From contig JAQBEH010000022.1 in the NCBI GenBank assembly GCA_032124015.1, forward strand, positions 10,585-74,584: 64,000 nt of DNA. Direction: 5' to 3'. This document shows, piece after piece, positions 1 through 64,000 of this stretch. Positions within the stretch are counted from its first letter, which is position 1, and each line of letters opens with the position of its first letter. The notes beneath the pieces were generated by a model. That model was not told the DNA's origin. It ran no database searches and saw only the letters and a list, made by a program, of their open reading frames with translations. The stretch comes from Acidobacteriota bacterium (GTDB lineage: Bacteria; Acidobacteriota; Polarisedimenticolia; Polarisedimenticolales; DASRJG01). The position numbers and the translations under genes were made by a program.

Positions 1-1
1 G

Positions 2-1399
2 TTCGATCGCCTCGGCCGGCACCCCGCCTACAAGTACTTCGGCACGCTGGGCATCTTCACCTGCCTGACCGTCGCCGGCTACTATTGCTACATCGAATCG
101 TGGGCGCTCGCGTACGTCTGGCACTCGATCGTCGGCACGTTTCGGACCGTCCCCCCGGAACAGTTCTTTCCCAGCTACCTCGGCCAGCACGAGACGTCGT
201 TGTTCGCGTTTCCCGGCGAGGCGGCGTTCTGGTTCCTGCTCACTTTGGTCTTGAACATCTCGATCCTCTCTCGCGGCCTGGCGAAAGGGGTCGAACTCGC
301 GGCGAAGATCGCGATGCCGCTCCTCGTCGTTTTTGGCGCCGTGCTGGCCGTGCGTGGATTGACCTTGCCCGTCGGATCGGCGGGTGTTGTCGAGAGCCCA
401 CTCGTCGGCCTCAATTTCGTCTGGAATCCGAAGCCCTCGGGGCTTTGGGATCCGGCGACGTGGCTCGCCGCCGCGGGGCAGATCTTCTTCACGCTTTCGG
501 TGGGGATGGGCTCGATCCATTGCTACGCGGCCTACCTGAAGGAAAACGACGACATCGCCCTGAATGCGGCCAGCGCCGGCTGGATGAACGAGTTCATCGA
601 AGTGATCCTGGGGGGCTCGATCCTGATCCCGATCGCCACCGCCTACCTCGGGCTCGAAGCGGTGCAACAGGCGACGGTGGGCGGGAGCGGTTTCGGCCTC
701 GGCTTTCTGACGCTCCCGAAGCTCTTCCTCAACTGGGGTTGGTTTGCGCCCGTGGCCGGGGCGATGTGGTTCGGGCTGCTTTTCTTCGCCGGTATCACGT
801 CATCGCTCGCGATGGGACAGCCGGTCCTGGCGTTTCTCGAGGACGAATTCGACGTCGCCCGCAAAAAGGCGGCACTCGTTTTCGGCGCGGCGATCGCGGG
901 GCTGGGTTTCTTTTGCATGTGGCTCTACCCCGGAGGCGCGTTCGACGAGTTCGATTTCTGGACCGGCACGTTTTCCCTGGTCGTTTTCGCGCTGGTCGAG
1001 ACGTTCGTCTTCGCGTGGGTGTTCGGCATGGAGAAGGGTTGGGCTGAGATCACCCGTGGGGCCGACATGAGGGTGCCCCGGGTGTTTCGCTACGTAATTC
1101 AGTACGTCACGCCCTTCCTGCTCCTGTTCATCTTTCTCGCGGCGCTCGTCAAACCAGCCGGAGACTGGGGTGCGGCCCTGGCGTCCTTGATGGCGGGCGA
1201 TGGCTGGCCGTTCGCCGCCGATAGCGTCATCGGAAAGTTGTTTCATCTCGGTGGTTCGTACGTGTGGTTCGACGCCGCGGGGCGGGGCACGCGGGAGTTG
1301 GTCATCGATCTGACGCGTGTGCTCCTGGCCGCCGTCCTCGCCGGCTGCATGGCGCTGACCTGGCGCGCCTGGCGACGCGAGAAGGGGCGTGCACGATGA
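2..1399 (+). CDS. Sodium-dependent transporter, NSS/SNF family (5' end outside window)
   Basis: The frame is open from the window edge (FDRLGRHPAYKYFGTLGIF..YIESWALAY). The body is multi-TM and carries the NSS-type motif GQIFFTLSVGMG. ORF-track entry 200..1399 is the in-frame tail. Confidence 0.85.
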   Translation, partial: FDRLGRHPAYKYFGTLGIFTCLTVAGYYCYIESWALAYVWHSIVGTFRTVPPEQFFPSYLGQHETSLFAFPGEAAFWFLLTLVLNISILSRGLAKGVELAAKIAMPLLVVFGAVLAVRGLTLPVGSAGVVESPLVGLNFVWNPKPSGLWDPATWLAAAGQIFFTLSVGMGSIHCYAAYLKENDDIALNAASAGWMNEFIEVILGGSILIPIATAYLGLEAVQQATVGGSGFGLGFLTLPKLFLNWGWFAPVAGAMWFGLLFFAGITSSLAMGQPVLAFLEDEFDVARKKAALVFGAAIAGLGFFCMWLYPGGAFDEFDFWTGTFSLVVFALVETFVFAWVFGMEKGWAEITRGADMRVPRVFRYVIQYVTPFLLLFIFLAALVKPAGDWGAALASLMAGDGWPFAADSVIGKLFHLGGSYVWFDAAGRGTRELVIDLTRVLLAAVLAGCMALTWRAWRREKGRAR

Positions 1400-1497
1400 C
1401 GCGCGCCGCGTGGATCATGCTGGCTGCGACGTGGGCCGTGATCGCCTACTTCATGATCCGTTTCTTCTGGATGGTCTTGAAGGCGCCAAAGAAATAG
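1396..1497 (+). CDS. 33-aa single-TM peptide, MetS-like small subunit of an NSS importer
   Basis: ATG 1396 overlaps the NSS stop (ATGA). The peptide MTRAAWIMLAATWAVIAYFMIRFFWMVLKAPKK is one hydrophobic helix plus a basic tail. Its position and size are typical of NSS small subunits. Confidence 0.55.
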   Translation: MTRAAWIMLAATWAVIAYFMIRFFWMVLKAPKK

Positions 1498-1576
1498 GGG
1501 GCAGAATAAGGGGACAGCAACCGTTTTCCCTGGTGGAAAACGGTTGCTGTCCCCTTATTCTGCCCCCTATTTCTTT
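1488..1576. terminator. 89-nt perfect palindrome (42-bp arms, 5-nt loop CTGGT); candidate bidirectional terminator related to the REP family
   Basis: 1488..1529 is the exact reverse complement of 1535..1576, checked base by base; the first mismatch is 1487/1577. The outer arm ends carry the Lys-Lys-TAG ends of both convergent genes. Confidence 0.8.
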
Positions 1577-2193
1577 TTGTGCCGCAGGTACTCGATGGCG
1601 AGCGGGAGCATCGAGATGGCGATGATCACCAGGATCACGAGAGAGAAGTTGTTCTTCACGACCGTGATGTTTCCGAATGCGTACCCCGCGGCCAGGCACG
1701 TCCCGACCCAGGTCACGCCCCCCACGACGTTGTAGGCAAGAAATCGCGGATACGACATGGTGCCGATCCCGGCGACGAACGGAGCGAACGTCCGGATGAT
1801 CGGCACGAAGCGTGCGAGGAAGATCGTCTTCCCGCCGTGCCGTTCGTAAAAGGCGTGCGTGCGCATCAGGTGCTCGTGCTTCAAGAAGCGAATCTTTCCG
1901 GTGAACGCCGCGGGCCCTATCGCCTTGCCGATCGAGTAGTTCACGGTGTCGCCGAGGATAGCCGCGGTGGCGAGAAGCACGAAAAGGGCGATCGGGTCCA
2001 GCGCTCCGGTCGCGGCCAACGCCCCGCACGCGAACAAGAGCGAATCCCCGGGAAGAAAGGGGGTCACGACGAACCCTGTCTCGAGGAAGACGATTGCAAA
2101 GAGGAAGCCGTAGGTCGAAGAACCGTGAGCCTGCACGAAATCTCCGAGGTGACGGTCGAGGTGCAGGAAGACGTCGATGATCCAATGCAGCAC
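1567..2193 (-). CDS. DedA family (VTT domain) inner-membrane protein
   Basis: 208-aa ORF. It carries typical DedA motifs (ETGFVVTPFLPGDSLLF, GKTIFLARFVPIIRTFAPFVAG). Confidence 0.85.
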   Translation of the reverse strand: MLHWIIDVFLHLDRHLGDFVQAHGSSTYGFLFAIVFLETGFVVTPFLPGDSLLFACGALAATGALDPIALFVLLATAAILGDTVNYSIGKAIGPAAFTGKIRFLKHEHLMRTHAFYERHGGKTIFLARFVPIIRTFAPFVAGIGTMSYPRFLAYNVVGGVTWVGTCLAAGYAFGNITVVKNNFSLVILVIIAISMLPLAIEYLRHKKK

Positions 2194-2242
2194 GGCGGAC
2201 CCCCTCGAGGGCGAACGAAACCGGGAGTCTAGCAGGGCGCAA

Positions 2243-2272
2243 TTGACAGCCCACCGGGGGGGTTGCTAGAAC
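2243..2272 (+). promoter_or_regulatory. Sigma70-like promoter candidate for the APC permease
   Basis: TTGACA (2243..2248), 18-nt spacer, TAGAAC (2267..2272). An 8-bp GC hairpin GTCCGCCC/GGGCGGAC (2286..2305) follows, upstream of GTG 2320. Hexamer match only. Confidence 0.3.
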
Positions 2273-2319
2273 GTCTCGCGGCCGGGTCCGCCCTTGGGGG
2301 CGGACGGGGGTAGTTAAGC

Positions 2320-4164
2320 GTGTCTCCTGGATTCGCCGTCGGTGCCCTCAAGCACCTGCTCGTGGGCAGACCGATTCCCTCGCACCAGGCTCACCAAGAG
2401 CGCTACACGAAGTCCACCGGGCTTGCGATTCTCTCGTCCGACGCCCTGTCGTCCGTTGCGTATGCGACCGAGGAAATCCTCCGCACGCTTCTGATCGCCG
2501 GCACCGCTTCGCTATGGCTGGTCACGCCGATCGGCTGCGTCATCGCCGGGCTGATGCTCGTGATCGCCTTTTCCTACCGCCAGACGATCTACGCCTATCC
2601 GGGGGGCGGCGGGGCCTATCGGGTCGCGCGCGAGAACATTGGAACCGTCGCCGGGCTCGTCGCGGCCGCGGCGCTGCTCCTCGACTATGTGTTGACCGTC
2701 GCCGTCAGCATCGCGGCCGGGGTCGCCGCCGTCACGTCGGCTTTCCCCGCGTGGCACGTCAACACCGTGGAACTCGCCCTCGGGTTCCTCGCGCTCATCA
2801 TGATCGGCAACCTGCGCGGCATCCGCGAATCGGGGCGCATTTTCTCGGTCCCGACGTTTTTCTTCCTCGGCAGCATGGGAACGCTTCTGCTCGTCGGGGT
2901 CTACAAGGTGCTGACCGGCGACGTCGCTCCGATCGTGCCCGCTTCGGCCGCTTTCGTCCCGGCGGAGACGGCATCCCTCTCGATCTTCCTGGTGCTTCGT
3001 GCGTTCGCGAATGGTTGCACCGCACTCACGGGAATCGAGGCGATCTCGGACGGGGTCCCGGCGTTCAAGCCTCCAGAGGCCAGAAACGCCGCGATCACGC
3101 TCCTGGTCATGGCCGGCTGCGCGGTCGTGCTCTTCATGGGCGTCACGCTCCTCGCGGGTACGTTCCACATCGTCCCGCGCCACGAAGAGACCGTCATCTC
3201 CCAGCTCAATAGGGCGATTCTGGGAGGTCGCGGCCCGTTTTACTACATGGTCCAGGCCGCGACGACCATGATCCTCGTGCTCGCGGCGAACACCGCGTTT
3301 TCGGATTTCCCCCGTCTGGCCTCGATCATCGCCCGCGACAAGTTCCTGCCCCGCCAGCTCGCCAATCAGGGCGACCGCCTCGCGTTTTCGAACGGCATCG
3401 TCATGCTGAGCTGTCTTTCGGGAGTCCTTCTGTTCAGCTTCGGCGGCGACACGCACGCGCTGATCCCGCTCTACATGCTGGGCGTTTTCGTGTCGTTTAC
3501 GTTGTCGCAGGCCGGTATGGTTATCAAGTGGCGCCGCGAGCGGAAGCCCGGCTGGCGCTTCGGGGTGTTCATCAGTGGGCTCGGCGCGACGCTCACACTG
3601 ATCGTCCTGTTCGTCGTTGCGATCACGAAGTTCCGCGAGGGGGCGTGGATCATCATCGTCCTCATCCCGATACTCGTCGCCCACTTCCTCGCGATTCGCC
3701 GTCATTACGACAAGGTGGCGCAGCAGCTGTCGTTGAAGGGCGTTGCCGTTGCCGACAAGAAGCACAATACGGTCATCGTTCCGATCGGCGGCGTCCACCG
3801 CGCAGTGGTCCAGGCTCTGGAGTACGCGCGCACGCTGTCGGACGACGTTCGTGCGATCTACGTCGACGTCGATGCCCACGCCACCCAGGAAATCCGCGAA
3901 GACTGGTCTCGCTGGGGGAAGGGGATCCGGCTCGAGATCCTGGCTTCGCCGTTCCGGTCGGTCATGGAGCCGCTCCTTGAGTACATCGAGCTCACGAACG
4001 ACGAGCGCCCTGACGACTTCATAACGGTGCTGCTCCCGGAGTTCGTGCCCGCTCGCTGGTGGCACCATCTGTTGCACAATCAACGCGCCCTTCTGATCAA
4101 GGGGGCGCTGCTGTTCCGGCCCAACATCGTTGTCACGAGCGTCCCGTACCACCTGCACGACTGA
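2320..4164 (+). CDS. APC-superfamily amino acid/polyamine permease with C-terminal cytoplasmic domain
   Basis: 614-aa ORF with a GTG start. The N-terminal two thirds are about 12 TM helices (SSDALSSVAYATEEIL..). A soluble C-terminal domain of about 150 aa follows. Confidence 0.75.
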   Translation: MSPGFAVGALKHLLVGRPIPSHQAHQERYTKSTGLAILSSDALSSVAYATEEILRTLLIAGTASLWLVTPIGCVIAGLMLVIAFSYRQTIYAYPGGGGAYRVARENIGTVAGLVAAAALLLDYVLTVAVSIAAGVAAVTSAFPAWHVNTVELALGFLALIMIGNLRGIRESGRIFSVPTFFFLGSMGTLLLVGVYKVLTGDVAPIVPASAAFVPAETASLSIFLVLRAFANGCTALTGIEAISDGVPAFKPPEARNAAITLLVMAGCAVVLFMGVTLLAGTFHIVPRHEETVISQLNRAILGGRGPFYYMVQAATTMILVLAANTAFSDFPRLASIIARDKFLPRQLANQGDRLAFSNGIVMLSCLSGVLLFSFGGDTHALIPLYMLGVFVSFTLSQAGMVIKWRRERKPGWRFGVFISGLGATLTLIVLFVVAITKFREGAWIIIVLIPILVAHFLAIRRHYDKVAQQLSLKGVAVADKKHNTVIVPIGGVHRAVVQALEYARTLSDDVRAIYVDVDAHATQEIREDWSRWGKGIRLEILASPFRSVMEPLLEYIELTNDERPDDFITVLLPEFVPARWWHHLLHNQRALLIKGALLFRPNIVVTSVPYHLHD

Positions 4165-4173
4165 TAGGCGACG

Positions 4174-4256
4174 GGGAAGAGGGGACACTCCCCTTTTTCT
4201 CACAAAGCTCCCCGGACACAGCTTCGATGAGAAAAAGGGGAGTGTCCCCTTTTCCC
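4174..4256. repeat. REPIN-like doublet: two inverted REP copies separated by a 25-nt spacer
   Basis: 4174..4202 (GGGAAGAGGGGACACTCCCCTTTTTCTCA) pairs with 4228..4256 at 28 of 29 positions, with one G-T. Each arm contains the 13-mer core (4181..4193 and 4237..4249). Confidence 0.8.
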
Positions 4257-6182
4257 ACCGAGTATTCTCCGTACGTGATTCCGCTGTCCCGCATTCCGCA
4301 TCGCATCGCCGTGCCGGCGCTCCTGGCGCTGTTCGTCACTTGCGGATTCGTCTCGCTGTCGAGGGATTCCATAACGTTCGACGAGACGGCTCACCTGGGC
4401 GCAGGCGTTTCGTATTTCGAAACTGGCGATTTCCGCCTCAACCCCGAGCACCCGCCGCTCGCCAAGTTAATCGCGGCCGCGCCCCTCGCGGTGTTGCACC
4501 GGGGTGGAGGGAATTACGACTCGCCCCTGTGGACCGGATCCCGTGCCAGCGCTGGCGAACCGCGTCGTTCGCACGCAAGCGAGTGGGGATTCGGTTTCGA
4601 ACTCCTGAACGGTCACCGCGCGGATGCATCGCGTCGTGATCCCGCGGCGCGACTGTCGCCGGCTCGTTGCATGATCCTGATCCTGGGGGTTCTGCTCGCG
4701 ATGGTCGTGTACGCCTGGGCCCGCGAGCTCTACGGGCCGCCCGCCGGACTTCTCGCCCTCGCACTCGCGATCACCTGCCCGGCGCTCTTAGCCCACGCGC
4801 GCCTCGTGACGACCGACCTTCCGGCCGCCCTCGGTTTCACGGCAACGACCTGGCTTGCGTGGAGATGGCTTTCGGCGCCGTCGTGGCGGCGCGCGGCGCT
4901 CACCGGCATGGGCCTGGGCGGGGCCGTCTTGTTCAAGTTCTCGTGCGCGCTCCTCGCCCCGCTCGTCGTGGTGCTCGCCGCGATCGCCGTTGCGACCGGA
5001 CGGTTGGACTTGAAGCGCGCGGGCGCGGGGCTCGCACTGATCGCAGCCATTGGCTACGGGTCGATCTGGGCCGGGTACGGGTTTCGTTTCGAGGCCTCGC
5101 GGGATCCGGGTTACGTTCTCGAGTGGGAGGGTCTCGCCGAAGACGCACCGCTCGCTCCCACGATCGTCTTCGCGCGCGAGCACCGTCTCCTCCCCGAGGC
5201 CTACCTCTTCGGCCTCGCCTACGCGAAAACCGAGTCCGTTGGACGCATCGCGTTTCTCGATGGAGAGCAGTCGCTCGCCGGCTGGTACCGCTATTTCCCC
5301 GAGGCGTTCTTTTTGAAAACACCCTTGGCGTTCACCGCGCTCGCGCTGTGGGTCCTCGCGGCCAGTGCGCTCCGCACTCGCGGTAGGAGCTTCGACGGAT
5401 GGTGCGTCGCGCTGACACCGCTCGTGTTCGCCGCGGTCGCGATCCTGAACCGCTTCAACATCGGCCACCGCCACGTGGCATCCGTCTACCCGTTCCTGTG
5501 CGTGGCGATCGCACCCGCGGCGGCGTGGCTTTCGGAGCGCGGTGCGCGGGCCGTCGCCGTCGCCGTCCTCGTCGGATCGTGCTTCGTCTCGTTCGCCCTC
5601 GCGACGCCCCGTTACCTCTCGTACTTCAACGTCTTCGCGGGCGGGCCGCGCGGCGGCGCCCAACACTTGGTGGACTCCAACATCGACTGGGGGCAGGATC
5701 TCATCCGCCTGAAGAGTTGGATGTCGGCCCGGAGCATCGAGGAAGTCGATCTCGCCTACTTCGGCACCGCCGATCCGCGCGCGTACGACATCAAGTTCCG
5801 GAAGGTCTTGCTGCTCTTTGATTTCTACCCGGAACTACCGGTCGTGCGGCCGGAGGCCGGTCACTACCTCGCCGCGAGCGTCACGCTGCTCGCGGGGGTC
5901 GACCCGAATGCTGATCGCTTGTTTGCGAAGGAACTCCTCAAGCGCGGGGTCGTTCCGCGAGACCAGATCGCGGCATACCAAAGCGACAGCGAGTTGCGCC
6001 GCGCCCGGGGGCTTCCTCTCGTGCACATCGCGGACTGGATGGTCCAGCGCGGACTGATCACCGCCGACGAGCGGCGCATGGCGGACGATGTGATCCCCGC
6101 GACGTGGCTCAGAAACGCGCGCGAGACGCTTACGCCTGTCGGCTGGGCCGGCGATTCGATCGCGATCTACCGGATGCCCTGA
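4227..6182 (+). CDS. GT-C fold glycosyltransferase, ArnT/PMT (GT39)-like membrane protein
   Basis: ITFDETAHLGAG..NPEHPPLAKL first-loop motif followed by many TM helices. The start is ambiguous: ATG 4227 lies inside the REPIN, and GTG 4275 is an alternative. The ORF-track start 4059 overlaps the upstream gene and is rejected. Confidence 0.7.
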   Translation: MRKRGVSPFPTEYSPYVIPLSRIPHRIAVPALLALFVTCGFVSLSRDSITFDETAHLGAGVSYFETGDFRLNPEHPPLAKLIAAAPLAVLHRGGGNYDSPLWTGSRASAGEPRRSHASEWGFGFELLNGHRADASRRDPAARLSPARCMILILGVLLAMVVYAWARELYGPPAGLLALALAITCPALLAHARLVTTDLPAALGFTATTWLAWRWLSAPSWRRAALTGMGLGGAVLFKFSCALLAPLVVVLAAIAVATGRLDLKRAGAGLALIAAIGYGSIWAGYGFRFEASRDPGYVLEWEGLAEDAPLAPTIVFAREHRLLPEAYLFGLAYAKTESVGRIAFLDGEQSLAGWYRYFPEAFFLKTPLAFTALALWVLAASALRTRGRSFDGWCVALTPLVFAAVAILNRFNIGHRHVASVYPFLCVAIAPAAAWLSERGARAVAVAVLVGSCFVSFALATPRYLSYFNVFAGGPRGGAQHLVDSNIDWGQDLIRLKSWMSARSIEEVDLAYFGTADPRAYDIKFRKVLLLFDFYPELPVVRPEAGHYLAASVTLLAGVDPNADRLFAKELLKRGVVPRDQIAAYQSDSELRRARGLPLVHIADWMVQRGLITADERRMADDVIPATWLRNARETLTPVGWAGDSIAIYRMP

Positions 6183-6817
6183 TCCTGCGCGGCCGCGACA
6201 AAGGCCCGGATCTTCGCGTAGTCCTTGAAGCCGTCGGCGCCCCTCGTCCCGGAGTTGACGTCGACCGCGGAGGGGCGCACCTGGGCGATGGCTTCCGCGA
6301 CGTTGTCGGGCGTGAGGCCACCCGCCAGGATCACCGGCTTTGGGGACGCCGCGGCGATGCGAGCGCTGATCGACCAGTCGTGCGTCGTCCCCGTGCCGCC
6401 GATGCGCCCGCGAGTTTTTGTATCGAGCAAGACGGCATCCGCGACGCGGGCGGCCGCCAGCGCCGCCGCGATCGTGTCCTCGCCCGTGACGTGGACGCTC
6501 TTGACGATGGCCGCGTAGGGGAGCGCCTCTCGTAGCGCGGAGATCGCAACCAGGGGGAAGTCTCCGTGGAGCTGCGCCACCGTCGCCCCGGACTCGCGCA
6601 TCAGCGCTGTTACCTCGGCAAGGCCGGTGCGATGCGTCACCAGGACGCGGCTGACGAAGGGTGGGACGGCTTCGAAAATGCGTCGCGCGGCCGCGGGATC
6701 GATCCTGTCGGGGGTGGCGTAGTCGAGCCCGACCAGGCACCCCACGGCGTCCGCCCCGGCCAGGACCGCGGCCAGAGCGTCTTCCACCCGTCTCAACCCG
6801 CAGATCTTCACGCGCAT
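6167..6817 (-). CDS. trpF: Phosphoribosylanthranilate isomerase
   Basis: MRVKICGL.., ..LLDTKT..GGTG.. and PVILAGGL are typical TrpF motifs. ATG 6817 is preferred over the upstream TTG 6826. Confidence 0.85.
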   Translation of the reverse strand: MRVKICGLRRVEDALAAVLAGADAVGCLVGLDYATPDRIDPAAARRIFEAVPPFVSRVLVTHRTGLAEVTALMRESGATVAQLHGDFPLVAISALREALPYAAIVKSVHVTGEDTIAAALAAARVADAVLLDTKTRGRIGGTGTTHDWSISARIAAASPKPVILAGGLTPDNVAEAIAQVRPSAVDVNSGTRGADGFKDYAKIRAFVAAAQDQGIR

Positions 6818-6826
6818 AGGCCCCAA

Positions 6827-6880
6827 GGATAGGGGACCTGGGGGATAGGGGACACTCCCCTTTTCGGATGTCCTCTATCC
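6827..6880. repeat. REP copy embedded in a nested hairpin
   Basis: Outer inverted repeat GGATAGGGGAC (6827..6837) / GTCCTCTATCC (6870..6880) matches at 10 of 11 positions. It encloses ATAGGGGACACTCCCCTTTT (6845..6864). Confidence 0.75.
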
Positions 6881-6887
6881 TTGCGCC

Positions 6888-7070
6888 ATGGACGAAGACC
6901 TCATCCAGGCGCAGTGCCCCTATTGCGGCTCCTGGCAGGAACTGGTCCTCGACCCGGGGTCCGTCGGGCAGATGGTCCAGGACTGCGAGGTTTGTTGCAA
7001 ACCGTGGGAAATGACCGTCGTCCGGAGCCGGTCCGGCGCCGTCACGGTGCGCCTCCTACGAATGGACTAA
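6888..7070 (+). CDS. CPXCG-motif cysteine-rich small protein (zinc-ribbon like)
   Basis: 60-aa ORF with CPYCG near the N-terminus and CEVCC downstream, matching the CPXCG small-protein family pattern. Confidence 0.6.
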   Translation: MDEDLIQAQCPYCGSWQELVLDPGSVGQMVQDCEVCCKPWEMTVVRSRSGAVTVRLLRMD

Positions 7071-7092
7071 AACCCCGAATCCCTGGTATAAC
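7063..7092 (+). promoter_or_regulatory. Sigma70-like promoter candidate (extended -10) for hppA
   Basis: TGGACT (7063..7068), 18-nt spacer containing a TGG extension, TATAAC (7087..7092). This would give a leader of about 165 nt. Hexamer match only. Confidence 0.3.
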
Positions 7093-7264
7093 CCACCGGC
7101 TTTCTGTCCGATGGGTTAACCCCAAGCGGGGTCTTGTGGGGCCGGAAGCGTTGGGCGCTGAAGCGTCCGCCAAGCGGCGGGCGGCCAACCCCTCCAAAAC
7201 TCGATTCCGTCCGCAATGCGGGCGGGGCAATGTGGCTTCACGCGAGCCGAGGAGAGAGGTTTCG

Positions 7265-9726
<2,462 letters not shown>

Positions 9727-9730
<4 letters not shown>

Positions 9731-9750
9731 GGGACAGTCCCCTTTTTCTT
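9727..9750. repeat. REP copy, one-mismatch core (GGGGACAGTCCCC)
   Basis: The sequence is ATAGGGGACAGTCCCCTTTTTCTT. The hppA stop TAG (9728..9730) is part of the element. Confidence 0.7.
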
Positions 9751-9778
9751 ACAAAATCAGAGAAGCGATTAAATCGAG

Positions 9779-9810
9779 ACGGCCGCTCCGAAGGGGGCGG
9801 CCGTTTTCTT
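9779..9810 (+). terminator. Rho-independent terminator candidate downstream of hppA
   Basis: Stem ACGGCCGC (9779..9786) / GCGGCCGT (9797..9804), followed by TTTCTT. Confidence 0.6.
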
Positions 9811-9874
9811 GTCGGCGTATGCTGCCCGAGTCAGAGCCAACCGTCGCGCCTGCGACGAAAAAAGAGGGTCGACA

Positions 9875-10240
9875 ATGAAGAGCAAATCGCAGAAATCAAG
9901 AACGACGCCTCAAACGGTCGAACAAGCGCGAATCGCGGCTAAACGCGCCGACACGGACGCTCGCGAAGCAAAAGAGAAGGCGCGGTCGGCAAAGTCCACT
10001 CTGAAGGCCGCCAGGAAGGCGTTCAAGAGTCTCGAGAAAGCGGCAAAGACAGCCCGCAAGGAGGCTCGTCGCGCTCAACAACAGGTCGAAGCCTTGCTCG
10101 CGCGTCAGGCCAAACCGAAGAAACGGACGGTCAAACGACGCCGAGCGCCCAAGAAAGCGGCAGCGCCTGCATCGAAGCCGCCGGTGGCCGAGGCGCCGGT
10201 TGTCGCAACGAGCGCTGAAATCCTCGGAGAACATCGATGA
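9875..10240 (+). CDS. Lys/Ala-rich basic protein (histone H1-like / nucleoid-associated candidate)
   Basis: ATG 9875 is preceded by AAAGAGGG. The 121-aa product is dominated by A, K, R and E (AKRADTDAREAKEKARSAKSTLKAARKAFK..KPKKRTVKRRRAPKKAAAP). Confidence 0.55.
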   Translation: MKSKSQKSRTTPQTVEQARIAAKRADTDAREAKEKARSAKSTLKAARKAFKSLEKAAKTARKEARRAQQQVEALLARQAKPKKRTVKRRRAPKKAAAPASKPPVAEAPVVATSAEILGEHR

Positions 10241-10469
10241 GAACCGCTCGAGCGCGGGCCTCAAGGCGCCGGGCCGTGAACTCGGCCTCAACCAACGGCG
10301 TCGCGGAGGCAGCCTACGAAAACAAGAAGTAGCCGTCTCGAGCTGGTGGCGGCGACGCCCGAGTTGACGCGCGCGGACTGGGCGGTCGTCATCGCGTCCT
10401 TGAGATTGTCCGGGACGACACGAGTAAAGTAATCTCCAACGGGGTCGGTTTCCGGGTGATCGGAGACGC

Positions 10470-10577
10470 ATGAGCGGAATCGCGCTCGAAAACGTCGAAG
10501 CCGGGAACCCGTCGGACTGTGGCATCGCCTGCCTGAAGAATCCCAAGAACATCTTGGAGAAGGGGCTACCTCTATGA
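10470..10577 (+). CDS. Hypothetical 35-aa peptide coupled to the downstream membrane protein
   Basis: The sequence is MSGIALENVEAGNPSDCGIACLKNPKNILEKGLPL. The stop overlaps the next ATG (ATGA at 10574..10577) and most third codon positions are G/C. The SD is weak and closely spaced. Confidence 0.3.
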   Translation: MSGIALENVEAGNPSDCGIACLKNPKNILEKGLPL

Positions 10578-11014
10578 GTACCGCCCGATCGGCGCGTGAG
10601 GCTATCCGGTGGATCAACGCGGGCATCGGAGCCGGACTGCTGACGTGCGTCGCCTATCCGCTGGTGTCGATGGCTCCCCTTCCCCGGACCTTGCTCGTGG
10701 TTCTCGCGGCGACTCTGGGGCCTTCATTGGCGTTGGCGTCTCTGGGTCTTCGCGAAGTACTGCGGCTGCACGATGAATCGATGTTGTGCGATCTCGGGGC
10801 GCTGTTCAACATCCTCGCGGGGGTGTTGTTCGAGGCGATGTTGCTCGTTCAACTCGCGGTTCGTCTGCGTTCGCCGGGCGACGCGATACCCGAGCAGCTC
10901 GTAGGTGTGTGTCCGGCAGTCGGAGTTTGGTACCTGGCCGCGACGATTCTCACGTGGCGCTCGATGTCGTGGCTGAAGGAAACGGCGAGACAACGGTATG
11001 CCCGGCACACGTAG
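10574..11014 (+). CDS. Hypothetical integral membrane protein
   Basis: 146-aa ORF with about 4 hydrophobic segments. No family was recognised. Confidence 0.5.
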   Translation: MSTARSAREAIRWINAGIGAGLLTCVAYPLVSMAPLPRTLLVVLAATLGPSLALASLGLREVLRLHDESMLCDLGALFNILAGVLFEAMLLVQLAVRLRSPGDAIPEQLVGVCPAVGVWYLAATILTWRSMSWLKETARQRYARHT

Positions 11015-11240
11015 CAACGGGACACGGGTTTCTCACGTCTTGAGCGCCGTCGGCGTGATCGTCTGGGGTGCGCTTGTGCTCGGTCTTTATTCGATCAGCA
11101 CTGCGGGATGCCCCTCAGGCGCATTTGGATCGCGGTGACGCTCGCCGTCGTCGGCTGCATCGTGGCGACGATCGTCCTTCAGGCGTCCGGGCTGGCTCCA
11201 GCAATGAGAGTTCTGCATTGAGTCGGTGAGCGCGCCACGG

Positions 11241-12197
11241 TCATCTTGGTTTGTTCTCGATGATTCCCTTCAGGTCCATGATCGTGTTCTGATCGGAAAC
11301 GATGACGCTGATCTTGTCCGAAAGTTTGTCGACGTAGAGGTAGCGGATGTAGTTCGGATTCTGCCGCAAGGCCTCGTTGATCAACTCGATGGCCTTCGCA
11401 CGTCCCGAGGCCTCGATCACCTTCCGCTCGGCCTCGCGCTCCTCCTTCTCCAGGACGTACTTCATCTGCTCGGCCGACTGCTGCGCGATTTGCTTGGCCT
11501 CGATCGCCTGCCCGAACTGGTCGGTGAAGCGCACGTCGCGCAGGACGACCTCGTCGACCATAAAGCCGTCCTTCTCGAGGAGCTCCTTGATCTTCACGTT
11601 GATCTCGTCTTGGATCGCAGCGCGCCGTGAGGAATACACGTCCATCACGGCGTACTCGGAGATGACGAGGCGGGTCACCGAGCGCACCGCGGGCCGGATG
11701 ATCTTGTCTTCGAAATCGGGGCCGATCTTCCGGTGGATACTCACGAGACGTTCCGGGTCGAGGTGATGCCAGACGGTCAGGTCGATTCCGACCTGAAGCC
11801 CTTCTTTCGTCGGCGACCAAAGCGAGTCGTCCATGTTCGATTTACGCCCTTCACCTTGCGCCTTGGTCATCGTGTATTCCAGACGCCGGATGTCGTACTC
11901 CGCCGTCTGACTGATCACCGGCCACACGAACGTCACACCCTCACGCGCGAGCCTGAAGCTCTTCGTGATCGTATTGAAGACCACCAGCGCATGGCCGACC
12001 GGAACGACCCGGACGGAGCCCACCATCGAGAACAGCAAAACCAGCAGGAGGGCGACGATCAGACCTACGCGTCCCGGGATTCCGGCTCGAATGCGGTTTC
12101 CCGCGACGTCGCGCAGGTGGCGGGAGCGGCGGATCTGGTAGACGAGGATGACGACGACCGGGATCGCGATGGCGAGAAACAGCATGAACGGGAGCAT
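11241..12197 (-). CDS. SPFH/Band 7 (prohibitin/HflC-like) membrane protein
   Basis: N-terminal TM region, then an SPFH core (VPVGHALVVFN.., VDEVVLRDVRFTDQF..AIEAKQIAQQ..) and a coiled-coil tail. Confidence 0.85.
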   Translation of the reverse strand: MLPFMLFLAIAIPVVVILVYQIRRSRHLRDVAGNRIRAGIPGRVGLIVALLLVLLFSMVGSVRVVPVGHALVVFNTITKSFRLAREGVTFVWPVISQTAEYDIRRLEYTMTKAQGEGRKSNMDDSLWSPTKEGLQVGIDLTVWHHLDPERLVSIHRKIGPDFEDKIIRPAVRSVTRLVISEYAVMDVYSSRRAAIQDEINVKIKELLEKDGFMVDEVVLRDVRFTDQFGQAIEAKQIAQQSAEQMKYVLEKEEREAERKVIEASGRAKAIELINEALRQNPNYIRYLYVDKLSDKISVIVSDQNTIMDLKGIIENKPR

Positions 12198-12315
12198 GGA
12201 AACCTCCTAGCGGAAAGCACGATCGAGCCCACGCGGCCGCCACCGTTACTGTACACGGAACGCGACGCGGAACGATCCGGATCGGGCGGGCAGTCGCGGC
12301 TTCGCCGCCGCCAGC

Positions 12316-12328
12316 TATAATCCCCGCA
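12316..12328 (+). promoter_or_regulatory. Perfect -10 box positioned for a leaderless transcript of the ClpX-like gene
   Basis: TATAAT at 12316..12321, then 6 nt, then the A of ATG 12328. No Shine-Dalgarno sequence lies between them. The -35 is weak. Confidence 0.35.
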
Positions 12329-13416
12329 TGAAACCCATCGAGATCAACGACTTCCTCCAGGCCGATGTGATCGGGCAGCAGGAAACCCTAAAATTCGTGG
12401 CGGTCGCCATCTTCAAGCACATCCAGGGGGAGCGGTATGGCAACCTCTTGATGATCGGGAACTCCGGCACCGGCAAGACGACGATCATGCGTTCCATGGA
12501 ACGCTTGTACGAAAAGCACGAGGAGTTCCACGCGAATCGCGTCGTCTGCATCATGAACGCCAATCAGTTCGCGAGCGAAGAGGGAATCGTCGACCCGAAT
12601 CGCCTCCTCGTTCGTCTGGAAGAGCGGGCGCGAGAGATCCTCGGCGAGGATGCCACCGCCGAGCAGATCGGCGACTACATAGAGCGCGCGACCGTCTGCA
12701 TCGACGAGATCGACAAGATCTCGGCGATCGTCGGCGGCAAACCGTACGTCACCGGCATCAACATCCAGCAGGGGCTGCTGACGTTGATCGAGGGCGAGCG
12801 GATTCTCTACCCGGTGACGATCTACAAGAACAAGCAGCTCGAAAAAGCCGCGATCCACATCGATACTGGAAAGATGCTGTTCCTGTGCGCGGGAGCGTTC
12901 GAATCACTCTACGATCAGGTGTACCGGCGGGTGACGTCGCCGACGTCGCGCGTCAAGCTTCCCGCCGAGACCGTTTACGAAAACGGCGAAGTCCAGATCC
13001 GCGAGTACTTCACGCTGCGCCACTGGTTCAAACAAGAAGACCTGTTCGACTACGGCATGCAGCCACAGTTCCTCTCGCGCTTCGACAATTCGATCATTCT
13101 CGAAGACCTGAATGCCGGAACGTTGTCGCGCATTTTCACCGAGCCGAAGGATTCGGTCCTGCGCGCGTCCCAGAATTTTTTCAAGAACTACAATATCGAC
13201 ATCGACGTGACCGACGGCGCCGTGCGCAAGATCGCGGACGAGGCGTCGAAGTCGAGCCGTATCGGGGCGCGTGCGCTGAAGGCCGTCTGGGGAAAGATCA
13301 TCAAGCCGTACGAATTCGACCCGTTCGGACAGACGGACGTCAAAAAAGAAGGCGACCGCCACCGCCTGGTCGTCGACGAAGCGGTCGTGCTACGTGCGCT
13401 GAAGCCGCCGCTTTAG
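12328..13416 (+). CDS. ClpX-like AAA+ ATPase lacking zinc-binding domain and IGF loop
   Basis: Walker A GNSGTGKT, Walker B VCIDEIDK, ClpX-like blocks QQGLLTLIEG, MLFLCAGAF and IGARALK. No N-terminal Cys cluster is present. Spot-counted lines are 48-57% GC against about 67% in the neighbouring gene. Confidence 0.8.
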   Translation: MKPIEINDFLQADVIGQQETLKFVAVAIFKHIQGERYGNLLMIGNSGTGKTTIMRSMERLYEKHEEFHANRVVCIMNANQFASEEGIVDPNRLLVRLEERAREILGEDATAEQIGDYIERATVCIDEIDKISAIVGGKPYVTGINIQQGLLTLIEGERILYPVTIYKNKQLEKAAIHIDTGKMLFLCAGAFESLYDQVYRRVTSPTSRVKLPAETVYENGEVQIREYFTLRHWFKQEDLFDYGMQPQFLSRFDNSIILEDLNAGTLSRIFTEPKDSVLRASQNFFKNYNIDIDVTDGAVRKIADEASKSSRIGARALKAVWGKIIKPYEFDPFGQTDVKKEGDRHRLVVDEAVVLRALKPPL

Positions 13417-13445
13417 GGAGACCTGACCCCTTTTCTTCTCTAGAA
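13414..13445. repeat. Degenerate REP-like element
   Basis: TAGGGAGACCTGACCCCTTTTCTTCTCTAGAA shares its CCCCT..TTCTCTAGAA tail with the copy at 25533. Its TAG is the stop of the ClpX-like gene. Confidence 0.4.
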
Positions 13446-13452
13446 TGTCGCC

Positions 13453-15819
13453 ATGAGAGATTTCGAGAAGCTGGGCGTTTTCTACCTCGGTAGGCTCGCG
13501 GGACCCAACGCTCCGAAAGAGCCGGAACCGGTCCTCTACGACGCGAAGGATCTCACGACGCATGGCGTGATCGTCGGGATGACGGGGAGCGGCAAGACAG
13601 GCCTCGGCATCGGCCTTATCGAAGAGGCCGCCATCGACGGCATCCCCACGATCGCCATTGACCCCAAAGGCGACCTCGGCAACCTGCTGCTCACCTTCCC
13701 CGACCTGGCGGCCGCCGACTTCGCGCCGTGGGTCGAACAAGGCGTCTCGGCCGATGAGACCGCGGCGGCGTGGACCAAGGGGCTCGCCGCGTGGGGCGAG
13801 GGGCCGGAGCGCATCAAGAAGTTCCGCGACGCCGTCGACCTGGCGATCTACACACCGGGAAGCAGTGCCGGCCGATCGATCTCGATCCTCCGTTCCCTCG
13901 CGGCGCCGCCTCCCGCGGTGATGGACGACGAGGACGCGCGCCGCGAGAAGATCAACGGTACGGTGTCCGGGCTGCTCGCCCTCCTCGCCATCGAGGCGGA
14001 CCCGCTCCGGAGCCGCGAGCACATTTTGATGGCGAAGCTCGTGGAGGCCGCCTGGACGACGGGGAAGGACCTGGATCTTGCGGGCCTGATCCGGGATATC
14101 CAGAAGCCGCCGTTCGATCGCGTCGGCGTCGTGGACGTCGAATCGTTCTACCCCGCGAAGGATCGAGGCGCGCTGGCGATGTCCCTCAACAACCTCCTCG
14201 CCTCGCCGGGGTTTGAGGCGTGGCTGACGGGCGAGCCCCTCGACATTCAGCGCCTCTTGTGGACCGCCGAGGGGAAGCCGCGCGTGTCGATCCTTTCGAT
14301 CGCGCATCTTTCGGACGCGGAGCGGATGTTCTTCGTGACGCTCCTTCTCAACGAACTCGTGGCCTGGATGCGCGGGCAGACGGGTACGACCAGTTTGCGC
14401 GCGCTGTTTTACATGGACGAAGTGTTTGGGTTTTTCCCTCCCGTCGCCAACCCGCCCGCGAAAACACCGATGCTGACGCTGCTCAAGCAGGCGCGAGCGT
14501 ACGGTGTGGGGTGCGTGCTTGCGACCCAGAACCCGGTCGATCTCGACTACAAGGGTCTCTCAAACGCGGGGACGTGGTTCCTCGGGCGACTGCAGACCGA
14601 ACGCGACAAAGCGCGCGTCATCGAGGGGCTTGAAGGCGCGTCGGCCGCGGCGGGAAGGAGCTTCGACAAGCAGGCGATGGAGGCGACGCTCGCCGGACTC
14701 GGGAAGCGGGTCTTCCTGATGAACAACGTCCACGAGGATGCGCCGGTCCTGTTCGAGACCCGCTTCACGTTGTCGTTCCTTCGCGGGCCGCTCACCAAAA
14801 AGCAGATCCAGGTCCTGATGGCGCCGCAGAAAAGCGCGGCCGCGGCTCAGCCCGCCGCGACACCGACTGTTGCGGCCTCGGGCGGGCGTCCGGCGGTGCC
14901 CGCCGGCGTGAATGAAACGTTCCTCCCGTGGCGCGGAGCGCAGAAACCAGGGGAGCGCCTCGTCTACCGGTCCGGCCTCCTCGGCACGGCGAACGTGCAC
15001 TTCGTCGATGCGAAGGCGCAGGTCGACGCGTGGGTCGAAGTGGCCCTGATCGCGCCCTTCGCGGAAGGCGGTGCCTGGGACGCCGCGGAAGATCTCGGCG
15101 AGAAACCTGAGCTCGAAAACGACCCCGATGCCAGGGCTGCGTTCGACTCCCTTCCCGCCGTCGCGTCCCAGCCGAAAAGCTACGCCGCGTCGGAGAAGGA
15201 GCTCGCCGGGTACCTCTACCGCACGAGAACGCTCGACCTCCACAGTTGTCCCTCGCTGAAGCTTGTGGCCAAGCTCGGCGAATCCGAGGGGGACTTCAAG
15301 ATCCGCGTGCAGCAGGCCGCGCGGGAGAAGCGGGACGCGGCAGTGGAAACGCTCAGAGCAAAATACGCGGGCAAAGCGGACACCCTGCGCAACCAGGAAC
15401 GGCGCGCCGCCGAGCGTGTCGCACGCGAACAGGTCCAGGCTTCCCAGCAGACGATGCAAACCGCGATCAGCGTCGGGGCCACCCTGCTTGGCGCATTGTT
15501 CGGACGCAAGGCGGTCTCCGTCGGATCGATCGGCCGCGCGACGACGGCCGCGCGGGGCGTCGGCCGCACGATGAAGGAACGCCAGGACCTCGACGGCGCG
15601 GAGCAAAGCGTCGAAGTGGTACGAAGGAAGATCGCGGACCTCGAGGCCGAGCTGCAGTCCGAAATCGCCGAACTGAGCAGCGCCCATGAACTCGAGAACT
15701 TCGCCATCCAGTCCGCCTCGCTGAAGCCGAGAAAATCGGACATCGCCGTGTCCGGGGTCTCGCTCGCTTGGATTCCCCACTGGGTGGGCGACGGCGGGAG
15801 CGCCCGCCCGGCACGGTGA
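13453..15819 (+). CDS. HerA/FtsK-superfamily P-loop NTPase, YjgR (DUF853)-like, with long C-terminal extension
   Basis: Walker [19 protein letters not shown], Walker [11 protein letters not shown] and [15 protein letters not shown] parallel E. coli YjgR blocks as I recall them. The C-terminal 300 aa or so is a coiled-coil plus a Gly-rich amphipathic segment. Confidence 0.75.
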
Positions 15820-15837
15820 CCGGCGAGAGGACGGTCG

Positions 15838-16674
15838 ATGGTGTACGACATCCGCACGCGATCCGGCGCCGTGATGCCGAACCTGGGGTTGGGTACCTGG
15901 CGCATGGGCGAAAACGAATCCGCCCGCCGAGAAGAGGTCGCCGCCTTGCAGCTAGGGCTCGACCTGGGATTGGATCTGATCGATACCGCGGAGATGTACG
16001 CCGACGGCGGCGCGGAAACCGTCGTCGCCGACGCTATCGCGGGGCGGCGAGACGGCGTCTTTCTCGTCTCGAAGGTCCTCCCTCACAACGCCAGCCGCAT
16101 AGGCACGCTTTCCGCCTGCGAGCGCAGCTTAAAGCGATTGCGCGTCGAACGTATCGATCTCTACCTGTTGCACTGGCCGGGGGAGCACCCGCTCGAAGAA
16201 ACGCTGGGCGCCTTCACGCGACTCGCGGAGCAGGGGAAAATCGCCCACTACGGCCTGTCGAATTTCGACCTCGACGAGCTTGCACGCGCGGAAGGGCTCC
16301 CGGGAGGCCTGCGCGTCGGCGCGAATCAGGTCCTCTACAACCTCGAACGGCGCGGGGTCGAGCGCAAGCTGATTCCGTGGTGTGCGTCCCGGAACATCGC
16401 GATCATGGCGTACTCGCCCCTCGAGCAGGGGAGGCTCAGCCCTCACGAAGCCCTGCGGCGCGTGGGGGCGCGGCACGACGCGACCCCCGCGCAGGTGGCG
16501 CTTGCCTGGACGCTGCGTCACGACAACGTCGTTGCGATCCCGAAGGCGGCTCGCCTCGCGCACGTTCGCCACAACGCGAAGGCCGCGGACATCGTTCTCA
16601 CCGAGGAAGACCTGGCGGACATCGATCACGCGTTCCCGCCTCCGCGACGCGACGTTCCCCTGGAGACCTTGTGA
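15838..16674 (+). CDS. Aldo/keto reductase
   Basis: 278-aa ORF with [15 protein letters not shown] and LYLLHWP motifs. Confidence 0.88.
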
Positions 16675-16685
16675 GTGCCAGGACC

Positions 16686-17312
16686 ATGAGCGCCGTCCTG
16701 ACGAAGCTCACCGCCCGCTACACGGTCGATCGGTTCGTCACCGCGAACGGTCCCGACCCGTTCCGCATCCTCATCAGTTGCATCCTCTCGCTCCGCACGA
16801 AAGACGAGGTCACCTACCCGGCAACCGAACGCCTGTTCGCAAAAGCGAGCGATCCGGCGGGGATGCTGAAGCTGACGCCCACCGCGATCGAAAAGGCGAT
16901 CTACCCGGCCGGCTTCTACCGGACGAAGGCGAAGCAGATTCGCGCGATCTCCGGGATCTTGCTGTCGCGTCATGACGGGACAGTGCCCGACACGATCGAG
17001 GACCTGCTCCTCCTTCCCGGCGTCGGGCGCAAGACGGCCAACCTCACGGTCACCCTCGGCTTCGGAAAACCCGGCATCTGTGTCGACACGCACGTCCACC
17101 GCATCGCGAACCGCCTCGGCTGGGTCGCGACCAACACCCCCGACGACACCGAGGCCGCGTTGCGACGCAGCCTCCCGAAACGTTGGTGGATCCCGATCAA
17201 CGAGACGTTGGTGCGCCACGGACAGCAGGTGTGCAAGCCGATCTCACCGTTGTGCTCGGCCTGTCCGGTCGCCCACGCGTGCCCGAAGATCGGTGTCGCG
17301 CGCCGTCGCTGA
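16686..17312 (+). CDS. nth: Endonuclease III
   Basis: HhH-GPD motif [14 protein letters not shown], catalytic VDTHV, and a C-terminal Fe-S cluster motif [20 protein letters not shown] 16671, overlapping the AKR stop, is an alternative start. Confidence 0.88.
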
Positions 17313-19358
17313 GGCGCGAAAAAGGGGAGTGTCCCCTTTTCCCCAAACCTGCAGCATCCACGCCACATCGAAGGCGATCTCCTTCAGCGCGTCGTAGCGC
17401 CCCGAGGAACCGCCGTGGCCGGCGGCGAAGTTCACCTTCAACAGGACCTGCGGCGCGCCGTCGTTTCTTTCACGCAAGCGCGCGACGTACTTGGCGGGCT
17501 CCCAGTACATGACTTGGCTGTCGTTGATGGAGGTCTTCACGAGCATTTTCGGGAATGGCTTACGGCCGAGGTTCGAGTACGGGCAATATGAGCGCAGGAT
17601 CGCGAACTGCGCCGGATCGGTCGGATTGCCCCACTCCTCGAACTCGGCGACGGTCAGCGGCAACGATGTATCGAGCATCGTGTTGATGACGTCGACGAAC
17701 GGCACCTTGAGGACCGCGCCACCCGCGACGTCCGGCCGCAGGTTCATAACGGCCCCGATGAGAAGGCCGCCCGCGCTCCCCCCTTCGATGATCAAGCGCT
17801 CCCGCGAAGCGTACGATCCGCGCACGAGGAAGTCAGCCACGGCGATGAAGTCGGTGAACGAGTTCGGCTTGTGCTCCATCCGCCCCGAATCGTGCCAGGG
17901 CTTTCCGAGCTCGCCTCCGCCACGCACGTGCGCCAGGGCGCAGACGGCGCCGCGATCGAGGAGCGACAGCCGGTTCGACGAGAACATCGCGGGGAGCGGA
18001 TAGCCGTACGCGCCGTAACCCACGAGGTGCATCGGCGCCGTGCCGTCCATCGGCGTGTCCTTCCGGTGAGCGAGCGAGACCGGAACGGCCGTTCCGTCGG
18101 GCGCGATCGCTTGAGCGCGCTCCACGGTGTAGAGCGAGGGGTCGTAGCCGCCCAGCACCTCGTTACGCTTCATGAGCGTCTTGGCGCGCGTCGCCATGTC
18201 GTAGTCGTAGATGGACGGTGGCGTGACCATCGACTGGTAACGGAAGCGGAAGATCGACGTCTTGAACTCGGCGTTGATGTCCGGGAAGGTCGAGTACGCC
18301 GGTTCCGGGAAAGAGATCGCGTGGGTTTCGCCCGAGTCCAGCGCGTGCACCACGAAGCGCTCGAGCCCATCCTCGCGCTCGTAGGCGACGAGATGCTCCG
18401 CGAACAACTCGATCCCCGCCAGGTTCACGTCTGTGCGGTGCGGCAGGACCTCCGTCCACGCTTCCTTGGCGATGGCGTCGACGGGGCACCGTGCGAGGCG
18501 GTAGTTGCGTCCGCTATCGTTGGTGCGAATCCAGAAGGTGCTTCCGCCGTGGTCGACCTCGTATTCGAGTTCGGGTGCTCTGGGCAGGAAGATCCGGAAT
18601 GCGCCGTCGGGATCGCTCGCTGCGAGGAAGCGGACCTCGCTGGCCGTGTGGCTGTCGGCGTCCAGGAAGAGGTACCCGAGACTCCGCGAGCGGCGGATCG
18701 CAAGCGAGAATCGCTCATCCGACTCCTCGTGAATGAGGACAGGTTCCGCGTCGCCTCGCCGGTGACGCCAAAGTCGATACGCTCGTTTCGCGTCGTCGTC
18801 GGTAACGTAAAAGAGCGTTTTCCCGTCGGCCGACCATGCGACCGAGCTGACCCTTTCGATCGATTCCGGCCCGTTTTCGGCGCGCCGCAGGTCGCGGACG
18901 TGCAGCGTGTACTCGCGAAACCCGGTCGTGTCCACCGAGTAGGCCAGTAAGCTGCCGTCGTCGCTCACCACGAAGGCGTTCACGGCGAAATAGGCGTGGT
19001 CGCGAGCGAGAGCGTTCAAGTCGAGGACGATTTCTTCGGCCGAGGTGAGCGCGCCGAGCTTGCGCGCGAGGATCGGGTACTGCTTCCCTTCCTCGGTGCG
19101 CGCGTAGTACCAATACAATCCCTTGCGGTAGGGGACCGAGAGGTCGGTCTCTTTGATGCGCGCGAGCATTTCCTTGTACAGGCGCTCTTGAAGGGCGCCG
19201 GTTCCCTGAAGCGCCGCTTCCGCGTGGGCGTTCTCGGCGACGAGGTGCGCCGTGACCCGAGGATCGTCTTTGTCGCGAAGCCAGAAGTAGTCGTCCTCCA
19301 GGGTCTCGCCATGAAGCGTGATCGCATGGGGAATACGCGGAGCGATGGGCGGGTTCAT
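17244..19358 (-). CDS. ptrB: Oligopeptidase B (S9A prolyl oligopeptidase family) with a REP-encoded C-terminal extension
   Basis: N-terminus [19 protein letters not shown], catalytic region GGSAGGLL, and AAGHGG near the end. ATG 19358 is used, because the ORF-track start 19415 runs through a REP. No stop occurs until 17244. Confidence 0.85.
17318..17344. repeat. REP copy (exact core, GTG orientation)
   Basis: The sequence is GAAAAAGGGGAGTGTCCCCTTTTCCCC. It lies just 3' of nth and inside the ptrB reading frame. Confidence 0.8.
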
Positions 19359-19367
19359 CCGACAATA

Positions 19368-19404
19368 ATAGGGGACACAGGGAAAGGGGACACTCCCCTT
19401 TTTC
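19368..19404. repeat. REP copy with ATAGGGGACAC head (left flank of RAYT)
   Basis: The sequence is ATAGGGGACACAGGGAAAGGGGACACTCCCCTTTTTC. It is near-identical to the reverse complement of 20226..20261. Confidence 0.8.
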
Positions 19405-19411
19405 GCGGTGA

Positions 19412-20078
19412 TCAAAAGTGGAAATCTGGTTCGCGGTCAGGGAAGGGCGCGTCCCGCTTCGCCACCCGTGGTCGACCGCGTGGTCTCAGTGTACCCAGCA
19501 GGTTGAGGCGGGTAGCGACGTCCCGCGTCCAGGTCGAGTCGCCCAGGGGCCGGTCGCGTTGAATCGACGTGCGTAGCTCCGAAAGTTCGGCGCCTGTCAG
19601 TGGGGTGTCGACCCAATCGAGCCACGGCGACGGAAGCGGCACCGGCGAGTTTGCCAGCAGTCCACGCGATTGGTCTATGAACTTCCGCTCGCGAACGCTC
19701 GACCATCGCCAGTGGGTAGCACAACGCACAAGGCCGGCCCGCACCGGATTGCGCTCGACATAACGCACGACCGTCAAGAAATGAGCATCAGCCTGGACGG
19801 GAGACGCCCCGTAACGCCCCTGCCAGACGCGGCCCGTTGTCCCGTGACGAACACGATGCCGTTGCACGTGCGTCGTGATGAGCCAGTGCATGAAGCGAGC
19901 GAGGTCCCCGTCCCCGATCGGGCGCACGACCAGATGGACGTGGTTAGGCATGAGACACCAGGCGAGAACATCCAGGCGCACTCTGCTCTTGGCATCGTGC
20001 ATCAGTCGCCCGGGCGTTGCGGCGAGTCACGACATGAGCGCACAAGCCACCGGGTATCGGACGGGAAAACCGAGGCAT
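19412..20078 (-). pseudogene. REP-associated tyrosine transposase (RAYT, IS200/IS605 Y1 family), N-terminally disrupted
   Basis: The main ORF 19412..20002 carries the HUH motif (LMPNHVHLVV) and the Tyr helix (VVRYVERNP). An N-terminal strand remnant MPRFSRPIPGGLCAHVVTRRNARATD starts at 20078 in a different frame. The segment between the two is shorter than in intact family members. Confidence 0.6.
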
Positions 20079-20178
20079 CGTGTCAGAGATGGGGGTGGGG
20101 GAGGACCATCGCCGAGGAAACTAGAACGGATGTCCGTTCCCTGAGGCCTTGCTCGAGCCGTCTCCTGGTTACGCATCC

Positions 20179-20211
20179 GCAACCCACCGCACGCGTCGTG
20201 CGGTGGGTTGC
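20179..20211. repeat. 33-nt palindrome (15-bp stem, 3-nt loop) upstream of the RAYT remnant
   Basis: GCAACCCACCGCACG (20179..20193) and CGTGCGGTGGGTTGC (20197..20211) are exact reverse complements. Confidence 0.7.
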
Positions 20212-20225
20212 GTCGCCGGAGCCTT

Positions 20226-20261
20226 GGAAAAGGGGAGTGTCCCCTTTTTGATGTCCCCTAT
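20226..20261. repeat. REP copy with inverted head (right flank of RAYT)
   Basis: The sequence is GGAAAAGGGGAGTGTCCCCTTTTTGATGTCCCCTAT. The M16 peptidase stop (TAG on the minus strand, 20258..20260) lies in its head. Confidence 0.8.
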
Positions 20262-22984
20262 TTCGGGTTGCCGTCGGGGTCGAGGTACTTCACGTCGCCC
20301 CATTTGAGTTCCTTGATGCCGGCCTCGATCTTCGCGCGGTCGCCCACGACGACCCAGACCATCTTGTCGGGGGTCAGCGTCTTTTTGGCGTCGGCATCGA
20401 CGTCGCTGGTCTTGAGCGCTCGGACCTTGCCGGGAAACGTCGTGTAGTAGTCGTCGGGAAGGCCGAAGATCACGATGTCGGCGATCGAGCCTGACACTGC
20501 ACCCTGAGTCTCCCACTGCCCAGGCAACGTGCGGGTCATGCCGTCTTGCGCCATCGCGAGCTCGGGCTGCGTGACGGGCATCGGGCCCGTGATGCCCTTG
20601 AACTGCTTCATGACCTCGACCATCGACTCCATGGTCTTGTCGGTTTGAACCGGTGCGTAGCCGATGAACGGGCGCTGGGCGCGCGCATCGGGAACGAACG
20701 TGTACACGCCGTAGGACCAGTGCTTGTCTTCCCGCAGGTCCATGTTCAGGCGGGCAACGAACGATCCGCCCAACACCTGAGTCATGGTCTTGAACGCGAT
20801 CTCGTCGGGGTTCGCGATCGGCGGAACGAGCTGGCCGGCGAGGATCACCGATTGCGCGGCACCCGGCTTGTCGAGAATGTAGATCGTCGTCGCGTTCTTC
20901 CCGGCGACGTTCGCCAGCTTCTTCGCCGGCACGCTTCCCTTCTTCCAGTCTTTGAACAGCGCCTCGAGTTTGGGCTTGATCTCGGCGAGCGTGGTGTTGC
21001 CGACGACGATCATCGTCGCGTTGTCGGGTTTGAACCACGTCTGGTGGTACTTGACGAGATCGTCTCGCGTCATCTTTGCCACGCCGTCCTCGTACCCTGA
21101 CCCTGAGAACGGAAGCCCGTACGGATGGCTGGAGCCGTAAAGAAGTTTCGGGAAGACGCGCAGCGCCATCCCGACCGGCTGGGCCTTCTCGCGCTGGATT
21201 CTCGCGATCTGCTGCTTTTGCAGGCGCTCGAAATCCGCCTCGGGGAAGGACGGATGCAACACGATGTCGGCGAAAAGGTCGAGTGAGGCGTCGAGGTTGG
21301 CGTTCAACGCGGAGAGAGAGACGAACGAGCTGTCGAGCGACGACCCCGCCCCGACGTTGGCTCCGAGCCGCTGCTGCTCATCGGAGATTTGGAGCGACGA
21401 GCGGGTCTTCGTCCCCTCGTCGAGCATTGCCATCGTAAGGCTAGCGGTGCCTGGAATGCCGTTCTGGTCGGCGGCGTAGCCAGCGTCCAAGATCAGGTTG
21501 AACCGGACGACCGGGACCGAGTCGCGCCGGGCGAACTGGATCTTCATGCCGTTCGAGAGTGTGGCCTTTTCGACTTTCGGGAAAACGACGGGAGGCTCCG
21601 CGCCCCCTTCCGGCATCTTCTTGCGGTCGGCGCCGGCGCCGTCAGCTTTGAGGTCGGCCGGGTACGGGTCGATCTGGAGGATATAGACGCCGTCGCTGAG
21701 CCACTTCTTAGCGGCCTCCTTGACTTCGGTCTGGGTTGCTTTGCGCACGATATCGAGGTCGTTCTTGTAAGCGTCGGGCGTTCCCGCGTAGACCATGCCG
21801 GCAGCCAGCACGTCCGACGTGCCACCGAATCCGCCGATGCGCTCTACGCCTCGAATGAACCCGGAGAAGACGTCGGTTTTCGCCCGCTCGAGCTCATCGG
21901 GGGTCGGTCCCTTGGCTAGGAACTTGGCAAGCTCCTCGTCCATCGTCTTTTCGACCTGGGCCGGATCGCCGTCTTTCTTGACGTCGACCTCGAGGGTGAA
22001 CAAGCTGGCGATCTCGCGCGTGTCGTTGTAGGCGTTGACTCTGGTCGCGGTCTGGTCGTCGTAAACCAGGCGCTTGTAAAGACGCGAGCTCTTGCCGTTC
22101 GACAGCACCTGCGCCGCGAGATCGAGCAACACGCGGTCTTTCGTCGCGTCGCCTGGAACGTTCCAGTACTTCAGGATGCGCGTTTGCGGGACACGGTCCT
22201 GGGCCAACTGGCGCGAGGATCCCGTTCGCTTGGCGACCCATTGATCGAAGCGGGCGATCGGGGGGCCTGGCGGGATGTCGCCGAAGTAGGTCTTCACCTT
22301 CGCGAGAATCTCCTGCGTATTGACGTCTCCGGCGATCGACAACACCGCGTTGTTCGGTCCGTAGTACGTCGCGAACCACTCCTTGACGTCTTCGAGCTTG
22401 GCGGCGCCCAGGTCTTCCATCGAGCCGATGACCGTCCAGTTGTAAGGGTGGCCGACGGGGAAACAGGCCTTGTTCGACAGCTCATCGGAAAGCGAGTACG
22501 GCTCGTTGTCGCCCTGGCGCTTTTCGTTTTGGACGACCCCGCGCTGCTCGTCGAGCCGCGGTTGGTCGATCGCGCCGGTCAAGTGCCCCATCCGGTCGGA
22601 CTCGAGCCAGAGGATCGTGTCGAGCGCGGTCTTCGGCACGTTCTGGAAGTAGTTCGTTCGGTCGTTGTTGGTCGTACCGTTCAGGTCGGTGGCTCCCAAC
22701 GGCTCGACCGCCATGAAGTAGTCGTTGTTGAAGTTCTCGCTCCCGTTGAACATCAGATGCTCGAACAGGTGAGCGAATCCTGTGCGGCCGGGCTTCTCGT
22801 TTTTCGACCCCACGTGGTACCAGACATTGACCGCCACGATCGGGGCCTTGTGGTCCTCGTGGACGATCAGCGTGAGGCCGTTGTCGAGGGTGAACTTCTG
22901 GTAGGAGATGTCGGGGATAGGAAGTTCGGCGGCGAGCGCCGGAAGCGCCGCAGCGAGTGCGAGAGCGATCAGACCTTTCTTCAT
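20258..22984 (-). CDS. M16 (pitrilysin) family zinc peptidase, two-unit fused form, secreted
   Basis: ATG 22984 follows AAGGAGA. Signal peptide MKKGLIALALAAALPALA and zinc motif HLFEHLMF are present. The product is 908 aa. The ORF-track start 23362 is an upstream extension. Confidence 0.88.
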   Translation of the reverse strand: MKKGLIALALAAALPALAAELPIPDISYQKFTLDNGLTLIVHEDHKAPIVAVNVWYHVGSKNEKPGRTGFAHLFEHLMFNGSENFNNDYFMAVEPLGATDLNGTTNNDRTNYFQNVPKTALDTILWLESDRMGHLTGAIDQPRLDEQRGVVQNEKRQGDNEPYSLSDELSNKACFPVGHPYNWTVIGSMEDLGAAKLEDVKEWFATYYGPNNAVLSIAGDVNTQEILAKVKTYFGDIPPGPPIARFDQWVAKRTGSSRQLAQDRVPQTRILKYWNVPGDATKDRVLLDLAAQVLSNGKSSRLYKRLVYDDQTATRVNAYNDTREIASLFTLEVDVKKDGDPAQVEKTMDEELAKFLAKGPTPDELERAKTDVFSGFIRGVERIGGFGGTSDVLAAGMVYAGTPDAYKNDLDIVRKATQTEVKEAAKKWLSDGVYILQIDPYPADLKADGAGADRKKMPEGGAEPPVVFPKVEKATLSNGMKIQFARRDSVPVVRFNLILDAGYAADQNGIPGTASLTMAMLDEGTKTRSSLQISDEQQRLGANVGAGSSLDSSFVSLSALNANLDASLDLFADIVLHPSFPEADFERLQKQQIARIQREKAQPVGMALRVFPKLLYGSSHPYGLPFSGSGYEDGVAKMTRDDLVKYHQTWFKPDNATMIVVGNTTLAEIKPKLEALFKDWKKGSVPAKKLANVAGKNATTIYILDKPGAAQSVILAGQLVPPIANPDEIAFKTMTQVLGGSFVARLNMDLREDKHWSYGVYTFVPDARAQRPFIGYAPVQTDKTMESMVEVMKQFKGITGPMPVTQPELAMAQDGMTRTLPGQWETQGAVSGSIADIVIFGLPDDYYTTFPGKVRALKTSDVDADAKKTLTPDKMVWVVVGDRAKIEAGIKELKWGDVKYLDPDGNPK

Positions 22985-23433
22985 CACGTGATCTTCTCCT
23001 TCGTGGTGGTACTGAGATTGCAATCTTTCTACGCGTACGCTCGCGCGTGGTTTCATGCGCGGAATCCCCAAACGCGACTCGAAACGGATGGAATACGGTA
23101 GCAGGGGCCAGTCTGGAATGGTGGGATGAATCGAGAGAAACCTGATACGGAAGTCCTCGCCCAATCGTTCGGCCCCCTCGAGTTCCAGGTACTGGAGGCG
23201 ATCTGACGAAAGCGGCGACCGGCCTTGCGCTGGCCGTCGTCGGCCGGTCGGGAGATCGAAAGAGCCTGGGCGATCGCCGCCGAAGGCGAGTGTTGGTCCC
23301 GCGCGCTCGGGGGCGCCTCGATTCGCGTGGGCCCCGGCGGTCCTGGGGGCGGTTGGGGTCATAACGGCGCCTGGTAGTCGTTGGCGTCTCCCTCTATCCT
23401 TCGCGTTCGATCGTCCGGAGTCGAGGGGAACTC

Positions 23434-25533
23434 ATGCGCCGATGGATACCCGCAATCATGACGCTCGCTGTGCTGGGGATTTCCGTCCTACGGGCGGCCG
23501 ACACCGAAACCCCGGTTGCTCATCCGGACGCCGAAGAGCGCGTCGAGGTCACGGCCACCAAGTTCGAGGACGACCCTGACAAGATCCCGCAGTCGATGAC
23601 CGTCGTTTCGGGCCAGGATCTCAGGGATCGTGGGGCGATGGATTTCCGCTCGGCCCTGGCGCTCGTGGCCGGAGTCGACATCGCCCCGGGCGGAGACGGC
23701 GGGCCGGCCTCGGCGGTCCCCGAAATGTGGGGCTTCAGGGAGCAGGACGCGTACCTGTTGATCGTCGACGGCGTCCCTTGGGGCGGCGTGTTCAACCCGC
23801 AGGTGTCGACCGTGCGCCTGAACGATATCGAGAGGATCGAGATCCTGCGCGGGGCGGCGCCGGTCATGTACGGGACCACCTCGTTCGTCGGAGTGATCCA
23901 GGTGATCCGCTACCGCCCCGGGTCCGGCGCGCCCGGCATCCAGGCGGCCGCGGGCTCGTACGGTAGTGCGGCGCTCGCGTCGTCGTTCGACCTCGGAACG
24001 TGGGCCGGCTTCGGCTCCCGTCTCACGCTCGACGCCGAGCAGCGGGATTACCCCGACCCGCGCACCGACTTCGAGCGCGGGCATGTTCTCTGGCGCAACT
24101 TCCGCCCGCTCGGTGGCGGTGGTGAAGTCTATTTCAACCTCGAAGGCACGTGGCTCAACCAGTCCCCGTCGAGCCCGGTCCCACGCACGGGAACCGTCCT
24201 CGCGCCGAACGTCCCGCAGAACGCCAATTACAACCCCGGCGGTGCCGAAATCGATCCCCGCCGGAACACGGTGAACGGCGGCTTCACCATCCCGAAGTCC
24301 TACGGCATCTGGAGCGGGCTCGTGTCCTACGCGCGTTCGTCCACCGACGCCCTGCGCGGATTCATCACCGATCCGACCGGGCCGGTCTTCCCCGCAATCG
24401 GCGAGCGTTCGACTACAACCCTCGACGAGGTGTAGGCCGACGCCCACATCGAGCTCACGAACGTCGCGAAGACTCAAATTGTGGTCGGTGTGGATTCCCA
24501 GTACGGCAAAGGCGACCTAGACGGTGGCGATTTCGACTACACGATCAACGCCGACGGCTCGGACCCGCCCGACGGCAACTCGATTCCGCTGAACATCGAC
24601 GCGAATATCATCGACACTCGAAATTTCGGAGGGCTGTACGGATTCGTCGCCTGGACGCCCGACTGGAGGTGGCGGCTCGAGGGGGGGCTGCGCCTCAATC
24701 TCACCGACGAGAGCCGCGACACCACGGTCCAGGACTTCGTGCCGGCGACGTTAGACCAGGGAACCGACCACGCCAGCGAGTCGAGGCCGAGCGGAAGCGC
24801 GGGTGTGACGTTCACCGCGTGGCAACGCGGGGCCGACAATGTCCGGATCTTCGCCGACTACCGGAAGACGTACAAGCCCGCCGCCGTGGATTTCGGCCTG
24901 AACGCCGAAGCCAGAATCCTAGACCCCGAGACCTCGGAGAGCATCGAGCTGGGCGTGCGCACGACGCTCCTCGAGCAGAGACTAGAGCTTGAGATGTCGG
25001 TCTTCAACATGGAGCTCCAAAATCTCGTGGTCCCCACGACCGTGAATGGCCTGCCCGCGCTCGAAAACGCCGGCGCCGAGCAGTTCAAGGGGATCGAGCT
25101 CGAAGCGACCGGGCGCCTGCCGCACGACATCGTGGTGCGGGCGGCGGGGAGCTACCACGACGCAACGTTCCTCGATTACGTTCGGGACTTCGACGGCGTG
25201 CCGACCCAGCTCGAAGGGAAACGCCAAGAGATGACCCCGATCTGGCTGGCCGGGGCCGGCATCGTCTACGCGCCTGCCAAGGGGTTCATCGCCCACGCGG
25301 AGGCGTCGTTCACCGGCTCGCGCTATCTCAACAAACGGAACACGGCGCTCGCCGCCCAGTTCACGACGTGGGGGATGGGCGTCGGCTGGCGCGGGGACCG
25401 CTTCACGATCCGGCTCGACGGCACGAATCTCGGCGACGAGCGCCCTCCGGTTTCCGAGAGCGAGCTCGCCGATGCGTCCTACTACCTTCTCGAGGCCCGC
25501 CGGATCTGGCTGTCGTTCGACTGGTTGTTCTGA
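23434..25533 (+). pseudogene. TonB-dependent receptor interrupted by one in-frame TAG (24433..24435)
   Basis: Signal peptide and plug domain (IPQSMTVVSGQDL, IERIEILRGAAPVMYG) are in ORF 23434..24435. The barrel, ending ..SFDWLF, is in ORF 24481..25533. Both ORFs are in the same frame, and the intervening codons are open apart from the TAG. Confidence 0.8.
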
Positions 25534-25562
25534 AAAAGTGGAACTCCCCTACTTCTCTAGAA
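25533..25562. repeat. Degenerate REP-like element between convergent TBDR and OMP genes
   Basis: The sequence is AAAAAGTGGAACTCCCCTACTTCTCTAGAA. Its reverse complement contains GTAGGGGAGTTCC. Confidence 0.4.
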
Positions 25563-27134
25563 CCTGTAAATCACGCCCGCATAGACCTGGTCCTGATTCT
25601 CGAAGGTGCCGGAATCACGTTCCAGTGAGAGCAGGATGGACCAGCGCCGGCCTATCGCGGCATCCATGTCGAGCCCGTACCAACTCAGGTGGCGATCCAG
25701 AGCGGGGTCCACGTTCAGTTCGTCGAGGCGACCCCCGGCAAATTCGAAATGAACGCCGGAGGAGACGTTCACACCAATGGATAGTGCGTAGAGGTCACCA
25801 CTGCTCTCCAGGTTCGAAAAGTGGGTTCCCCGCAAGCGGACTCCGAAGTTTGCGCGGGTGAAGCGCCCAGCGCCGACGGTCAACGAATAGGAGTTCGCTG
25901 GTCCCAGCACGCCGCCGTCGATCTGGCGCCCCTCGATCCCGATGTCCACGTGGCGACCGATGCGGAACGACGCGCCGCCCCAGGCCCCTTGCCGGGTCGA
26001 TCTGTCGAAGATGACGAGCGGATCCACGTAATCCCAGTATTGGTAGACGTTTTCGCGGCTGTCGTATCCAACGTTCAGATCCAGCCATTTCGCGGCGTGG
26101 ACCCTCAACGAGATGAAGGTCCCGGTGAGTTCGATCGGATCAAGGCCGGCGACGTCGACCTTCCAGCCGCTGTTGAAGTCCACCTCTTGGTTCGCATACA
26201 TCGACAGCCACTTCGAGTCGTAGATCGCCTGGAGGAAGAGATACTGTCGGCTGACGACGCTCGTGGCGTACGCGCCGACGAGGCCGGTGGTGAACGCCCA
26301 GCGTGACGTCGCTCCGGGGCGGTTGTGAACGTTGAAGTAACCCGCAAACTCCCTGACGTCCGTCGAGAAGCTCAAATCGTTGAGGTCCGGTTGCAAGCCC
26401 ACTAGGACACCGCCGCCCCAGCGTGGACCGTCGTGGGCGAACAGCACGCCGTCGAAAATCTCGACACCGTCGAGCATGGGGGCATACTGGCGTCCGAACG
26501 TCAGGCGCTCTTCCGGTGTGAAGCGGTACGAGACCGAGGCGCTGTACGTGCGCACCCTCTGCGTCGCTTGGTCTCCCCCCGAGAAAGTCGAATACGACGC
26601 TCGGCGCGCGCGGATATTGACGTCGAGATCCACCGGCGAGCCATTCAGTCCGTAGCCGGCGAGGCGCACGTTTGTCGCGGGTTCGCTGTACCCCCTGTCG
26701 TTTCCGCTGCGATCGATGATGCCGAGGTAACCGAGTCCGACAGTGCCATGGAGGCCGGCTCCCCGGGAGGCCGCCTTGGGAGACCCGGCCAAAGGCGGAG
26801 CGGCCGCAACCGGCGGGGTGCTCGGCGAATAACGCACCGTGTCGCCGACCCTGAGAGTCGTGGTCGACTCGACGATCGCGCAGGATACCCGGTGGCTCGT
26901 GACGTAGGTGACCTTGAGCGTCGCCACGTCGCTACCGTCGCGCACCGCCGTGAGCTCGTCGCCTTCCTGTAGTCCTTCGTCCTGGCCGGCGTCGACGTAG
27001 ACCGAAGTCGCGGCCACGTAGGTGATGTGCGCGATCGCCGGCTCAGGCTGAGCCGGCGGCGGCTCCGCGGCGAAGGCGAGCGCGGCCGAGACCAACGACG
27101 AGACGACGACAAGGCGTCGTGAGACGCGACTCAC
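25557..27134 (-). CDS. Outer-membrane beta-barrel protein with N-terminal soluble domain (porin component candidate)
   Basis: GTG 27134 overlaps the upstream stop (GTGA). Signal peptide RRLVVVSSLVSAALAFAAEP, a long stretch of alternating beta-strand pattern, and the aromatic terminus ..YAGVIYRF are present. Confidence 0.7.
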   Translation of the reverse strand: MSRVSRRLVVVSSLVSAALAFAAEPPPAQPEPAIAHITYVAATSVYVDAGQDEGLQEGDELTAVRDGSDVATLKVTYVTSHRVSCAIVESTTTLRVGDTVRYSPSTPPVAAAPPLAGSPKAASRGAGLHGTVGLGYLGIIDRSGNDRGYSEPATNVRLAGYGLNGSPVDLDVNIRARRASYSTFSGGDQATQRVRTYSASVSYRFTPEERLTFGRQYAPMLDGVEIFDGVLFAHDGPRWGGGVLVGLQPDLNDLSFSTDVREFAGYFNVHNRPGATSRWAFTTGLVGAYATSVVSRQYLFLQAIYDSKWLSMYANQEVDFNSGWKVDVAGLDPIELTGTFISLRVHAAKWLDLNVGYDSRENVYQYWDYVDPLVIFDRSTRQGAWGGASFRIGRHVDIGIEGRQIDGGVLGPANSYSLTVGAGRFTRANFGVRLRGTHFSNLESSGDLYALSIGVNVSSGVHFEFAGGRLDELNVDPALDRHLSWYGLDMDAAIGRRWSILLSLERDSGTFENQDQVYAGVIYRF

Positions 27135-27760
27135 GGCCTTCCCCCATAGAACGACACGGGATAGTGACACTCGACGCAATTCCGCGAGTACCCTCCCGCC
27201 ACGTGATTCGGGTTCCGGGTCGCGTAGTAGTCCTGCAGGTGACATGCGACGCACTCGGTCGGGGTGTTGACGTACCTCCGATTCGTATGCAGCACATGGC
27301 AGGCCTCACAATCGGCCGCGGCGTGCGCACCCACCAGGGGGAAGCGCGTCAACTGGTGGGCTCGGCCCATGTGCGCGCGGTCGATGAAGCTGCGCGGCGT
27401 GTGGCAGCGCGCACAGTCGTCGCCGAGCTCGCCGCGATGGATGTCCTGGTGGCACGACGTACAACTGCTGCCGACTTCTTTGAAGACGAGGTTGAGGTGG
27501 CAGGCGCGGCACGCGGTTTGAACGTGGGCTCCTTCCAGAGGAAACCGAAATCGCCCGTGATCGAACGATCGGGCGATCTTGGCCGGCTTCCAGCCTTCGG
27601 GTCCATGGCAGGTCGCGCACGTGTCCTTGAGAGGCCCATGCGGATTGTCGGCGTTCCCTACGTCGACGGCGACGCCGGCCTCGTCGGCGGCACGAACGAC
27701 GGCGCCCGCCCCAAGAAAAAAGAGGGCCGCCACTGCGAGCGCCTTCGTCATGTTCGTCAT
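27131..27760 (-). CDS. Heptahaem c-type cytochrome, periplasmic
   Basis: Seven CXXCH motifs: CATCH, CRACH, CTSCH, CARCH, CEACH, CVACH, CVECH. A signal peptide (MTKALAVAALFFLGAGAVVRA) is present. The ATG lies 5 nt after the upstream stop. Confidence 0.85.
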   Translation of the reverse strand: MTNMTKALAVAALFFLGAGAVVRAADEAGVAVDVGNADNPHGPLKDTCATCHGPEGWKPAKIARSFDHGRFRFPLEGAHVQTACRACHLNLVFKEVGSSCTSCHQDIHRGELGDDCARCHTPRSFIDRAHMGRAHQLTRFPLVGAHAAADCEACHVLHTNRRYVNTPTECVACHLQDYYATRNPNHVAGGYSRNCVECHYPVSFYGGRP

Positions 27761-27765
27761 GTCCG

Positions 27766-29835
27766 TCAGTCCGAAGATAGGGGCCGCGTGAGCGCGGGTC
27801 CACCGGGGATATGCTTTCCGTGACAGTCCTCGCAAGTGTGAGGCACTGGGCGATAGACGACGATCGCCCGCCCTTCCTTAGGTCGAGGCGCCGCATGGCA
27901 CTTCGCGCAGGGGACCTTCGCATGAGCGCCCTTCAGGGAGAACGTCGCGTCGACGTCGTGATCGAACTTCGACGCCGGTCGGAACGCAACCTCCCCGTGG
28001 CACGAGGCGCACTGACCGGCCTCGCCGCGCCGTGCAAATTGGTCGCCGTGAGGCGTTTCGTGGCACGCTTCGCAGTTCGTGCCTTTGGTCGTGAATACCA
28101 TCGGGGGCGCAGGCCCGTGGGCGAGCACCAGGGACGAGCGAGCCGGCCCAGGCACCTGTTTCGACTCGACGTGACAGGCATCGCACGAAATCGCCCGATG
28201 CGCCCCAACGAGCGCGTAGTTGAAGTAGAGATGCGAGGCCACATCCACGATCACCGGCCGGAAGGCGGCGAAGTTGTGACACGCTTCGCAGTTGTTCTTT
28301 TTGGGGCGCAACCCCGTCGGGCCGAACCGGCCGTCGTGAGCGTCGAAGTGGCACGAGGCGCACTCCGTCTCCCTGACGACGAGCAGGACGCCAGCGCGGC
28401 CGAGTTTATCGACCGGAGGCAGGGGAGGCAGTCCCTTGCGAGCCGGCCCGTGGCACGCGGCGCATTCGATCTTCGCGTGGCGTCCCTCGATCGGGAATTT
28501 CAGCTTCGCGTGCTCGGCCACGCCGAACAGGCTCGGCTTCCAACCGGCGACGTTGTGGCAGGGCTCGCAGGCCGCGCCTCCCGGCCGCGAGGCGAGCTGG
28601 CCGCCATGGTCGTCCCGATGGCAGTCGAGACAGCGCGAATACTTCGGCCGGAGAAGCACCCCCGCCGATCCCAAGGACCCCGCCGCGACGCCAGGAGGAT
28701 TCTTGAGGTGACACTTCTCGCAGGCGACGGCACGGTGACGGCCCTCGAGCGGATACGCCGATTTCTGGTGCTGCTCCACCGTGTACGCGTTGACGCGAAA
28801 GCCCTCGACCCGATGGCAGGCCGCGCAATCGACGACGCGGCCCTCAATCGTCGCCCGTCCGGCGTGGGCATCCTTGTGACACGACCCGCACGATGAGAAG
28901 ACAGGTTTCTTCCCCCACGCCTTGGCCGGATCGTGGCACTGCGCGCACTTGAGCGCGGTGTGTTTTCCGCGCAACGGGTAGCGGGTCTTGTCGTGCTCGA
29001 AGCTCGCCGCCGTCGCCGCCGTCACGGCGAGAAAGGACTCGGTTACGTGGCACTTCGCGCAGCCAGGCCCGAGTCGGCCGGCGTGAGGGTCGACGTGGCA
29101 GGGTGTGCACTCGGCGTGGGGGATCGGCTTGTACAACGGCTTCGGTCGGCCCTCCGCGTCCTTCGGGAGGTCGAGGTTCGCCACCATGTGGCACTTCTCG
29201 CACTTGACCGGAATGTGCTTTCCCGTCAGCGGGTAGCTCGTCTTGCCGTGGTCGAAATTGGAAGGCGGCTTCCACGCTACAACGCTGTGGCATGATTGGC
29301 ATTCTGGCCCGAGCGATCCGCGGTGGATGTCTTCGTGGCACGACTTGCACTCGCGCTCGAGCCCGATCCATCCTTCCGAAGGGTTCTTCCGCTTGGACAG
29401 TTTTGCGGCGGGCGAGACCACGTACTTCGCCGTGTGACAGTCTCGGCACTTGGTCGTCTGGTGCTTGCCCTCGAGCGGCCACCCAGCTGTCTTGTGGTCG
29501 AACTTATCCGCGCTTCCCTCCGGCCAAGCCACCATCTCGAAGTCGCGTCCCGCGTGGTCCGGATGACAGGTCGCGCACTCTTCGCCCTTCTTGGTCGCGT
29601 GCAATCCGCGGTCATGCTGGACCAGCCAACCGATGTCCTTGTGGCATTCGACGCACCGGTCGTCCATGGAGCCTTTCGCCTTGCCGTGGCAGGCGAAACA
29701 CTGAAGGGGCGTGTCGATCTCCTGATGGGGGTGAGCAAGCGGGCCGGGGGACATTTGGGCGTAGGCCGGCCCCGCGAGCGAGCCGACGGCGAGCGCGATG
29801 GCGAAGGCGCTCGATCTGACCGTCAATGGAACCAC
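27766..29835 (-). CDS. Multihaem c-type cytochrome with 23 CXXCH motifs
   Basis: I counted 23 CXXCH motifs in 689 aa, arranged as repeated triads (..PLxGxH-x4-CxxCH .. CxxCHxDxHxG .. CxxCH). GTG 29835 overlaps the upstream gene end. The signal peptide SSAFAIALAVGSLAGPAYA has no lipobox Cys. Confidence 0.88.
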   Translation of the reverse strand: MVPLTVRSSAFAIALAVGSLAGPAYAQMSPGPLAHPHQEIDTPLQCFACHGKAKGSMDDRCVECHKDIGWLVQHDRGLHATKKGEECATCHPDHAGRDFEMVAWPEGSADKFDHKTAGWPLEGKHQTTKCRDCHTAKYVVSPAAKLSKRKNPSEGWIGLERECKSCHEDIHRGSLGPECQSCHSVVAWKPPSNFDHGKTSYPLTGKHIPVKCEKCHMVANLDLPKDAEGRPKPLYKPIPHAECTPCHVDPHAGRLGPGCAKCHVTESFLAVTAATAASFEHDKTRYPLRGKHTALKCAQCHDPAKAWGKKPVFSSCGSCHKDAHAGRATIEGRVVDCAACHRVEGFRVNAYTVEQHQKSAYPLEGRHRAVACEKCHLKNPPGVAAGSLGSAGVLLRPKYSRCLDCHRDDHGGQLASRPGGAACEPCHNVAGWKPSLFGVAEHAKLKFPIEGRHAKIECAACHGPARKGLPPLPPVDKLGRAGVLLVVRETECASCHFDAHDGRFGPTGLRPKKNNCEACHNFAAFRPVIVDVASHLYFNYALVGAHRAISCDACHVESKQVPGPARSSLVLAHGPAPPMVFTTKGTNCEACHETPHGDQFARRGEAGQCASCHGEVAFRPASKFDHDVDATFSLKGAHAKVPCAKCHAAPRPKEGRAIVVYRPVPHTCEDCHGKHIPGGPALTRPLSSD

Positions 29836-30812
29836 GTGACACCGAGAACGATCGCGGTCCCCACGTGAAGCACGACGGCGACGAGCGCAACGATGGCCAT
29901 GGGCTTGTGCGCGACGTGCCAATAGCGGAGGAGTCGGTGCGTAACGTCGAGCATACGAGCTTGCTGCATCAGCGCGATCTCGCTCCGCATGAGACCGTGC
30001 AGTCTGGCGCGCGCCGCGCGATCGACCCGTCGTTCGGCGGTCGAAGCGCCTTTCCAACTCCACTGCAATTGTCGGGAGGTCTTCCACCGCCGCGCGTCGT
30101 CCGCGATCATGACCGCGAAAGCTTTCAGCGCGTTCATGTCGGGTGAGATCGTGGGAGACGCTCCAGAGAGCAGGGCGTGTTCGAGGAGCTCGCCGTCGAT
30201 CCCTGTGGCGTCGACGATTTGTTGAAGCACAGCCCGACGCTGGGTCTCGAGCTGGTCGCGCGTCAGCTCGACACCGTTTCTGCTACGCGGGATGCGCACG
30301 TAGATGTACCGTCCGACGACTCCGCTCAGCCACGCGACCATCATCGCGCCGTAGCCGAGCCCGATGAGGCCGGAGAAGTGCCACGCCGCGTGGAGCGTCG
30401 CGAGAAACGGAACGCAGAGGCCTGCTATCACGTGGACGTCGAGCCAGATCGCACGTGATGCGCCGAACGCAAGCCACCGGAATTTCTTTTGAAGCGGGTA
30501 GATCCACAAGAAGCTGAACAGGGCAAAGGCGGCGATTCCAGCGGCTTGTCCGATGAGGCCTGACGGTCGGAACCACGGATGCAGCGGGCTCCGCAAACGA
30601 TCGACCGCGGGCAACACGAAATACGGCAGGCCAGCAAGATTGGCCGAGACGACCAAGCCCAGGACGACGAGGAGGAAGCCCAGCCCGACGCGCGACCTCC
30701 TGGACGCCGCAATCTCCGCCTTCTGGGGGCGCTTGGCCGGCCTAGGCGCCGGTGCCGGCTCCGGCGCGCGCCGCTTTGCAGCGTGGTTCTCGAGCACGGC
30801 TTGTGAGCTCAT
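29823..30812 (-). CDS. Integral membrane protein with two H-x13-H helices (dihaem b-type cytochrome candidate)
   Basis: 329 aa with about 5 TM helices. One helix reads HVIAGLCVPFLATLH and another HKPMAIVALVAVVLH. A loop of about 110 aa precedes the last helix. Confidence 0.6.
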   Translation of the reverse strand: MSSQAVLENHAAKRRAPEPAPAPRPAKRPQKAEIAASRRSRVGLGFLLVVLGLVVSANLAGLPYFVLPAVDRLRSPLHPWFRPSGLIGQAAGIAAFALFSFLWIYPLQKKFRWLAFGASRAIWLDVHVIAGLCVPFLATLHAAWHFSGLIGLGYGAMMVAWLSGVVGRYIYVRIPRSRNGVELTRDQLETQRRAVLQQIVDATGIDGELLEHALLSGASPTISPDMNALKAFAVMIADDARRWKTSRQLQWSWKGASTAERRVDRAARARLHGLMRSEIALMQQARMLDVTHRLLRYWHVAHKPMAIVALVAVVLHVGTAIVLGVTWFH

Positions 30813-31068
30813 GGTTTCCCCGCCGGGAACCGAGCGAAAATGGTGCCAGCAAGGGACGACCCACCCGACGCCCGCGGATCCTTCCGTGTCCTTCGCGACG
30901 GCCCTGCGACGTAATCCTGGTTTCAGATTTGGTAATAGCGCGAGGACCTGATGGAGTGAAGCCCGAAGAGGAACGACGGGGGCGTGGCCCAGGGGTTGCT
31001 TGGTTCCTGGCGGGCACTCAATTCCCAGACAGAGCGCAGCAGTTCGGCTCGGAGAACGTAATACTTAC

Positions 31069-32364
31069 ATGCTGACCACCGTACTTTTCCTGACGACGAC
31101 CCTTCTTGTTTGCCTCGTGCACGTGCGCAAGCACGCGAAGCTCGAGCGAAGATCGCTCGAGTTGCGTGAGGAGAATGAAAAGGCCGGGCTCAACGAACCG
31201 TTCTCGCTTCATCCCCTCATCGACGAGAACTTATGTATCGGCTGCGGCTCCTGCGTTACGGCCTGCCCCGAGCAGGCGGTCCTTGGCCTCATCCAGGGGA
31301 AAGCGGTTCTTGTCGAGGCCTCGCAATGCATCGGCCACGGAGCCTGCAAGACCGCGTGCCCCACGAGGGCGATCCAACTCGTGTTCGGTACGGAAGAGCG
31401 TGGCGTCGACATCCCCAACGTCCAGTCGAACTTCGAGACGAACGTCCCGGGCATCTTCATCGCGGGTGAGCTCGGCGGCATGGGGCTGATCGGCAACGCC
31501 GTCGAGCAGGGGCGGCAGGCGATTGAGTCGATTCGCAAGCTGTCCGGGATGGGCCAAGGGAACCGGTTCGACGTCGTCATCGTCGGGGCCGGCCCGAGCG
31601 GATTCTCGGCATCTCTTGCGGCGCTGCACCACAAGCTGCGCGTCTTGACGATCGAGCAGGACACCCTCGGCGGGACCATCGCCCACTTCCCGCGCGGGAA
31701 GATCGTCATGACGCGACCCATGGAACTTCCCATCGTCGGGAAGGTGAGATTCTCCGAGACGACGAAGGAGAAGATCATCGACTTTTGGAAGAAGGTCGAG
31801 CGCGAAACCGGCGTCAAGATCAACTACAACGAGCGCCTGGAGACCATCGCCGTCGACGGGAACGGTTTCACCGTCCGCACTACGCGAGGTGAATACCGTG
31901 CCCGAGCCATACTTCTGGCCATTGGCCGCCGGGGCACCCCCCGCAAGCTCGGCGTCCCCGGCGAGGAACTCGACAAGGTCGTCTACCGGTTGATCGACCC
32001 CGAGCAGTATCGAGGTCAGCATGTGCTTGTCGTGGGCGGCGGCGACAGCGCCCTCGAGGCGGCGGCCGCCATAGCGGCGCAGCCAGGCTCGACCGTCACC
32101 CTCTCCTACCGAGAGAAAGCGTTCGTCCGGGCCAAGGTAACGAACCGCAAAAAGGTCGAGACGGCTCTGTTCGAAAAACGCCTGCGCGTGCTGTACGAGT
32201 CGAAAGTGCAGGTGGTGCACAAGAAATCGGTAGCTGTCGAGCAGAACGGCCAGGTGATCCTCGTCCCGAACGATGCGGTGATCGTCTGCGCGGGCGGCCT
32301 CCTCCCGACTCCGTTCCTCAAGGAAATTGGCATCGAGGTCGAAACGAAGCACGGCACCGCCTAG
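31069..32364 (+). CDS. Membrane-anchored 2x[Fe-S] ferredoxin-domain / FAD-NAD(P) oxidoreductase (thioredoxin-reductase-like)
   Basis: N-terminal TM helix MLTTVLFLTTTLLVCLVHV followed by RKHAK. Cluster motifs CIGCGSCVTACP and CIGHGACKTACP. Dinucleotide folds VVIVGAGPSG and VLVVGGGDSALE. Confidence 0.8.
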   Translation: MLTTVLFLTTTLLVCLVHVRKHAKLERRSLELREENEKAGLNEPFSLHPLIDENLCIGCGSCVTACPEQAVLGLIQGKAVLVEASQCIGHGACKTACPTRAIQLVFGTEERGVDIPNVQSNFETNVPGIFIAGELGGMGLIGNAVEQGRQAIESIRKLSGMGQGNRFDVVIVGAGPSGFSASLAALHHKLRVLTIEQDTLGGTIAHFPRGKIVMTRPMELPIVGKVRFSETTKEKIIDFWKKVERETGVKINYNERLETIAVDGNGFTVRTTRGEYRARAILLAIGRRGTPRKLGVPGEELDKVVYRLIDPEQYRGQHVLVVGGGDSALEAAAAIAAQPGSTVTLSYREKAFVRAKVTNRKKVETALFEKRLRVLYESKVQVVHKKSVAVEQNGQVILVPNDAVIVCAGGLLPTPFLKEIGIEVETKHGTA

Positions 32365-32404
32365 CGCCGCACGTCTCGTTTCGCGATGTGCCCTGTGACC
32401 CGAC

Positions 32405-34639
32405 TCAGTTCGTTTCCGGTGCTCCGTTGTCGATCCAACTCGTGATGATGGCCGGCTCCCCGGACAGCAGGTACTGTCGCATGGTCCCACCCGTCTGAGT
32501 CGTCGACCGGACCTTCGCACGATTGGCGAAGACCTGTGCGTAGGTCAGCAGGGTTGGGCTCTGGCCCCCGGTGGTGTGGCAGCCGCTCTGCGTGCAGCCG
32601 AGCTTGGTTCCGTTAGGCTGATTCGGCCGCGCGGTGATCATCGCCTTCGTCGTGTTCAGGTAGGTCACACGCGTTGTGACCGTCACCGAATCCTGCGCGC
32701 TCCCCTGGGGGCTGCCGTTGTCGATGACGGTGAGCGTGAAGGTGTAAGTCGCCGTTGCGTTCACCGGCGCTACAAAGCTCGGTGTCGCGGTGTTCGCACC
32801 CGACAGCGTCACCGTCGCTCCGGCGGTCTGGCTCCACTGATACGAGCTGATCGATCCATCGGGATCCGACGAGGCGCCGCCGTTGAGTAGGACCGTGACG
32901 CCCGGGTCGAGGTTGATCTGGTCGGGGCCGGCGTTCGCGAGCGGAGGCTGATTCGTCGCGACACTCACGGTGATGACGACCGTCGATGACCCGGTGGCTC
33001 CATCGTTGTCGGTGACGGTCAGAGCCGCCGTGTAGCTGCCGGCCGATGCATAGGTGTGCGTCGGGTTCTGAACGGTCGACGTGCCCCCGTCACCGAACGC
33101 CCACGCGTACGAGGCGATCGTGCCGTCCGTATCGGTGCCCGTCCCCGTGAACGTCACGAGCAACGGGGCGGTACCGGACGTCGGCGTGGCCGACGCCGAG
33201 GCGCTGGGCGGCAGGTTGCTGACGGCGGAGATGGCGACCGTCGACGAGCCGGTCGTGCCGCCGTTGTCGGTGACCGTCAGGGTGGCCGTGTAGTTGCCCG
33301 GCGACGCGAAGGTGTGCGAGGGGCTCTGCGCGCTCGAGGTCCCGCCGTCGCCGAAGGTCCACGCGTAGGAGGCGATGGTCCCGTCGGAGTCCGTCCCTGA
33401 ACCGGTAAACGCCACGACGAGCGGGGCTTTGCCGGAGGTCGGCGCGGCCGTGGCACTCGCCGTCGGAGGCTGGTTCCCGGCGGAACTCGCGGAAATGGCG
33501 ACCGACGATGAGCCCGTGGCTCCGTTATTGTCGGTGACCGTGAGCGTTGCGTTGTAGTTCCCCGCGGTCACATACGTGTGCGAGGGGCTGGCCACGGTGG
33601 ACGTGCCGCCGTCGCCGAAGGTCCAGGCATAAGACGCGATTGTTCCGTCGGAGTCGGACCCGGAGCCGGTGAAGACCACGGCCAGAGGCGCCAACCCGGA
33701 CGCGGGCGTTGCGGAGGCGCTTGCGATCGGAGGCTGGTTCGCAACGGCCGAGATCTGGACCGTTGCATTTCCCGTCGCGCCGTTGTTGTCGGTGACCGTG
33801 AGCGTCGCGTTGTAGTTGCCGGCCGTCTGATACGTGTGCGAGGGGTTCCTCGTGTTCGATGTGCCGCCGTCGCCGAAGGTCCAGGCGTAGGACGCGATCG
33901 TCCCATCGGAGTCCGTCCCGTTCCCGGTGAACGCCACCACGAGCGGCGCCTTCCCACTGGTGGGTGTGGCCGAAGCGCTCGCGGTCGGGGGCTGATTGGA
34001 CCCGGCCGTGATCGCGACCGTCGTCGAGCCTGTAGCGCCACCGTTATCGGTCACCGTGAGCGTGGCCGTGAAGTTCCCGCTGGTCTGATACGTGTGCGTG
34101 GGGTTCTGTTGCGTCGACGCGCCGCCGTCTCCGAACATCCAGGCGTAAGACGCGATCGTCCCGTTGGAATCGGTCCCGCTTCCCGTGAACGTCACGAGGA
34201 GCGGCGCCAATCCCGAGATCGGAGTCGCCGAAGCTGTCGCGGTCGGGGGCGGGTTTGCCGGAACGCTGACCGCGACCTCCACGGCCGCCTGACTCGTCGC
34301 GCCGGCGTTATCCGTGACTTCGAGCATGGCGATGAAGGTGCCAGCCGTGGCGTACAGGTGGGTCGGGTTGGCCTCCGACGAGGTGGCGCCGTCACCGAAC
34401 GTCCACGCGTAGGCGGCGATCGATCCGTCGGGGTCGGTCGCCGAGCCGGCGAAGGCCACGGTCAGCGGGGCCGGCCCCGAGGTCGGCGTAGCCGTCGCCA
34501 GGGTCACAGGCGCTTGGTTCGCTCTGTCGAGCGTGACGTCCTTACAGGCTAGAAAGGTCGCGAGAGCAAGAATGACGCCTGCGGCGAGCACGCGAGCGAA
34601 CGGCCACCCGTCCGCCCGGGATCCTCTCGTCTCTTTCAT
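32405..34639 (-). CDS. Lipoprotein with six tandem PKD domains, one ANAGPDQ-type PKD-like domain and a C-terminal CX4CH cytochrome-like domain
   Basis: ATG 34639 follows GGAGGA. Lipobox LATFLAC. Repeats of the type APLxVxFTGxGTDxDGTIASYAWTFGDGGTS..TLTVTDNxGATG. The tail contains CTQSGCH and a downstream GGTM. Confidence 0.85.
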   Translation of the reverse strand: MKETRGSRADGWPFARVLAAGVILALATFLACKDVTLDRANQAPVTLATATPTSGPAPLTVAFAGSATDPDGSIAAYAWTFGDGATSSEANPTHLYATAGTFIAMLEVTDNAGATSQAAVEVAVSVPANPPPTATASATPISGLAPLLVTFTGSGTDSNGTIASYAWMFGDGGASTQQNPTHTYQTSGNFTATLTVTDNGGATGSTTVAITAGSNQPPTASASATPTSGKAPLVVAFTGNGTDSDGTIASYAWTFGDGGTSNTRNPSHTYQTAGNYNATLTVTDNNGATGNATVQISAVANQPPIASASATPASGLAPLAVVFTGSGSDSDGTIASYAWTFGDGGTSTVASPSHTYVTAGNYNATLTVTDNNGATGSSSVAISASSAGNQPPTASATAAPTSGKAPLVVAFTGSGTDSDGTIASYAWTFGDGGTSSAQSPSHTFASPGNYTATLTVTDNGGTTGSSTVAISAVSNLPPSASASATPTSGTAPLLVTFTGTGTDTDGTIASYAWAFGDGGTSTVQNPTHTYASAGSYTAALTVTDNDGATGSSTVVITVSVATNQPPLANAGPDQINLDPGVTVLLNGGASSDPDGSISSYQWSQTAGATVTLSGANTATPSFVAPVNATATYTFTLTVIDNGSPQGSAQDSVTVTTRVTYLNTTKAMITARPNQPNGTKLGCTQSGCHTTGGQSPTLLTYAQVFANRAKVRSTTQTGGTMRQYLLSGEPAIITSWIDNGAPETN
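32947..34516 (-). repeat. Tandem coding repeats of about 260 bp (PKD units)
   Basis: Six consecutive units of 86-88 aa share long identical peptide runs (IASYAWTFGDGGTS, ATLTVTDN). Confidence 0.8.
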
Positions 34640-34759
34640 CCGTCCATCCTCCGGCGCCCGTAGCCGACCGTAGGAGAACAGAGCAAGCGCAGTGCCACGA
34701 CGTTGGTCGGACACTTCGAGTCATGCCGTTTTACGATTTCGTGGCGAATTCCGCCTACA

Positions 34760-36214
<1,455 letters not shown>

Positions 36215-36234
36215 AAAAGTGGCCGGATTCTAGC

Positions 36235-36705
36235 CTAGATCCAGCGCCGGACGCGCGCCTTGTAGCCGCGATAAACGTCGCCGAACTTGGCGTCGAGGTA
36301 GCGCTCCTCGCGGAGGACGACGCCGAACTGCAACACGAGGGTCAGGGGCAGGAGGAAGACCAGAAACGAAGGATCCGCGAGTGCCAAGCCGATCGCCGTG
36401 AACAGCACGATCAACGCCAGGTAGAGGGGGTTACGGGTGAAAGCGAACGGACCGCCGGAGACGATCGCCAGCGCGGGCAGACTCGGGTCGACGTTGGTCC
36501 CGGCGGCCTTCATGGTGCGCCGGCCCCAGATCGCGAGCGCGATCGCGCCCACCGCCAGCACGCCGCCCAGCCCGCGAAGCCACGGCGACGGCGCCAGACG
36601 GTAGGGGCAGGTGAGGTGCGCGAGCACGCCCAAAGCGACGCAGAGCAAGAAGAGCAACGGCGGGAAGATGACGACGCCGGGACTATCGCTCGATGTGTCG
36701 CTCAT
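36235..36705 (-). CDS. Isoprenylcysteine carboxyl methyltransferase/PEMT-family membrane methyltransferase
   Basis: ATG 36705 follows GGAGAA. The product is 156 aa with about 4 TM helices and the motif GPFAFTRNPLYLA. The ORF-track entry 36235..37197 extends upstream through non-coding-looking sequence. Confidence 0.65.
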   Translation of the reverse strand: MSDTSSDSPGVVIFPPLLFLLCVALGVLAHLTCPYRLAPSPWLRGLGGVLAVGAIALAIWGRRTMKAAGTNVDPSLPALAIVSGGPFAFTRNPLYLALIVLFTAIGLALADPSFLVFLLPLTLVLQFGVVLREERYLDAKFGDVYRGYKARVRRWI

Positions 36706-36758
36706 GACGATTTCTCCGCGAGAGAGGTTGCGATTCTCACGGGCGGCATGCCTGAAGT

Positions 36759-37346
36759 CTACGACCGACGCGGCCGTTCGAGCGTCACCGTGAAGAGGTC
36801 CAACTCGCCGCCGCAGGACACGTCGAAGTGGACGGCCGCGGCGCACCCGCGCCGGGCGATCTCCTGGGCTCCGAGCTTCTCGTCGTAGATCGTGTGCAGG
36901 GCGCCCAGCGCGTACGGCCCGCCGGATCCGATCGCGTCGAACCGCGTGAAGCGGGTGACCGACATCTGGCCCGTGACGTGGAAGATCCCGGCCGTGTTGA
37001 CGATCAGAAACGACGCGTCGAGGTCGGCGAACGGGGACTTGTCGTCGTCCATCGGCTGATCGTTGACGAACGAGTAGTCCTTCCGCATCCGCTTCCAGAA
37101 CCGGTTGAAGAACACGAAGATCTCCCGTTCGTTCCGCAGCCGCGGGGCCGGCCCTTTGGCGAGGAAATCCACCAGGATGTTCTCGTAGAGCCCCCACCCG
37201 GTCTGCGCGACGTACGACGCGCCGACCTTCATGATCTTCGACGAGTTGTGGTCGCCGCGCAGCACGCGGCGGTCGCCGAAGTTTTCTTGCGTGTCGGCGG
37301 CGATCGCGATGGTTCTACCCTTCTGAACGGCAACGGCGACGGACAT
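36759..37346 (-). CDS. HslV-like T1 (proteasome-type Ntn) peptidase with Ser at the nucleophile position
   Basis: MSVAVAVQKGRTIAIAADTQ parallels HslV TTIVSVRRNGHVVIAGDGQ. AIGSGGPYA is identical to the HslV block as I recall it. An SD GAGG lies 6 nt upstream of the ATG. Confidence 0.7.
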   Translation of the reverse strand: MSVAVAVQKGRTIAIAADTQENFGDRRVLRGDHNSSKIMKVGASYVAQTGWGLYENILVDFLAKGPAPRLRNEREIFVFFNRFWKRMRKDYSFVNDQPMDDDKSPFADLDASFLIVNTAGIFHVTGQMSVTRFTRFDAIGSGGPYALGALHTIYDEKLGAQEIARRGCAAAVHFDVSCGGELDLFTVTLERPRRS

Positions 37347-37395
37347 CGTGGACCTCGTGGTTTTGGGGACGACGCGGGGAGTCTACTCCGCCCTC

Positions 37396-37917
37396 TCAGT
37401 GTCTTTCGTAGGTTCCGATCAATTCGGCCGTCGCGAGCACGTGCCCTTCCATCGCGGCCAGGAGCTTCGCGCGCGTGGGTTTGTCGAGATCGCCGAGCAC
37501 GGTGTCGAGCGCGTAGAGCGTGTGAACGTAGCGATGCCGGCCGATCGGCGGGCACGGGCCCCCGTAGCCGGTGCGCCCCCAGTCGTTCGACCCTGCGAGC
37601 GTGCCGGGCAACAGTCCCTTCGCCGGGACCGCCTCACGGAGGCCCGTAGCGTCTGCGGGTAGGTCGTAGACGATCCAGTGCACCCAGGTCGTTTTCGGGG
37701 CTTTCGGATCGGGCGCATCGGGATCGGTGACGACGAGCGCGAGGCTCTTGGTCCCGGCGGGGACGTTGGCCCAGGCGAGGGGCGGAGAAACGTTCGATCC
37801 GTCGCAGGTGAATCGGGAGGGGATCGCCGCCTCGTGCGCGAACGCGGTCGACGTGAGTTTCATCGTCATGGCAGCTTCCGGGGCGAGAAGTAAGAGGACG
37901 AGGGCGAGCGGGTGCAT
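37396..37917 (-). CDS. YbhB/YbcL family PEBP (Raf kinase inhibitor-like) protein
   Basis: Carries the PEBP signature motifs [21 protein letters not shown] and [11 protein letters not shown]. Confidence 0.88.
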
Positions 37918-37947
37918 GGGATGATCCTAGCGCCTCCGCCCCAAGCC

Positions 37948-37953
37948 TATAAT
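37948..37953 (+). promoter_or_regulatory. Perfect -10 box upstream of tkt
   Basis: TATAAT lies 37 nt upstream of ATG 37990. GGAGGT at 37977..37982 serves as the SD. The -35 is weak. Confidence 0.3.
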
Positions 37954-37989
37954 GATCGGCCCTTCCGCAGCCGCCCTGGAGGTTCCCCT

Positions 37990-40002
37990 ATGTCGCCCGC
38001 ACCCGACGCGAAGCTCGCTAAGTCCGCCGCCAACACCCTTCGGTTTCTCTCGGTCGACGCGGTCGAAAAGGCGAAATCGGGGCATCCCGGTCTCCCCATG
38101 GGCGCGGCCGACGTCGCCTTCGTCCTCTGGGGCCGCTTCCTACGCTACGACCCGACGGCGCCCGACTGGGCCGATCGTGATCGGTTCGTGCTGTCGGCGG
38201 GGCATGGCTGCATGCTGCTGTATTCGCTCCTCCACCTGGCGGGGTTCGACCTCCCGATGGCCGAGTTGCAGGCGTTCCGGCAGTGGGGGAGCAAGACGCC
38301 GGGCCATCCGGAGTTCGGCCACACCGTGGGCGTCGAGGCGACGACCGGGCCGCTGGGCCAGGGGATCGCAAACGCCGTCGGCATGGCGCTCGCGGGCAAG
38401 ATGGTCGCCACGCGGTTCAACGACGCCGAGTTCCAGCCGGTCGCCCACCGCGTCTTCGCGCTGGCCAGCGATGGCGACATGATGGAAGGAATCTCGGGCG
38501 AAGCCTGCTCGCTCGCGGGGCACTTGGGGTTGGGGAATTTGATCGTCCTTTATGACGACAACGGGATCTCGCTCGACGGCAAAACCTCGCTCTCGTTCTC
38601 CGAAGACGTGCCGGCGCGCTATGCGGCGTACGGATGGCAAGTTCAGACGGTGGACGGCCACGACCACGAACAGATCGCCCAGGCGATCGAGGTCGCGATC
38701 GCCGATCGCGCGCGGCCGTCGCTCATCGCGTGCAAGACCCACATCGGCTATGGCGCACCGCACAAGCAAGATACCGCCGAGGCGCACGGGAGTCCGTTGG
38801 GACCCGATGAAACCAAGGCCGCGAAAGAGAGGCTCGGTTGGCCGCTGGAGCCCGCGTTTTACGTCCCCGACGAGGTCCGCGATTTCTTCCGCGCCCGCGC
38901 CGCGGAAGGGGCGGCGCTTCGCACCGGTTGGGAACACCGTTTCGAGCAGTGGGCGCACGAGAATCCCGTGAAGGCCGCGCAGTGGGACGCGATCTGGACG
39001 CGATCGGTGCCCGAGGATCTCGTGGCCCAACTCCTCGCCGCGGCACCCGTCGTCGCGGGAGCCACCAGAGAGCACGGCCGGACGATCCTCCAGAAGGCGG
39101 CGGAACTCGTGCCCGGCCTCGCCGGGGGCGCCGCCGATCTCGCGTCGTCCACCTTCACCGTCATCAAAGGCGGGGGCGACGTGGGCCCCGGCGCCTTCGA
39201 CGGCCGCAACATCCACTTCGGCGTGAGGGAGCACGCGATGGGGGCGATCGTCAACGGGATCGCCTATCACGGCGCGTTCCGTCCGTTCGGATCGACCTTC
39301 CTCGTATTCGCGGACTACATGCGCGGTGCGATCCGCGTCGCCGCGTTGTCGAAGCTCCCCGTGGTTTTCGTCTTCACGCACGATTCGATTTTCGTCGGAG
39401 AGGACGGACCGACCCACGAGCCGATCGAGCAGACCGCTTCGCTCCGCCTCATCCCGAACCTCGAGGTGTGGCGCCCCGCCGACGGCATCGAAACCGCGCT
39501 CGCCTGGGGAATGGCGCTCGAGCGAAAGGATGGACCGTCGGTGATCGTGCTCTCTCGCCAGAAGCTCCCGCCGATCGAGCGCCCCGGCCGCATCGGCGAG
39601 CGGGATTTGCGGCGCGGCGGCTATCTCGTCGCCGGAGACGAATCGCCTCGGGCCGTCGTCGCCGCGACCGGCTCCGAGCTGCATCTCGCCGTCGGCGCGC
39701 GCGAGGCGTTGGCCAAGCGCGGCGTCAAGATCAACGTCGTGTCGATTCCGTGCGTCGAAGTTCTCCATGCGCAAGACCCCTCGTATCGGAGTCAACTGTT
39801 CCCCGACGGCGCGCCGGTCGTCACGATCGAGGCGGGGCGCACCGATATGTGGCGTGCGCTCACCGGTCCTTCGGGCTTGGCACTCGGCATCGATCACTAC
39901 GGCGCGTCGGCCCCCGGCGCCGTCAACGCGGAGAAGTTCGGATTCACCGTCGAAGCCGTCACGGCCAAGATCGAGGCGTGGCTTGCGGGAGCGAACGGCT
40001 GA
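37990..40002 (+). CDS. tkt: Transketolase
   Basis: Carries SGHPG, GPLGQG, a ThDP-binding region (GDGDMMEG-type, here SDGDMMEGI) and [11 protein letters not shown]. The product is 670 aa. Confidence 0.93.
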
Positions 40003-40931
40003 CCGCGGGCGTCGTTGTCCTGGTCAACCCGGAAAGCGCGGGCGGGCGCACCCGTCGGCGGTGGCCGAGAATCGCCCACACCCTCGAACACACGATCGGC
40101 CCGTTCGAGTACCGCTTCACCGAACGACCACGGCACGCGAGCGCACTTGCGCGTGAGGTTGTCCTTGGCGGGTCCCGCCTGCTCGTCAGCGTTGGCGGTG
40201 ACGGCACGCACGGAGAGATCGTGAACGGGTTGCTCGAAGCCACCGCCGGCGCCCCACCGGCGGCACGCCCCGCATTGGGAATCGTACCCAGCGGCACCGG
40301 CAACGACCTCGCGCGGTCCCTCGGGCTTCCTAGAGGCATCGACGGTGCGATCGCGCGCCTCGCGTCGGGGACCGAGCGAAGTGTTGACGCCGGTCGCGTG
40401 AGCTTCGAATCCGACGACGGCGGTGCGAGCGCTCGGTACTTCGTCAATGTCGCGGATTTTGGTCTCTCGGGCGAGGTTGTCCGGCGGGTCAACCGTGGAG
40501 GCAAGGTCCTACCGGGGAAGGCGACCTTCTTCGTCGCGACCGTCGCGGCGATGCTGGCGTGGAAGAACCGTCCGATGCGCCTCGTGTTCGACGGTGGAGC
40601 GGAAGTATGGGAGGGGATCTTCCGCGAGGTGGCGGTCGCGAACGGGCGGACGATGGGCGGCGGCATGGTGATCGCCCCCGACGCGCGGATGGACGACGGT
40701 CTGTTCGACGTCGTCGCCCTCGGGGATTTCGGCTTTGGAGCCACGTTGGCGCTCGCTCCGGCGATCTACCGGGGGAAGCTCACGCGCGATCCGCGCGTCC
40801 GCCGCCGCCTCGCGACTCGTTTCGAGGCACACGCCGCGGACAGCGTTTCGCTCGCAGCGGACGGGGAGTCGTTGGGGCGACTCCCGGCGACCTTCGAAGT
40901 ACTCCCGGCGGCGTTGCGCGTTCTCATGTAA
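39978..40931 (+). CDS. Diacylglycerol kinase-family lipid kinase
   Basis: Carries [16 protein letters not shown] and [13 protein letters not shown]. The start is uncertain: GTG 39978 overlaps the tkt end, and CTG 39999 is an alternative. The ORF-track entry 38838..40931 is mostly shadow frame. Confidence 0.75.
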
Positions 40932-40954
40932 GCCCGCTGTTACCATGCGCGGCC

Positions 40955-42004
40955 ATGTGGCCGGATCACCTACGCAGTCAAACTCCGGACTCTCTGGCCA
41001 CTCTCTGGCCCGACCTTCCGCTCGATCCGTCGATCGCGCGCCGCGTGATCGCGCGTGTCACCGGCGAAGGGCGGGACGATCTCGTTGGGCTCAGGGGCCT
41101 GTCCCACGCGCTCGCCGCGGAAATAGCGAGGCGCGGGAGCACGAAGCGCCTCGATTGCGTCGACCGGCGCGAGAGCGCGCTCGACGGTTTCGTCAAATAC
41201 TTGTTCCGAGCCGCAGACGGCGCGTTCATCGAGTCCGTACGCATCCCGCTTCACCGGCCCCGGTTTTCCGTGTGCGTCTCCTCGCAGGCCGGTTGCGGCC
41301 TCGGCTGCGCTTTCTGCGAGACAGGACGCCTGGGCTTCGTGCGAAACCTCGAGCCGTGGGAGATCGTCGAGCAGGTCCTGGCCGTCAAGCGCGACGCCCC
41401 TCCCGAACGCCCCATCACCGGCGTCGTCTTCCAGGGCCAGGGCGAGCCGCTTCAAAACTACGACGCGGTGATCCGTGCGGCCACGATCCTGCGCGACCCC
41501 TCGGGTCTCAAGATCCGCGGCGAGGCGATCACGATTTCGACGGTTGGGCTCCTCCCCGCGATCGAGCGGTACACCGACGAGGGGCACGTCTTCCGCCTGA
41601 TCCTTTCCCTCACCTCCGCCATCGACGCCAAGCGCGCGACGCTCGTTCCTTTAGCCGAGAAATACTCCGTCGCCAAATTGGCGGCCGCGATGCGGAGGCA
41701 CGCTCTTCGGCACGGCGGCCCTGTGCACCTGGGCTGGGTCTTGATGTCCGGCGTCAACAGCGGAGAGGATGAAGCCGAGGCGATCGCCCGGGAGTTTTCG
41801 GGCGGGCCGGTGCGCGTTCATCTCATCGACGTGAACGACCCGTCGGGACGCTACCGTCCTCCCGATGACGCCGAACGGGGCAGGTTCCTCGACGCCTTGA
41901 GAGCGCGCGGCATCGCGTTCGTCAGGCGCTACTCGGGTGGTCCCGATATTCACGCGGCGTGTGGGATGTTGGCGGGGACGGCGCGCGGCGGAAGGCCCGT
42001 GTGA
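40955..42004 (+). CDS. rlmN: RlmN/Cfr-family radical SAM rRNA/tRNA methyltransferase
   Basis: Carries CVSSQAGCGLGCAFCETG (CxxxCxxC), GEPLQN and a C-terminal ACGML cysteine. Confidence 0.75.
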   Translation: MWPDHLRSQTPDSLATLWPDLPLDPSIARRVIARVTGEGRDDLVGLRGLSHALAAEIARRGSTKRLDCVDRRESALDGFVKYLFRAADGAFIESVRIPLHRPRFSVCVSSQAGCGLGCAFCETGRLGFVRNLEPWEIVEQVLAVKRDAPPERPITGVVFQGQGEPLQNYDAVIRAATILRDPSGLKIRGEAITISTVGLLPAIERYTDEGHVFRLILSLTSAIDAKRATLVPLAEKYSVAKLAAAMRRHALRHGGPVHLGWVLMSGVNSGEDEAEAIAREFSGGPVRVHLIDVNDPSGRYRPPDDAERGRFLDALRARGIAFVRRYSGGPDIHAACGMLAGTARGGRPV

Positions 42005-43371
42005 CCGCGGACGCGCCGAAGCGGCCGACCCTCCTCATGATGACCGTACCCTTGGTCATCTCGTTCTGGATGCGGTCGCTGTTTTCCTTCGTCGACACCT
42101 ACTACGCCTCGTTCCTCTCGGACGCCGCGGTCGCCGCGATCGGTCTTTCGTTTCCCTTCGAATTCGTGATGATCGCCGTGTGGGTCGGAATGTCGACCGG
42201 CCTCACGTCGAACTTCGCGCGCGCGATGGGGGCCGGGGAGGAGACGAAACTCCGGCAGTACCTGAAGGCGACCCGGACGCTGGTGCTGCTGTGCATCCCG
42301 GTCTTCCTGCTGCTTGGCGCCGGGTGCTGGGTGTTCGCGGGCATGCTGGCGCCCGACCGCGAGGTCGCGCGGCAATTTGCGGTTTACGGATCGGTGCTCG
42401 TCGGCGGTTCGGCGCTGACCCTCTTCTGGTCGGTGCTCCCCGATTCGATCGTCAAGGCGCATGGCGACACGAAAGCCACGATGTGGGCGGGGATCTGGTC
42501 CAACGTCATCAACGTCATTCTCAACACGATCTTCACGTTCGTCTTCCATTGGGGTGTTTTCGGAATCGCGTTTTCGACGGTGATCGGGCGATTCGGGGGG
42601 TTGGCCTACGCGCTGAAAAAGGCGGCCGGGCACGAGGCCGCGCGCGAGGCCAAGGGCCTCCCGTCGGTCCCCGGCCGCGACCCTCGCCCCTACCGTGCCC
42701 TCTTCGTGCTCGCGGTCCCCTCGGCGCTTTCCTACGTGCTCATGGCTTCTGAAACGGGCGTCGTCAACTGGCTGCTCAAGGGTCTCGAGCACGGCAGAGA
42801 AGCGCTCGCCGCATATGCGATCTACTACCGTGTCTTCAGTTTCGTCGTCATGCCCGCCATCGCCGCTTCGGTGGCGATGCTCCCGTTCGCGGCCCGGCGG
42901 ATCGGCGAACAGGACGTAGGCGCTGTCCGCCGCGGCTTGAAGCAGGCCCACCTCGCAGGCTGTGTCTACGCTGCGCTGGTGGCGCCCGTCTTGTATTTCC
43001 TGGCGCCCCCGCTCGCTAGGCACCTGTCCAGCTCCTCGGTCACGATTGCCTACCTTGTTCCGGCGCTTCGTGTCGTCCCGCTCGCCGCCCTTCTCGCTAT
43101 CCCGTTCTTCCTGTGCCGGCCGGTCTTCGAGGGGATGGGGCGTGGGCGGCCCGGTCTCACGATGTCGATGCTGCGCTACGTGGCGCTGGCCGTGCCGGCG
43201 GCTCTGACCGGGCTCTGGCTGGCACCGAAGCTCCGCGTTTCGCCCGTCCTCGGGCTGGTGGGCGGCTTGATGGCGGCGTCCGCGATCAGTTCCCTGGTTT
43301 TCCTCTTCTGGACTCGGAAGGCCTTGATCGAGGCCGCAAAAGGCTCGCAGAATCGTGGCGCCGCCGCATAA
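42001..43371 (+). CDS. MATE family efflux transporter
   Basis: GTG 42001 overlaps the upstream stop (GTGA). The product has 12 TM helices and the N-terminal motif LLMMTVPLVISFWMRSLFSFVDTYY. Confidence 0.75.
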   Translation: MTADAPKRPTLLMMTVPLVISFWMRSLFSFVDTYYASFLSDAAVAAIGLSFPFEFVMIAVWVGMSTGLTSNFARAMGAGEETKLRQYLKATRTLVLLCIPVFLLLGAGCWVFAGMLAPDREVARQFAVYGSVLVGGSALTLFWSVLPDSIVKAHGDTKATMWAGIWSNVINVILNTIFTFVFHWGVFGIAFSTVIGRFGGLAYALKKAAGHEAAREAKGLPSVPGRDPRPYRALFVLAVPSALSYVLMASETGVVNWLLKGLEHGREALAAYAIYYRVFSFVVMPAIAASVAMLPFAARRIGEQDVGAVRRGLKQAHLAGCVYAALVAPVLYFLAPPLARHLSSSSVTIAYLVPALRVVPLAALLAIPFFLCRPVFEGMGRGRPGLTMSMLRYVALAVPAALTGLWLAPKLRVSPVLGLVGGLMAASAISSLVFLFWTRKALIEAAKGSQNRGAAA

Positions 43372-43389
43372 TACGCGGCCGGAGGGGGC

Positions 43390-44259
43390 ATGCCCGCGAT
43401 TCCAAAGCTCGTATGGATCTTTGCCGCCACGCTGGCGATCGTGGCGCCGTTCGCCATCCTCGCGGGGCGTCGAGGCGGTCGCTACCGGGCGTTTCCGCGG
43501 TGGATCGCGGCCTGGTCCCAGTTCGCGATACTGATCGTCGCTCTCTCCCGCCTGAATTCGGCGATTTCGTTCACGCTCTTGGGCCTCGTGATGTTCGTCG
43601 CGCTCAAGCAGTACTTCACCCTGACGCCCCTGAGGCCCCAAGACCGCTGGGCCGTTCTCGTCGCCTACATCTCGATCCCGTTGGCGCTCTGGCCGACGTG
43701 GGCCGACTCGTTCAGCCTACTGAGCGTGGCCACCGTCATCGGGCTGTTCCTCTTGATCCCCGTCCTGCTCTCGATCGTTCCGCGGCAGCCCGGTTTGCTC
43801 GACGCTTTGGGGCGCGTGCTGCTCGGCGTTTTGGTGTTCGTGTTCTGCGCCGCCCACTTCGGCCTGATGACGCGCCTCCCCCTAGGGAGCCTCGAGCTGT
43901 TCGGGATCACGGCGCTGCTGGCCGACCTCCCGCAGCGGCTCACCGGGCGGATCCGTCCCGGCGGCGAGCGCGTGCGACCGTTGATCGGCGTATTGGCGAG
44001 CGTCGTCATTGCGGCGGCGGTTGGCGCGATGCTCGCGCCGTTGGCTTCTTCGACCGAGTCGCTTCACGGCGCGGTGGCCGGGGGCGTTATCGCCCTCGCG
44101 ATGGCGGGCGGCTCGCTCGTTTCGGATGCCGTGGCCCAGGATCTTCTGCGGACCCAGTCCGACGCGGTGCTGGGGCGCGCCGCGTTCCTCGACCGCACGC
44201 TGCCGGTGATCTATGCGGCGCCGTTTTTCTATCACTACCTAAGAGCCGTCGCCTCGTGA
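43390..44259 (+). CDS. Polytopic membrane protein, weakly CdsA (CTP_transf_1)-like, catalytic signature not conserved
   Basis: 289 aa with about 8 TM helices. The C-terminal segment SLVSDAVAQDLLRTQSDAVLGRAAFLDR lies where CdsA has S..KR..KD..PGHGG..DR. Confidence 0.4.
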   Translation: MPAIPKLVWIFAATLAIVAPFAILAGRRGGRYRAFPRWIAAWSQFAILIVALSRLNSAISFTLLGLVMFVALKQYFTLTPLRPQDRWAVLVAYISIPLALWPTWADSFSLLSVATVIGLFLLIPVLLSIVPRQPGLLDALGRVLLGVLVFVFCAAHFGLMTRLPLGSLELFGITALLADLPQRLTGRIRPGGERVRPLIGVLASVVIAAAVGAMLAPLASSTESLHGAVAGGVIALAMAGGSLVSDAVAQDLLRTQSDAVLGRAAFLDRTLPVIYAAPFFYHYLRAVAS

Positions 44260-45710
44260 ATACACTCAGGCGCGTGTTCCGCCTCGCCTTCTTCTACGCG
44301 TTCCAGCTCGGCTTCGTGAGGCCGATGCTGAAGTGGTATTGGGGCGCGCACTACCGCCGCAGGGCCACCCTTCCGAAGGGGCCCTGTCTCGTCGTGGCGA
44401 ATCACAACTCGCATCTCGACGCGCCGCTCCTCATGACGATGTTCCCGATCAAGCGCATCGCGCACATCCATCCCGTCGCCGCCGCGGACTACTTCGGTAA
44501 GACCGCCTGGCGCCGCACGATGGTGATGGTGGGGATGAACGCGATGGGGATCGAGCGAACCGCGGCGCCGGGGCGGGACGTCCTTCAGCCCGTGGTCGAC
44601 GCCCTCGAAGCGGGGCAGACGCTGATCTTCTTTCCCGAGGGGAGCCGGGGGACGCCCGGGGTCATCGGATCCTTCAAGCCGGGGATCGGGAAGATCGTGA
44701 AGAGCGTCCCCGGTCTCCTCGTGGTTCCGGTGTTCCTCTCGGGGGCGGAGCGCAGCCTTCCGCGCGGGGTGTCGCTTCCTCTCCCCCTGGGCCTCGACGT
44801 GAATATCGGGAAGCCCCGCACGTACTCGCCACTGCTCGATGCGCGCGACATCGCGGAGACCATCCGCGCCGATGTCTTGGCACTCGCCCCGGCCCCTCGT
44901 CCCGTTCCGGGGCCCCGCCCCACGCCTCCGGTCCGCGTGGTGTGCTGCGGCATCGACACCCAGGCGAACCACGCCCTGTTCCTCGCGCTCACCGAGAGGC
45001 TCGGAGCCGCAGGACGTACGATCGGTATCGCGGAGACGATCCTCGAATCCGACGGGACGGGGACGCGAGAGTCGGAAGGCATCCCGCTCGTGCGCAGCGG
45101 CACGGTGCCGCAGGTGCTTGCCTGGGTGCTCCGCACCGGCGGCATGCACCGCGGAAACAAGTTCGCCCAGATGGTCCGGCGGGCGCGTGTGGACGAGGCG
45201 CTCCAGGACGGACGCTCCGCCCGATTCGTCGTCGGGGAGGGAAGCCCCCTCGTCGATCTCCTCGCCTGGGGCGAGGCGGATTTCTACAGCGGTTCGTTCG
45301 ACGAGAAAGGGCTGCAACAACTTCTCCATTACGTCTCGGGCCAGAGGCGGATCCCGTTCGGCCAGTGGGCCCGGTTCCTCCGCAAGGCTCCCGAGGTTTG
45401 GCTGCTCAACGTCTTCGACCTCGCGCAACCGCCGGCTCCCGACGTACTCGTGCTGACGACGCGCGATGCGGGCTCGGCGATGGAACGCATCCGGTCTCGA
45501 GGCCGCGCGCTCGAGTCGTGGGAGAACGAGACGTTTCTCGGCCGGCTGCAAGAGGGCTACCGGCAGGTGGCCTCCGTGTTTCGGAAGAGGCGGATCGAGG
45601 TCGTCGAGCTGGACGGCCTCGACCTCAACGTCGACCGGGCGGCGGAGGAAATCGAAGCGGCCTGCCGGCGTTTGGCGTTGAAGGGGACCGAGGCGCTCCT
45701 CGGGGGGTAG
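44256..45710 (+). CDS. PlsC-type acyltransferase fused to a degenerate P-loop kinase-like C-terminal domain
   Basis: GTG 44256 overlaps the upstream stop. It has the HX4D motif (NHNSHLD) and FPEGSRG. The C-terminal 270 aa or so starts VVCCGIDTQANH, where dNMP kinases have GxDGxGKT. Confidence 0.7.
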   Translation: MNTLRRVFRLAFFYAFQLGFVRPMLKWYWGAHYRRRATLPKGPCLVVANHNSHLDAPLLMTMFPIKRIAHIHPVAAADYFGKTAWRRTMVMVGMNAMGIERTAAPGRDVLQPVVDALEAGQTLIFFPEGSRGTPGVIGSFKPGIGKIVKSVPGLLVVPVFLSGAERSLPRGVSLPLPLGLDVNIGKPRTYSPLLDARDIAETIRADVLALAPAPRPVPGPRPTPPVRVVCCGIDTQANHALFLALTERLGAAGRTIGIAETILESDGTGTRESEGIPLVRSGTVPQVLAWVLRTGGMHRGNKFAQMVRRARVDEALQDGRSARFVVGEGSPLVDLLAWGEADFYSGSFDEKGLQQLLHYVSGQRRIPFGQWARFLRKAPEVWLLNVFDLAQPPAPDVLVLTTRDAGSAMERIRSRGRALESWENETFLGRLQEGYRQVASVFRKRRIEVVELDGLDLNVDRAAEEIEAACRRLALKGTEALLGG

Positions 45711-45712
45711 AC

Positions 45713-46378
45713 ATGCCGGCAGAGCCGAAATTCGTCCCACTCCAGTTCCTCGAGTACACCCACGACGAGATGCTCCTGCGGTCGCAGGAATTTCAGTCGG
45801 AGATGGAGCGCCGGCGTACCGTTCGGGACTTCGCGGACCGCCCCGTCAAAGAGGAAATCCTGAGAAACGCGATCAAAACGGCGGGGACCGCACCTTCCGG
45901 GGCGCACAAGCAGCCGTGGACCTTCATCCTCGTGGGAAACCCCGAAACGAAGGCGCGGATCCGGCAAGCCGCCGAGGCCGAGGAAAAAGAGAGCTACGAA
46001 CGGCGGATGCCGCAAGAATGGCTCGACGACCTGGCTCCTCTCGGCACGGACTGGCGCAAGCCGTTCCTCACGATCTGTCCTTGGCTCATCGTGGTGATGG
46101 CCCAAACCTACGCCGCGACGCCTCGCGGCCTGGCGAAGCACTACTACGTCCAGGAGTCGGTCGGCATCGCCACGGGGTTCCTTCTCGCCGCGCTCCACCA
46201 CGCCGGTCTGGCCACGCTCACCCATACGCCCAGTCCAATGGCGTTCCTGCGGGACATTCTCGGGCGACCCGAGGAAGAGCGCGTGTTTCTCCTCGTGGCG
46301 GCCGGTTATCCCGCACCGGGGTGCGAGGTCCCCGACCTGGTGCGCAAGCCGCTCGAACGGATCCTCGTTGTCCGTTGA
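45713..46378 (+). CDS. Nitroreductase family protein (iodotyrosine-deiodinase-like)
   Basis: Carries RRTVRDF, APSGAHKQPW and the general layout of the nitroreductase fold. Confidence 0.75.
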   Translation: MPAEPKFVPLQFLEYTHDEMLLRSQEFQSEMERRRTVRDFADRPVKEEILRNAIKTAGTAPSGAHKQPWTFILVGNPETKARIRQAAEAEEKESYERRMPQEWLDDLAPLGTDWRKPFLTICPWLIVVMAQTYAATPRGLAKHYYVQESVGIATGFLLAALHHAGLATLTHTPSPMAFLRDILGRPEEERVFLLVAAGYPAPGCEVPDLVRKPLERILVVR

Positions 46379-46484
46379 CGTTGCAGATATTCCGCTGAGT
46401 CTTCCTCATCCGACTTGACGTAGCGCTCGGCTGCGGCAAACTTGGTGTGCGCGGTCACGTCCACGCGCGGACAGGAGGTGTCGG

Positions 46485-46934
46485 ATGAGCGGCTCCCAGA
46501 TCTTCTCCAAGCTGAGCCAGCAGGCCTTGGAAGACCATGCCGTCATCCACTTCCACCTCGACCAGCTCGAGCGCGCGCTTTCCGACCTCGATCCCGTACG
46601 CGCCACGGACGAGACGCTCCTCACGGTCGCCGTGCGCATCGACAGCTTCAAGGAGCGCCTCACCGAGCACTTCGGCACGGAGGAGGATGGGGGGCTGTTT
46701 CAGGGGATTCAGGACGCCCTGCCCCAGGCCGAAAGCGACGTTCGCCGCCTCCGCGCTCAGCACGCCCGGTTGAATGAGGCGCTCGAAAAGGCGCGCGCGA
46801 TCGCCCGCCGGGGTGACCCCGCCGAGGCGCTGGCCCTCAAAGCGGACCTGGACCGCTTCCTCGCGATGATGCGCGAGCACGAGCGCGACGAAGAAGCGCT
46901 CTTGAAGCGGGCCTTGCGGCAAGACGAGTGCTGA
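46485..46934 (+). CDS. Hemerythrin-like (HHE cation-binding) domain protein
   Basis: 149-aa helical protein with recurrent His/Glu pairs (LEDHAVIHFH, LTEHFGTEE, MREHERDEE). Confidence 0.5.
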   Translation: MSGSQIFSKLSQQALEDHAVIHFHLDQLERALSDLDPVRATDETLLTVAVRIDSFKERLTEHFGTEEDGGLFQGIQDALPQAESDVRRLRAQHARLNEALEKARAIARRGDPAEALALKADLDRFLAMMREHERDEEALLKRALRQDEC

Positions 46935-48229
46935 ACGCCTTCTTCGTCGCCCTCGTCCTCGTCTCCGTCCTCGTCGCTGCCTTTACCGGTCACATGGAGA
47001 CGGTTTCGTCTTCGGCGTTAGACGCCGCCAAGAAATCGGTCGAGCTGGCCCTGGGCCTCGTCGGGGTGATGTCGTTGTTCATGGGACTCATGAAGGTCGC
47101 GCAGGACGGCGGCCTGCTTCGTCTGATCGCGAAGGCGGCCGCACCGATCATGCGACGCCTCTTCCCGGACGTTCCCGCGGACCATCCCGCGATGAGTGCG
47201 ATGATCCTGAACATCGCCTCGAACGTGTTGGGTCTCGGAAACGCGGCGACCCCGTTCGGGATCCGGGCGATGCAAGAACTGGATCGATTGAACCCGGTGA
47301 AGGGCACCGCGACCAATGCGATGGTGCTCTTTCTCGCGATCAACACCGCGGGGTTGGCGATTCTGCCCACCGGGGTCGTCGCGCTGCGTGCTGCTGCCGG
47401 CTCGAAGGACCCTGCCGGGATCTTCTTCACCACCTGGTTCGCCTCGGCGTGCGCCACGCTCGTCGCCATCCTGGCGGCGACCCTGCTCGCCAAGCTCCCT
47501 CGATACCGGGCGACGAACCCGCAGGGAACCCTCTCCCCGGCGGCAACGGCCGAGCCGCCGCCGTCCGTTCCCGACGAACCCGCGCGAACCCCCCCGCGTT
47601 TTGGTGGCTGGCTCGCAGCGGGCTACGTCGCCGCCGTCGGTACCGCGCTCGTGGTCCACTTCGGCCACGAAGTCCGGGTGAGGCCGTGGGGCGACGTCGC
47701 GCGGGGGGTTGCTTCGTTCTGGATGATCCCCATTCTGATCGCCGGCCTCGTCCTTTTCGGCTGGGCGCGAGGCGTGCGCGTCTACGAGTCCGTCGTCGAA
47801 GGGGCGAAGGAAGGATTTCAGGTCGCGCTGCGCATCATCCCGTACCTGGTCGCGATTCTCGTGGCGGTGGCCATGTTTCGCGCCTCAGGGTGCCTCGACC
47901 TGTTCGTCGCCGCGGTGTCCCCCCTTACGGCGCCCTTGGGCCTTCCCGCGGAGGCGGTCCCGATGGCGGTGCTCCGCCCCCTTTCCGGATCGGGCGCGTT
48001 CGGCGTCATGAGCGAGATCCTCAGCACCCGCGGTCCTGATTCGTACCTTGGCTACCTCGTCAGCACCATGCAGGGGTCCACCGAGACGACGTTCTATGTC
48101 CTCGCGGTCTACTTCGGGGCCGTCGGCATCAAGAGGACCCGCCACGCCGTCCCCGCCGGCCTGCTGGCGGATGCCGCGGGGATCGCAGCGGCCGTATTCA
48201 TCTGCCACCTGGTCTGGGGCCGAGTCTGA
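46928..48229 (+). CDS. Nucleoside-recognition (Gate) domain membrane protein, SpmA/SpmB fusion type
   Basis: GTG 46928 overlaps the hemerythrin gene end. It carries SpmA-like LGLGNAATPFGIRAM and SpmB-like GSTETTFYVLAVYFG. Confidence 0.75.
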   Translation: MLNAFFVALVLVSVLVAAFTGHMETVSSSALDAAKKSVELALGLVGVMSLFMGLMKVAQDGGLLRLIAKAAAPIMRRLFPDVPADHPAMSAMILNIASNVLGLGNAATPFGIRAMQELDRLNPVKGTATNAMVLFLAINTAGLAILPTGVVALRAAAGSKDPAGIFFTTWFASACATLVAILAATLLAKLPRYRATNPQGTLSPAATAEPPPSVPDEPARTPPRFGGWLAAGYVAAVGTALVVHFGHEVRVRPWGDVARGVASFWMIPILIAGLVLFGWARGVRVYESVVEGAKEGFQVALRIIPYLVAILVAVAMFRASGCLDLFVAAVSPLTAPLGLPAEAVPMAVLRPLSGSGAFGVMSEILSTRGPDSYLGYLVSTMQGSTETTFYVLAVYFGAVGIKRTRHAVPAGLLADAAGIAAAVFICHLVWGRV

Positions 48230-48244
48230 TTGGGGTCAGGTCGG

Positions 48245-48273
48245 TTGACGCTATCGGAGCACGGTGCTAACGT
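48245..48273 (+). promoter_or_regulatory. Sigma70-like promoter candidate
   Basis: TTGACG (48245..48250), 17-nt spacer, TAACGT (48268..48273). Confidence 0.35.
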
Positions 48274-48279
48274 CGTTCG

Positions 48280-48411
48280 TTGCCGTGGAGAGAATCAAAT
48301 TAATGGACACGCGAAAGCTCGCCCGACCGGGCCTGCCTCGAACGAAGGGGGCGGGTCCGAAGGGGAAGATCGCGGAGAGGGCGCTCGGTTCACGAGCGCC
48401 CTTCGTGTTTT
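48280..48411 (+). ncRNA. Candidate small RNA or structured leader of about 130 nt, unclassified
   Basis: It is bounded by the promoter candidate and a terminator hairpin. No ORF or known RNA family was recognised. Confidence 0.3.
48379..48411 (+). terminator. Rho-independent terminator candidate
   Basis: Stem GGGCGCTCG (48379..48387) / CGAGCGCCC (48393..48401), loop GTTCA, then TTCGTGTTTT. Confidence 0.6.
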
Positions 48412-48437
48412 AGCGAACCAGACGACGGAGGGGACGC

Positions 48438-49235
48438 ATGTCGGACGCGAGAATCCAGCTTCAAAAACTTGTGAAGATGCAGGAGCTCGCCCTCGAGATC
48501 CAGGCCGCCCATGCGGTCGTCGATGGCGCACCCGCCAAGATCGAGGAAGCGGAAGGGCGCTTTCGTGAGCGCAATGCCGAGTACGTTGCGCTCAAGGAAC
48601 GTTTCGACGCGATCGACGCCGACCGCCGCGAGCGCACGCTGGACCTTTCAACCCTCGAAGAGACGCGGAAGCACTATCAGGACAGCCTGATGCAGGTGAA
48701 AAACCAGCGCGAGTATGCGGCGGTGCTCAAAGAGATCGACGCGGCAAAGGCCAGCATCGGCGATCACGAAGAGGCGATTCTGGCCAGCATGGACGAGGTC
48801 GAGACGTTGAAGGTCGATCTCGAGGCCCGCGTGGCGCACATCGAGTCCGAGCGTTTGATTGTCGAAAAGGAACGCGCCGAAGTCGAAGCCGCGGTTGCGG
48901 AGGCTCAGGCGCTCATCGAGCGCCACGCCGCCGAACGCGCCCAGATCGAAAGCACGCTTCCTCCCGCGCTCGTTGCCAACGTCACCCGCGTCGAGGAAGG
49001 CCGCAGGGGGCTCTTCCTCGTCCGGGTCGAGCGGGAGAGTTGCTCGGCCTGCAACGTCCGCCTGCGCCCGCAGGTCTATCAAGAGATTCGACAGGCCTCG
49101 AAGATCCACGTGTGCGGCAGCTGCCGCCGTTATCTCTACACCGAGGCCGCATTCACGACCACATCCGTCTCGACGTCCGCTGCGCTGAATGGGCCCGGCA
49201 CGGAGACGGAGGCGGTGAATGGCGGAGCGGTTTAG
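48438..49235 (+). CDS. Coiled-coil protein with C-terminal C4 zinc ribbon (DUF164 / Rv2229c-like)
   Basis: A long coiled coil is followed by CSACNVRL..CGSCRRYLY. The SD is GGAGGGG. The gene sits immediately upstream of RNase HI, as in actinobacteria. Confidence 0.7.
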   Translation: MSDARIQLQKLVKMQELALEIQAAHAVVDGAPAKIEEAEGRFRERNAEYVALKERFDAIDADRRERTLDLSTLEETRKHYQDSLMQVKNQREYAAVLKEIDAAKASIGDHEEAILASMDEVETLKVDLEARVAHIESERLIVEKERAEVEAAVAEAQALIERHAAERAQIESTLPPALVANVTRVEEGRRGLFLVRVERESCSACNVRLRPQVYQEIRQASKIHVCGSCRRYLYTEAAFTTTSVSTSAALNGPGTETEAVNGGAV

Positions 49236-49671
49236 AGCCGGCTTCGACGGCGGCTCGCGAGGAAATCCCGGTCCCGCCGCCTGGGGGGTGGTCGTCCTGG
49301 ATCCAGAAGGTCGCGTGATCGAAGGATTCGCCGGCGCGATCGGGCGGGCCACCAACAACGTCGCCGAATACACCGCCCTCCTCGAGGCGCTGGCCATTGC
49401 CCTGGCGCGCGAGGCCGACGACGTCGAACTCCTCGCCGATTCCGAGCTGGTGGTCAAGCAAGTCAGGGGCGAGTACAAGGTCAGACATCCCGACCTGATC
49501 CCGCTCCACGCCGAAGCGGTCCGCCGCATCGCCAGACTCCGCAAGTTCAAGATCGGCCACATCCCCCGTGAAAAAAACAAAGACGCGGACAAGCTGGTCA
49601 ACCGCGCGCTGAATCTGGTCGAAGGCGGTGGCGACGGAGCGGCGGTAAAGGTCCACGAGACGTTCGAGTGA
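49219..49671 (+). CDS. rnhA: Ribonuclease HI
   Basis: Carries FDGGSRGNPGPAA, NNVAEYTALLEAL, ADSELVVKQ and PREKNKDADKL. It overlaps the upstream gene by 17 nt. Confidence 0.85.
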   Translation: MAERFRAGFDGGSRGNPGPAAWGVVVLDPEGRVIEGFAGAIGRATNNVAEYTALLEALAIALAREADDVELLADSELVVKQVRGEYKVRHPDLIPLHAEAVRRIARLRKFKIGHIPREKNKDADKLVNRALNLVEGGGDGAAVKVHETFE

Positions 49672-50351
49672 CCGGCGTCGCCGTGCGGCTCCAGTTGGTC
49701 CGTGACCGGATCGCCGCCGCGTGCGCCAGGGCGGGCCGCGACCCCGGGTCGGTGCGCCTTGTCGCTGTGTCGAAGACGGTGCCGGTGGCGGGGGTCGCCG
49801 AGGCTCTGGCCGCGGGGCAGACTCTTTTCGGTGAAAACCGCGTGCAGGAAGCGCTGGCAAAAATGTCCGAGGCCGGACCGGAGGCCACCTGGCACCTGGT
49901 CGGGCACTTGCAAAAGAACAAGGCGAGGCACGCCGCTGGGGCATTTGAGCTCATTCACGGGCTCGACGATTCCGAGCTCGCTTTGGAGCTCGATCGCCGC
50001 GCCGCGATACGATCGATGACGCAACCGGTCCTCGTTCAGGCCAACCTCTCCGGGGAGGCCACCAAGCGCGGCTCGGACGAGGACGGACTGATGCCGCTCC
50101 TCACGGCGGTGGCCGGCCTTCCCCATCTCGAGCTGCGCGGACTGATGATCATCCCTCCACCCGTCGACGACCCCGAGCTCTCACGTCCCTGGTTCCGTCG
50201 CCTGAAGGACCTGCGCGATCGGGCCGCCTCGATTCTGGCGCAACCCCTTCCGGAGTTGTCGATGGGCATGACCGACGACTTCGAGGTGGCCATCGAAGAA
50301 GGGGCGACCTTGGTGCGCATCGGACGCGCCATCTTCGGCGAGCGGGCCTGA
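49668..50351 (+). CDS. yggS: YggS-family pyridoxal-phosphate homeostasis protein
   Basis: GTG 49668 overlaps the rnhA stop. It carries LVAVSKT, FGENRVQE, WHLVGHLQKNK and ELSMGMTDDF. Confidence 0.85.
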   Translation: MTGVAVRLQLVRDRIAAACARAGRDPGSVRLVAVSKTVPVAGVAEALAAGQTLFGENRVQEALAKMSEAGPEATWHLVGHLQKNKARHAAGAFELIHGLDDSELALELDRRAAIRSMTQPVLVQANLSGEATKRGSDEDGLMPLLTAVAGLPHLELRGLMIIPPPVDDPELSRPWFRRLKDLRDRAASILAQPLPELSMGMTDDFEVAIEEGATLVRIGRAIFGERA

Positions 50352-50410
50352 TCGGTGTCTTGCAAGGCCGAAAGCAGGAGGCTATGTTTGGCCGCGTTTC
50401 GGAGGGAACC

Positions 50411-50923
50411 ATGAGCACGCGTCTGACGGCGATGGACATCGAGAAACAGGTCTTCACGCGCAAGATGCGCGGCTTCGATCCCGACGAGGTTCAGCTCTTC
50501 CTTCGTGCCGTCGCCGAGGAGATCGAGCGGGTCAACCTCGAAAACGCGACGCTCAACGAAGAAGCGGGCGTGCTCCGGCACCGGCTGGAAGATTTCAAGG
50601 ACCGCGAGCGCACGCTCCAAGAGACGCTCGTGACCGCGCAGATCATGTCGGCGGACCTCAAGGACCGGTCGAAGGCCGAAGCCGAGCTTCTCGTGAAGGA
50701 GGCCCGCTTCAAAGCCGAACGGCTGCTCGATCAGGCGCAGGATCAGCTGCACGCGCTCGAAAACGAGATCGGGCGCCTCCGGCTCGAGAAAGACGCCTTC
50801 GAGAATCGTCTGCGCGCGGCGATCGACGAGCACCTTTCGCTTCTAGACCTGCGCAAGCAAGAGAAGGCCGACATCGACAATCTGCGCTTCTTGCGCCGGC
50901 GCTCCACGACCGACGTCGGATGA
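50411..50923 (+). CDS. divIVA: DivIVA domain protein
   Basis: ATG 50411 follows GGAGGG. It begins LTAMDIEKQVFTRKMRGFDPDEVQLFL and continues as a coiled coil. Confidence 0.8.
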   Translation: MSTRLTAMDIEKQVFTRKMRGFDPDEVQLFLRAVAEEIERVNLENATLNEEAGVLRHRLEDFKDRERTLQETLVTAQIMSADLKDRSKAEAELLVKEARFKAERLLDQAQDQLHALENEIGRLRLEKDAFENRLRAAIDEHLSLLDLRKQEKADIDNLRFLRRRSTTDVG

Positions 50924-52200
50924 TCGAAGCGGACCTCGCCGTCGTCGGCATTTCCGAACTGGCCACCCCTGAAGGACGATCTGCGCGGCTCGGCTCCGAC
51001 CTGGGACGCCTCCGCACGATCGGCGACGCCGCGGTCGCCTGTCGCGGCGGGAACTTCGTCTTCGTCGGCACCGAGCGAGACTTCAGGGTGCGGGTCACGA
51101 TGACGGCGGGCGGCCGCACGCTGGACGCCCGCGGCGCCACCGTGCTGCCGGGGTTTGTCGACGCGCACACGCACCTCCCGTTCGCGGGCTGGAGGGAGTC
51201 GGAGTTCAACGAGCGCCTCCTCGGTGCGACATACTCGGAGATCGCGGCGCGCGGCGGGGGAATTCTCTCGACCGTCGCGGCGACGCGCGCGGCGTCCCTG
51301 ACGGATCTGGCGCTTCTCACGCGGGCCCGGCTCGACGCGATGCTGCTTCTCGGAACGACTCTGGCCGAGGCCAAGAGCGGCTACGGGTTGTCCGCCGAGG
51401 CCGAGATCAAGCAACTCGAGGCGGTGAGAGTGGGCGCCGCGGGGCACCCGGTTCAAGTGGTGCCGACCTTTCTGGGCGCGCATACGGTTCCGAAGGAACG
51501 GCGTGACGACCGCAATCGTTACGTCGACGAAATCGTGAACACGATGATCCCGGAGATCAGTCGGCAGAAACTCGCGGTTTACGCCGATGCCTTCGTCGAC
51601 GCCCACGCGTTCTCATTGGCCGAGGCCCGGCGCGTGCTCGAGGCCGCGGCGGCCGCGGGGCTGGGCGTGCGCCTACACGCCGACCAACTCGCCGACGACG
51701 GAGGGGCGCTGCTCGCGGCGGAGTTGCACGCGGCGTCGGCAGACCATCTCGAGTACGTGTCCGATGCCGGAATCCAAGCGTTGGCCGGAGCGGGGACGGC
51801 GGCGGTGCTGCTTCCGGCCGCGACGTTCTTCCTCATGTCTCACGTGAAGCCGCCGGCGCGCCGTCTGATCGACGCGGGAGTCCCGGTTGCGATCGCTACC
51901 GATTTCAACCCGGGGACCAGCCCGACCGAGGCGATGGGGGCGGTTCTCGAATTCGCCTGCCTGACGCTTGGGCTCTCGATCGACGAGGCGATCGCGGCGG
52001 CAACCCTCAACGCGGCCTACGCCCTAGGGCACGCCGGACGAACGGGGTCGATCGAAGTGGGCAAGCGCGCGGATTTCGTGATCCACGCTGTACCGAACCG
52101 CTACCACCTGGTCTATCGCTTCGGTGTGCGGCGGGTGCGAACGGTCGTCGCCTCCGGAGTGGTCGTCGTCGAGGAAGGGCAGCGGCTCCCCGGAGCCTAG
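50920..52200 (+). CDS. hutI: Imidazolonepropionase
   Basis: ATG overlaps the divIVA stop (ATGA). It carries GFVDAHTHLPFAG, GGGILSTV, HADQL and ATDFNPG. Confidence 0.85.
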   Translation: MIEADLAVVGISELATPEGRSARLGSDLGRLRTIGDAAVACRGGNFVFVGTERDFRVRVTMTAGGRTLDARGATVLPGFVDAHTHLPFAGWRESEFNERLLGATYSEIAARGGGILSTVAATRAASLTDLALLTRARLDAMLLLGTTLAEAKSGYGLSAEAEIKQLEAVRVGAAGHPVQVVPTFLGAHTVPKERRDDRNRYVDEIVNTMIPEISRQKLAVYADAFVDAHAFSLAEARRVLEAAAAAGLGVRLHADQLADDGGALLAAELHAASADHLEYVSDAGIQALAGAGTAAVLLPAATFFLMSHVKPPARRLIDAGVPVAIATDFNPGTSPTEAMGAVLEFACLTLGLSIDEAIAAATLNAAYALGHAGRTGSIEVGKRADFVIHAVPNRYHLVYRFGVRRVRTVVASGVVVVEEGQRLPGA

Positions 52201-52580
52201 AACAACGGGGCGCGCTCTTCGTGGTCGAACTTGTAAACGTACTTCGTGACTTTGAAGTCGATCGTCTGTTCGTACTTCGCGCTGATGATCATCTCGTGCG
52301 TCGTGCGTTTCATGTGGAGATTCTTCTTTTGGAGTGGGAGCCTGAGATCCTGCGCCTTGTCGAAGACGCGCTTGAAGATCTCTTCGTCGTGTCGGCGGGT
52401 TGCGGCGAACCGGCACTCTTCCCGGATGAAATCACGGAACTCGTAGGCGTTCACCCGAACCGGGATGACCTTCGCGCCGACGAAGATGCCGGTGCCCAAG
52501 AGTGCCAGGGCGATCAAGAGCCCGATCCGGCCTTCGCCTCGTTCTGAAGTTCTATCGTTCATTGTCGTCCCATCTCCCAT
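52197..52580 (-). CDS. Hypothetical N-terminally anchored small protein
   Basis: 127-aa ORF with one TM helix (IGLLIALALLGTGIFVGAKVI) and a soluble domain. Spot GC is lower, about 52% in one line. The start could be the M at 52562. Confidence 0.5.
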   Translation of the reverse strand: MGDGTTMNDRTSERGEGRIGLLIALALLGTGIFVGAKVIPVRVNAYEFRDFIREECRFAATRRHDEEIFKRVFDKAQDLRLPLQKKNLHMKRTTHEMIISAKYEQTIDFKVTKYVYKFDHEERAPLF

Positions 52581-52655
52581 GCCCGGGAGTCACGAACCTG
52601 TATCCCGGCCCGCCGGGAACATAGGTTCCGCCCCGAAGGGAGGCAACAAGCCCCG

Positions 52656-53204
52656 TCAGCGCTTGAATAGGCTGTCGAACTGCGATTTCGGGTCGTTCGC
52701 GGATCCAGGCGATCCGGTTCGCTTCCCGGTCGTGTCGAGCACGATACGGGCCGAAAACGACGTGCAACTGTTCGCGCTGGATTTGTCGGTCACAACCGCG
52801 GTGATCGGGGCGCGGCACTCCCAGCGGGAGCCCGTATCGAAGTGTTGACAGGCACGGCAGGCGTGGAGGTACGCCGCGCAGTGAGGGCACCGGGTCTCCG
52901 AGGAGACCGCCCCCGAGGCGGCGACGTTGCGGCCGCAGTTCGGGCACCGCATGACCTCGTTCGCCTCCCTCTGGACGGCGTGCCTCAGCGAGCGCTGCTG
53001 CGCTCGTTCTTCGGGCGTCAGCGGAGTGGTCGGTGGGGAGTGCTTGCGGTCGCGATCGCGATCGTCGCGAGAAGAATCTTGGTAGCCCTTGTGTCCGTAC
53101 TTCCGTTCCACGGGGTGGCCTCTCACGAAATCCGGCGGGAGCGATGTCCGCGGCTTCGACTTACACGGCGCCTTCATCGTAGGTCGCGCGGCGCTTGGTG
53201 GCAA
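52656..53204 (-). CDS. Zinc-ribbon protein with basic, low-complexity N-terminus
   Basis: Carries CPNC..CPHC..CRAC plus further Cys residues. TTG 53204 directly abuts the upstream stop; ATG 53177 is an alternative start. Confidence 0.55.
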   Translation of the reverse strand: MPPSAARPTMKAPCKSKPRTSLPPDFVRGHPVERKYGHKGYQDSSRDDRDRDRKHSPPTTPLTPEERAQQRSLRHAVQREANEVMRCPNCGRNVAASGAVSSETRCPHCAAYLHACRACQHFDTGSRWECRAPITAVVTDKSSANSCTSFSARIVLDTTGKRTGSPGSANDPKSQFDSLFKR

Positions 53205-55169
53205 CTACCAGAGGTAGTCCTTGGCGATTTTTCGTTTGGCGTGGCCGGACAAGACGTGCATGACGCGGATCTTCCGGAGAGTGGCCGGGGAGAGCGTTCC
53301 GATCGGCAAATGCAGGATCTTTCGGTCGAGCCGCGCGGCGAGCTCGCGAAAGACGGGGCGGGGCGGCTTGGGGGCGACGTGGATCACGACCCGCTCCCTC
53401 GAGTAGTCGAGCGCCGCGAGCAGCAACACCTCGGCCTTGGTTTCAGCGAACCGGTAGTCGCCGTCGGTCCAGACGTCTCCGAGCCTCCCCGGCGGGTAGG
53501 AGAGGAGGAACCCGCCGTAGGTGACGCGGCAGATACCGGGCCCCACGATCGCCCGCTCCGGCGGGGTCGCGTAAAACGCCATGTCCGATTCCTGTCCGTG
53601 CTCTCCGAGCCAGGTCAGCTGGTACGGGTAGCGCTTGCTTCCTTGGTCCTCGTCCTCGTCGAAGATCACGACGACGATGCCGATATCCCCCGGGATGCGC
53701 CCCGACTCGCGCACATAGATCTGCTTTTCGGTCCAGTGGCGGATCGTCTCTCTCACGTCGATGCCGTCCAAAACCGACGTCGTGAAGGGAACGACGCGCG
53801 AGGCTTCCTCGGAGAGCACCGCCTTCCCCTTCTTGCGGAGGAACCCGCCGAAGGTCTCGACGATCACGTCCTCGGGGGGATAGGAGCAGATCGCCTCGCC
53901 GTCGAACGCTTCGAGCCACTCCCCGGGGAAGCGTTCGTCGCGTCTTTTTCGTCTCAGGAGCGATTCGGGACGGCGCACCTTGGGCCGGGCAACGCGCCGC
54001 TTCAGCCGCACGCGCCGCACGCCCTCCCAGAGCTCCTCCGCGCGGATGTGCGCGGTCGGCAGGTCGGTCGCCTGCTCCAGCTGCCACGGATACGACGTCG
54101 CCAACCGATGCAATTCGAACGCGAAATTGTCGGAAACGCACGACCTGGCGGCGACGACGAGATCGTAGAGGTCGGCGACGAGCATTCCGGAATGGCGCGC
54201 CAGGCGGCGGCCGTAGCGTGCGAGATTCCTTCGTTGCCACGGTTCGATGCTCTCGTCGACGGCTGCCGCCTCTAGAGCTTTCGACGCCTCGGCGACGAGG
54301 GCCCACTGGAGGCGCAGCCGGTCGAGCGGATCGCCGGCCCGCTGCGCGGCGAGCGCCGCGGCGTCGAGCAGCCGCAGGGGATGGTCGCCACGCCCTCCGG
54401 TCAGAACGCGAAACGCCCCGTAGTCGCGGCCGGAAGCCGTGGGCTCGGTGGGGGCGGAGGAAGGTTGAAGCCCGCGGCGCCGCGCCTCGTATGCGGCGAC
54501 GTAAAACGGCGGCTCGCCGAGGACCTCTCCCAACGATTCGGGATGGAGGTTCACGAGGCGCACGTTCTTGCGAACCGGCCGCGTGAGCGGCGCCGCCTGC
54601 TCGGCCGAAAGAGCGGCCGCGAAGCCGTCCACGTGGCGCATCCCGGCGACGACGAGGATCCTTTGCGCCCCAGCGCCGGCCAGCTCGCGGACGTGAAAGG
54701 CCATCGCGGCTTCGCGGCGCGCGTCTTCTGGATCGGCCGGGCGGGCCGTCCGACGGACGGCCTCGAGATACGCAGGGAGGCCGATGCGGGTGATCGCGTA
54801 GGGGTCCGGGAGCGGATCGCGATGATCCGCATAGCCGTCGACGTCCAGGTCGGCGCAGGCCAACGGCAAGCCGCGCTCCCGGGCCCACCGCGAGGCCTCA
54901 ACCGCGGGGTCCGCGGGATGGACCGGGAGGTAGATCGTGTCCCCGGCGGCGTTTTCGTAGAGCAGCACCGAGATCGACGGGAGGCGGTCGATCGCGCGGG
55001 CCCATACGCGCGAAAGCGTTGAAGGAACCTCCACGGCGACCGCGTCGGGGGCAATGCGGGCGAGCGCCCGGCGCACCGCCGTAGCCGATTCGAGGCGCTC
55101 GTGGAGGACGGGAACGACGAAGATCCCGCCCCCGAGATCGAGGGCGCCGTCTTCCGATCCCGCGTTCAT
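53205..55169 (-). CDS. Large protein with TraB/TIKI/ChaN-like N-terminal domain, rest uncharacterised
   Basis: VVPVLHERLES, PDAVAVEVP, ARREAAMAF and ILVVAGMRHVDG parallel the TraB GTAHVS / PD.V.VEL / ERD..M / GAGH blocks. ATG 55169 is preferred; GTG 55208 is possible. Confidence 0.5.
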   Translation of the reverse strand: MNAGSEDGALDLGGGIFVVPVLHERLESATAVRRALARIAPDAVAVEVPSTLSRVWARAIDRLPSISVLLYENAAGDTIYLPVHPADPAVEASRWARERGLPLACADLDVDGYADHRDPLPDPYAITRIGLPAYLEAVRRTARPADPEDARREAAMAFHVRELAGAGAQRILVVAGMRHVDGFAAALSAEQAAPLTRPVRKNVRLVNLHPESLGEVLGEPPFYVAAYEARRRGLQPSSAPTEPTASGRDYGAFRVLTGGRGDHPLRLLDAAALAAQRAGDPLDRLRLQWALVAEASKALEAAAVDESIEPWQRRNLARYGRRLARHSGMLVADLYDLVVAARSCVSDNFAFELHRLATSYPWQLEQATDLPTAHIRAEELWEGVRRVRLKRRVARPKVRRPESLLRRKRRDERFPGEWLEAFDGEAICSYPPEDVIVETFGGFLRKKGKAVLSEEASRVVPFTTSVLDGIDVRETIRHWTEKQIYVRESGRIPGDIGIVVVIFDEDEDQGSKRYPYQLTWLGEHGQESDMAFYATPPERAIVGPGICRVTYGGFLLSYPPGRLGDVWTDGDYRFAETKAEVLLLAALDYSRERVVIHVAPKPPRPVFRELAARLDRKILHLPIGTLSPATLRKIRVMHVLSGHAKRKIAKDYLW

Positions 55170-55226
55170 GGGGGAATCGTACCAGCGGCAAGGGTCTACA
55201 ATGCGCACTCACCAACGAGGTGCCCC

Positions 55227-56156
55227 TTGTTCCAGGTTCAAAGTCTGGTCAAATGCTACGGATCCCTGCGCGCCGTCGATGGCGTGTCGTTCACGGTTGC
55301 GAAGGGGGAGCTTTATGGGCTCCTCGGCCCCAACGGCGCGGGCAAGACAACCATCATGTCGATGCTCTCGGGACTTCTGACCCCCGATGACGGTCGGATC
55401 CTCTTCGATGGGATCGACCTCGCCGGCGAGCCGCTGAAGGTGAAGGCCCAGCTCGGCGTCGTGCCGCAGGAGCCGGCGCTCTATGAAAACCTCTCGGCGC
55501 GCGAGAACCTCAGCTTCTGGGGCGGGCTCTATGGTCTGTCCGGCGCACCGCTGAAGCAGGCGGTCGATCGCGTGCTCGAGCTGGTCGGGCTCACCGACCG
55601 CGCGAAGGACCCGGTGAAGCAATACTCCGGCGGGATGAAACGCCGTATCAATCTGGCACTCGGGCTGGTGCACGGACCGCGCGCGGTGCTGATGGACGAG
55701 CCGACCGTTGGTATCGACCCGCAGGCGCGACTCAACATTCTCGAGGCGGTCAAGCAGGTCGCTGCGGCCGGTACCACGGTGATCTACACGACCCACTACC
55801 TCGAGGAGGTCGAGCAGCTCTGCGACCGGATCGCGATCATGGATCACGGCAAGATCCTCGCGGAGGGAACGCTCGATGAGCTGAAGCGCCGCGTGGGTGG
55901 CCGCGACGTCGTCACGGTGAACGGGTCGTTCGACGCCGCCACCGTGCTGCCCCGCTTGACCGCGCTTGAGGGCGTGCAGGTCACGTCGACCGAGCCCGGG
56001 CGGATCGTGCTCTCGGTTGAAGGCTCCGGGCGCGGCGCGGTCGACCTGCTCTCGCGCGTGCTTGCCGGCGGGCTATCGATCGATGGAATCTCGATCCAAC
56101 CGCCGAGTCTCAACACGCTCTTTTTGAACCTCACGGGCCGCGAGCTGCGCGACTGA
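55227..56156 (+). CDS. ABC transporter ATP-binding protein (ABC-2 type exporter)
   Basis: TTG 55227 has GAGG 7 nt upstream. Walker A GPNGAGKTT, signature YSGGMKRR and Walker B VLMDEPT are present. Confidence 0.85.
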   Translation: MFQVQSLVKCYGSLRAVDGVSFTVAKGELYGLLGPNGAGKTTIMSMLSGLLTPDDGRILFDGIDLAGEPLKVKAQLGVVPQEPALYENLSARENLSFWGGLYGLSGAPLKQAVDRVLELVGLTDRAKDPVKQYSGGMKRRINLALGLVHGPRAVLMDEPTVGIDPQARLNILEAVKQVAAAGTTVIYTTHYLEEVEQLCDRIAIMDHGKILAEGTLDELKRRVGGRDVVTVNGSFDAATVLPRLTALEGVQVTSTEPGRIVLSVEGSGRGAVDLLSRVLAGGLSIDGISIQPPSLNTLFLNLTGRELRD

Positions 56157-57433
56157 TGCGGCTCCTCGTTCACCTCGTCGTGAAAGACCTGAAGCGCAAG
56201 ATGCGCTCGCCGCTAGGTCTGATTGCCGTGCTGTGTTTCCCGCTGCTCTTCGCGGGGATGATCGCTCTGGCGTTCGGCCACGGGGACAGCATCCCCAAGG
56301 TCCGCATGCTCGTCGCCAACGAAGATGACGGCCTCCTCGCGAACGGGGTCGCCTCGGTGTTCACCTCGCAACAGGCGGCGAAGTACTTCGACGGCAAAAC
56401 CGTCACCGTCGCCCAGGGCCTGGCGCTCATGGAAAAGGGGAAGGCGTCGGCTCTCCTGACGATACCCAAGGGGTTCACGAAAGACGTCCTCGACGGAAAG
56501 CCCGTGACGTTGAGGCTCTTGAGGAACCCCGCAGAGGGGATCCTCCCCGAGATCGCGGAGCAGGCCGCCGGGGCGCTGACGGACATCCTGGACGGTGCGC
56601 GGCGGGTGTTCGACAAGCCGCTCGCCGACCTGAGGCCGTTCTTTGAGGACGACGGCAAGGCGCCGAGCGACGCAGACATCATCGCGATCTCGCTGGCGGT
56701 CAAGCGGGGGATCGAGGGGATGTCGGACCTCGTCTTCCCGCCGGCGATCATTCTCGAGAGCGAAATGCTCGGCAACGTGACGGCGAAGCCTCAACCGACG
56801 GAAAAGAGGAAAGGCGACGCCCCGTCGTCGATCTTCCTCCTCGTTCTTCCCGGGGTCGCGGTGTACGGGTTGTTCCTCGTGGCCGATCAGGGGATGCGCG
56901 ATGTGATGACCGAGCGCACGCTCGGCACGCTGCGGCGCCAACTCGCCGGGCCGATAGCACCGGAGACGATCATCCTCGGGAAGGCCGTTTACACCGCGGT
57001 GTTGGCAGGAATGGCCATCGTCGTGATCGGCGGAATCGGTGCTTCCCTCTTGACTACATCGGTCAGCATCCCCGCGTTTCTCCTCCTTTCCGGAGCGCTC
57101 GTCCTGGCCGTCACCGGGACGACGGCGGTGATCTACGGCGTCGCGCGTACCGAACGGCAGGCCTCGACTCTCGGGAACATGATCTTCCTCGCGATGGGGT
57201 TTCTTGGGGGCGGTTTCATCCGCGTCGAGGGACTCCCGTCGGCGGTGCGTGGTATCGCACCGTTCACGCCGCTGTACTGGGGGACGCAAGGCTACCGCGC
57301 GATGCTCGAGAATGGGGCCGGAGTTTCGGGGGTCGCGACGCACATAGGTGTTCTTGCCCTCATGGGGATTGTCTTTCTCGGAATCGGTGCGGTGGCGCTG
57401 AGGCGGACGGCCCGCCGGGGAGTTTCGGCGTGA
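56156..57433 (+). CDS. ABC-2 type transporter permease
   Basis: 425 aa with an N-terminal TM helix, a large external loop and a C-terminal bundle of 5 TM helices. It overlaps the ATPase stop. Confidence 0.8.
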   Translation: MRLLVHLVVKDLKRKMRSPLGLIAVLCFPLLFAGMIALAFGHGDSIPKVRMLVANEDDGLLANGVASVFTSQQAAKYFDGKTVTVAQGLALMEKGKASALLTIPKGFTKDVLDGKPVTLRLLRNPAEGILPEIAEQAAGALTDILDGARRVFDKPLADLRPFFEDDGKAPSDADIIAISLAVKRGIEGMSDLVFPPAIILESEMLGNVTAKPQPTEKRKGDAPSSIFLLVLPGVAVYGLFLVADQGMRDVMTERTLGTLRRQLAGPIAPETIILGKAVYTAVLAGMAIVVIGGIGASLLTTSVSIPAFLLLSGALVLAVTGTTAVIYGVARTERQASTLGNMIFLAMGFLGGGFIRVEGLPSAVRGIAPFTPLYWGTQGYRAMLENGAGVSGVATHIGVLALMGIVFLGIGAVALRRTARRGVSA

Positions 57434-58575
57434 GGTCGCTTCTGCTTCTCGCCGCGAACGACGTGCGCCTGACGGTTCGTGATCGCGCCGCAGCATTCTG
57501 GATTCTGCTGCTGCCCATCTTCCTGATCTGGCTGTTTGGAAGCATAGGGGGCGGGAGCGGAACGCCGAAAGTCGCGCTGACGATCGTCGATCGGGACGGC
57601 GGATGGCTGGCCCAGTCGTTCTCCGGGGAGCTCGAATCGCCCAACGTGGCTCTGACGATTCTCCGCGGTGCGGAGGTCGATGGCGAGGCCGCGAAAAAGG
57701 CGACGCGCTGGATCGAGCTTCCCGCGGGATTCACCGACAACGTCCTCGCCGGGACGCAGCAGGTGTTGAAGATCGAAACCGGCGAGAACGCCCAGGCCGA
57801 CTATTCGCGCGCCGCGGAGGTTGTCGTCATCCGCGCCATCACGCGAACGCTCGCCCGTGTCGCCGAGATGAAGCAGTCGAGCGGTCCCATGAGTGCCGAC
57901 ACCTACGACGCGCTGCGCGCGCGCCCGCCGATCGTCACGCTGACCACGTCCACTGCGGGGCACGGAACGGCGGTGCCCCAAGGCGTCGCCCAGAGCGTGC
58001 CGGGGATCATGACGTTCACGGTTCTCATGATGACGCTGATCTACGGCGCGGTGTTCCTGACGATCGAGAAGCGCGAGGGCATGTTGAAGCGCCAGCTGAC
58101 GCTTCCGATCTCGCGCCCGACGATCCTCCTGGGTAAGGTGCTCGGCCGCGTTTTCGTCGCGATGCTCCAGATCGTGATTCTCGTCCTCGCCGGCCGGTTC
58201 CTCTTTCAGCTCGATTTCGGGCATTCGACCGCGGCATTGTTTGCGCTCCTCATCAGCTATGCCTTCGCGGTCGCCGGGATCGCGACGTTTCTGGGTGCGA
58301 TTCTCGCCAGTCCCGAGCAGGCGTCGATCGTCGGGTGGCTGGCCAGCATGGTCATGGCCGCGATGGGCGGTTGCTGGTGGCCTTCAGAGGTCATGCCCGA
58401 ATGGCTCCGCACGGCGGCGCATGTCTTTCCGACGACCTGGGCGATGGACGCGTTCCATGCGCTCATCAGCTTCGGACGGGGCTTCGAGGCCGTCGTCGTT
58501 CCCTGCGCCGTGCTGATCGGTTTCGGCACCCTGTTCTCCTGGATCGGCGCGCGCAAGCTCCAGACGAGTGTTTAG
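57430..58575 (+). CDS. ABC-2 type transporter permease (paralogue)
   Basis: 381 aa with the same architecture as the preceding permease. GTGA start-stop overlap. Its TAG stop lies in a REP copy. Confidence 0.8.
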   Translation: MRSLLLLAANDVRLTVRDRAAAFWILLLPIFLIWLFGSIGGGSGTPKVALTIVDRDGGWLAQSFSGELESPNVALTILRGAEVDGEAAKKATRWIELPAGFTDNVLAGTQQVLKIETGENAQADYSRAAEVVVIRAITRTLARVAEMKQSSGPMSADTYDALRARPPIVTLTTSTAGHGTAVPQGVAQSVPGIMTFTVLMMTLIYGAVFLTIEKREGMLKRQLTLPISRPTILLGKVLGRVFVAMLQIVILVLAGRFLFQLDFGHSTAALFALLISYAFAVAGIATFLGAILASPEQASIVGWLASMVMAAMGGCWWPSEVMPEWLRTAAHVFPTTWAMDAFHALISFGRGFEAVVVPCAVLIGFGTLFSWIGARKLQTSV

Positions 58576-58595
58576 GGGACACTCCCCTTGTTCAC
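58571..58595. repeat. REP copy (exact core) between convergent genes
   Basis: The sequence is TTTAGGGGACACTCCCCTTGTTCAC. It contains the TAG stop of the permease (58573..58575) and abuts the stop of the MoxR-like gene (58592..58594). Confidence 0.8.
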
Positions 58596-59428
58596 AAAAA
58601 CCGAAGCGCGTCGCTGCCTAAGACCCGCTCGACCGCATCGTGCAGCGCGGATTCGATCGTATCGGGCGCGCCGTCTTTGAGCCGCTTCAACGCATAGCGC
58701 GCGATGTTGATCCCGTCGCGCGCCGTGTACCGCTCGTCGGCTTCGTGCGCAGCCTGGAGGAAATCCGTCACGTACTGGAGGATCTCGTCGTCCGCGAACG
58801 GTAGGTTCTCCGCCAGGATCGCCTTTTCTTCATCGTGGTCCGGGAAATCGAGGTGGATCTGCGGCTGGAGCCGCGAGTGGATGTAGTCCGGCAGCTCGTA
58901 GGTCGACGCGTCGTCGTTCATCGTCGCGACGAAGCGAAATCCGGGGTGGGCGCGCACCTTGACGCCCGCCACGATTGACTCGACGTAGCGCCGGTTGTCG
59001 AGGAGCGGGGCGAGCGACGCCCACGACTTCTCGGACATGCGGTTCCCCTCGTCGATGATCGCGACGCCGCCCCTCAGCATCGCGGTGACGAGCGACGAGG
59101 CCACGTAGCGGATCCCCCCCTCGCGGTCGATCACCGGGGTGATCAGCAAGTCCTCGGGGCGCGTGTCCATCGTGGCTTGGAAGATGTAAACATCCTGGCC
59201 GCGCGCCTTTCCGGCGGCGTAGGCGAGTGTCGTCTTCCCCACGCCCGGTTTTCCCAGGAGGCGCGGGTTCATGGGGAGATCGCGCGGATCGACGACGCTC
59301 CACGCGGCCAAGAGCTGCTTTTGGGTCTCGGGCTGGCCGACCCAACGGATGGGAAGCTCGTCGGGGTGGGCGAGATGGAGGGCGACTCCCTCGATTTCGA
59401 TCGTCGAGCTCGCCCGTTTTTCCTTCAT
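58592..59428 (-). CDS. MoxR/CbbQ-like AAA+ ATPase (AAA_5 type)
   Basis: Walker A GKPGVGKTT and Walker B VAIIDEGNR are present. The product is a compact 278 aa. Confidence 0.8.
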   Translation of the reverse strand: MKEKRASSTIEIEGVALHLAHPDELPIRWVGQPETQKQLLAAWSVVDPRDLPMNPRLLGKPGVGKTTLAYAAGKARGQDVYIFQATMDTRPEDLLITPVIDREGGIRYVASSLVTAMLRGGVAIIDEGNRMSEKSWASLAPLLDNRRYVESIVAGVKVRAHPGFRFVATMNDDASTYELPDYIHSRLQPQIHLDFPDHDEEKAILAENLPFADDEILQYVTDFLQAAHEADERYTARDGINIARYALKRLKDGAPDTIESALHDAVERVLGSDALRFL

Positions 59429-59432
59429 CGCG

Positions 59433-60653
59433 TCAGGCGAGCTCGCGGAAAACTGTTTCGATTCGCGTAAACGCCCAGTCCAGTTCGTCCTTGGTCACGT
59501 TCAGCGGCGGTGCGAAACGGATCGTGTGAACATGCGTTTCCTTGCAGAGGAGCTGCTTGAAGCGCAGGGCCTCGCAGAACCGGCGGGCACCGCCGGCCTC
59601 AGGTGTCAACTCGAGGCCGATCCACAGCCCCTTTCCGCGCACTTCCTTGATCCACTTGCTCTTCAATCCGCGCAGCTTCTCGAGGAAGTACGCGCCGAGC
59701 GTCGCGGAATTCTCGATCATCTTCTCGTCGATCAGGACCTTGAGCGCTTCGCGAGCGATCGCCGCCGCCATCGGGTTGCCGCCGAAGGTCGAGCCGTGGT
59801 CGCCCGGTTTGTAAACGAGCATCACCGGGTCGTCGGCCAGGATCGCCGAGACGGGGTAGAAGCCGCCGGATAGCGCCTTGCCGACGATGACGATGTCGGG
59901 GCGCACGCCCTCGTGCTCGAAGCAGAAGAACTTCCCGGTGCGGCCGAGGCCCGACTGGATCTCGTCGCAGACGAACAACACGTTGTGCTTCTTGCAGAGC
60001 GCCTCGATGCCGCGCAGATAGCCCTCGGGCGGAACGTGGATGCCGCTTTCCCCCTGGATCGGCTCGACGAGAATCGCCGCGACGTTGGGGTTCATGGCAG
60101 CTTCGATCGCCGCAAGGTCGCCGTACGGGAGCATCGTGAATCCGGGCGTGAGTGGTCCGAAGCCGTCGCGGTACTGTTGCTCTTCCGAGAAGCTGATGAT
60201 CGTCGTCGTGCGCCCGTGGAAGTTTCCGGTGAAGACGAGGATTTCGGCCTTGTCCTTCGGGATACCCTTGACCGTGTACCCCCACTTCCGGGAGAGCTTG
60301 ATCGCGGTTTCGACGGCCTCGGCGCCGGAGTTCATCGGGAGCATCTTCTGGTAGCCCGAAAGCTGGGACATCTCTTTGTAGAGGAACCCGAGCTGATCGC
60401 TCCGGAACGCCCGTGAGGTGAGCGTCACGCGCTCGGATTGCTCGATCATCGCCTTGCGGATGCGCGGGTGCGCGTGGCCTTGGTTCACCGCGGAGTAGGC
60501 GGCGAGGAAGTCGAGGTACTTGGTCCCCTCGACGTCCCAAACCCAGCATCCCGACGCACGATGAACGACCACGTCCAAGGGGTGGTAGTTGTGGGCCCCG
60601 TAGTCGTCTTCGAGCTTGATGTAATCGTTTGCCGAGAGCTTGAGAGCGTCCAT
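59433..60653 (-). CDS. rocD: Ornithine aminotransferase (class III PLP aminotransferase)
   Basis: Carries GAHNYHPL, YSAVNQGH, DEIQSGLGRTG and VGKALSGG (PLP lysine). Confidence 0.85.
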   Translation of the reverse strand: MDALKLSANDYIKLEDDYGAHNYHPLDVVVHRASGCWVWDVEGTKYLDFLAAYSAVNQGHAHPRIRKAMIEQSERVTLTSRAFRSDQLGFLYKEMSQLSGYQKMLPMNSGAEAVETAIKLSRKWGYTVKGIPKDKAEILVFTGNFHGRTTTIISFSEEQQYRDGFGPLTPGFTMLPYGDLAAIEAAMNPNVAAILVEPIQGESGIHVPPEGYLRGIEALCKKHNVLFVCDEIQSGLGRTGKFFCFEHEGVRPDIVIVGKALSGGFYPVSAILADDPVMLVYKPGDHGSTFGGNPMAAAIAREALKVLIDEKMIENSATLGAYFLEKLRGLKSKWIKEVRGKGLWIGLELTPEAGGARRFCEALRFKQLLCKETHVHTIRFAPPLNVTKDELDWAFTRIETVFRELA

Positions 60654-60733
60654 GCGTCACCTCCACGAAAGAAATGGCAAGATATCATGCGGCAGTTGAC
60701 GCTTCCCGGGCCGGGCGGAATAATCCGGACCTC

Positions 60734-63310
60734 ATGAGTAACCAATCGCCCGGCGATTCTCCCGTCGGGCGCAAGCAACGGCTCCTCCTCCGCATCGAGC
60801 GATTCAGCCGAGAACGGTTCAAGCTCGTTTTTGCGGGCGCGCTGATCCTGCTCCTCGCATCGACCTGGATCAGTTCCCACATCAAGATCGAGTCGGACGT
60901 GTTGAACCTGATCCCGCGCGGGAACCGCCAGGTCGACACGTTTCGCGAGGCGCTGCACGAGTTCGGCTCGATCGACTACCTCATCGTTCTGTTCGAGGCC
61001 GCACAGGATGAGGGCCCCGACGAAATCGAGGACTTCGCCGATCTGTTCGCCGAGAAACTGAGGGCGCGCGAGGATCTCGTCCGGAGCGTCGAGTACCGGT
61101 TCCAACCCGACGCCAAGTTCATGCAACTTTTCTCGGAGAACGCCCTCCTCTTCGTCCCGCCGGAACAACTTCCTCAGATTGCCGGCAAGCTCGATGACGA
61201 GGCGATCCGCCGCCAGATCCGCGAGAACAAGATCGCGCTCTCCTCGCCGACCGCTTCGATCGCCGAGGGTCTCCTGCTTCGGGATCCTCTCGGCCTGATG
61301 CCGCTGTTCGTCGACCGGCTGTTGGCCCATCGCGGCGCGCTCAAGGTCGATCTGTCCGACGGGTACTACCTCTCGAGGGATAACCGCACGCTGATCATGT
61401 TGGTGAAGCCGTCCCACCCGTCTCAGGATCTCGCGTTCTCGCGAAAGCTCCTCGCCGCGGCCCGGGACGACGCCGAGGAGGTGCGCGCCACGCTCCTCGC
61501 CGACGGCGACGGGGGAGGCGGGACCGAACTGCGCTTCGGCGGCAATCCCGCCGCTCTCACCGAGGAATCGGGATTGCTGAAGCGGACGGTCGTCTTGAAC
61601 GGTGTCGTGGCGTTCGTCGCGGTCGTCCTCCTCTACTGGATCTGCTATCGGCGGCTCGCCGCGCTGTTTTATTCCTCCGTGCCGCTGATCGTCGGACAGG
61701 CGATCACCTTCGCGGTTGCGACGATCGTGCTGGGGAGCCTGAACTCGGCGTCGGCGTCGCTCCCCGCCTTGTTGATGGGGTTGGGGACCGACTTCACGAT
61801 CCTGATGTACGCGCGCTACGTGGAGGAACGCCAGGGGGGCGCGTCCGTTGCGGAGGCGACCGGGCGGATGGTCGGCCAGACGGGACTCGGCGTATTCACG
61901 GGGGCCATCACCTCAGCCGGGACGTTCTACGCGATGTGCGTGGGCAGCTTCCGCGGCCTGAGCGACCTGGGCTTTCTCGTCGGGACCGGGGTCCTCATCT
62001 GCGCGGTGGCGATTCTCTTTCTCCTCCCGGCGATGATCGCGTGGAACGAGGGGCTCGGAAAAACCCGAGAGCGCAAGGTCAAGAAGCTCCACCTCCAGTC
62101 CTTGGGGCTCGAGCACCTGATCACGTTTTCGGTCAAGCATCGGGTCGGCGTGATCGCGGGGATCTCGGTGCTGACGATCGCCGCTTCGGCGCTCGCGCTG
62201 AATCTGGATTTCGACGCGAGCGTCGATTCGCTGCGGAGCGGCGATGCGCCGTCGTTTGCGGTCCAAAAAGAGATCACCGAGAAATTCGGAGCCTCGCTGT
62301 CCTACATGATGGCGATCGCCGAAGGGCAAGACGTCGACGAGGCGGTTCGAAGGACCCACACGATCGAGGAGCGCCTGAAGCCGTTCCTCGCGGACGGCAC
62401 CGTCGGATCGTACGAGTCCATCCTCACCTACCTCCCTCTGGCCGAGCAGCAACAGCAGGTCATCGACGCGGTCCGCGGCCAAGATGCGGCGGCGTTTGAC
62501 GCGGATCGCATCCGGACGACGCTCCACGCGGCCCTCGCGGAAAACGGCTTCCGCGAGGAGGCGTTCGCGCCCTACTTCGAGCAGATGCAGCGCTTTTTGG
62601 CGCCTGCCCGGCCCATCACCCTGGACGACCTCGAGCACAACGGACTCGGCCGGATCGTCGAGCGTTACGTGCATCGCGGGTCGGGCCGCGTGAAAATCGT
62701 GACCTACCTCCATACGACTGATCCCAGGTGGCGCCGCAACCCGCCTCCGGGACTGGTCGAGGCCCTTCAGGCCGGCGACCCGGGCATCGTCGTTACCGGT
62801 ACGAACGTCGTTGGGCGCGAGCTTCGCAGGATCTACCTCTACGACTCGCGGGTCGCGGTCGCGCTTGGCCTTGCGCTCGTGGCGATGCTGCTCTGGTTCG
62901 ACTTCCGAAGCGCGAAGTTGACCGCGATCGCTCTGGCACAGGTCATCTCCGGGGTCCTCATGATGCTCGGCTGCATGAAGCTCGTCGGCATGCAGATCAA
63001 CTATGCGAACGCGTTCGTCGCCACGATGATCATGGGGGTCGGAATCGATTATGCGATCCACATCGTCCATCGCCTCTCGGCCAACGGCGGCGTGCTCGAC
63101 GAGGGCGTCATCGAGACGGGCAAGGGGGTCATCCTGGCCGCGGCCACCAACGTCGCGGGCTTCGGAACGCTCGCCTTCGGTAATTACCCGGCGATGCGCA
63201 GCGTGGGCATCGTGGCGCTCATCGGCTCTTTGACGTGCTTGCTGACGGCACTGACCTTGGTGCCCGCGTTGATGGTCAAGGCCCGGGCTTTTCCCCAGGA
63301 GGCGAAGTGA
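60734..63310 (+). CDS. MMPL/RND-superfamily membrane exporter
   Basis: 858 aa with two 6-TM bundles, each preceded by a large loop, and MMPL-type segments (GLGTDFTILMY, GVGIDYAIH). Confidence 0.8.
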   Translation: MSNQSPGDSPVGRKQRLLLRIERFSRERFKLVFAGALILLLASTWISSHIKIESDVLNLIPRGNRQVDTFREALHEFGSIDYLIVLFEAAQDEGPDEIEDFADLFAEKLRAREDLVRSVEYRFQPDAKFMQLFSENALLFVPPEQLPQIAGKLDDEAIRRQIRENKIALSSPTASIAEGLLLRDPLGLMPLFVDRLLAHRGALKVDLSDGYYLSRDNRTLIMLVKPSHPSQDLAFSRKLLAAARDDAEEVRATLLADGDGGGGTELRFGGNPAALTEESGLLKRTVVLNGVVAFVAVVLLYWICYRRLAALFYSSVPLIVGQAITFAVATIVLGSLNSASASLPALLMGLGTDFTILMYARYVEERQGGASVAEATGRMVGQTGLGVFTGAITSAGTFYAMCVGSFRGLSDLGFLVGTGVLICAVAILFLLPAMIAWNEGLGKTRERKVKKLHLQSLGLEHLITFSVKHRVGVIAGISVLTIAASALALNLDFDASVDSLRSGDAPSFAVQKEITEKFGASLSYMMAIAEGQDVDEAVRRTHTIEERLKPFLADGTVGSYESILTYLPLAEQQQQVIDAVRGQDAAAFDADRIRTTLHAALAENGFREEAFAPYFEQMQRFLAPARPITLDDLEHNGLGRIVERYVHRGSGRVKIVTYLHTTDPRWRRNPPPGLVEALQAGDPGIVVTGTNVVGRELRRIYLYDSRVAVALGLALVAMLLWFDFRSAKLTAIALAQVISGVLMMLGCMKLVGMQINYANAFVATMIMGVGIDYAIHIVHRLSANGGVLDEGVIETGKGVILAAATNVAGFGTLAFGNYPAMRSVGIVALIGSLTCLLTALTLVPALMVKARAFPQEAK

Positions 63311-64000
63311 TCCTCCCTCTCCCGCTGATCGCGCTTCTCCTCGGCCTCGTCGAGGGGATCACGGAGTTCCTGCCGATCTCCTCGACCGGCCACCTGATTC
63401 TTGTCGAGCGGCTCTGCGGCTTGACCGGAGACCGCGCGGAGGTGTTCGCGATTTTCATCCAGATCGGTGCGGTGCTGGCAGTCATGGTGGAATATCGCGC
63501 GAAACTCCTCGCGGTCGCCCGCGGTGCCATGACCAGGTCGCCGGAGAGGTCGTTCGCACTGAGCATCGCGATCGCGTTCCTGCCTGCGGCCGGGACCGGA
63601 CTGCTGACGCACGATTGGATCAGCGACTATCTGTTTGGGCCCCGTACCGTCGCGGCCGCTCTGGTCGCGGGAGCGATCGCGATCCTGGCGATCGAGCGGT
63701 GGAAGCCGGCGCCCACGATCGATCGCGTCGATCGGGTCGGACCGGGGCGCGCGGCGTTGATCGGCCTCGCCCAGTGCGTGGCTCTGTGGCCCGGCTTTTC
63801 TCGTTCGGCGGCGACGATCTTGGGTGGACTCCTGTGCGGGCTCGAACGGAAGGCCGCGACCGAGTTTTCGTTCTTCCTCGCGATTCCGACCCTGGGCGCC
63901 GCGACCGTCTACAACATCTGGAAGAAGCACGACGCGTTGATCCCCGGCGATCTCTTGTGGCTGTTGGTAGCGACGGCGGTGTCCTTCGTCGTCGCTTGGG
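63307..64000 (+). CDS. uppP: Undecaprenyl-diphosphate phosphatase (3' end outside window)
   Basis: GTG 63307 overlaps the MMPL stop (GTGA). My own translation gives EGITEFLPISSTGHL and WPGFSRSAATI. This ORF is absent from the ORF track because it runs off the window. Confidence 0.85.
   Translation, partial: MILPLPLIALLLGLVEGITEFLPISSTGHLILVERLCGLTGDRAEVFAIFIQIGAVLAVMVEYRAKLLAVARGAMTRSPERSFALSIAIAFLPAAGTGLLTHDWISDYLFGPRTVAAALVAGAIAILAIERWKPAPTIDRVDRVGPGRAALIGLAQCVALWPGFSRSAATILGGLLCGLERKAATEFSFFLAIPTLGAATVYNIWKKHDALIPGDLLWLLVATAVSFVVAW

What the first reader, a model, noticed from the sequence alone, without database searches (positions are those of the whole stretch)
27766..29835. 23-haem cytochrome built from repeated trihaem modules
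I counted 23 CXXCH motifs in 689 residues, about one per 30 aa. From the fourth motif onward they fall into about seven repeats. Each repeat has the pattern F(D/E)H..x..(Y/F)PLxGxH-x4-CxxCH, then a gap of about 25 aa, then CxxCHxDxHxG, then about 10 aa, then CxxCH. This recalls the paired-CXXCH/c7-type modules of Geobacter polymeric cytochromes. A haem chain of that length could span the periplasm or more. The neighbouring 7-haem protein uses the same module.
Basis: partly seen in the sequence, partly recalled or inferred. Interest (0 to 1): 0.6.

Follow-up and report, generated by a model that had tools for sequence, protein, structure and literature searches.

The report
Periplasm-spanning 23-haem cytochrome wire
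This gene encodes a real, widely conserved 23-haem electron-carrying protein. It sits in a five-gene set that looks built to move electrons from inside the cell, across both membranes, to the outside; a four-part version of this set is known only from genome predictions in iron-oxidising bacteria.

Summary
The minus-strand ORF 27766-29835 (689 aa, Sec signal peptide) has exactly 23 CXXCH motifs, which use all 46 cysteines. Composition-preserving shuffles give 0.22 motifs.

Across 81 homologues (47-81% identity), and in a 30%-identical Bacteroidota homologue, all 23 motifs are kept. Exactly 23 further histidines are also kept, which points to 23 bis-His haems and no open catalytic site.

The layout is an N-terminal trihaem unit, six c7-like trihaem modules and a terminal dihaem unit. 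Pfam Cytochrome_C7 matches strongly. The best solved-structure relative is Geobacter GSU1996 (profile E 1.7e-6).

The gene is not an assembly artefact. The same gene trio occurs in at least 8 independent assemblies.

It belongs to a strongly conserved module with four partners:
- a membrane-tethered Fe-S flavoprotein;
- a 5-TM inner-membrane protein with two WX3HX13H motifs and SGXXG;
- a second cytochrome of variable size (7 haems here, 9-58 in relatives);
- a probable outer-membrane barrel.

This matches the published but untested "PCC3" porin-cytochrome cluster. Here it is extended to Acidobacteriota, Gemmatimonadota and a cultured Emticicia plasmid, with an added NAD(P)H-type flavoprotein.

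Verdict: a new variant of a known kind, of moderate interest.

The parts
27766..29835 (-). 23-haem c-type cytochrome, 689 aa; mature form about 72 kDa, about 86 kDa with haems. This is the finding.
   Evidence: 23 CXXCH and 46 Cys. Pfam C7/c3. All motifs plus 23 distal His are invariant in 81 homologues and in Emticicia. Mass.
29758..29835 (-). Sec signal peptide (aa 1-26, ...AGPAYA|QMSPGPL). There is no lipobox.
   Evidence: Read from the sequence. The conserved block Q27-S29-P30-G31-L33-H37 starts right after it.
29518..29757 (-). N-terminal trihaem unit (aa 27-106; haems 1-3; distal His 37, 79, 94).
   Evidence: Cytochrom_CIII hit at residues 36-96. Invariant residues.
27979..29517 (-). Six tandem c7-like trihaem modules (aa 107-619; haems 4-21), 75-93 aa each. 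Each has three invariant distal His: xH, GxH and CxxCHxDxH.
   Evidence: Module self-alignment, invariants, C7 hits, register with 3OV0. DNA-level repeats are only 60-80% identical over 20-69 nt.
27769..27978 (-). C-terminal dihaem unit (aa 620-689; haems 22-23; distal His 626, 638), a truncated seventh module.
29823..30812 (-). Inner-membrane protein, 329 aa, 5 TM plus a cytoplasmic helical insert. Motifs: W123xxxH127-x13-H141 (TM3), S163G164xxG167 (TM4), W298xxxH302-x13-H316 (TM5). Putative dihaem-b transmembrane electron carrier. It overlaps the cytochrome start by 13 nt.
   Evidence: Invariants in 70 homologues. AF2 model pLDDT 84. Present in 64 of 65 loci. Motif signature as defined for PCC3/PCC4 inner-membrane proteins (PMC5566968).
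31069..32364 (+). Divergently transcribed Fe-S flavoprotein, 431 aa, with an N-terminal TM anchor. Motifs: CxGCGxCxxxCPE, CxGHGxCxxxCP, GxGPxG (FAD) and VGGGDSA (NAD(P)H). Putative cytoplasmic electron donor or acceptor of the inner-membrane protein.
   Evidence: Pfam Fer4 plus Pyr_redox_3. Motif conservation of at least 90% in 68 homologues. Present in 61 of 65 loci: 37 divergent, 24 between the inner-membrane-protein gene and the cytochrome gene.
27131..27760 (-). Second multihaem cytochrome, 209 aa, 7 haems, Sec signal. It is the shortest form of a highly variable partner (9-58 haems in relatives). It lacks the family's conserved C-terminal domain of about 70 aa.
   Evidence: The same 209-aa gene occurs in 8 assemblies.
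25557..27134 (-). Probable outer-membrane beta-barrel, 525 aa. It has a signal peptide, an N-terminal soluble domain of about 100 aa, no TM helix, and a C-terminal ...VIYRF beta-signal. It overlaps the 7-haem gene by 4 nt.
   Evidence: Sequence features. C-terminal Phe in 62 of 64 homologues. Present in 53 of 53 loci with enough downstream DNA. No Pfam, NCBIfam or PDB match.

Best explanation
The gene encodes a Sec-exported, soluble periplasmic c-type cytochrome. It carries 23 covalently bound, bis-His-ligated haems in one chain: an N-terminal trihaem unit, six c7-like trihaem modules and a terminal dihaem unit. It has no open coordination site, so it is an electron conductor and not an enzyme.

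It is the 'periplasmic multihaem cytochrome' of a PCC3-type trans-envelope conduit. The proposed path runs as follows:
1. At the inner membrane, a 5-TM protein with two WX3HX13H motifs (probably two b haems stacked across the bilayer) exchanges electrons with a membrane-tethered NAD(P)H-type Fe-S flavoprotein on the cytoplasmic face.
2. The 23-haem protein bridges the periplasm. It would be about 20 nm long if extended like GSU1996, which measures 12 nm for 12 haems.
3. A second cytochrome and a barrel of about 525 aa take electrons through the outer membrane.

Shown here:
- haem-motif and ligand conservation;
- the modular anatomy;
- export signals;
- the five-gene synteny;
- the motif signature of the inner-membrane protein;
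- presence in many lineages and in a cultured isolate.

Inferred:
- actual haem loading;
- linear geometry and length;
- b-haem binding;
- the barrel fold;
- physical contacts between the parts;
- the direction of flow.

I favour outward flow, from NAD(P)H to an extracellular acceptor.
For: Haem sites:
- 23 CXXCH against 0.22 expected.
- All 23 motifs plus exactly 23 other His are invariant in 81 homologues, and are kept in a 30%-identical Emticicia homologue.
- 110 of the 120 best hits have 23 motifs; the other 10 have 22.

Family links:
- Pfam C7, c3_2 and CIII all score above their cut-offs.
- The best PDB relative is GSU1996.
- The genome has cytochrome c maturation genes.

Synteny:
- The inner-membrane protein is present in 64 of 65 loci and the flavoprotein in 61 of 65.
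- The second cytochrome and the barrel are each present in 53 of 53 loci.
- Gene overlaps of 13 and 4 nt suggest translational coupling.

The inner-membrane protein:
- W123/H127/H141, S163/G164/G167 and W298/H302/H316 are invariant.
- This equals the PCC3/PCC4 inner-membrane-protein signature.

Match to published PCC3:
- The periplasmic cytochromes there have 21, 24 or 27 haems and 22-39 aa per haem. Here the values are 23 haems and 30 aa per haem.

Link to NAD(P)H:
- Remote homologues of the inner-membrane protein on proteobacterial plasmids match by hhalign at 95.6%.
- They sit next to an unrelated NAD(P)H flavoprotein (FAD_binding_6 + NAD_binding_1 + Fer2) and a 7-haem cytochrome.
- So the pairing with an NAD(P)H/Fe-S flavoprotein recurs with two different folds.

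A cultured carrier:
- The Emticicia oligotrophica plasmid carries ccsA plus the whole five-gene module.
Against: - There is no experimental or expression evidence.
- PCC3 itself is functionally unverified.
- The barrel has no family or structure match, and my strand-periodicity test was only about 1.9 SD above shuffles.
- The inner-membrane protein shows no detectable homology to ferric-reductase-domain or cytochrome b561 proteins.
- In this genome the second cytochrome has lost the conserved C-terminal domain that nearly all relatives keep. The conduit here may therefore be impaired or work differently.
- The closest named relatives (L003, L006) lack the inner-membrane protein and the flavoprotein upstream.
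- The module is patchy among relatives: 11 of the 41 genomes searched have it, that is the window's own genome plus 10 of its 40 relatives.
- The direction of flow is not constrained by sequence.
Confidence: 0.72

Rival explanations
1. Same hardware, opposite polarity. This would be an electron-uptake conduit for Fe(II), Mn(II) or reduced-humic oxidation, as hypothesised for PCC3 in iron oxidisers. The inner-membrane protein would pass electrons to the quinone pool, and the flavoprotein would be accessory or regulatory.
For: PCC3 was discovered in neutrophilic Fe(II) oxidisers and modelled as donor-to-quinone. A PCC3 inner-membrane-protein gene is up-regulated in iron-oxidising Sideroxydans CL21. 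In variant locus L003, Ni_hydr_CYTB is the only b-type cytochrome gene seen near the cluster, in a locus that lacks the inner-membrane protein and flavoprotein. Multihaem chains are reversible.
Against: The flavoprotein is conserved in 61 of 65 loci, often sits inside the operon, and is replaced by another NAD(P)H flavoprotein in remote relatives. That argues it is the direct partner. Pushing electrons from Fe(II)-range potentials to NAD(P)+ and into a negative-inside cell is energetically uphill (established bioenergetics; my inference). No quinone-site motif was identified.
Confidence: 0.2
2. The protein is mainly a periplasmic electron store (a 'capacitor') that buffers respiration when acceptors are scarce, as proposed for Geobacter GSU1996, and not a fixed bridge.
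For: It has the same modular poly-trihaem build as GSU1996. Storage is the function proposed for that protein and mentioned for PCC3. Twenty-three haems can hold 23 electrons.
Against: The haem number is fixed at 23 across phyla, while the partner cytochrome varies from 7 to 58 haems. This suggests a length constraint, as for a spacer of defined span, and not a capacity. Tight operon coupling to membrane components at both ends fits a conduit. The two roles are not mutually exclusive.
Confidence: 0.06
3. It is a multihaem redox enzyme, for example a reductase of nitrite, sulfite or hydroxylamine type, or a subunit of an Hmc/Tmc-like respiratory complex acting on a soluble periplasmic substrate.
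For: There are weak sub-threshold similarities to HmcA (24.6 bits against a cut-off of 400) and to NrfA segments (E 4e-4).
Against: Every haem has a conserved sixth His ligand. There is no CXXCK or lysine- or tyrosine-ligated site and no conserved Met. No catalytic subunit gene lies in the conserved neighbourhood.
Confidence: 0.015
4. It is an artefact: a mis-assembled or collapsed repeat, a chance ORF, or a fusion of neighbouring genes.
For: The protein is modular, and the neighbouring second cytochrome is demonstrably repeat-unstable in other genomes (L001 against L002).
Against: An identical 689-aa product lies on 21 contigs. The 8 places inspected come from separate samples and MAGs. Modules share only 60-80% identity over short DNA stretches. 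Full-length homologues with 23 motifs occur in at least four phyla.
Confidence: 0.005

Closest known systems
PCC3 porin-cytochrome gene cluster (He et al. 2017, PMC5566968; Gallionellaceae survey PMC9900912), predicted in Alpha-, Beta- and Gammaproteobacteria and functionally unverified
   Same: The four-part inventory matches:
- a periplasmic cytochrome with 21-27 haems and a very low aa/haem ratio (here 23 haems, 30 aa per haem);
- a second, repeat-rich cytochrome with a widely varying haem number (here 7; 9-58 in relatives);
- an adjacent outer-membrane barrel;
- an inner-membrane protein of about 300 aa with 5 TM, SGXXG on TM4 and WX3HX13H on TM3 and TM5.

The last feature is reproduced residue for residue. 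The periplasm-spanning idea has already been proposed for PCC3.
   Different: - The cluster is found here in Acidobacteriota, Gemmatimonadota, Eisenbacteria, Krumholzibacteria and a Bacteroidota plasmid.
- Nearly always it carries an extra membrane-tethered Fer4 + Pyr_redox_3 flavoprotein that is not part of the PCC3 definition.
- The haem count is 23 and not a multiple of 3.
- The barrel is smaller, about 525 aa, against PCC3 porins with up to 42 predicted strands.
- Sequence homology to proteobacterial PCC3 proteins could not be tested here.
Geobacter sulfurreducens poly-c7 'nanowire' cytochromes GSU1996 / GSU0592 (12 haems) and GSU2210 (27 haems); structure 3OV0
   Same: A single polypeptide built from tandem trihaem c7-type domains. 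Pfam Cytochrome_C7 matches. 3OV0 is the best solved relative (E 1.7e-6), with the motifs in register. Both are periplasmic.
   Different: GSU1996 has one His-Met haem per domain, whereas here all 23 are predicted bis-His. The third distal His follows the second motif (CxxCHxDxH), where GSU1996 has no His. Modules are longer, at 75-93 aa. This protein sits in a porin/inner-membrane-protein operon, and I know of no such context for GSU1996 (from memory; not checked here).
MtrCAB / MtoAB / PioAB and Geobacter OmaB-OmbB-OmcB porin-cytochrome complexes
   Same: The logic is the same: a periplasm-facing multihaem cytochrome gene immediately upstream of, and coupled to, an outer-membrane barrel gene, forming a trans-outer-membrane conduit.
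   Different: There is no family-level match. DmsE/MtrA-type TIGR03508 gives only 16 bits against a cut-off of 192, and that hit is for the 7-haem neighbour. The barrel matches no NCBIfam model, so none of MtrB/PioB type. Those systems use 8-12-haem proteins and need separate periplasmic shuttles and a quinol dehydrogenase (CymA, ImcH, CbcL).
NADPH oxidase / ferric reductase (NOX/FRE, ferric-reductase domain) and MsrQ
   Same: The proposed working principle is the same: cytoplasmic NAD(P)H to flavin to two b haems held by His pairs on TM3 and TM5, then to an acceptor on the far side. Remote homologues of the inner-membrane protein are paired with an FNR-type FAD/NAD domain protein, like the NOX dehydrogenase domain.
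   Different: Homology is not demonstrable. Pfam Ferric_reduct gives E 0.09-0.2, and hhalign against E. coli MsrQ gives 0.4% probability. This protein has 5 TM, not 6. It carries a cytoplasmic helical insert of about 110 aa. The flavoprotein is a separate polypeptide with Fe-S clusters.
Hmc / Tmc transmembrane redox complexes of sulfate reducers
   Same: A periplasmic multihaem c3-type cytochrome, a membrane b-type subunit and a cytoplasmic Fe-S protein link periplasmic and cytoplasmic redox pools.
   Different: Only sub-threshold similarity to HmcA (24.6 bits against 400). No HmcB-F or TmcB-D homologues are present. An outer-membrane barrel is present here and is not a listed component of Hmc/Tmc.

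Membership tests
c-type multihaem cytochrome | CXXCH haem-attachment motifs conserved among homologues | tested here: met
   23 motifs, all invariant in 81 homologues and aligned in Emticicia at 30% identity.
c-type multihaem cytochrome | Export to the periplasm and a cytochrome c maturation system in the genome | tested here: met
   Sec-type signal peptide with an AYA|Q site, read by eye. Four Cytochrom_C_asm genes in the genome.
c-type multihaem cytochrome | Covalently bound haem actually present, 23 per chain | not testable with these tools
   Needs haem staining, mass spectrometry or pyridine haemochrome.
Poly-c7 cytochromes (GSU1996 type) | Tandem trihaem domains matching the cytochrome c7 model | tested here: met
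   Pfam PF14522 at 99.7 bits against a cut-off of 24.8, in 3 stretches. Six trihaem modules by self-alignment.
Poly-c7 cytochromes (GSU1996 type) | Detectable sequence homology to GSU1996 | tested here: met
   Profile against PDB: 3ov0_A at E 1.7e-6, profile positions 127-377 against chain residues 26-274, motifs in register. A single-sequence search found nothing.
Poly-c7 cytochromes (GSU1996 type) | One His-Met coordinated haem per trihaem domain | tested here: not met
   23 invariant non-motif His for 23 haems, and no invariant Met. Only 5 Met in the mature protein. GSU1996 ligation as described in PMC10138318.
Poly-c7 cytochromes (GSU1996 type) | Extended linear haem chain | not testable with these tools
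PCC3 porin-cytochrome cluster | Periplasmic cytochrome with about 21-27 haems and 22-39 aa per haem | tested here: met
   23 haems; 689/23 = 30 aa per haem. Criteria.
PCC3 porin-cytochrome cluster | Inner-membrane protein of about 300 aa with 5 TM, SGXXG on TM4 and WX3HX13H on TM3 and TM5 | tested here: met
   329 aa. The AF2 model shows 5 long TM helices. W123/H127/H141, S163/G164/G167 and W298/H302/H316 are invariant in 70 sequences.
PCC3 porin-cytochrome cluster | Second, repeat-rich cytochrome with a large and variable haem number | tested here: inconclusive
   Relatives have 9-58 haems with near-identical repeats. The window's copy has only 7 and lacks the conserved C-terminal domain. An extracellular location is not testable.
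PCC3 porin-cytochrome cluster | Adjacent outer-membrane beta-barrel (porin) | tested here: inconclusive
   Signal peptide, no TM helix, and a C-terminal Y-x-F-type beta-signal with Phe in 62 of 64 homologues; always syntenic. No family or structure match and a weak periodicity signal.
PCC3 porin-cytochrome cluster | Sequence homology to reference PCC3 proteins (e.g. Sideroxydans lithotrophicus ES-1) | not testable with these tools
   No reference sequences could be reached. Only a remote alphaproteobacterial relative of the inner-membrane protein, in a context without a porin, was linked (hhalign 95.6%).
MtrAB/MtoAB/PioAB | Match to decahaem DmsE/MtrA and MtrB/PioB family models | tested here: not met
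   NCBIfam TIGR03508 gives 16 bits against a cut-off of 192, for the 7-haem protein only. The barrel has no hit.
Ferric-reductase domain / cytochrome b561 (for the inner-membrane protein) | Profile-level homology to PF01794 or to E. coli MsrQ / YodB | tested here: not met
   PF01794 gives E 0.09-0.21 (12-13 bits against 28). hhalign gives 0.4% against MsrQ and 0.06% against YodB. Foldseek gave no hit.

The most novel reading that the evidence does not exclude
The module is a split, NOX-like, quinone-independent 'electron exhaust'. Cytoplasmic NAD(P)H would be oxidised by the membrane-tethered Fe-S flavoprotein. Electrons would cross the inner membrane through two b haems of a new 5-TM protein family, then run along one 23-haem protein across the whole periplasm. 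They would leave through a cytochrome-barrel complex. If so, abundant soil phyla (Gemmatimonadota, Acidobacteriota) and some Bacteroidota would have a previously unrecognised route for dumping reducing power on minerals or humics without the quinone pool.
Probability: 0.33. Interest if true: 0.8.

Novelty: new variant of a known kind. Interest (0 to 1): 0.52.

Why it matters
Very long single-chain cytochromes are the simplest conceivable way to wire the inner membrane to the outer membrane, yet none has been characterised in that role. PCC3, the nearest described system, is still a prediction confined to Proteobacteria.

This work adds four things:
- The same design is fixed at 23 haems across at least four more phyla, two of which (Gemmatimonadota, Acidobacteriota) are common in soils.
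- Each haem has a conserved pair of ligands, so the protein is a pure conductor.
- The enigmatic inner-membrane protein is almost always partnered with an NAD(P)H-type Fe-S flavoprotein, and with a different one in remote relatives. This gives a concrete, testable alternative to the assumed quinone link.
- A cultured, non-pathogenic isolate (Emticicia oligotrophica DSM 17448) carries the complete module with its own ccsA on a 100-kb plasmid. The question therefore becomes experimentally tractable.

Tried and rejected
- A single-sequence PDB search found nothing. Only the profile search did.
- Profile searches of the inner-membrane protein and the barrel against PDB were empty.
- The idea that the inner-membrane protein belongs to the ferric-reductase-domain or cytochrome b561 families was rejected on Pfam and hhalign results.
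- Promoter and terminator scans found no more than chance.
- My beta-strand periodicity test on the barrel alignment was weak: 29 segments against 20.6 +/- 4.4 in shuffles.
- Proteobacterial PCC3 genomes could not be reached through the genome search.
- Literature searches for this cluster in Gemmatimonadota or Acidobacteriota found only generic FeGenie hits (PMC11316326) and different 8-13-haem clusters in peat Acidobacteriota (10.64898/2026.05.27.727921). The '23 heme' search was noise.
- Misassembly was considered and rejected. A catalytic role was considered and rejected.
- Rampant inter-phylum transfer was considered. The tree is largely phylum-coherent, although presence is patchy.
Full report
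**The observation**

The longest ORF over the flagged coordinates runs on the minus strand from 30087 to 27766. Independent gene callers chose the same start in eight other assemblies.

A recount finds 23 CXXCH motifs. All 46 cysteines lie in those motifs, and the protein has 52 histidines. In 20,000 shuffles that preserve composition, the mean is 0.22 motifs and the maximum 3. The other five frames of the same DNA have none. Of the 32 CXXCH in all six frames of the 64-kb window, 30 lie in this gene and its neighbour.

**Anatomy**

- Residues 1-26 form a Sec-type signal peptide (AYA|Q) with no lipobox cysteine.
- Residues 27-106 carry haems 1-3.
- Six modules of 75-93 aa follow: 107-188, 189-273, 274-348, 349-434, 435-527 and 528-619. 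Each has three motifs.
- A truncated seventh module, 620-689, has two motifs.

At the DNA level the modules share only 60-80% identity over 20-69 nt. This is an old duplication, not a repeat that an assembler would collapse.

**Are the motifs real haem sites?**

The protein search returned more than 4,599 relatives. The best 120 are full-length, 614-823 aa (most 650-730), at 49-81% identity, and are named 'cytochrome c3 family protein' where a name exists. Of these, 110 have exactly 23 motifs and the other 10 have 22.

In an alignment of 81 homologues with a mean column identity of 51%, all 23 CXXCH are invariant. Exactly 23 further histidines are also invariant: 37, 79, 94, 114, 125, 171, 196, 207, 251, 281, 292, 324, 356, 367, 410, 442, 453, 500, 535, 546, 596, 626 and 638. 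That is three per trihaem unit and two in the dihaem unit. No methionine is conserved, and the mature protein has only five.

A homologue on a plasmid of Emticicia oligotrophica (Bacteroidota) is only 30% identical. It still aligns all 23 motifs and all 23 extra histidines.

The simplest reading is 23 low-spin bis-His haems with no open coordination site. That makes the protein an electron conductor or store, not an enzyme. The genome carries four cytochrome c assembly genes.

**Family placement**

- Pfam gives Cytochrome_C7 (8e-29, three stretches), Cytochrom_c3_2 (2e-22) and Cytochrom_CIII (4.5e-8).
- NCBIfam gives only far-sub-threshold hits, such as HmcA at 24.6 bits against a cut-off of 400.
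- A profile of the 81 sequences finds Geobacter GSU1996 (3OV0) as its best solved relative, at E 1.7e-6 with the motifs in register over about 250 residues.

GSU1996 is the dodecahaem protein made of four c7-type domains. It is extended, with a crescent-shaped linear haem array. The title of its structure paper gives 12 nm for 12 haems, as cited in PMC10138318. GSU1996 has one His-Met haem per domain. In this protein the ligand after the second motif is CxxCHxDxH, where GSU1996 has no histidine. The protein is therefore related in build to GSU1996 but does not meet that defining feature.

**Not an artefact**

The identical 689-aa product lies on 21 contigs. The eight places inspected come from different runs and two NCBI MAGs. 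All show the same order: 431-aa flavoprotein, 329-aa membrane protein, 689-aa cytochrome, 209-aa cytochrome and 525-aa protein.

**The neighbourhood**

I fetched 80 loci from species-representative genomes and located the window's five proteins in them.

| Loci considered | Component | Present |
|---|---|---|
| 65 with at least 3.5 kb upstream | 329-aa membrane protein | 64 |
| 65 with at least 3.5 kb upstream | Fe-S flavoprotein | 61 (37 divergent as here; 24 between the membrane-protein gene and the cytochrome gene) |
| 53 with at least 7 kb downstream | second cytochrome | 53 |
| 53 with at least 7 kb downstream | 525-aa protein | 53 |

In the window the genes overlap by 13 nt (membrane protein and cytochrome) and 4 nt (7-haem gene and barrel gene).

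- **Membrane protein.** It has no Pfam domain, and its more than 1,000 relatives are all named 'hypothetical' where a name is given. The AF2 model (pLDDT 84) shows five transmembrane helices and a cytoplasmic helical insert. W123, H127 and H141 on TM3, S163, G164 and G167 on TM4, and W298, H302 and H316 on TM5 are all invariant.
- **Flavoprotein.** It has an N-terminal anchor, one canonical ferredoxin motif and one His-substituted motif (CxGHGxCxxxCP, conserved in at least 90% of 68 homologues). It also has FAD and NAD(P)H fingerprints.
- **525-aa protein.** It has a signal peptide, no hydrophobic helix, a Gly/Ser/Tyr-rich composition and a C-terminal ...YRF. Phe is terminal in 62 of 64 homologues. 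That is the classic outer-membrane beta-signal. It has no family or structure match, so the barrel fold remains inferred.

**Comparison with the literature**

This inventory is what He et al. (2017) defined as 'PCC3'. That cluster comprises:
- a porin;
- an 'extracellular' cytochrome that is repeat-rich, with a median of 34 haems and a maximum of 85;
- a 'periplasmic' cytochrome with a median of 21 haems and 22-39 aa per haem;
- an inner-membrane protein of about 300 aa with five helices, SGXXG on helix 4 and WX3HX13H on helices 3 and 5.

The window's membrane protein reproduces that signature exactly.

[quoted passage not shown] PCC3 is still 'functionally unverified'. It has been reported only from Proteobacteria. 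I found no paper in the held library that links it to Gemmatimonadota or Acidobacteriota.

I could not obtain reference PCC3 sequences. Membership rests on architecture and motifs, not on demonstrated homology.

**What is new relative to PCC3**

1. *Taxonomy.* By RpoB the window's genome is an Acidobacteriota MAG: 91% to a 'Terriglobia' MAG against 62-64% to Gemmatimonadales. Relatives fall into two groups. One is a Gemmatimonadota clade of 65 of the 80 sequences. The other combines Acidobacteriota, Krumholzibacteria and Eisenbacteria (15 sequences, support 99) and holds the window. Presence is patchy: 11 of the 41 genomes searched have the gene (the window's own plus 10 of 40 relatives), and only 1 of 9 other genomes in the same genus.
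2. *The flavoprotein.* It is not part of the PCC3 definition, yet it is nearly universal here.
3. *Remote relatives.* A tblastn search of plasmids found remote relatives of the membrane protein in Qipengyuania and Methylophaga; hhalign against the Qipengyuania copy gives 95.6% probability, E 1.3e-8. Each sits between a 7-haem cytochrome and an unrelated NAD(P)H flavoprotein, FAD_binding_6 + NAD_binding_1 + Fer2. Two different NAD(P)H/Fe-S flavoproteins recurring beside the same membrane-protein family argues that the protein takes electrons from pyridine nucleotides. PCC3 models have assumed the quinone pool instead. This is an inference. The membrane protein shows no detectable homology to ferric-reductase-domain or cytochrome b561 proteins.
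4. *A cultured carrier.* Emticicia oligotrophica DSM 17448 plasmid pEMTOL02 encodes, in order: ccsA; the membrane protein (hhalign 99.9%); the flavoprotein; a 23-haem cytochrome; a 40-haem cytochrome; and a 538-aa homologue of the window's candidate barrel (hypothetical, no Pfam; synteny-matched).

**A peculiarity of this genome**

The second cytochrome varies from 9 to 58 haems in relatives. It nearly always ends in a conserved tri-haem domain (FDHD..FFPIYSGKH..C..CH...CY.CHPRG), recognisable in most of the 64 homologues inspected (strict motif in 42 of 64).

The window's copy has 7 haems and stops just before that domain. A remnant, 'SHDAL', follows the stop in frame, and the domain occurs nowhere else in the genome. 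The truncation is present in all eight assemblies. It is therefore a fixed deletion in this species. It may weaken or alter the outer-membrane end of the conduit.

By contrast, the 23-haem count never varies. This is easier to explain by a length constraint than by storage capacity.

**Mechanism and odds**

- I put about 0.72 on the core reading: a 23-haem periplasmic conductor within a PCC3-type trans-envelope conduit.
- Within that reading I favour outward flow from NAD(P)H, at roughly one in three overall for the full NOX-like, quinone-independent model.
- The iron-oxidiser-style uptake polarity is about 0.2.
- A mainly capacitor role is about 0.06.
- Enzyme and artefact readings are negligible.

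**Limits**

There are no coordinates, no haem-aware model, no structure for the barrel and no direct comparison with reference PCC3 proteins.

Noticed in passing
window 27131-27760 (and 27100-27134): The 7-haem cytochrome is a fixed C-terminal truncation of a family that normally ends in a conserved tri-haem domain (FFPIYSGKH...CY.CHPRG). The remnant 'SHDAL' follows the stop codon in frame. The deletion is shared by all 8 assemblies of this species.
   Followed up: yes
L001 10010-15365 against L002 10007-15811 (two near-identical long-contig MAGs): The second-cytochrome region differs between two assemblies that share an identical 23-haem protein. One has 31+7+11-haem ORFs, the other 51+14-haem ORFs. 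It is built from near-identical repeats (VYQGLGTECATCHQ.DYDGTT...). This is either repeat expansion and contraction or assembly error in a hypervariable extracellular cytochrome. Across 70 loci the haem count ranges from 9 to 58.
   Followed up: partly
window 23434-25533 (+), stop at 24433-24435: A TonB-dependent receptor is split into a Plug part (333 aa) and a barrel part (350 aa) by one in-frame stop. The same split (325 + 350 aa genes) is called in 7 of the 8 independent assemblies (the eighth contig ends inside it), so it is real in the population and not a sequencing error.
   Followed up: partly
window 32405-34714 (-): A PKD-repeat protein (7 PKD_4 stretches) has an 88-aa tail containing CTQSGCH (CX4CH) and no Pfam cytochrome hit. 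The tail is syntenic with the cytochrome cluster only in the closest relatives, L003 and L006 (63-65% identity). It is absent from the Gemmatimonadota loci.
   Followed up: partly
window 31069-32364 (+), residues 87-98: The second ferredoxin motif of the flavoprotein reads CIGHGACKTACP, with His in place of the second Cys. This is conserved in at least 90% of 68 homologues and in Emticicia (CVGHGACFHACP). It suggests a His-ligated or 3Fe cluster.
   Followed up: partly
L097 6938-10782 (Qipengyuania citrea plasmid) and L098 5088-8865 (Methylophaga pinxianii plasmid): A conserved four-gene set lies among heavy-metal-resistance genes (P-type ATPase, DUF411, a MerR-type regulator). It comprises an FNR-like FAD/NAD/2Fe-2S protein, a relative of the inner-membrane protein, a cytochrome c gene (7 CXXCH counted in Qipengyuania; the Methylophaga copy was not counted) and DUF1622. 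It may be a periplasmic metal-reducing electron export unit.
   Followed up: partly
L003 12561-16903 (variant locus, 61% identical cytochrome): This close relative lacks the inner-membrane protein and the flavoprotein upstream. Instead it has a 424-aa Ni_hydr_CYTB (cytochrome b561-type) gene and the PKD protein downstream on the other strand. This may be an alternative inner-membrane entry point.
   Followed up: no
genome contig C154 12066-15378 (outside the window): A second large cytochrome pair (26-haem and 16-haem ORFs) lies in the same genome, about 11 kb from a Cytochrom_C_asm gene (C154 26443-27033). It is only 23% identical to the 23-haem protein. The genome has 21 ORFs with at least 3 CXXCH.
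   Followed up: no

Follow-up and report, generated by a model that had tools for sequence, protein, structure and literature searches.

A putative di-haem b inner-membrane protein paired with an iron-sulfur flavoprotein gene in a PCC3-like porin-cytochrome cluster of an Acidobacteriota bacterium

The window (the whole stretch of DNA that was analysed, 64,000 nucleotides from an Acidobacteriota bacterium) carries at 29823..30812, on the minus strand, a gene for an inner-membrane protein (IMP) of 329 aa with five transmembrane (TM) helices, a putative di-haem b cytochrome. Electron transfer across the membrane to periplasmic multihaem proteins via two b haems had been proposed for it in the initial annotation, and is supported here. 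Given invariant histidines that lie in membrane helices of matching orientation, recurrent matches of its relatives to di-haem-b families and a tight operon, the IMP is very probably a di-haem b membrane protein through which electrons cross the inner membrane to reach the multihaem cytochromes of the periplasm. It is further considered fairly probable that the IMP is the inner-membrane electron gate of a PCC3-like conduit, which would be NOX-like, independent of quinones and fed by an NAD(P)H FeS-flavoprotein.

The IMP contains exactly two H-x13-H pairs, HVIAGLCVPFLATLH (H127-H141) and HKPMAIVALVAVVLH (H302-H316). Both pairs are located within Kyte-Doolittle hydrophobic segments (about 120-147 and 299-329) as well as within AlphaFold helices (120-141 and 258-322), in agreement with the two histidine-bearing TM helices described earlier, so that the histidines are found in predicted membrane helices and not outside the membrane. 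Five hydrophobic segments were identified and the AlphaFold model (pLDDT 79.8) has five long helices, at residues 30-65, 86-110, 120-141, 148-171 and 258-322. The basic N-terminus seen initially was recovered, as residues 1-42 include 10 K/R. In the TM4-TM5 loop (residues 171-296; 29925..30302, minus strand) there are 21 K/R, and the TM2-TM3 loop is likewise K/R-rich. Together with the basic N-terminus these loops are consistent with an N-in topology with five TM helices, which fits both His helices running from inside to outside. The TM4-TM5 loop is thus predicted to be cytoplasmic, as annotated, but its length is about 125 aa and not about 110 aa. In the model this loop is helical (185-203, 207-216, 228-252 and 258 onward) and has conserved positions among close homologues (R173-I-P-R176, G180, D239, R242, L281, Q283 and L288), and it is a candidate docking surface for the flavoprotein. 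No CxxCH or CxnCH motifs were found in the IMP sequence.

Three motifs stand out in the membrane part. TM3 carries W123-x3-H127-x13-H141 (30390..30446, minus strand), the proposed inner and outer haem ligands, TM4 carries S163-G-V-V-G167 (SGxxG; 30312..30326, minus strand) and TM5 carries W298-(H299)-x-x-H302-x13-H316 (29865..29921, minus strand), the second proposed ligand pair. The relatives collected comprised 209 close homologues and 2793 representative clusters, and alignments were scored for 36 close homologues and for a broader set of 52 sequences with identities down to about 22%. All four His were invariant in both sets, which bears out the conservation on which the initial proposal had been made to depend. 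Only nine columns were invariant in the 52-sequence set (G92, Y105, H127, H141, G164, G167, W298, H302 and H316); W123 was invariant or nearly so, and H299 and S163 were each at least 90% conserved. SGxxG was present in 36/36 close homologues and 51/52 sequences of the broad set, and the double W-x3-H-x13-H in 36/36 and 50/52, respectively. Two bare H-x13-H pairs appeared in about 5% of shuffles of the IMP and are therefore weak as evidence, whereas W-x3-H-x13-H occurred twice in a fraction of 7e-5. At the level of sequence, conservation, and not spacing alone, is the decisive evidence for the His pairs as putative ligands.

The initial annotation had found no named family for the protein. This no longer holds, as the IMP bears the exact signature of the conserved IMP of PCC3/PCC4 clusters, a protein proposed to have an FRD-like fold and to bind two b haems (He et al., 2017, Front Microbiol 8:1584; PMC5566968). 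That signature consists of about 300 aa, five TM helices, SGxxG on TM4 as a defining motif and WxxxHx13H on TM3 and TM5 (PMC5566968), and the window IMP carries all of it; the likeness is one to the published motif description. The IMPs of PCC3 and PCC4 have no significant overall similarity to each other (PMC5566968). In contrast to the PCC3/PCC4 proteins, the present family was found in Gemmatimonadota, Acidobacteriota and FCB-group lineages and not in Proteobacteria. The protein type was thus already predicted in 2017, and the flavoprotein partner is the new point.

Profile and structure searches gave no significant family match for the IMP itself, but its relatives gave sub-threshold matches to di-haem-b families. 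None of the Pfam and NCBIfam models was matched above threshold by the window protein, which scored 12.1 bits against Ferric_reduct (PF01794; gathering 28, E = 0.21) and had no match to DUF4405 (PF14358). Among the 52 relatives, the only Pfam families matched by more than two sequences, all sub-threshold, were DUF4405 (32, best E 5.7e-6), Ferric_reduct (21, 1.5e-4) and Ni_hydr_CYTB (16, 1.1e-4). When scanned singly, no relative reached the DUF4405 gathering score (closest P0200, 23.8 vs 26.7 bits), and none of the 16 of 52 that matched Ni_hydr_CYTB/prokaryotic cytochrome b561 (PF01292) reached its threshold; one relative had a precomputed 'faint' PF01794 match. Searches of the PDB by sequence, whether with the IMP alone or with the family profile, returned just coiled-coil noise that stems from the cytoplasmic loop. 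With the whole model, in which the long TM5 helix dominates, Foldseek returned F-BAR and other long-helix proteins at E > 0.6. Alignment of the family profile with single E. coli MsrQ and YodB sequences, which are weak targets, was not significant (hhalign probability 0.3%). As part of the whole explanation given here, membership of the IMP in the FRD/DUF4405/cytochrome-b561 ('two-haem cytochrome b') superfamily appears reasonably probable.

The closest structural parallels are found in this superfamily. As in NOX/FRE and MsrQ (PF01794), the two b haems predicted for the IMP would be stacked across the membrane on bis-His pairs of TM3 and TM5 with a 13-residue spacing, and W-x3-H on the second His helix resembles MsrQ, although the alignment is not significant. 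The IMP differs from FRD proteins in having five helices instead of six and a 125-aa cytoplasmic insertion before TM5. For a DUF4405 protein with four central His, haem b binding was shown experimentally (Huang et al., 2024, PMC11334425), and DUF4405 is the family most often matched by IMP relatives (32/52). DUF4405 proteins have six TM helices and are linked to ApbE flavinylation, whereas the IMP has five and stands in a context of multihaem cytochromes and an FeS-flavoprotein.

The IMP gene is the first of an operon, as annotated. Behind it lie the genes for a 23-haem and a 7-haem cytochrome and for an outer-membrane barrel of 22 strands, and the TTG start (29826) of the 23-haem cytochrome overlaps the TGA stop of the IMP (29825-29823). 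The 23-haem protein (27766..29826, minus strand) is a c-type cytochrome with a signal peptide, 23 CxxCH motifs and Cytochrome_C7 and c3 repeats, and probably serves as a periplasmic wire. Homologues were found in 82 loci (median identity 48%), and in most loci the cytochrome that comes first after the IMP/flavoprotein carries 23 or 20 haems. The 7-haem c-type cytochrome (27131..27760, minus strand; signal peptide, 7 CxxCH) is the counterpart of an N-terminal module that is conserved in the second, variable cytochrome of related clusters: a homologous segment is present in 77/87 loci, within ORFs of 10-61 haems, so that the second multihaem cytochrome ranges from 7 to 61 haems across loci. The last gene (25557..27125, minus strand) encodes an outer-membrane protein, a predicted conduit porin, with a small N-terminal beta domain and a beta-barrel of 22 strands between residues 126 and 521 in the AlphaFold model (pLDDT 73.5). 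Its best Foldseek matches were PapC/FimD usher pores, AlgE and porins (E about 1e-10), its C-terminus is YRF, a Pfam scan gave no match, and homologues occur in 51/87 loci.

This layout is that of a PCC3-like porin-cytochrome cluster. PCC3 clusters encode a periplasmic multihaem cytochrome of about 21-27 haems, a second one of variable haem number and a porin, to which the 23-haem and 7-haem cytochromes and the barrel correspond; the second cytochrome of the window differs in having just 7 haems. The gene order IMP, periplasmic cytochrome, second cytochrome, porin agrees with the haem counts reported for the two multihaem cytochrome genes in the Sideroxydans clusters. The reference IMPs include those of the Sideroxydans ES-1 clusters Slit_0867-0870 and Slit_1446-1449. 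A role in iron uptake via a neighbouring TonB-dependent receptor was rejected, as none of the related loci has a counterpart of the receptor gene, which also contains an in-frame stop.

Divergent from the IMP operon lies the gene of the flavoprotein (31069..32364, plus strand). The 256-bp intergenic region (30813..31068) is common to both and may be regulatory for both; no sigma-70-like consensus was found in it. The flavoprotein consists of an N-terminal TM anchor, directly followed by a 2x[4Fe-4S] ferredoxin domain, and a TrxR/YpdA-fold domain that has Rossmann motifs for FAD and NAD(P) and lacks redox-active cysteines. It matched Fer4 families and Pyr_redox_3 (1.3e-39) in Pfam, its nearest solved structures are YpdA/Bdr, TrxR and TrxR-type FNR, and its invariant motifs are CxxCxxCxxxCP, CxxHxxCxxxCP, GxGxxG and GGGDSA. 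The flavin domain has no conserved Cys and a Ser at the position of the catalytic Cys of YpdA, and a role as a bacillithiol or thioredoxin disulfide reductase was therefore rejected.

The pairing of the two genes is obligatory in the loci analysed. The flavoprotein gene adjoins the IMP gene in 83/87 loci, and the other four have incomplete flanks; it is divergent in 41 loci and directly downstream on the same strand in 40, often with a spacing of just a few bases. Ignavibacteria, Bacteroidota and unclassified MAGs with IMP identities of 25-30% keep the pairing. Two apparent fusions, P0149 (863 aa) and P0136, were rejected as Rosetta-stone proteins, because their middle parts are Arg/Pro/Gly-rich out-of-frame translation that points to frameshift or gene-call artefacts; they are evidence of adjacency only. 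The published proteobacterial PCC3 descriptions list no flavoprotein and assume quinone coupling, whereas here the Fer4 + FAD/NAD(P) flavoprotein is always present. No description of the IMP-flavoprotein pairing or of a quinone-independent route for PCC3-like clusters was found in the literature. As adjacency alone is no proof, physical contact and electron transfer between the IMP and the flavoprotein are inferred.

Shorter distant relatives of the IMP were found in Legionella, Alteromonas, Bradyrhizobium, Methylophaga and Methylocystis plasmids. They are paired with a FAD_binding_6/NAD_binding_1/Fer2 reductase (FNR-type FAD/NAD/2Fe-2S) that is not homologous to the flavoprotein, and a small cytochrome c (c3-type where checked) lies beside all of these pairs except that of Methylocystis. 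That NAD(P)H/FeS modules of two unrelated kinds take this position argues for an NAD(P)H-fed function of the IMP.

In the proposed route, TM3 and TM5 would lie parallel to each other, both leading from the cytoplasmic face to the periplasmic one and each with one His near either face. H127 and H302 would ligate a haem b on the cytoplasmic side, and H141 and H316 one on the periplasmic side, about 20 A away. Electrons would enter through the flavoprotein, which is regarded as membrane-anchored, cytoplasmic and similar to TrxR-type ferredoxin-NAD(P)+ reductases; in its fused 2x[4Fe-4S] domain, the conserved His would be a ligand of one cluster. From the presumed donor NAD(P)H they would pass via FAD, FeS, the inner haem b and the outer haem b to the 23-haem periplasmic cytochrome, and from there via the 7-haem cytochrome and the 22-strand barrel to an extracellular final acceptor. 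Like that of NADPH oxidase and yeast ferric reductase, this route would bypass the quinone pool. Outward flow is preferred, as it would be downhill in redox potential and along the membrane potential. Electron entry from the cytoplasm is favoured over quinols by the constant NAD(P)H-type flavoprotein partner and its replacement by another NAD(P)H/FeS flavoprotein in distant relatives. As proposed here, a cytoplasmic NAD(P)H flavoprotein would act as donor with delivery outside, as in NOX/FRE (FRD + FAD + NADPH); unlike in NOX/FRE, however, the flavin part is not an FNR-fold dehydrogenase domain but a polypeptide of its own, of TrxR fold and with two [4Fe-4S] clusters, and the acceptor would be a multihaem cytochrome and not O2, Fe(III) or MsrP. 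A route from NAD(P)H to the outside would dissipate membrane potential and so be of uncertain physiological benefit, which counts against it.

Alternatively, the IMP could be a quinone-coupled cytochrome b that oxidizes quinol or reduces quinone within the membrane and trades electrons with the periplasmic cytochromes, a functional equivalent of CymA, ImcH or CbcL, with the flavoprotein being accessory or unrelated. This is the published working model for PCC3/PCC4 IMPs (He et al., 2017); energy conservation would be better than with electrons taken directly from NAD(P)H, and sub-threshold matches to Ni_hydr_CYTB, which comprises quinone-reactive cytochromes b, were obtained for 16/52 relatives. 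It is nevertheless judged unlikely: wherever the flanks are intact the flavoprotein gene adjoins the IMP gene, in distant relatives its place is filled by an unrelated NAD(P)H/FeS reductase, and the commonest matches, DUF4405 and Ferric_reduct, are families fed by flavins or NAD(P)H and not by quinol. The stand-in role for CymA, ImcH or CbcL that had initially been suggested is likewise doubtful, as the constant pairing with an NAD(P)H-type FeS-flavoprotein points to cytoplasmic entry. The IMP resembles these Shewanella and Geobacter proteins as an inner-membrane entry point of an extracellular electron transfer chain. They carry c-type haems (CbcL both b and c) and draw on the quinone pool, whereas the IMP lacks CxxCH and is paired with a cytoplasmic flavoprotein; in NCBIfam it had no match to the NapC/NirT (CymA), ImcH or CbcL families.

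For electron entry from the flavoprotein there are parallels in the Tmc/Hmc complexes of sulfate reducers, FdnGHI and the [NiFe]-hydrogenase-cytochrome b systems, in which electrons pass between an FeS protein, a membrane cytochrome b and periplasmic redox partners. Here too a cytoplasmic or peripheral FeS protein would be wired to a membrane cytochrome b, and the His-ligated [4Fe-4S] predicted for the flavoprotein is reminiscent of the distal cluster, facing cytochrome b, in the small subunits of hydrogenases. The cytochromes b of these systems are of NarI/HdrE or FdnI/HyaC types with other His spacings; we know of none with a TrxR-fold NAD(P) flavoprotein and of none linked to an outer-membrane porin.

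The chain of cofactors proposed for the IMP cluster is reversible in principle, and it could work as an inward conduit in which electrons of an extracellular donor (Fe(II), minerals or a cathode) reach the FeS-flavoprotein, and through it NAD(P)+, by way of the barrel, the cytochromes and the two b haems. PCC3 was indeed first proposed as an uptake route in iron oxidisers. Electrons would, however, enter against the membrane potential, NAD(P)+ would by general bioenergetics lie several hundred mV uphill from donors of Fe(II) type, the PCC3 clusters of Sideroxydans ES-1 are down-regulated on Fe(II), and the host lineages (Gemmatimonadota, Acidobacteriota, Ignavibacteria and Bacteroidota) are mostly organotrophs, all of which makes inward flow improbable. 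Least probable is a non-redox membrane scaffold or assembly factor for the cytochromes, with the His serving metal binding, haem handling or structure: the IMP reached no curated-threshold model and a Ferrigenium preprint took a similar protein with five TM helices, found beside a nonahaem cytochrome and a [4Fe-4S] protein, as a possible scaffold, but in this highly divergent family conservation peaks at four His set exactly 13 residues apart on two parallel helices, such a pattern is the hallmark of bis-His di-haem bundles, and the related DUF4405 protein binds haem b (PMC11334425).

The preferred reading, an IMP fed by the NAD(P)H flavoprotein, can tentatively be extended to the whole family, a step that we regard as possible but short of probable. 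The IMP and the FeS-flavoprotein would then form a split NOX-like NAD(P)H:cytochrome oxidoreductase that bypasses quinones, draws directly on the pyridine nucleotides of the cytoplasm and provides PCC3-like clusters with their missing electron entry point. In phyla of soils and sediments (Gemmatimonadota, Acidobacteriota, Ignavibacteria, Bacteroidota and others) it would be widespread, and a plasmid-borne miniature would give the periplasm reducing power in metal-resistance islands. To our knowledge, a quinol dehydrogenase stands at the start of every well-studied chain of extracellular electron transfer; in the widespread PCC3-type clusters the electron entry point is so far a matter of prediction. 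IMP/flavoprotein pairs were found in Gemmatimonadota, Acidobacteriota, Ignavibacteria and Bacteroidota, including a cultured carrier, Emticicia oligotrophica DSM 17448 (plasmid pEMTOL02; homologue WP_015031196.1), which makes the question accessible to direct testing. If the quinone-coupled reading holds, the IMP is one more member of an already predicted family. If instead the NAD(P)H-fed reading is true, diderm bacteria would be able to export reducing power independently of quinones, the genome-based reading of metal and humic reduction potential in abundant soil phyla would change, and a compact five-gene NAD(P)H-to-outside module would become available for bioelectrochemical engineering.

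The inner-membrane protein is encoded by an ORF of 329 aa on the minus strand (29823-30812). A pattern search identified exactly two H-x13-H pairs, H127-H141 (HVIAGLCVPFLATLH) and H302-H316 (HKPMAIVALVAVVLH), and both lie within hydrophobic segments and long helices of the AlphaFold model (mean pLDDT 79.8), which confirmed the two His-pair helices of the initial annotation. The basic N-terminus described there was also recovered, with 10 Lys/Arg among residues 1-42. The cytoplasmic loop is present and helical by prediction, with a length of ∼125 aa instead of 110. Lys/Arg residues number 4 in the TM2-TM3 loop and 21 in the 171-296 loop, and are absent from the short TM3-TM4 loop and the C-terminus. 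This charge distribution fits an N-in topology with five helices, in which TM3 and TM5 would both cross from the cytoplasmic to the periplasmic side with one His near each face. The H-x13-H motif by itself is weak evidence, since two bare pairs turn up in ∼5% of cases when this His-rich sequence is shuffled; the doubled W-x3-H-x13-H was obtained in 7e-5 of the shuffles.

The complete motif set, W123-x3-H127-x13-H141, S163-G-V-V-G167 and W298-x3-H302-x13-H316, corresponds to the full published signature of the 'conserved inner membrane protein' from the then newly described porin-cytochrome cluster types PCC3 and PCC4 (He et al., 2017; PMC5566968). That protein has ∼300 aa, five TM helices, SGxxG on TM4 and a W-x3-H-x13-H motif on each of TM3 and TM5, and it was proposed to bind two b haems like an FRD domain and to act as a quinone-active cytochrome b (PMC5566968). 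The protein, which could not be placed in a named family in the initial annotation, thus fits a published protein type. Later papers too regard the function of PCC3 as unverified, and in a Ferrigenium preprint from 2026 a comparable set of three, comprising a multihaem cytochrome, an unannotated 5-TM protein and a [4Fe-4S] protein, was left unexplained.

A word-indexed search yielded 209 close homologues, none with a Pfam annotation; the few named ones belong to Gemmatimonadales. The four His were invariant across 36 of the 209. In an exhaustive profile search, 2793 representative clusters were found at E < 0.001. In a set of 52 sequences with identities as low as 22%, invariance was confined to nine columns (G92, Y105, H127, H141, G164, G167, W298, H302 and H316), and the identical nine were invariant in an alignment of the distant subfamily, which comprises at least 7197 proteins, the few named ones from Ignavibacteria and Bacteroidota. 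Thus, the His residues are kept throughout the homologues and lie inside predicted membrane helices, so that the two computable tests named in the initial annotation, loss of the His or their position outside the membrane, do not refute it.

The only Pfam match of the protein itself was Ferric_reduct at E = 0.21. NCBIfam and PDB sequence searches gave nothing meaningful, and no informative match was obtained by Foldseek with the whole model or, for the family, by hhalign against the individual MsrQ and YodB sequences of E. coli. When the 52 relatives were scanned singly against Pfam, DUF4405 was matched by 32 (best E 5.7e-6), Ferric_reduct by 21 (1.5e-4) and Ni_hydr_CYTB by 16 (1.1e-4); these were the only families matched by more than two relatives, PepSY_TM being matched by two. 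All four are bis-His haem-b membrane families, grouped in one Pfam clan. A faint precomputed PF01794 match exists on one relative, and some short distant relatives carry the NCBI label 'iron reductase'. A purified DUF4405 protein binds haem b (PMC11334425). Transfer of electrons across the inner membrane by two b haems, as suggested in the initial annotation, is well supported at the level of sequence, and is a prediction already in print.

The product of the divergent neighbor (31069-32364, plus strand) has a TM helix at its N-terminus with basic residues behind it, then a ferredoxin domain for two clusters and a Pyr_redox_3 flavoprotein part. In 73 aligned partners CxxCxxCxxxCP and CxxHxxCxxxCP were invariant, with the His in 72 of 73, and GxGxxG and GGGDSA were kept. 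The second ferredoxin motif (residues 87-97) has CxxHxxCxxxCP instead of CxxCxxCxxxCP, and the near-invariant His (His90) implies a conserved 3Cys+1His [4Fe-4S] cluster, resembling the surface-exposed distal cluster of [NiFe]-hydrogenases. Among proteins of solved structure, it is closest to YpdA/Bdr, thioredoxin reductases and ferredoxin-NADP+ reductases of the TrxR type. A role as disulfide reductase was rejected, as no conserved Cys was found in the flavin domain across the 73 partners and a Ser stands in place of the YpdA catalytic Cys; the protein looks like a membrane-tethered fusion of a ferredoxin-NADP+ reductase with a ferredoxin. The FAD-binding 'TNVPGIFIAGE' segment, aligned by HMMER to YpdA residues 281-298, is located at residues ∼120-140, behind the Fer4 domain and ahead of the first Rossmann fold, whereas in TrxR/YpdA-type proteins it normally stands at the end. 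The partner thus appears to be circularly permuted.

A homolog of the flavoprotein adjoins the inner-membrane protein in 83 of 87 related loci, and the relevant flank is incomplete in the other 4; it is divergent in 41 loci, and in 40 it comes directly after the inner-membrane protein gene on the same strand. The pairing persists at 25-30% identity of the inner-membrane protein, in unclassified MAGs, Ignavibacteriaceae, a long metagenome contig and Emticicia oligotrophica DSM 17448. In this cultured member of the Bacteroidota the module lies on plasmid pEMTOL02 (NC_018749.1, 78197-89995) directly after ccsA, in the order ccsA, inner-membrane protein (WP_015031196.1), 'NAD(P)-binding protein' (WP_015031197.1), two multihaem cytochromes annotated as 'cytochrome c3 family' and a hypothetical protein of 538 aa. 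Being cultured and carrying the complete module, it is a ready experimental host. Two metagenome proteins with the appearance of fusions between the inner-membrane protein and the ferredoxin-flavoprotein, P0149 and P0136, are gene-call artefacts, their long Arg/Pro/Gly-rich middle being of the kind that typically arises when high-GC DNA is translated out of frame.

The operon runs on the minus strand, where the stop codon of the inner-membrane protein overlaps the TTG start codon of a cytochrome gene encoding 23 CxxCH. The gene of a 7-haem cytochrome begins 6 bases past the stop of the 23-haem gene, followed again after 6 bases by the gene of a 522-aa protein without Pfam match. The AlphaFold model of the latter (pLDDT 73.5) has a small N-terminal beta domain and 22 beta-strands, and Foldseek matched it to large outer-membrane barrels (PapC/FimD, AlgE, porins; E ∼1e-10). 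In most cytochrome-carrying loci among the 87 the haem count of the first cytochrome is 23 or 20, and the second varies from 10 to 61 CxxCH; the 7-haem protein, the shortest version seen, is the counterpart of its conserved N-terminal module. These numbers match PCC3, where a periplasmic multihaem cytochrome of 21-27 haems is accompanied by a second one of variable haem number. Third-position GC is 0.78-0.81 in the four operon genes (25557-30812), 0.83 in the flavoprotein gene and 0.84-0.89 in neighboring genes, a mild hint of horizontal acquisition. A TonB-dependent receptor gene (Plug and barrel; 23434-25533, plus strand) is interrupted by an in-frame TAG (24433-24435), as a pseudogene or by sequencing error, and none of the related loci has an equivalent. 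The gene adjoining that of the flavoprotein (32405-34714, minus strand) encodes a protein of 769 aa that contains seven PKD domains and has CTQSGCH (C-x4-CH) in its unannotated C-terminal region; similar sequence was found in only 3 related loci.

Shorter, more distant relatives, plasmid-borne in Alteromonas, Legionella, Bradyrhizobium, Methylocystis and Methylophaga, retain both H-x13-H pairs. They directly follow a FAD_binding_6, NAD_binding_1 and Fer2 reductase non-homologous to the partner in the window, and in 4 of 5, not in Methylocystis, a small cytochrome c comes directly after, c3-type where checked. The reductase is of FNR type (FAD/NAD/2Fe-2S) with a His-rich periplasmic N-terminus. 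Three of the five modules lie beside copper/heavy-metal genes (multicopper oxidase, P-type ATPase, DUF2933), and the Alteromonas module beside hydrogenase genes; the miniature module may provide the periplasm with reducing power for the handling of metals.

That two unrelated NAD(P)H/FeS modules occupy the same position is the strongest argument that the inner-membrane protein is fed from the cytoplasm. Electrons would pass from NAD(P)H to FAD, through the two [4Fe-4S] clusters to a haem b at H127/H302, on to a haem b at H141/H316 and into the 23-haem periplasmic cytochrome, and would reach an extracellular acceptor via the 7-haem cytochrome in the 22-strand barrel. In hydrogenase small subunits the His-ligated cluster is the exit of the FeS relay, and by this likeness it is probably the exit here. 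Given the pairing with an NAD(P)H-type FeS-flavoprotein, the comparison with CymA, ImcH and CbcL in the initial annotation is probably wrong in mechanism. A quinone-coupled protein, in line with the quinone activity proposed for PCC3/PCC4, is the best of the alternatives and is still unlikely beside the two cytoplasmic reductase modules. Inward electron uptake would use the same conduit and is quite improbable, outward flow being favored on thermodynamic grounds. A non-redox scaffold is the least credible alternative next to four invariant intramembrane His.

Close relatives occur in 239 species-level genomes. The best 80 loci listed all come from MAGs; Gemmatimonadota make up most of them, and Acidobacteriota, Eisenbacteria, Krumholzibacteriota and a handful of further groups the rest. 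Among relatives that carry a name, the best belong to Gemmatimonadales; a MAG labelled Actinomycetes has the closest genome locus, at 66% identity. It is concluded that this is a PCC3-like conduit, found here in new phyla, to which the NAD(P)H-type FeS-flavoprotein is added as a new, universally linked element. Outward flow would be electrogenic and would dissipate the membrane potential, as in NOX, which suggests a role in reductant disposal or extracellular reduction rather than in energy conservation.
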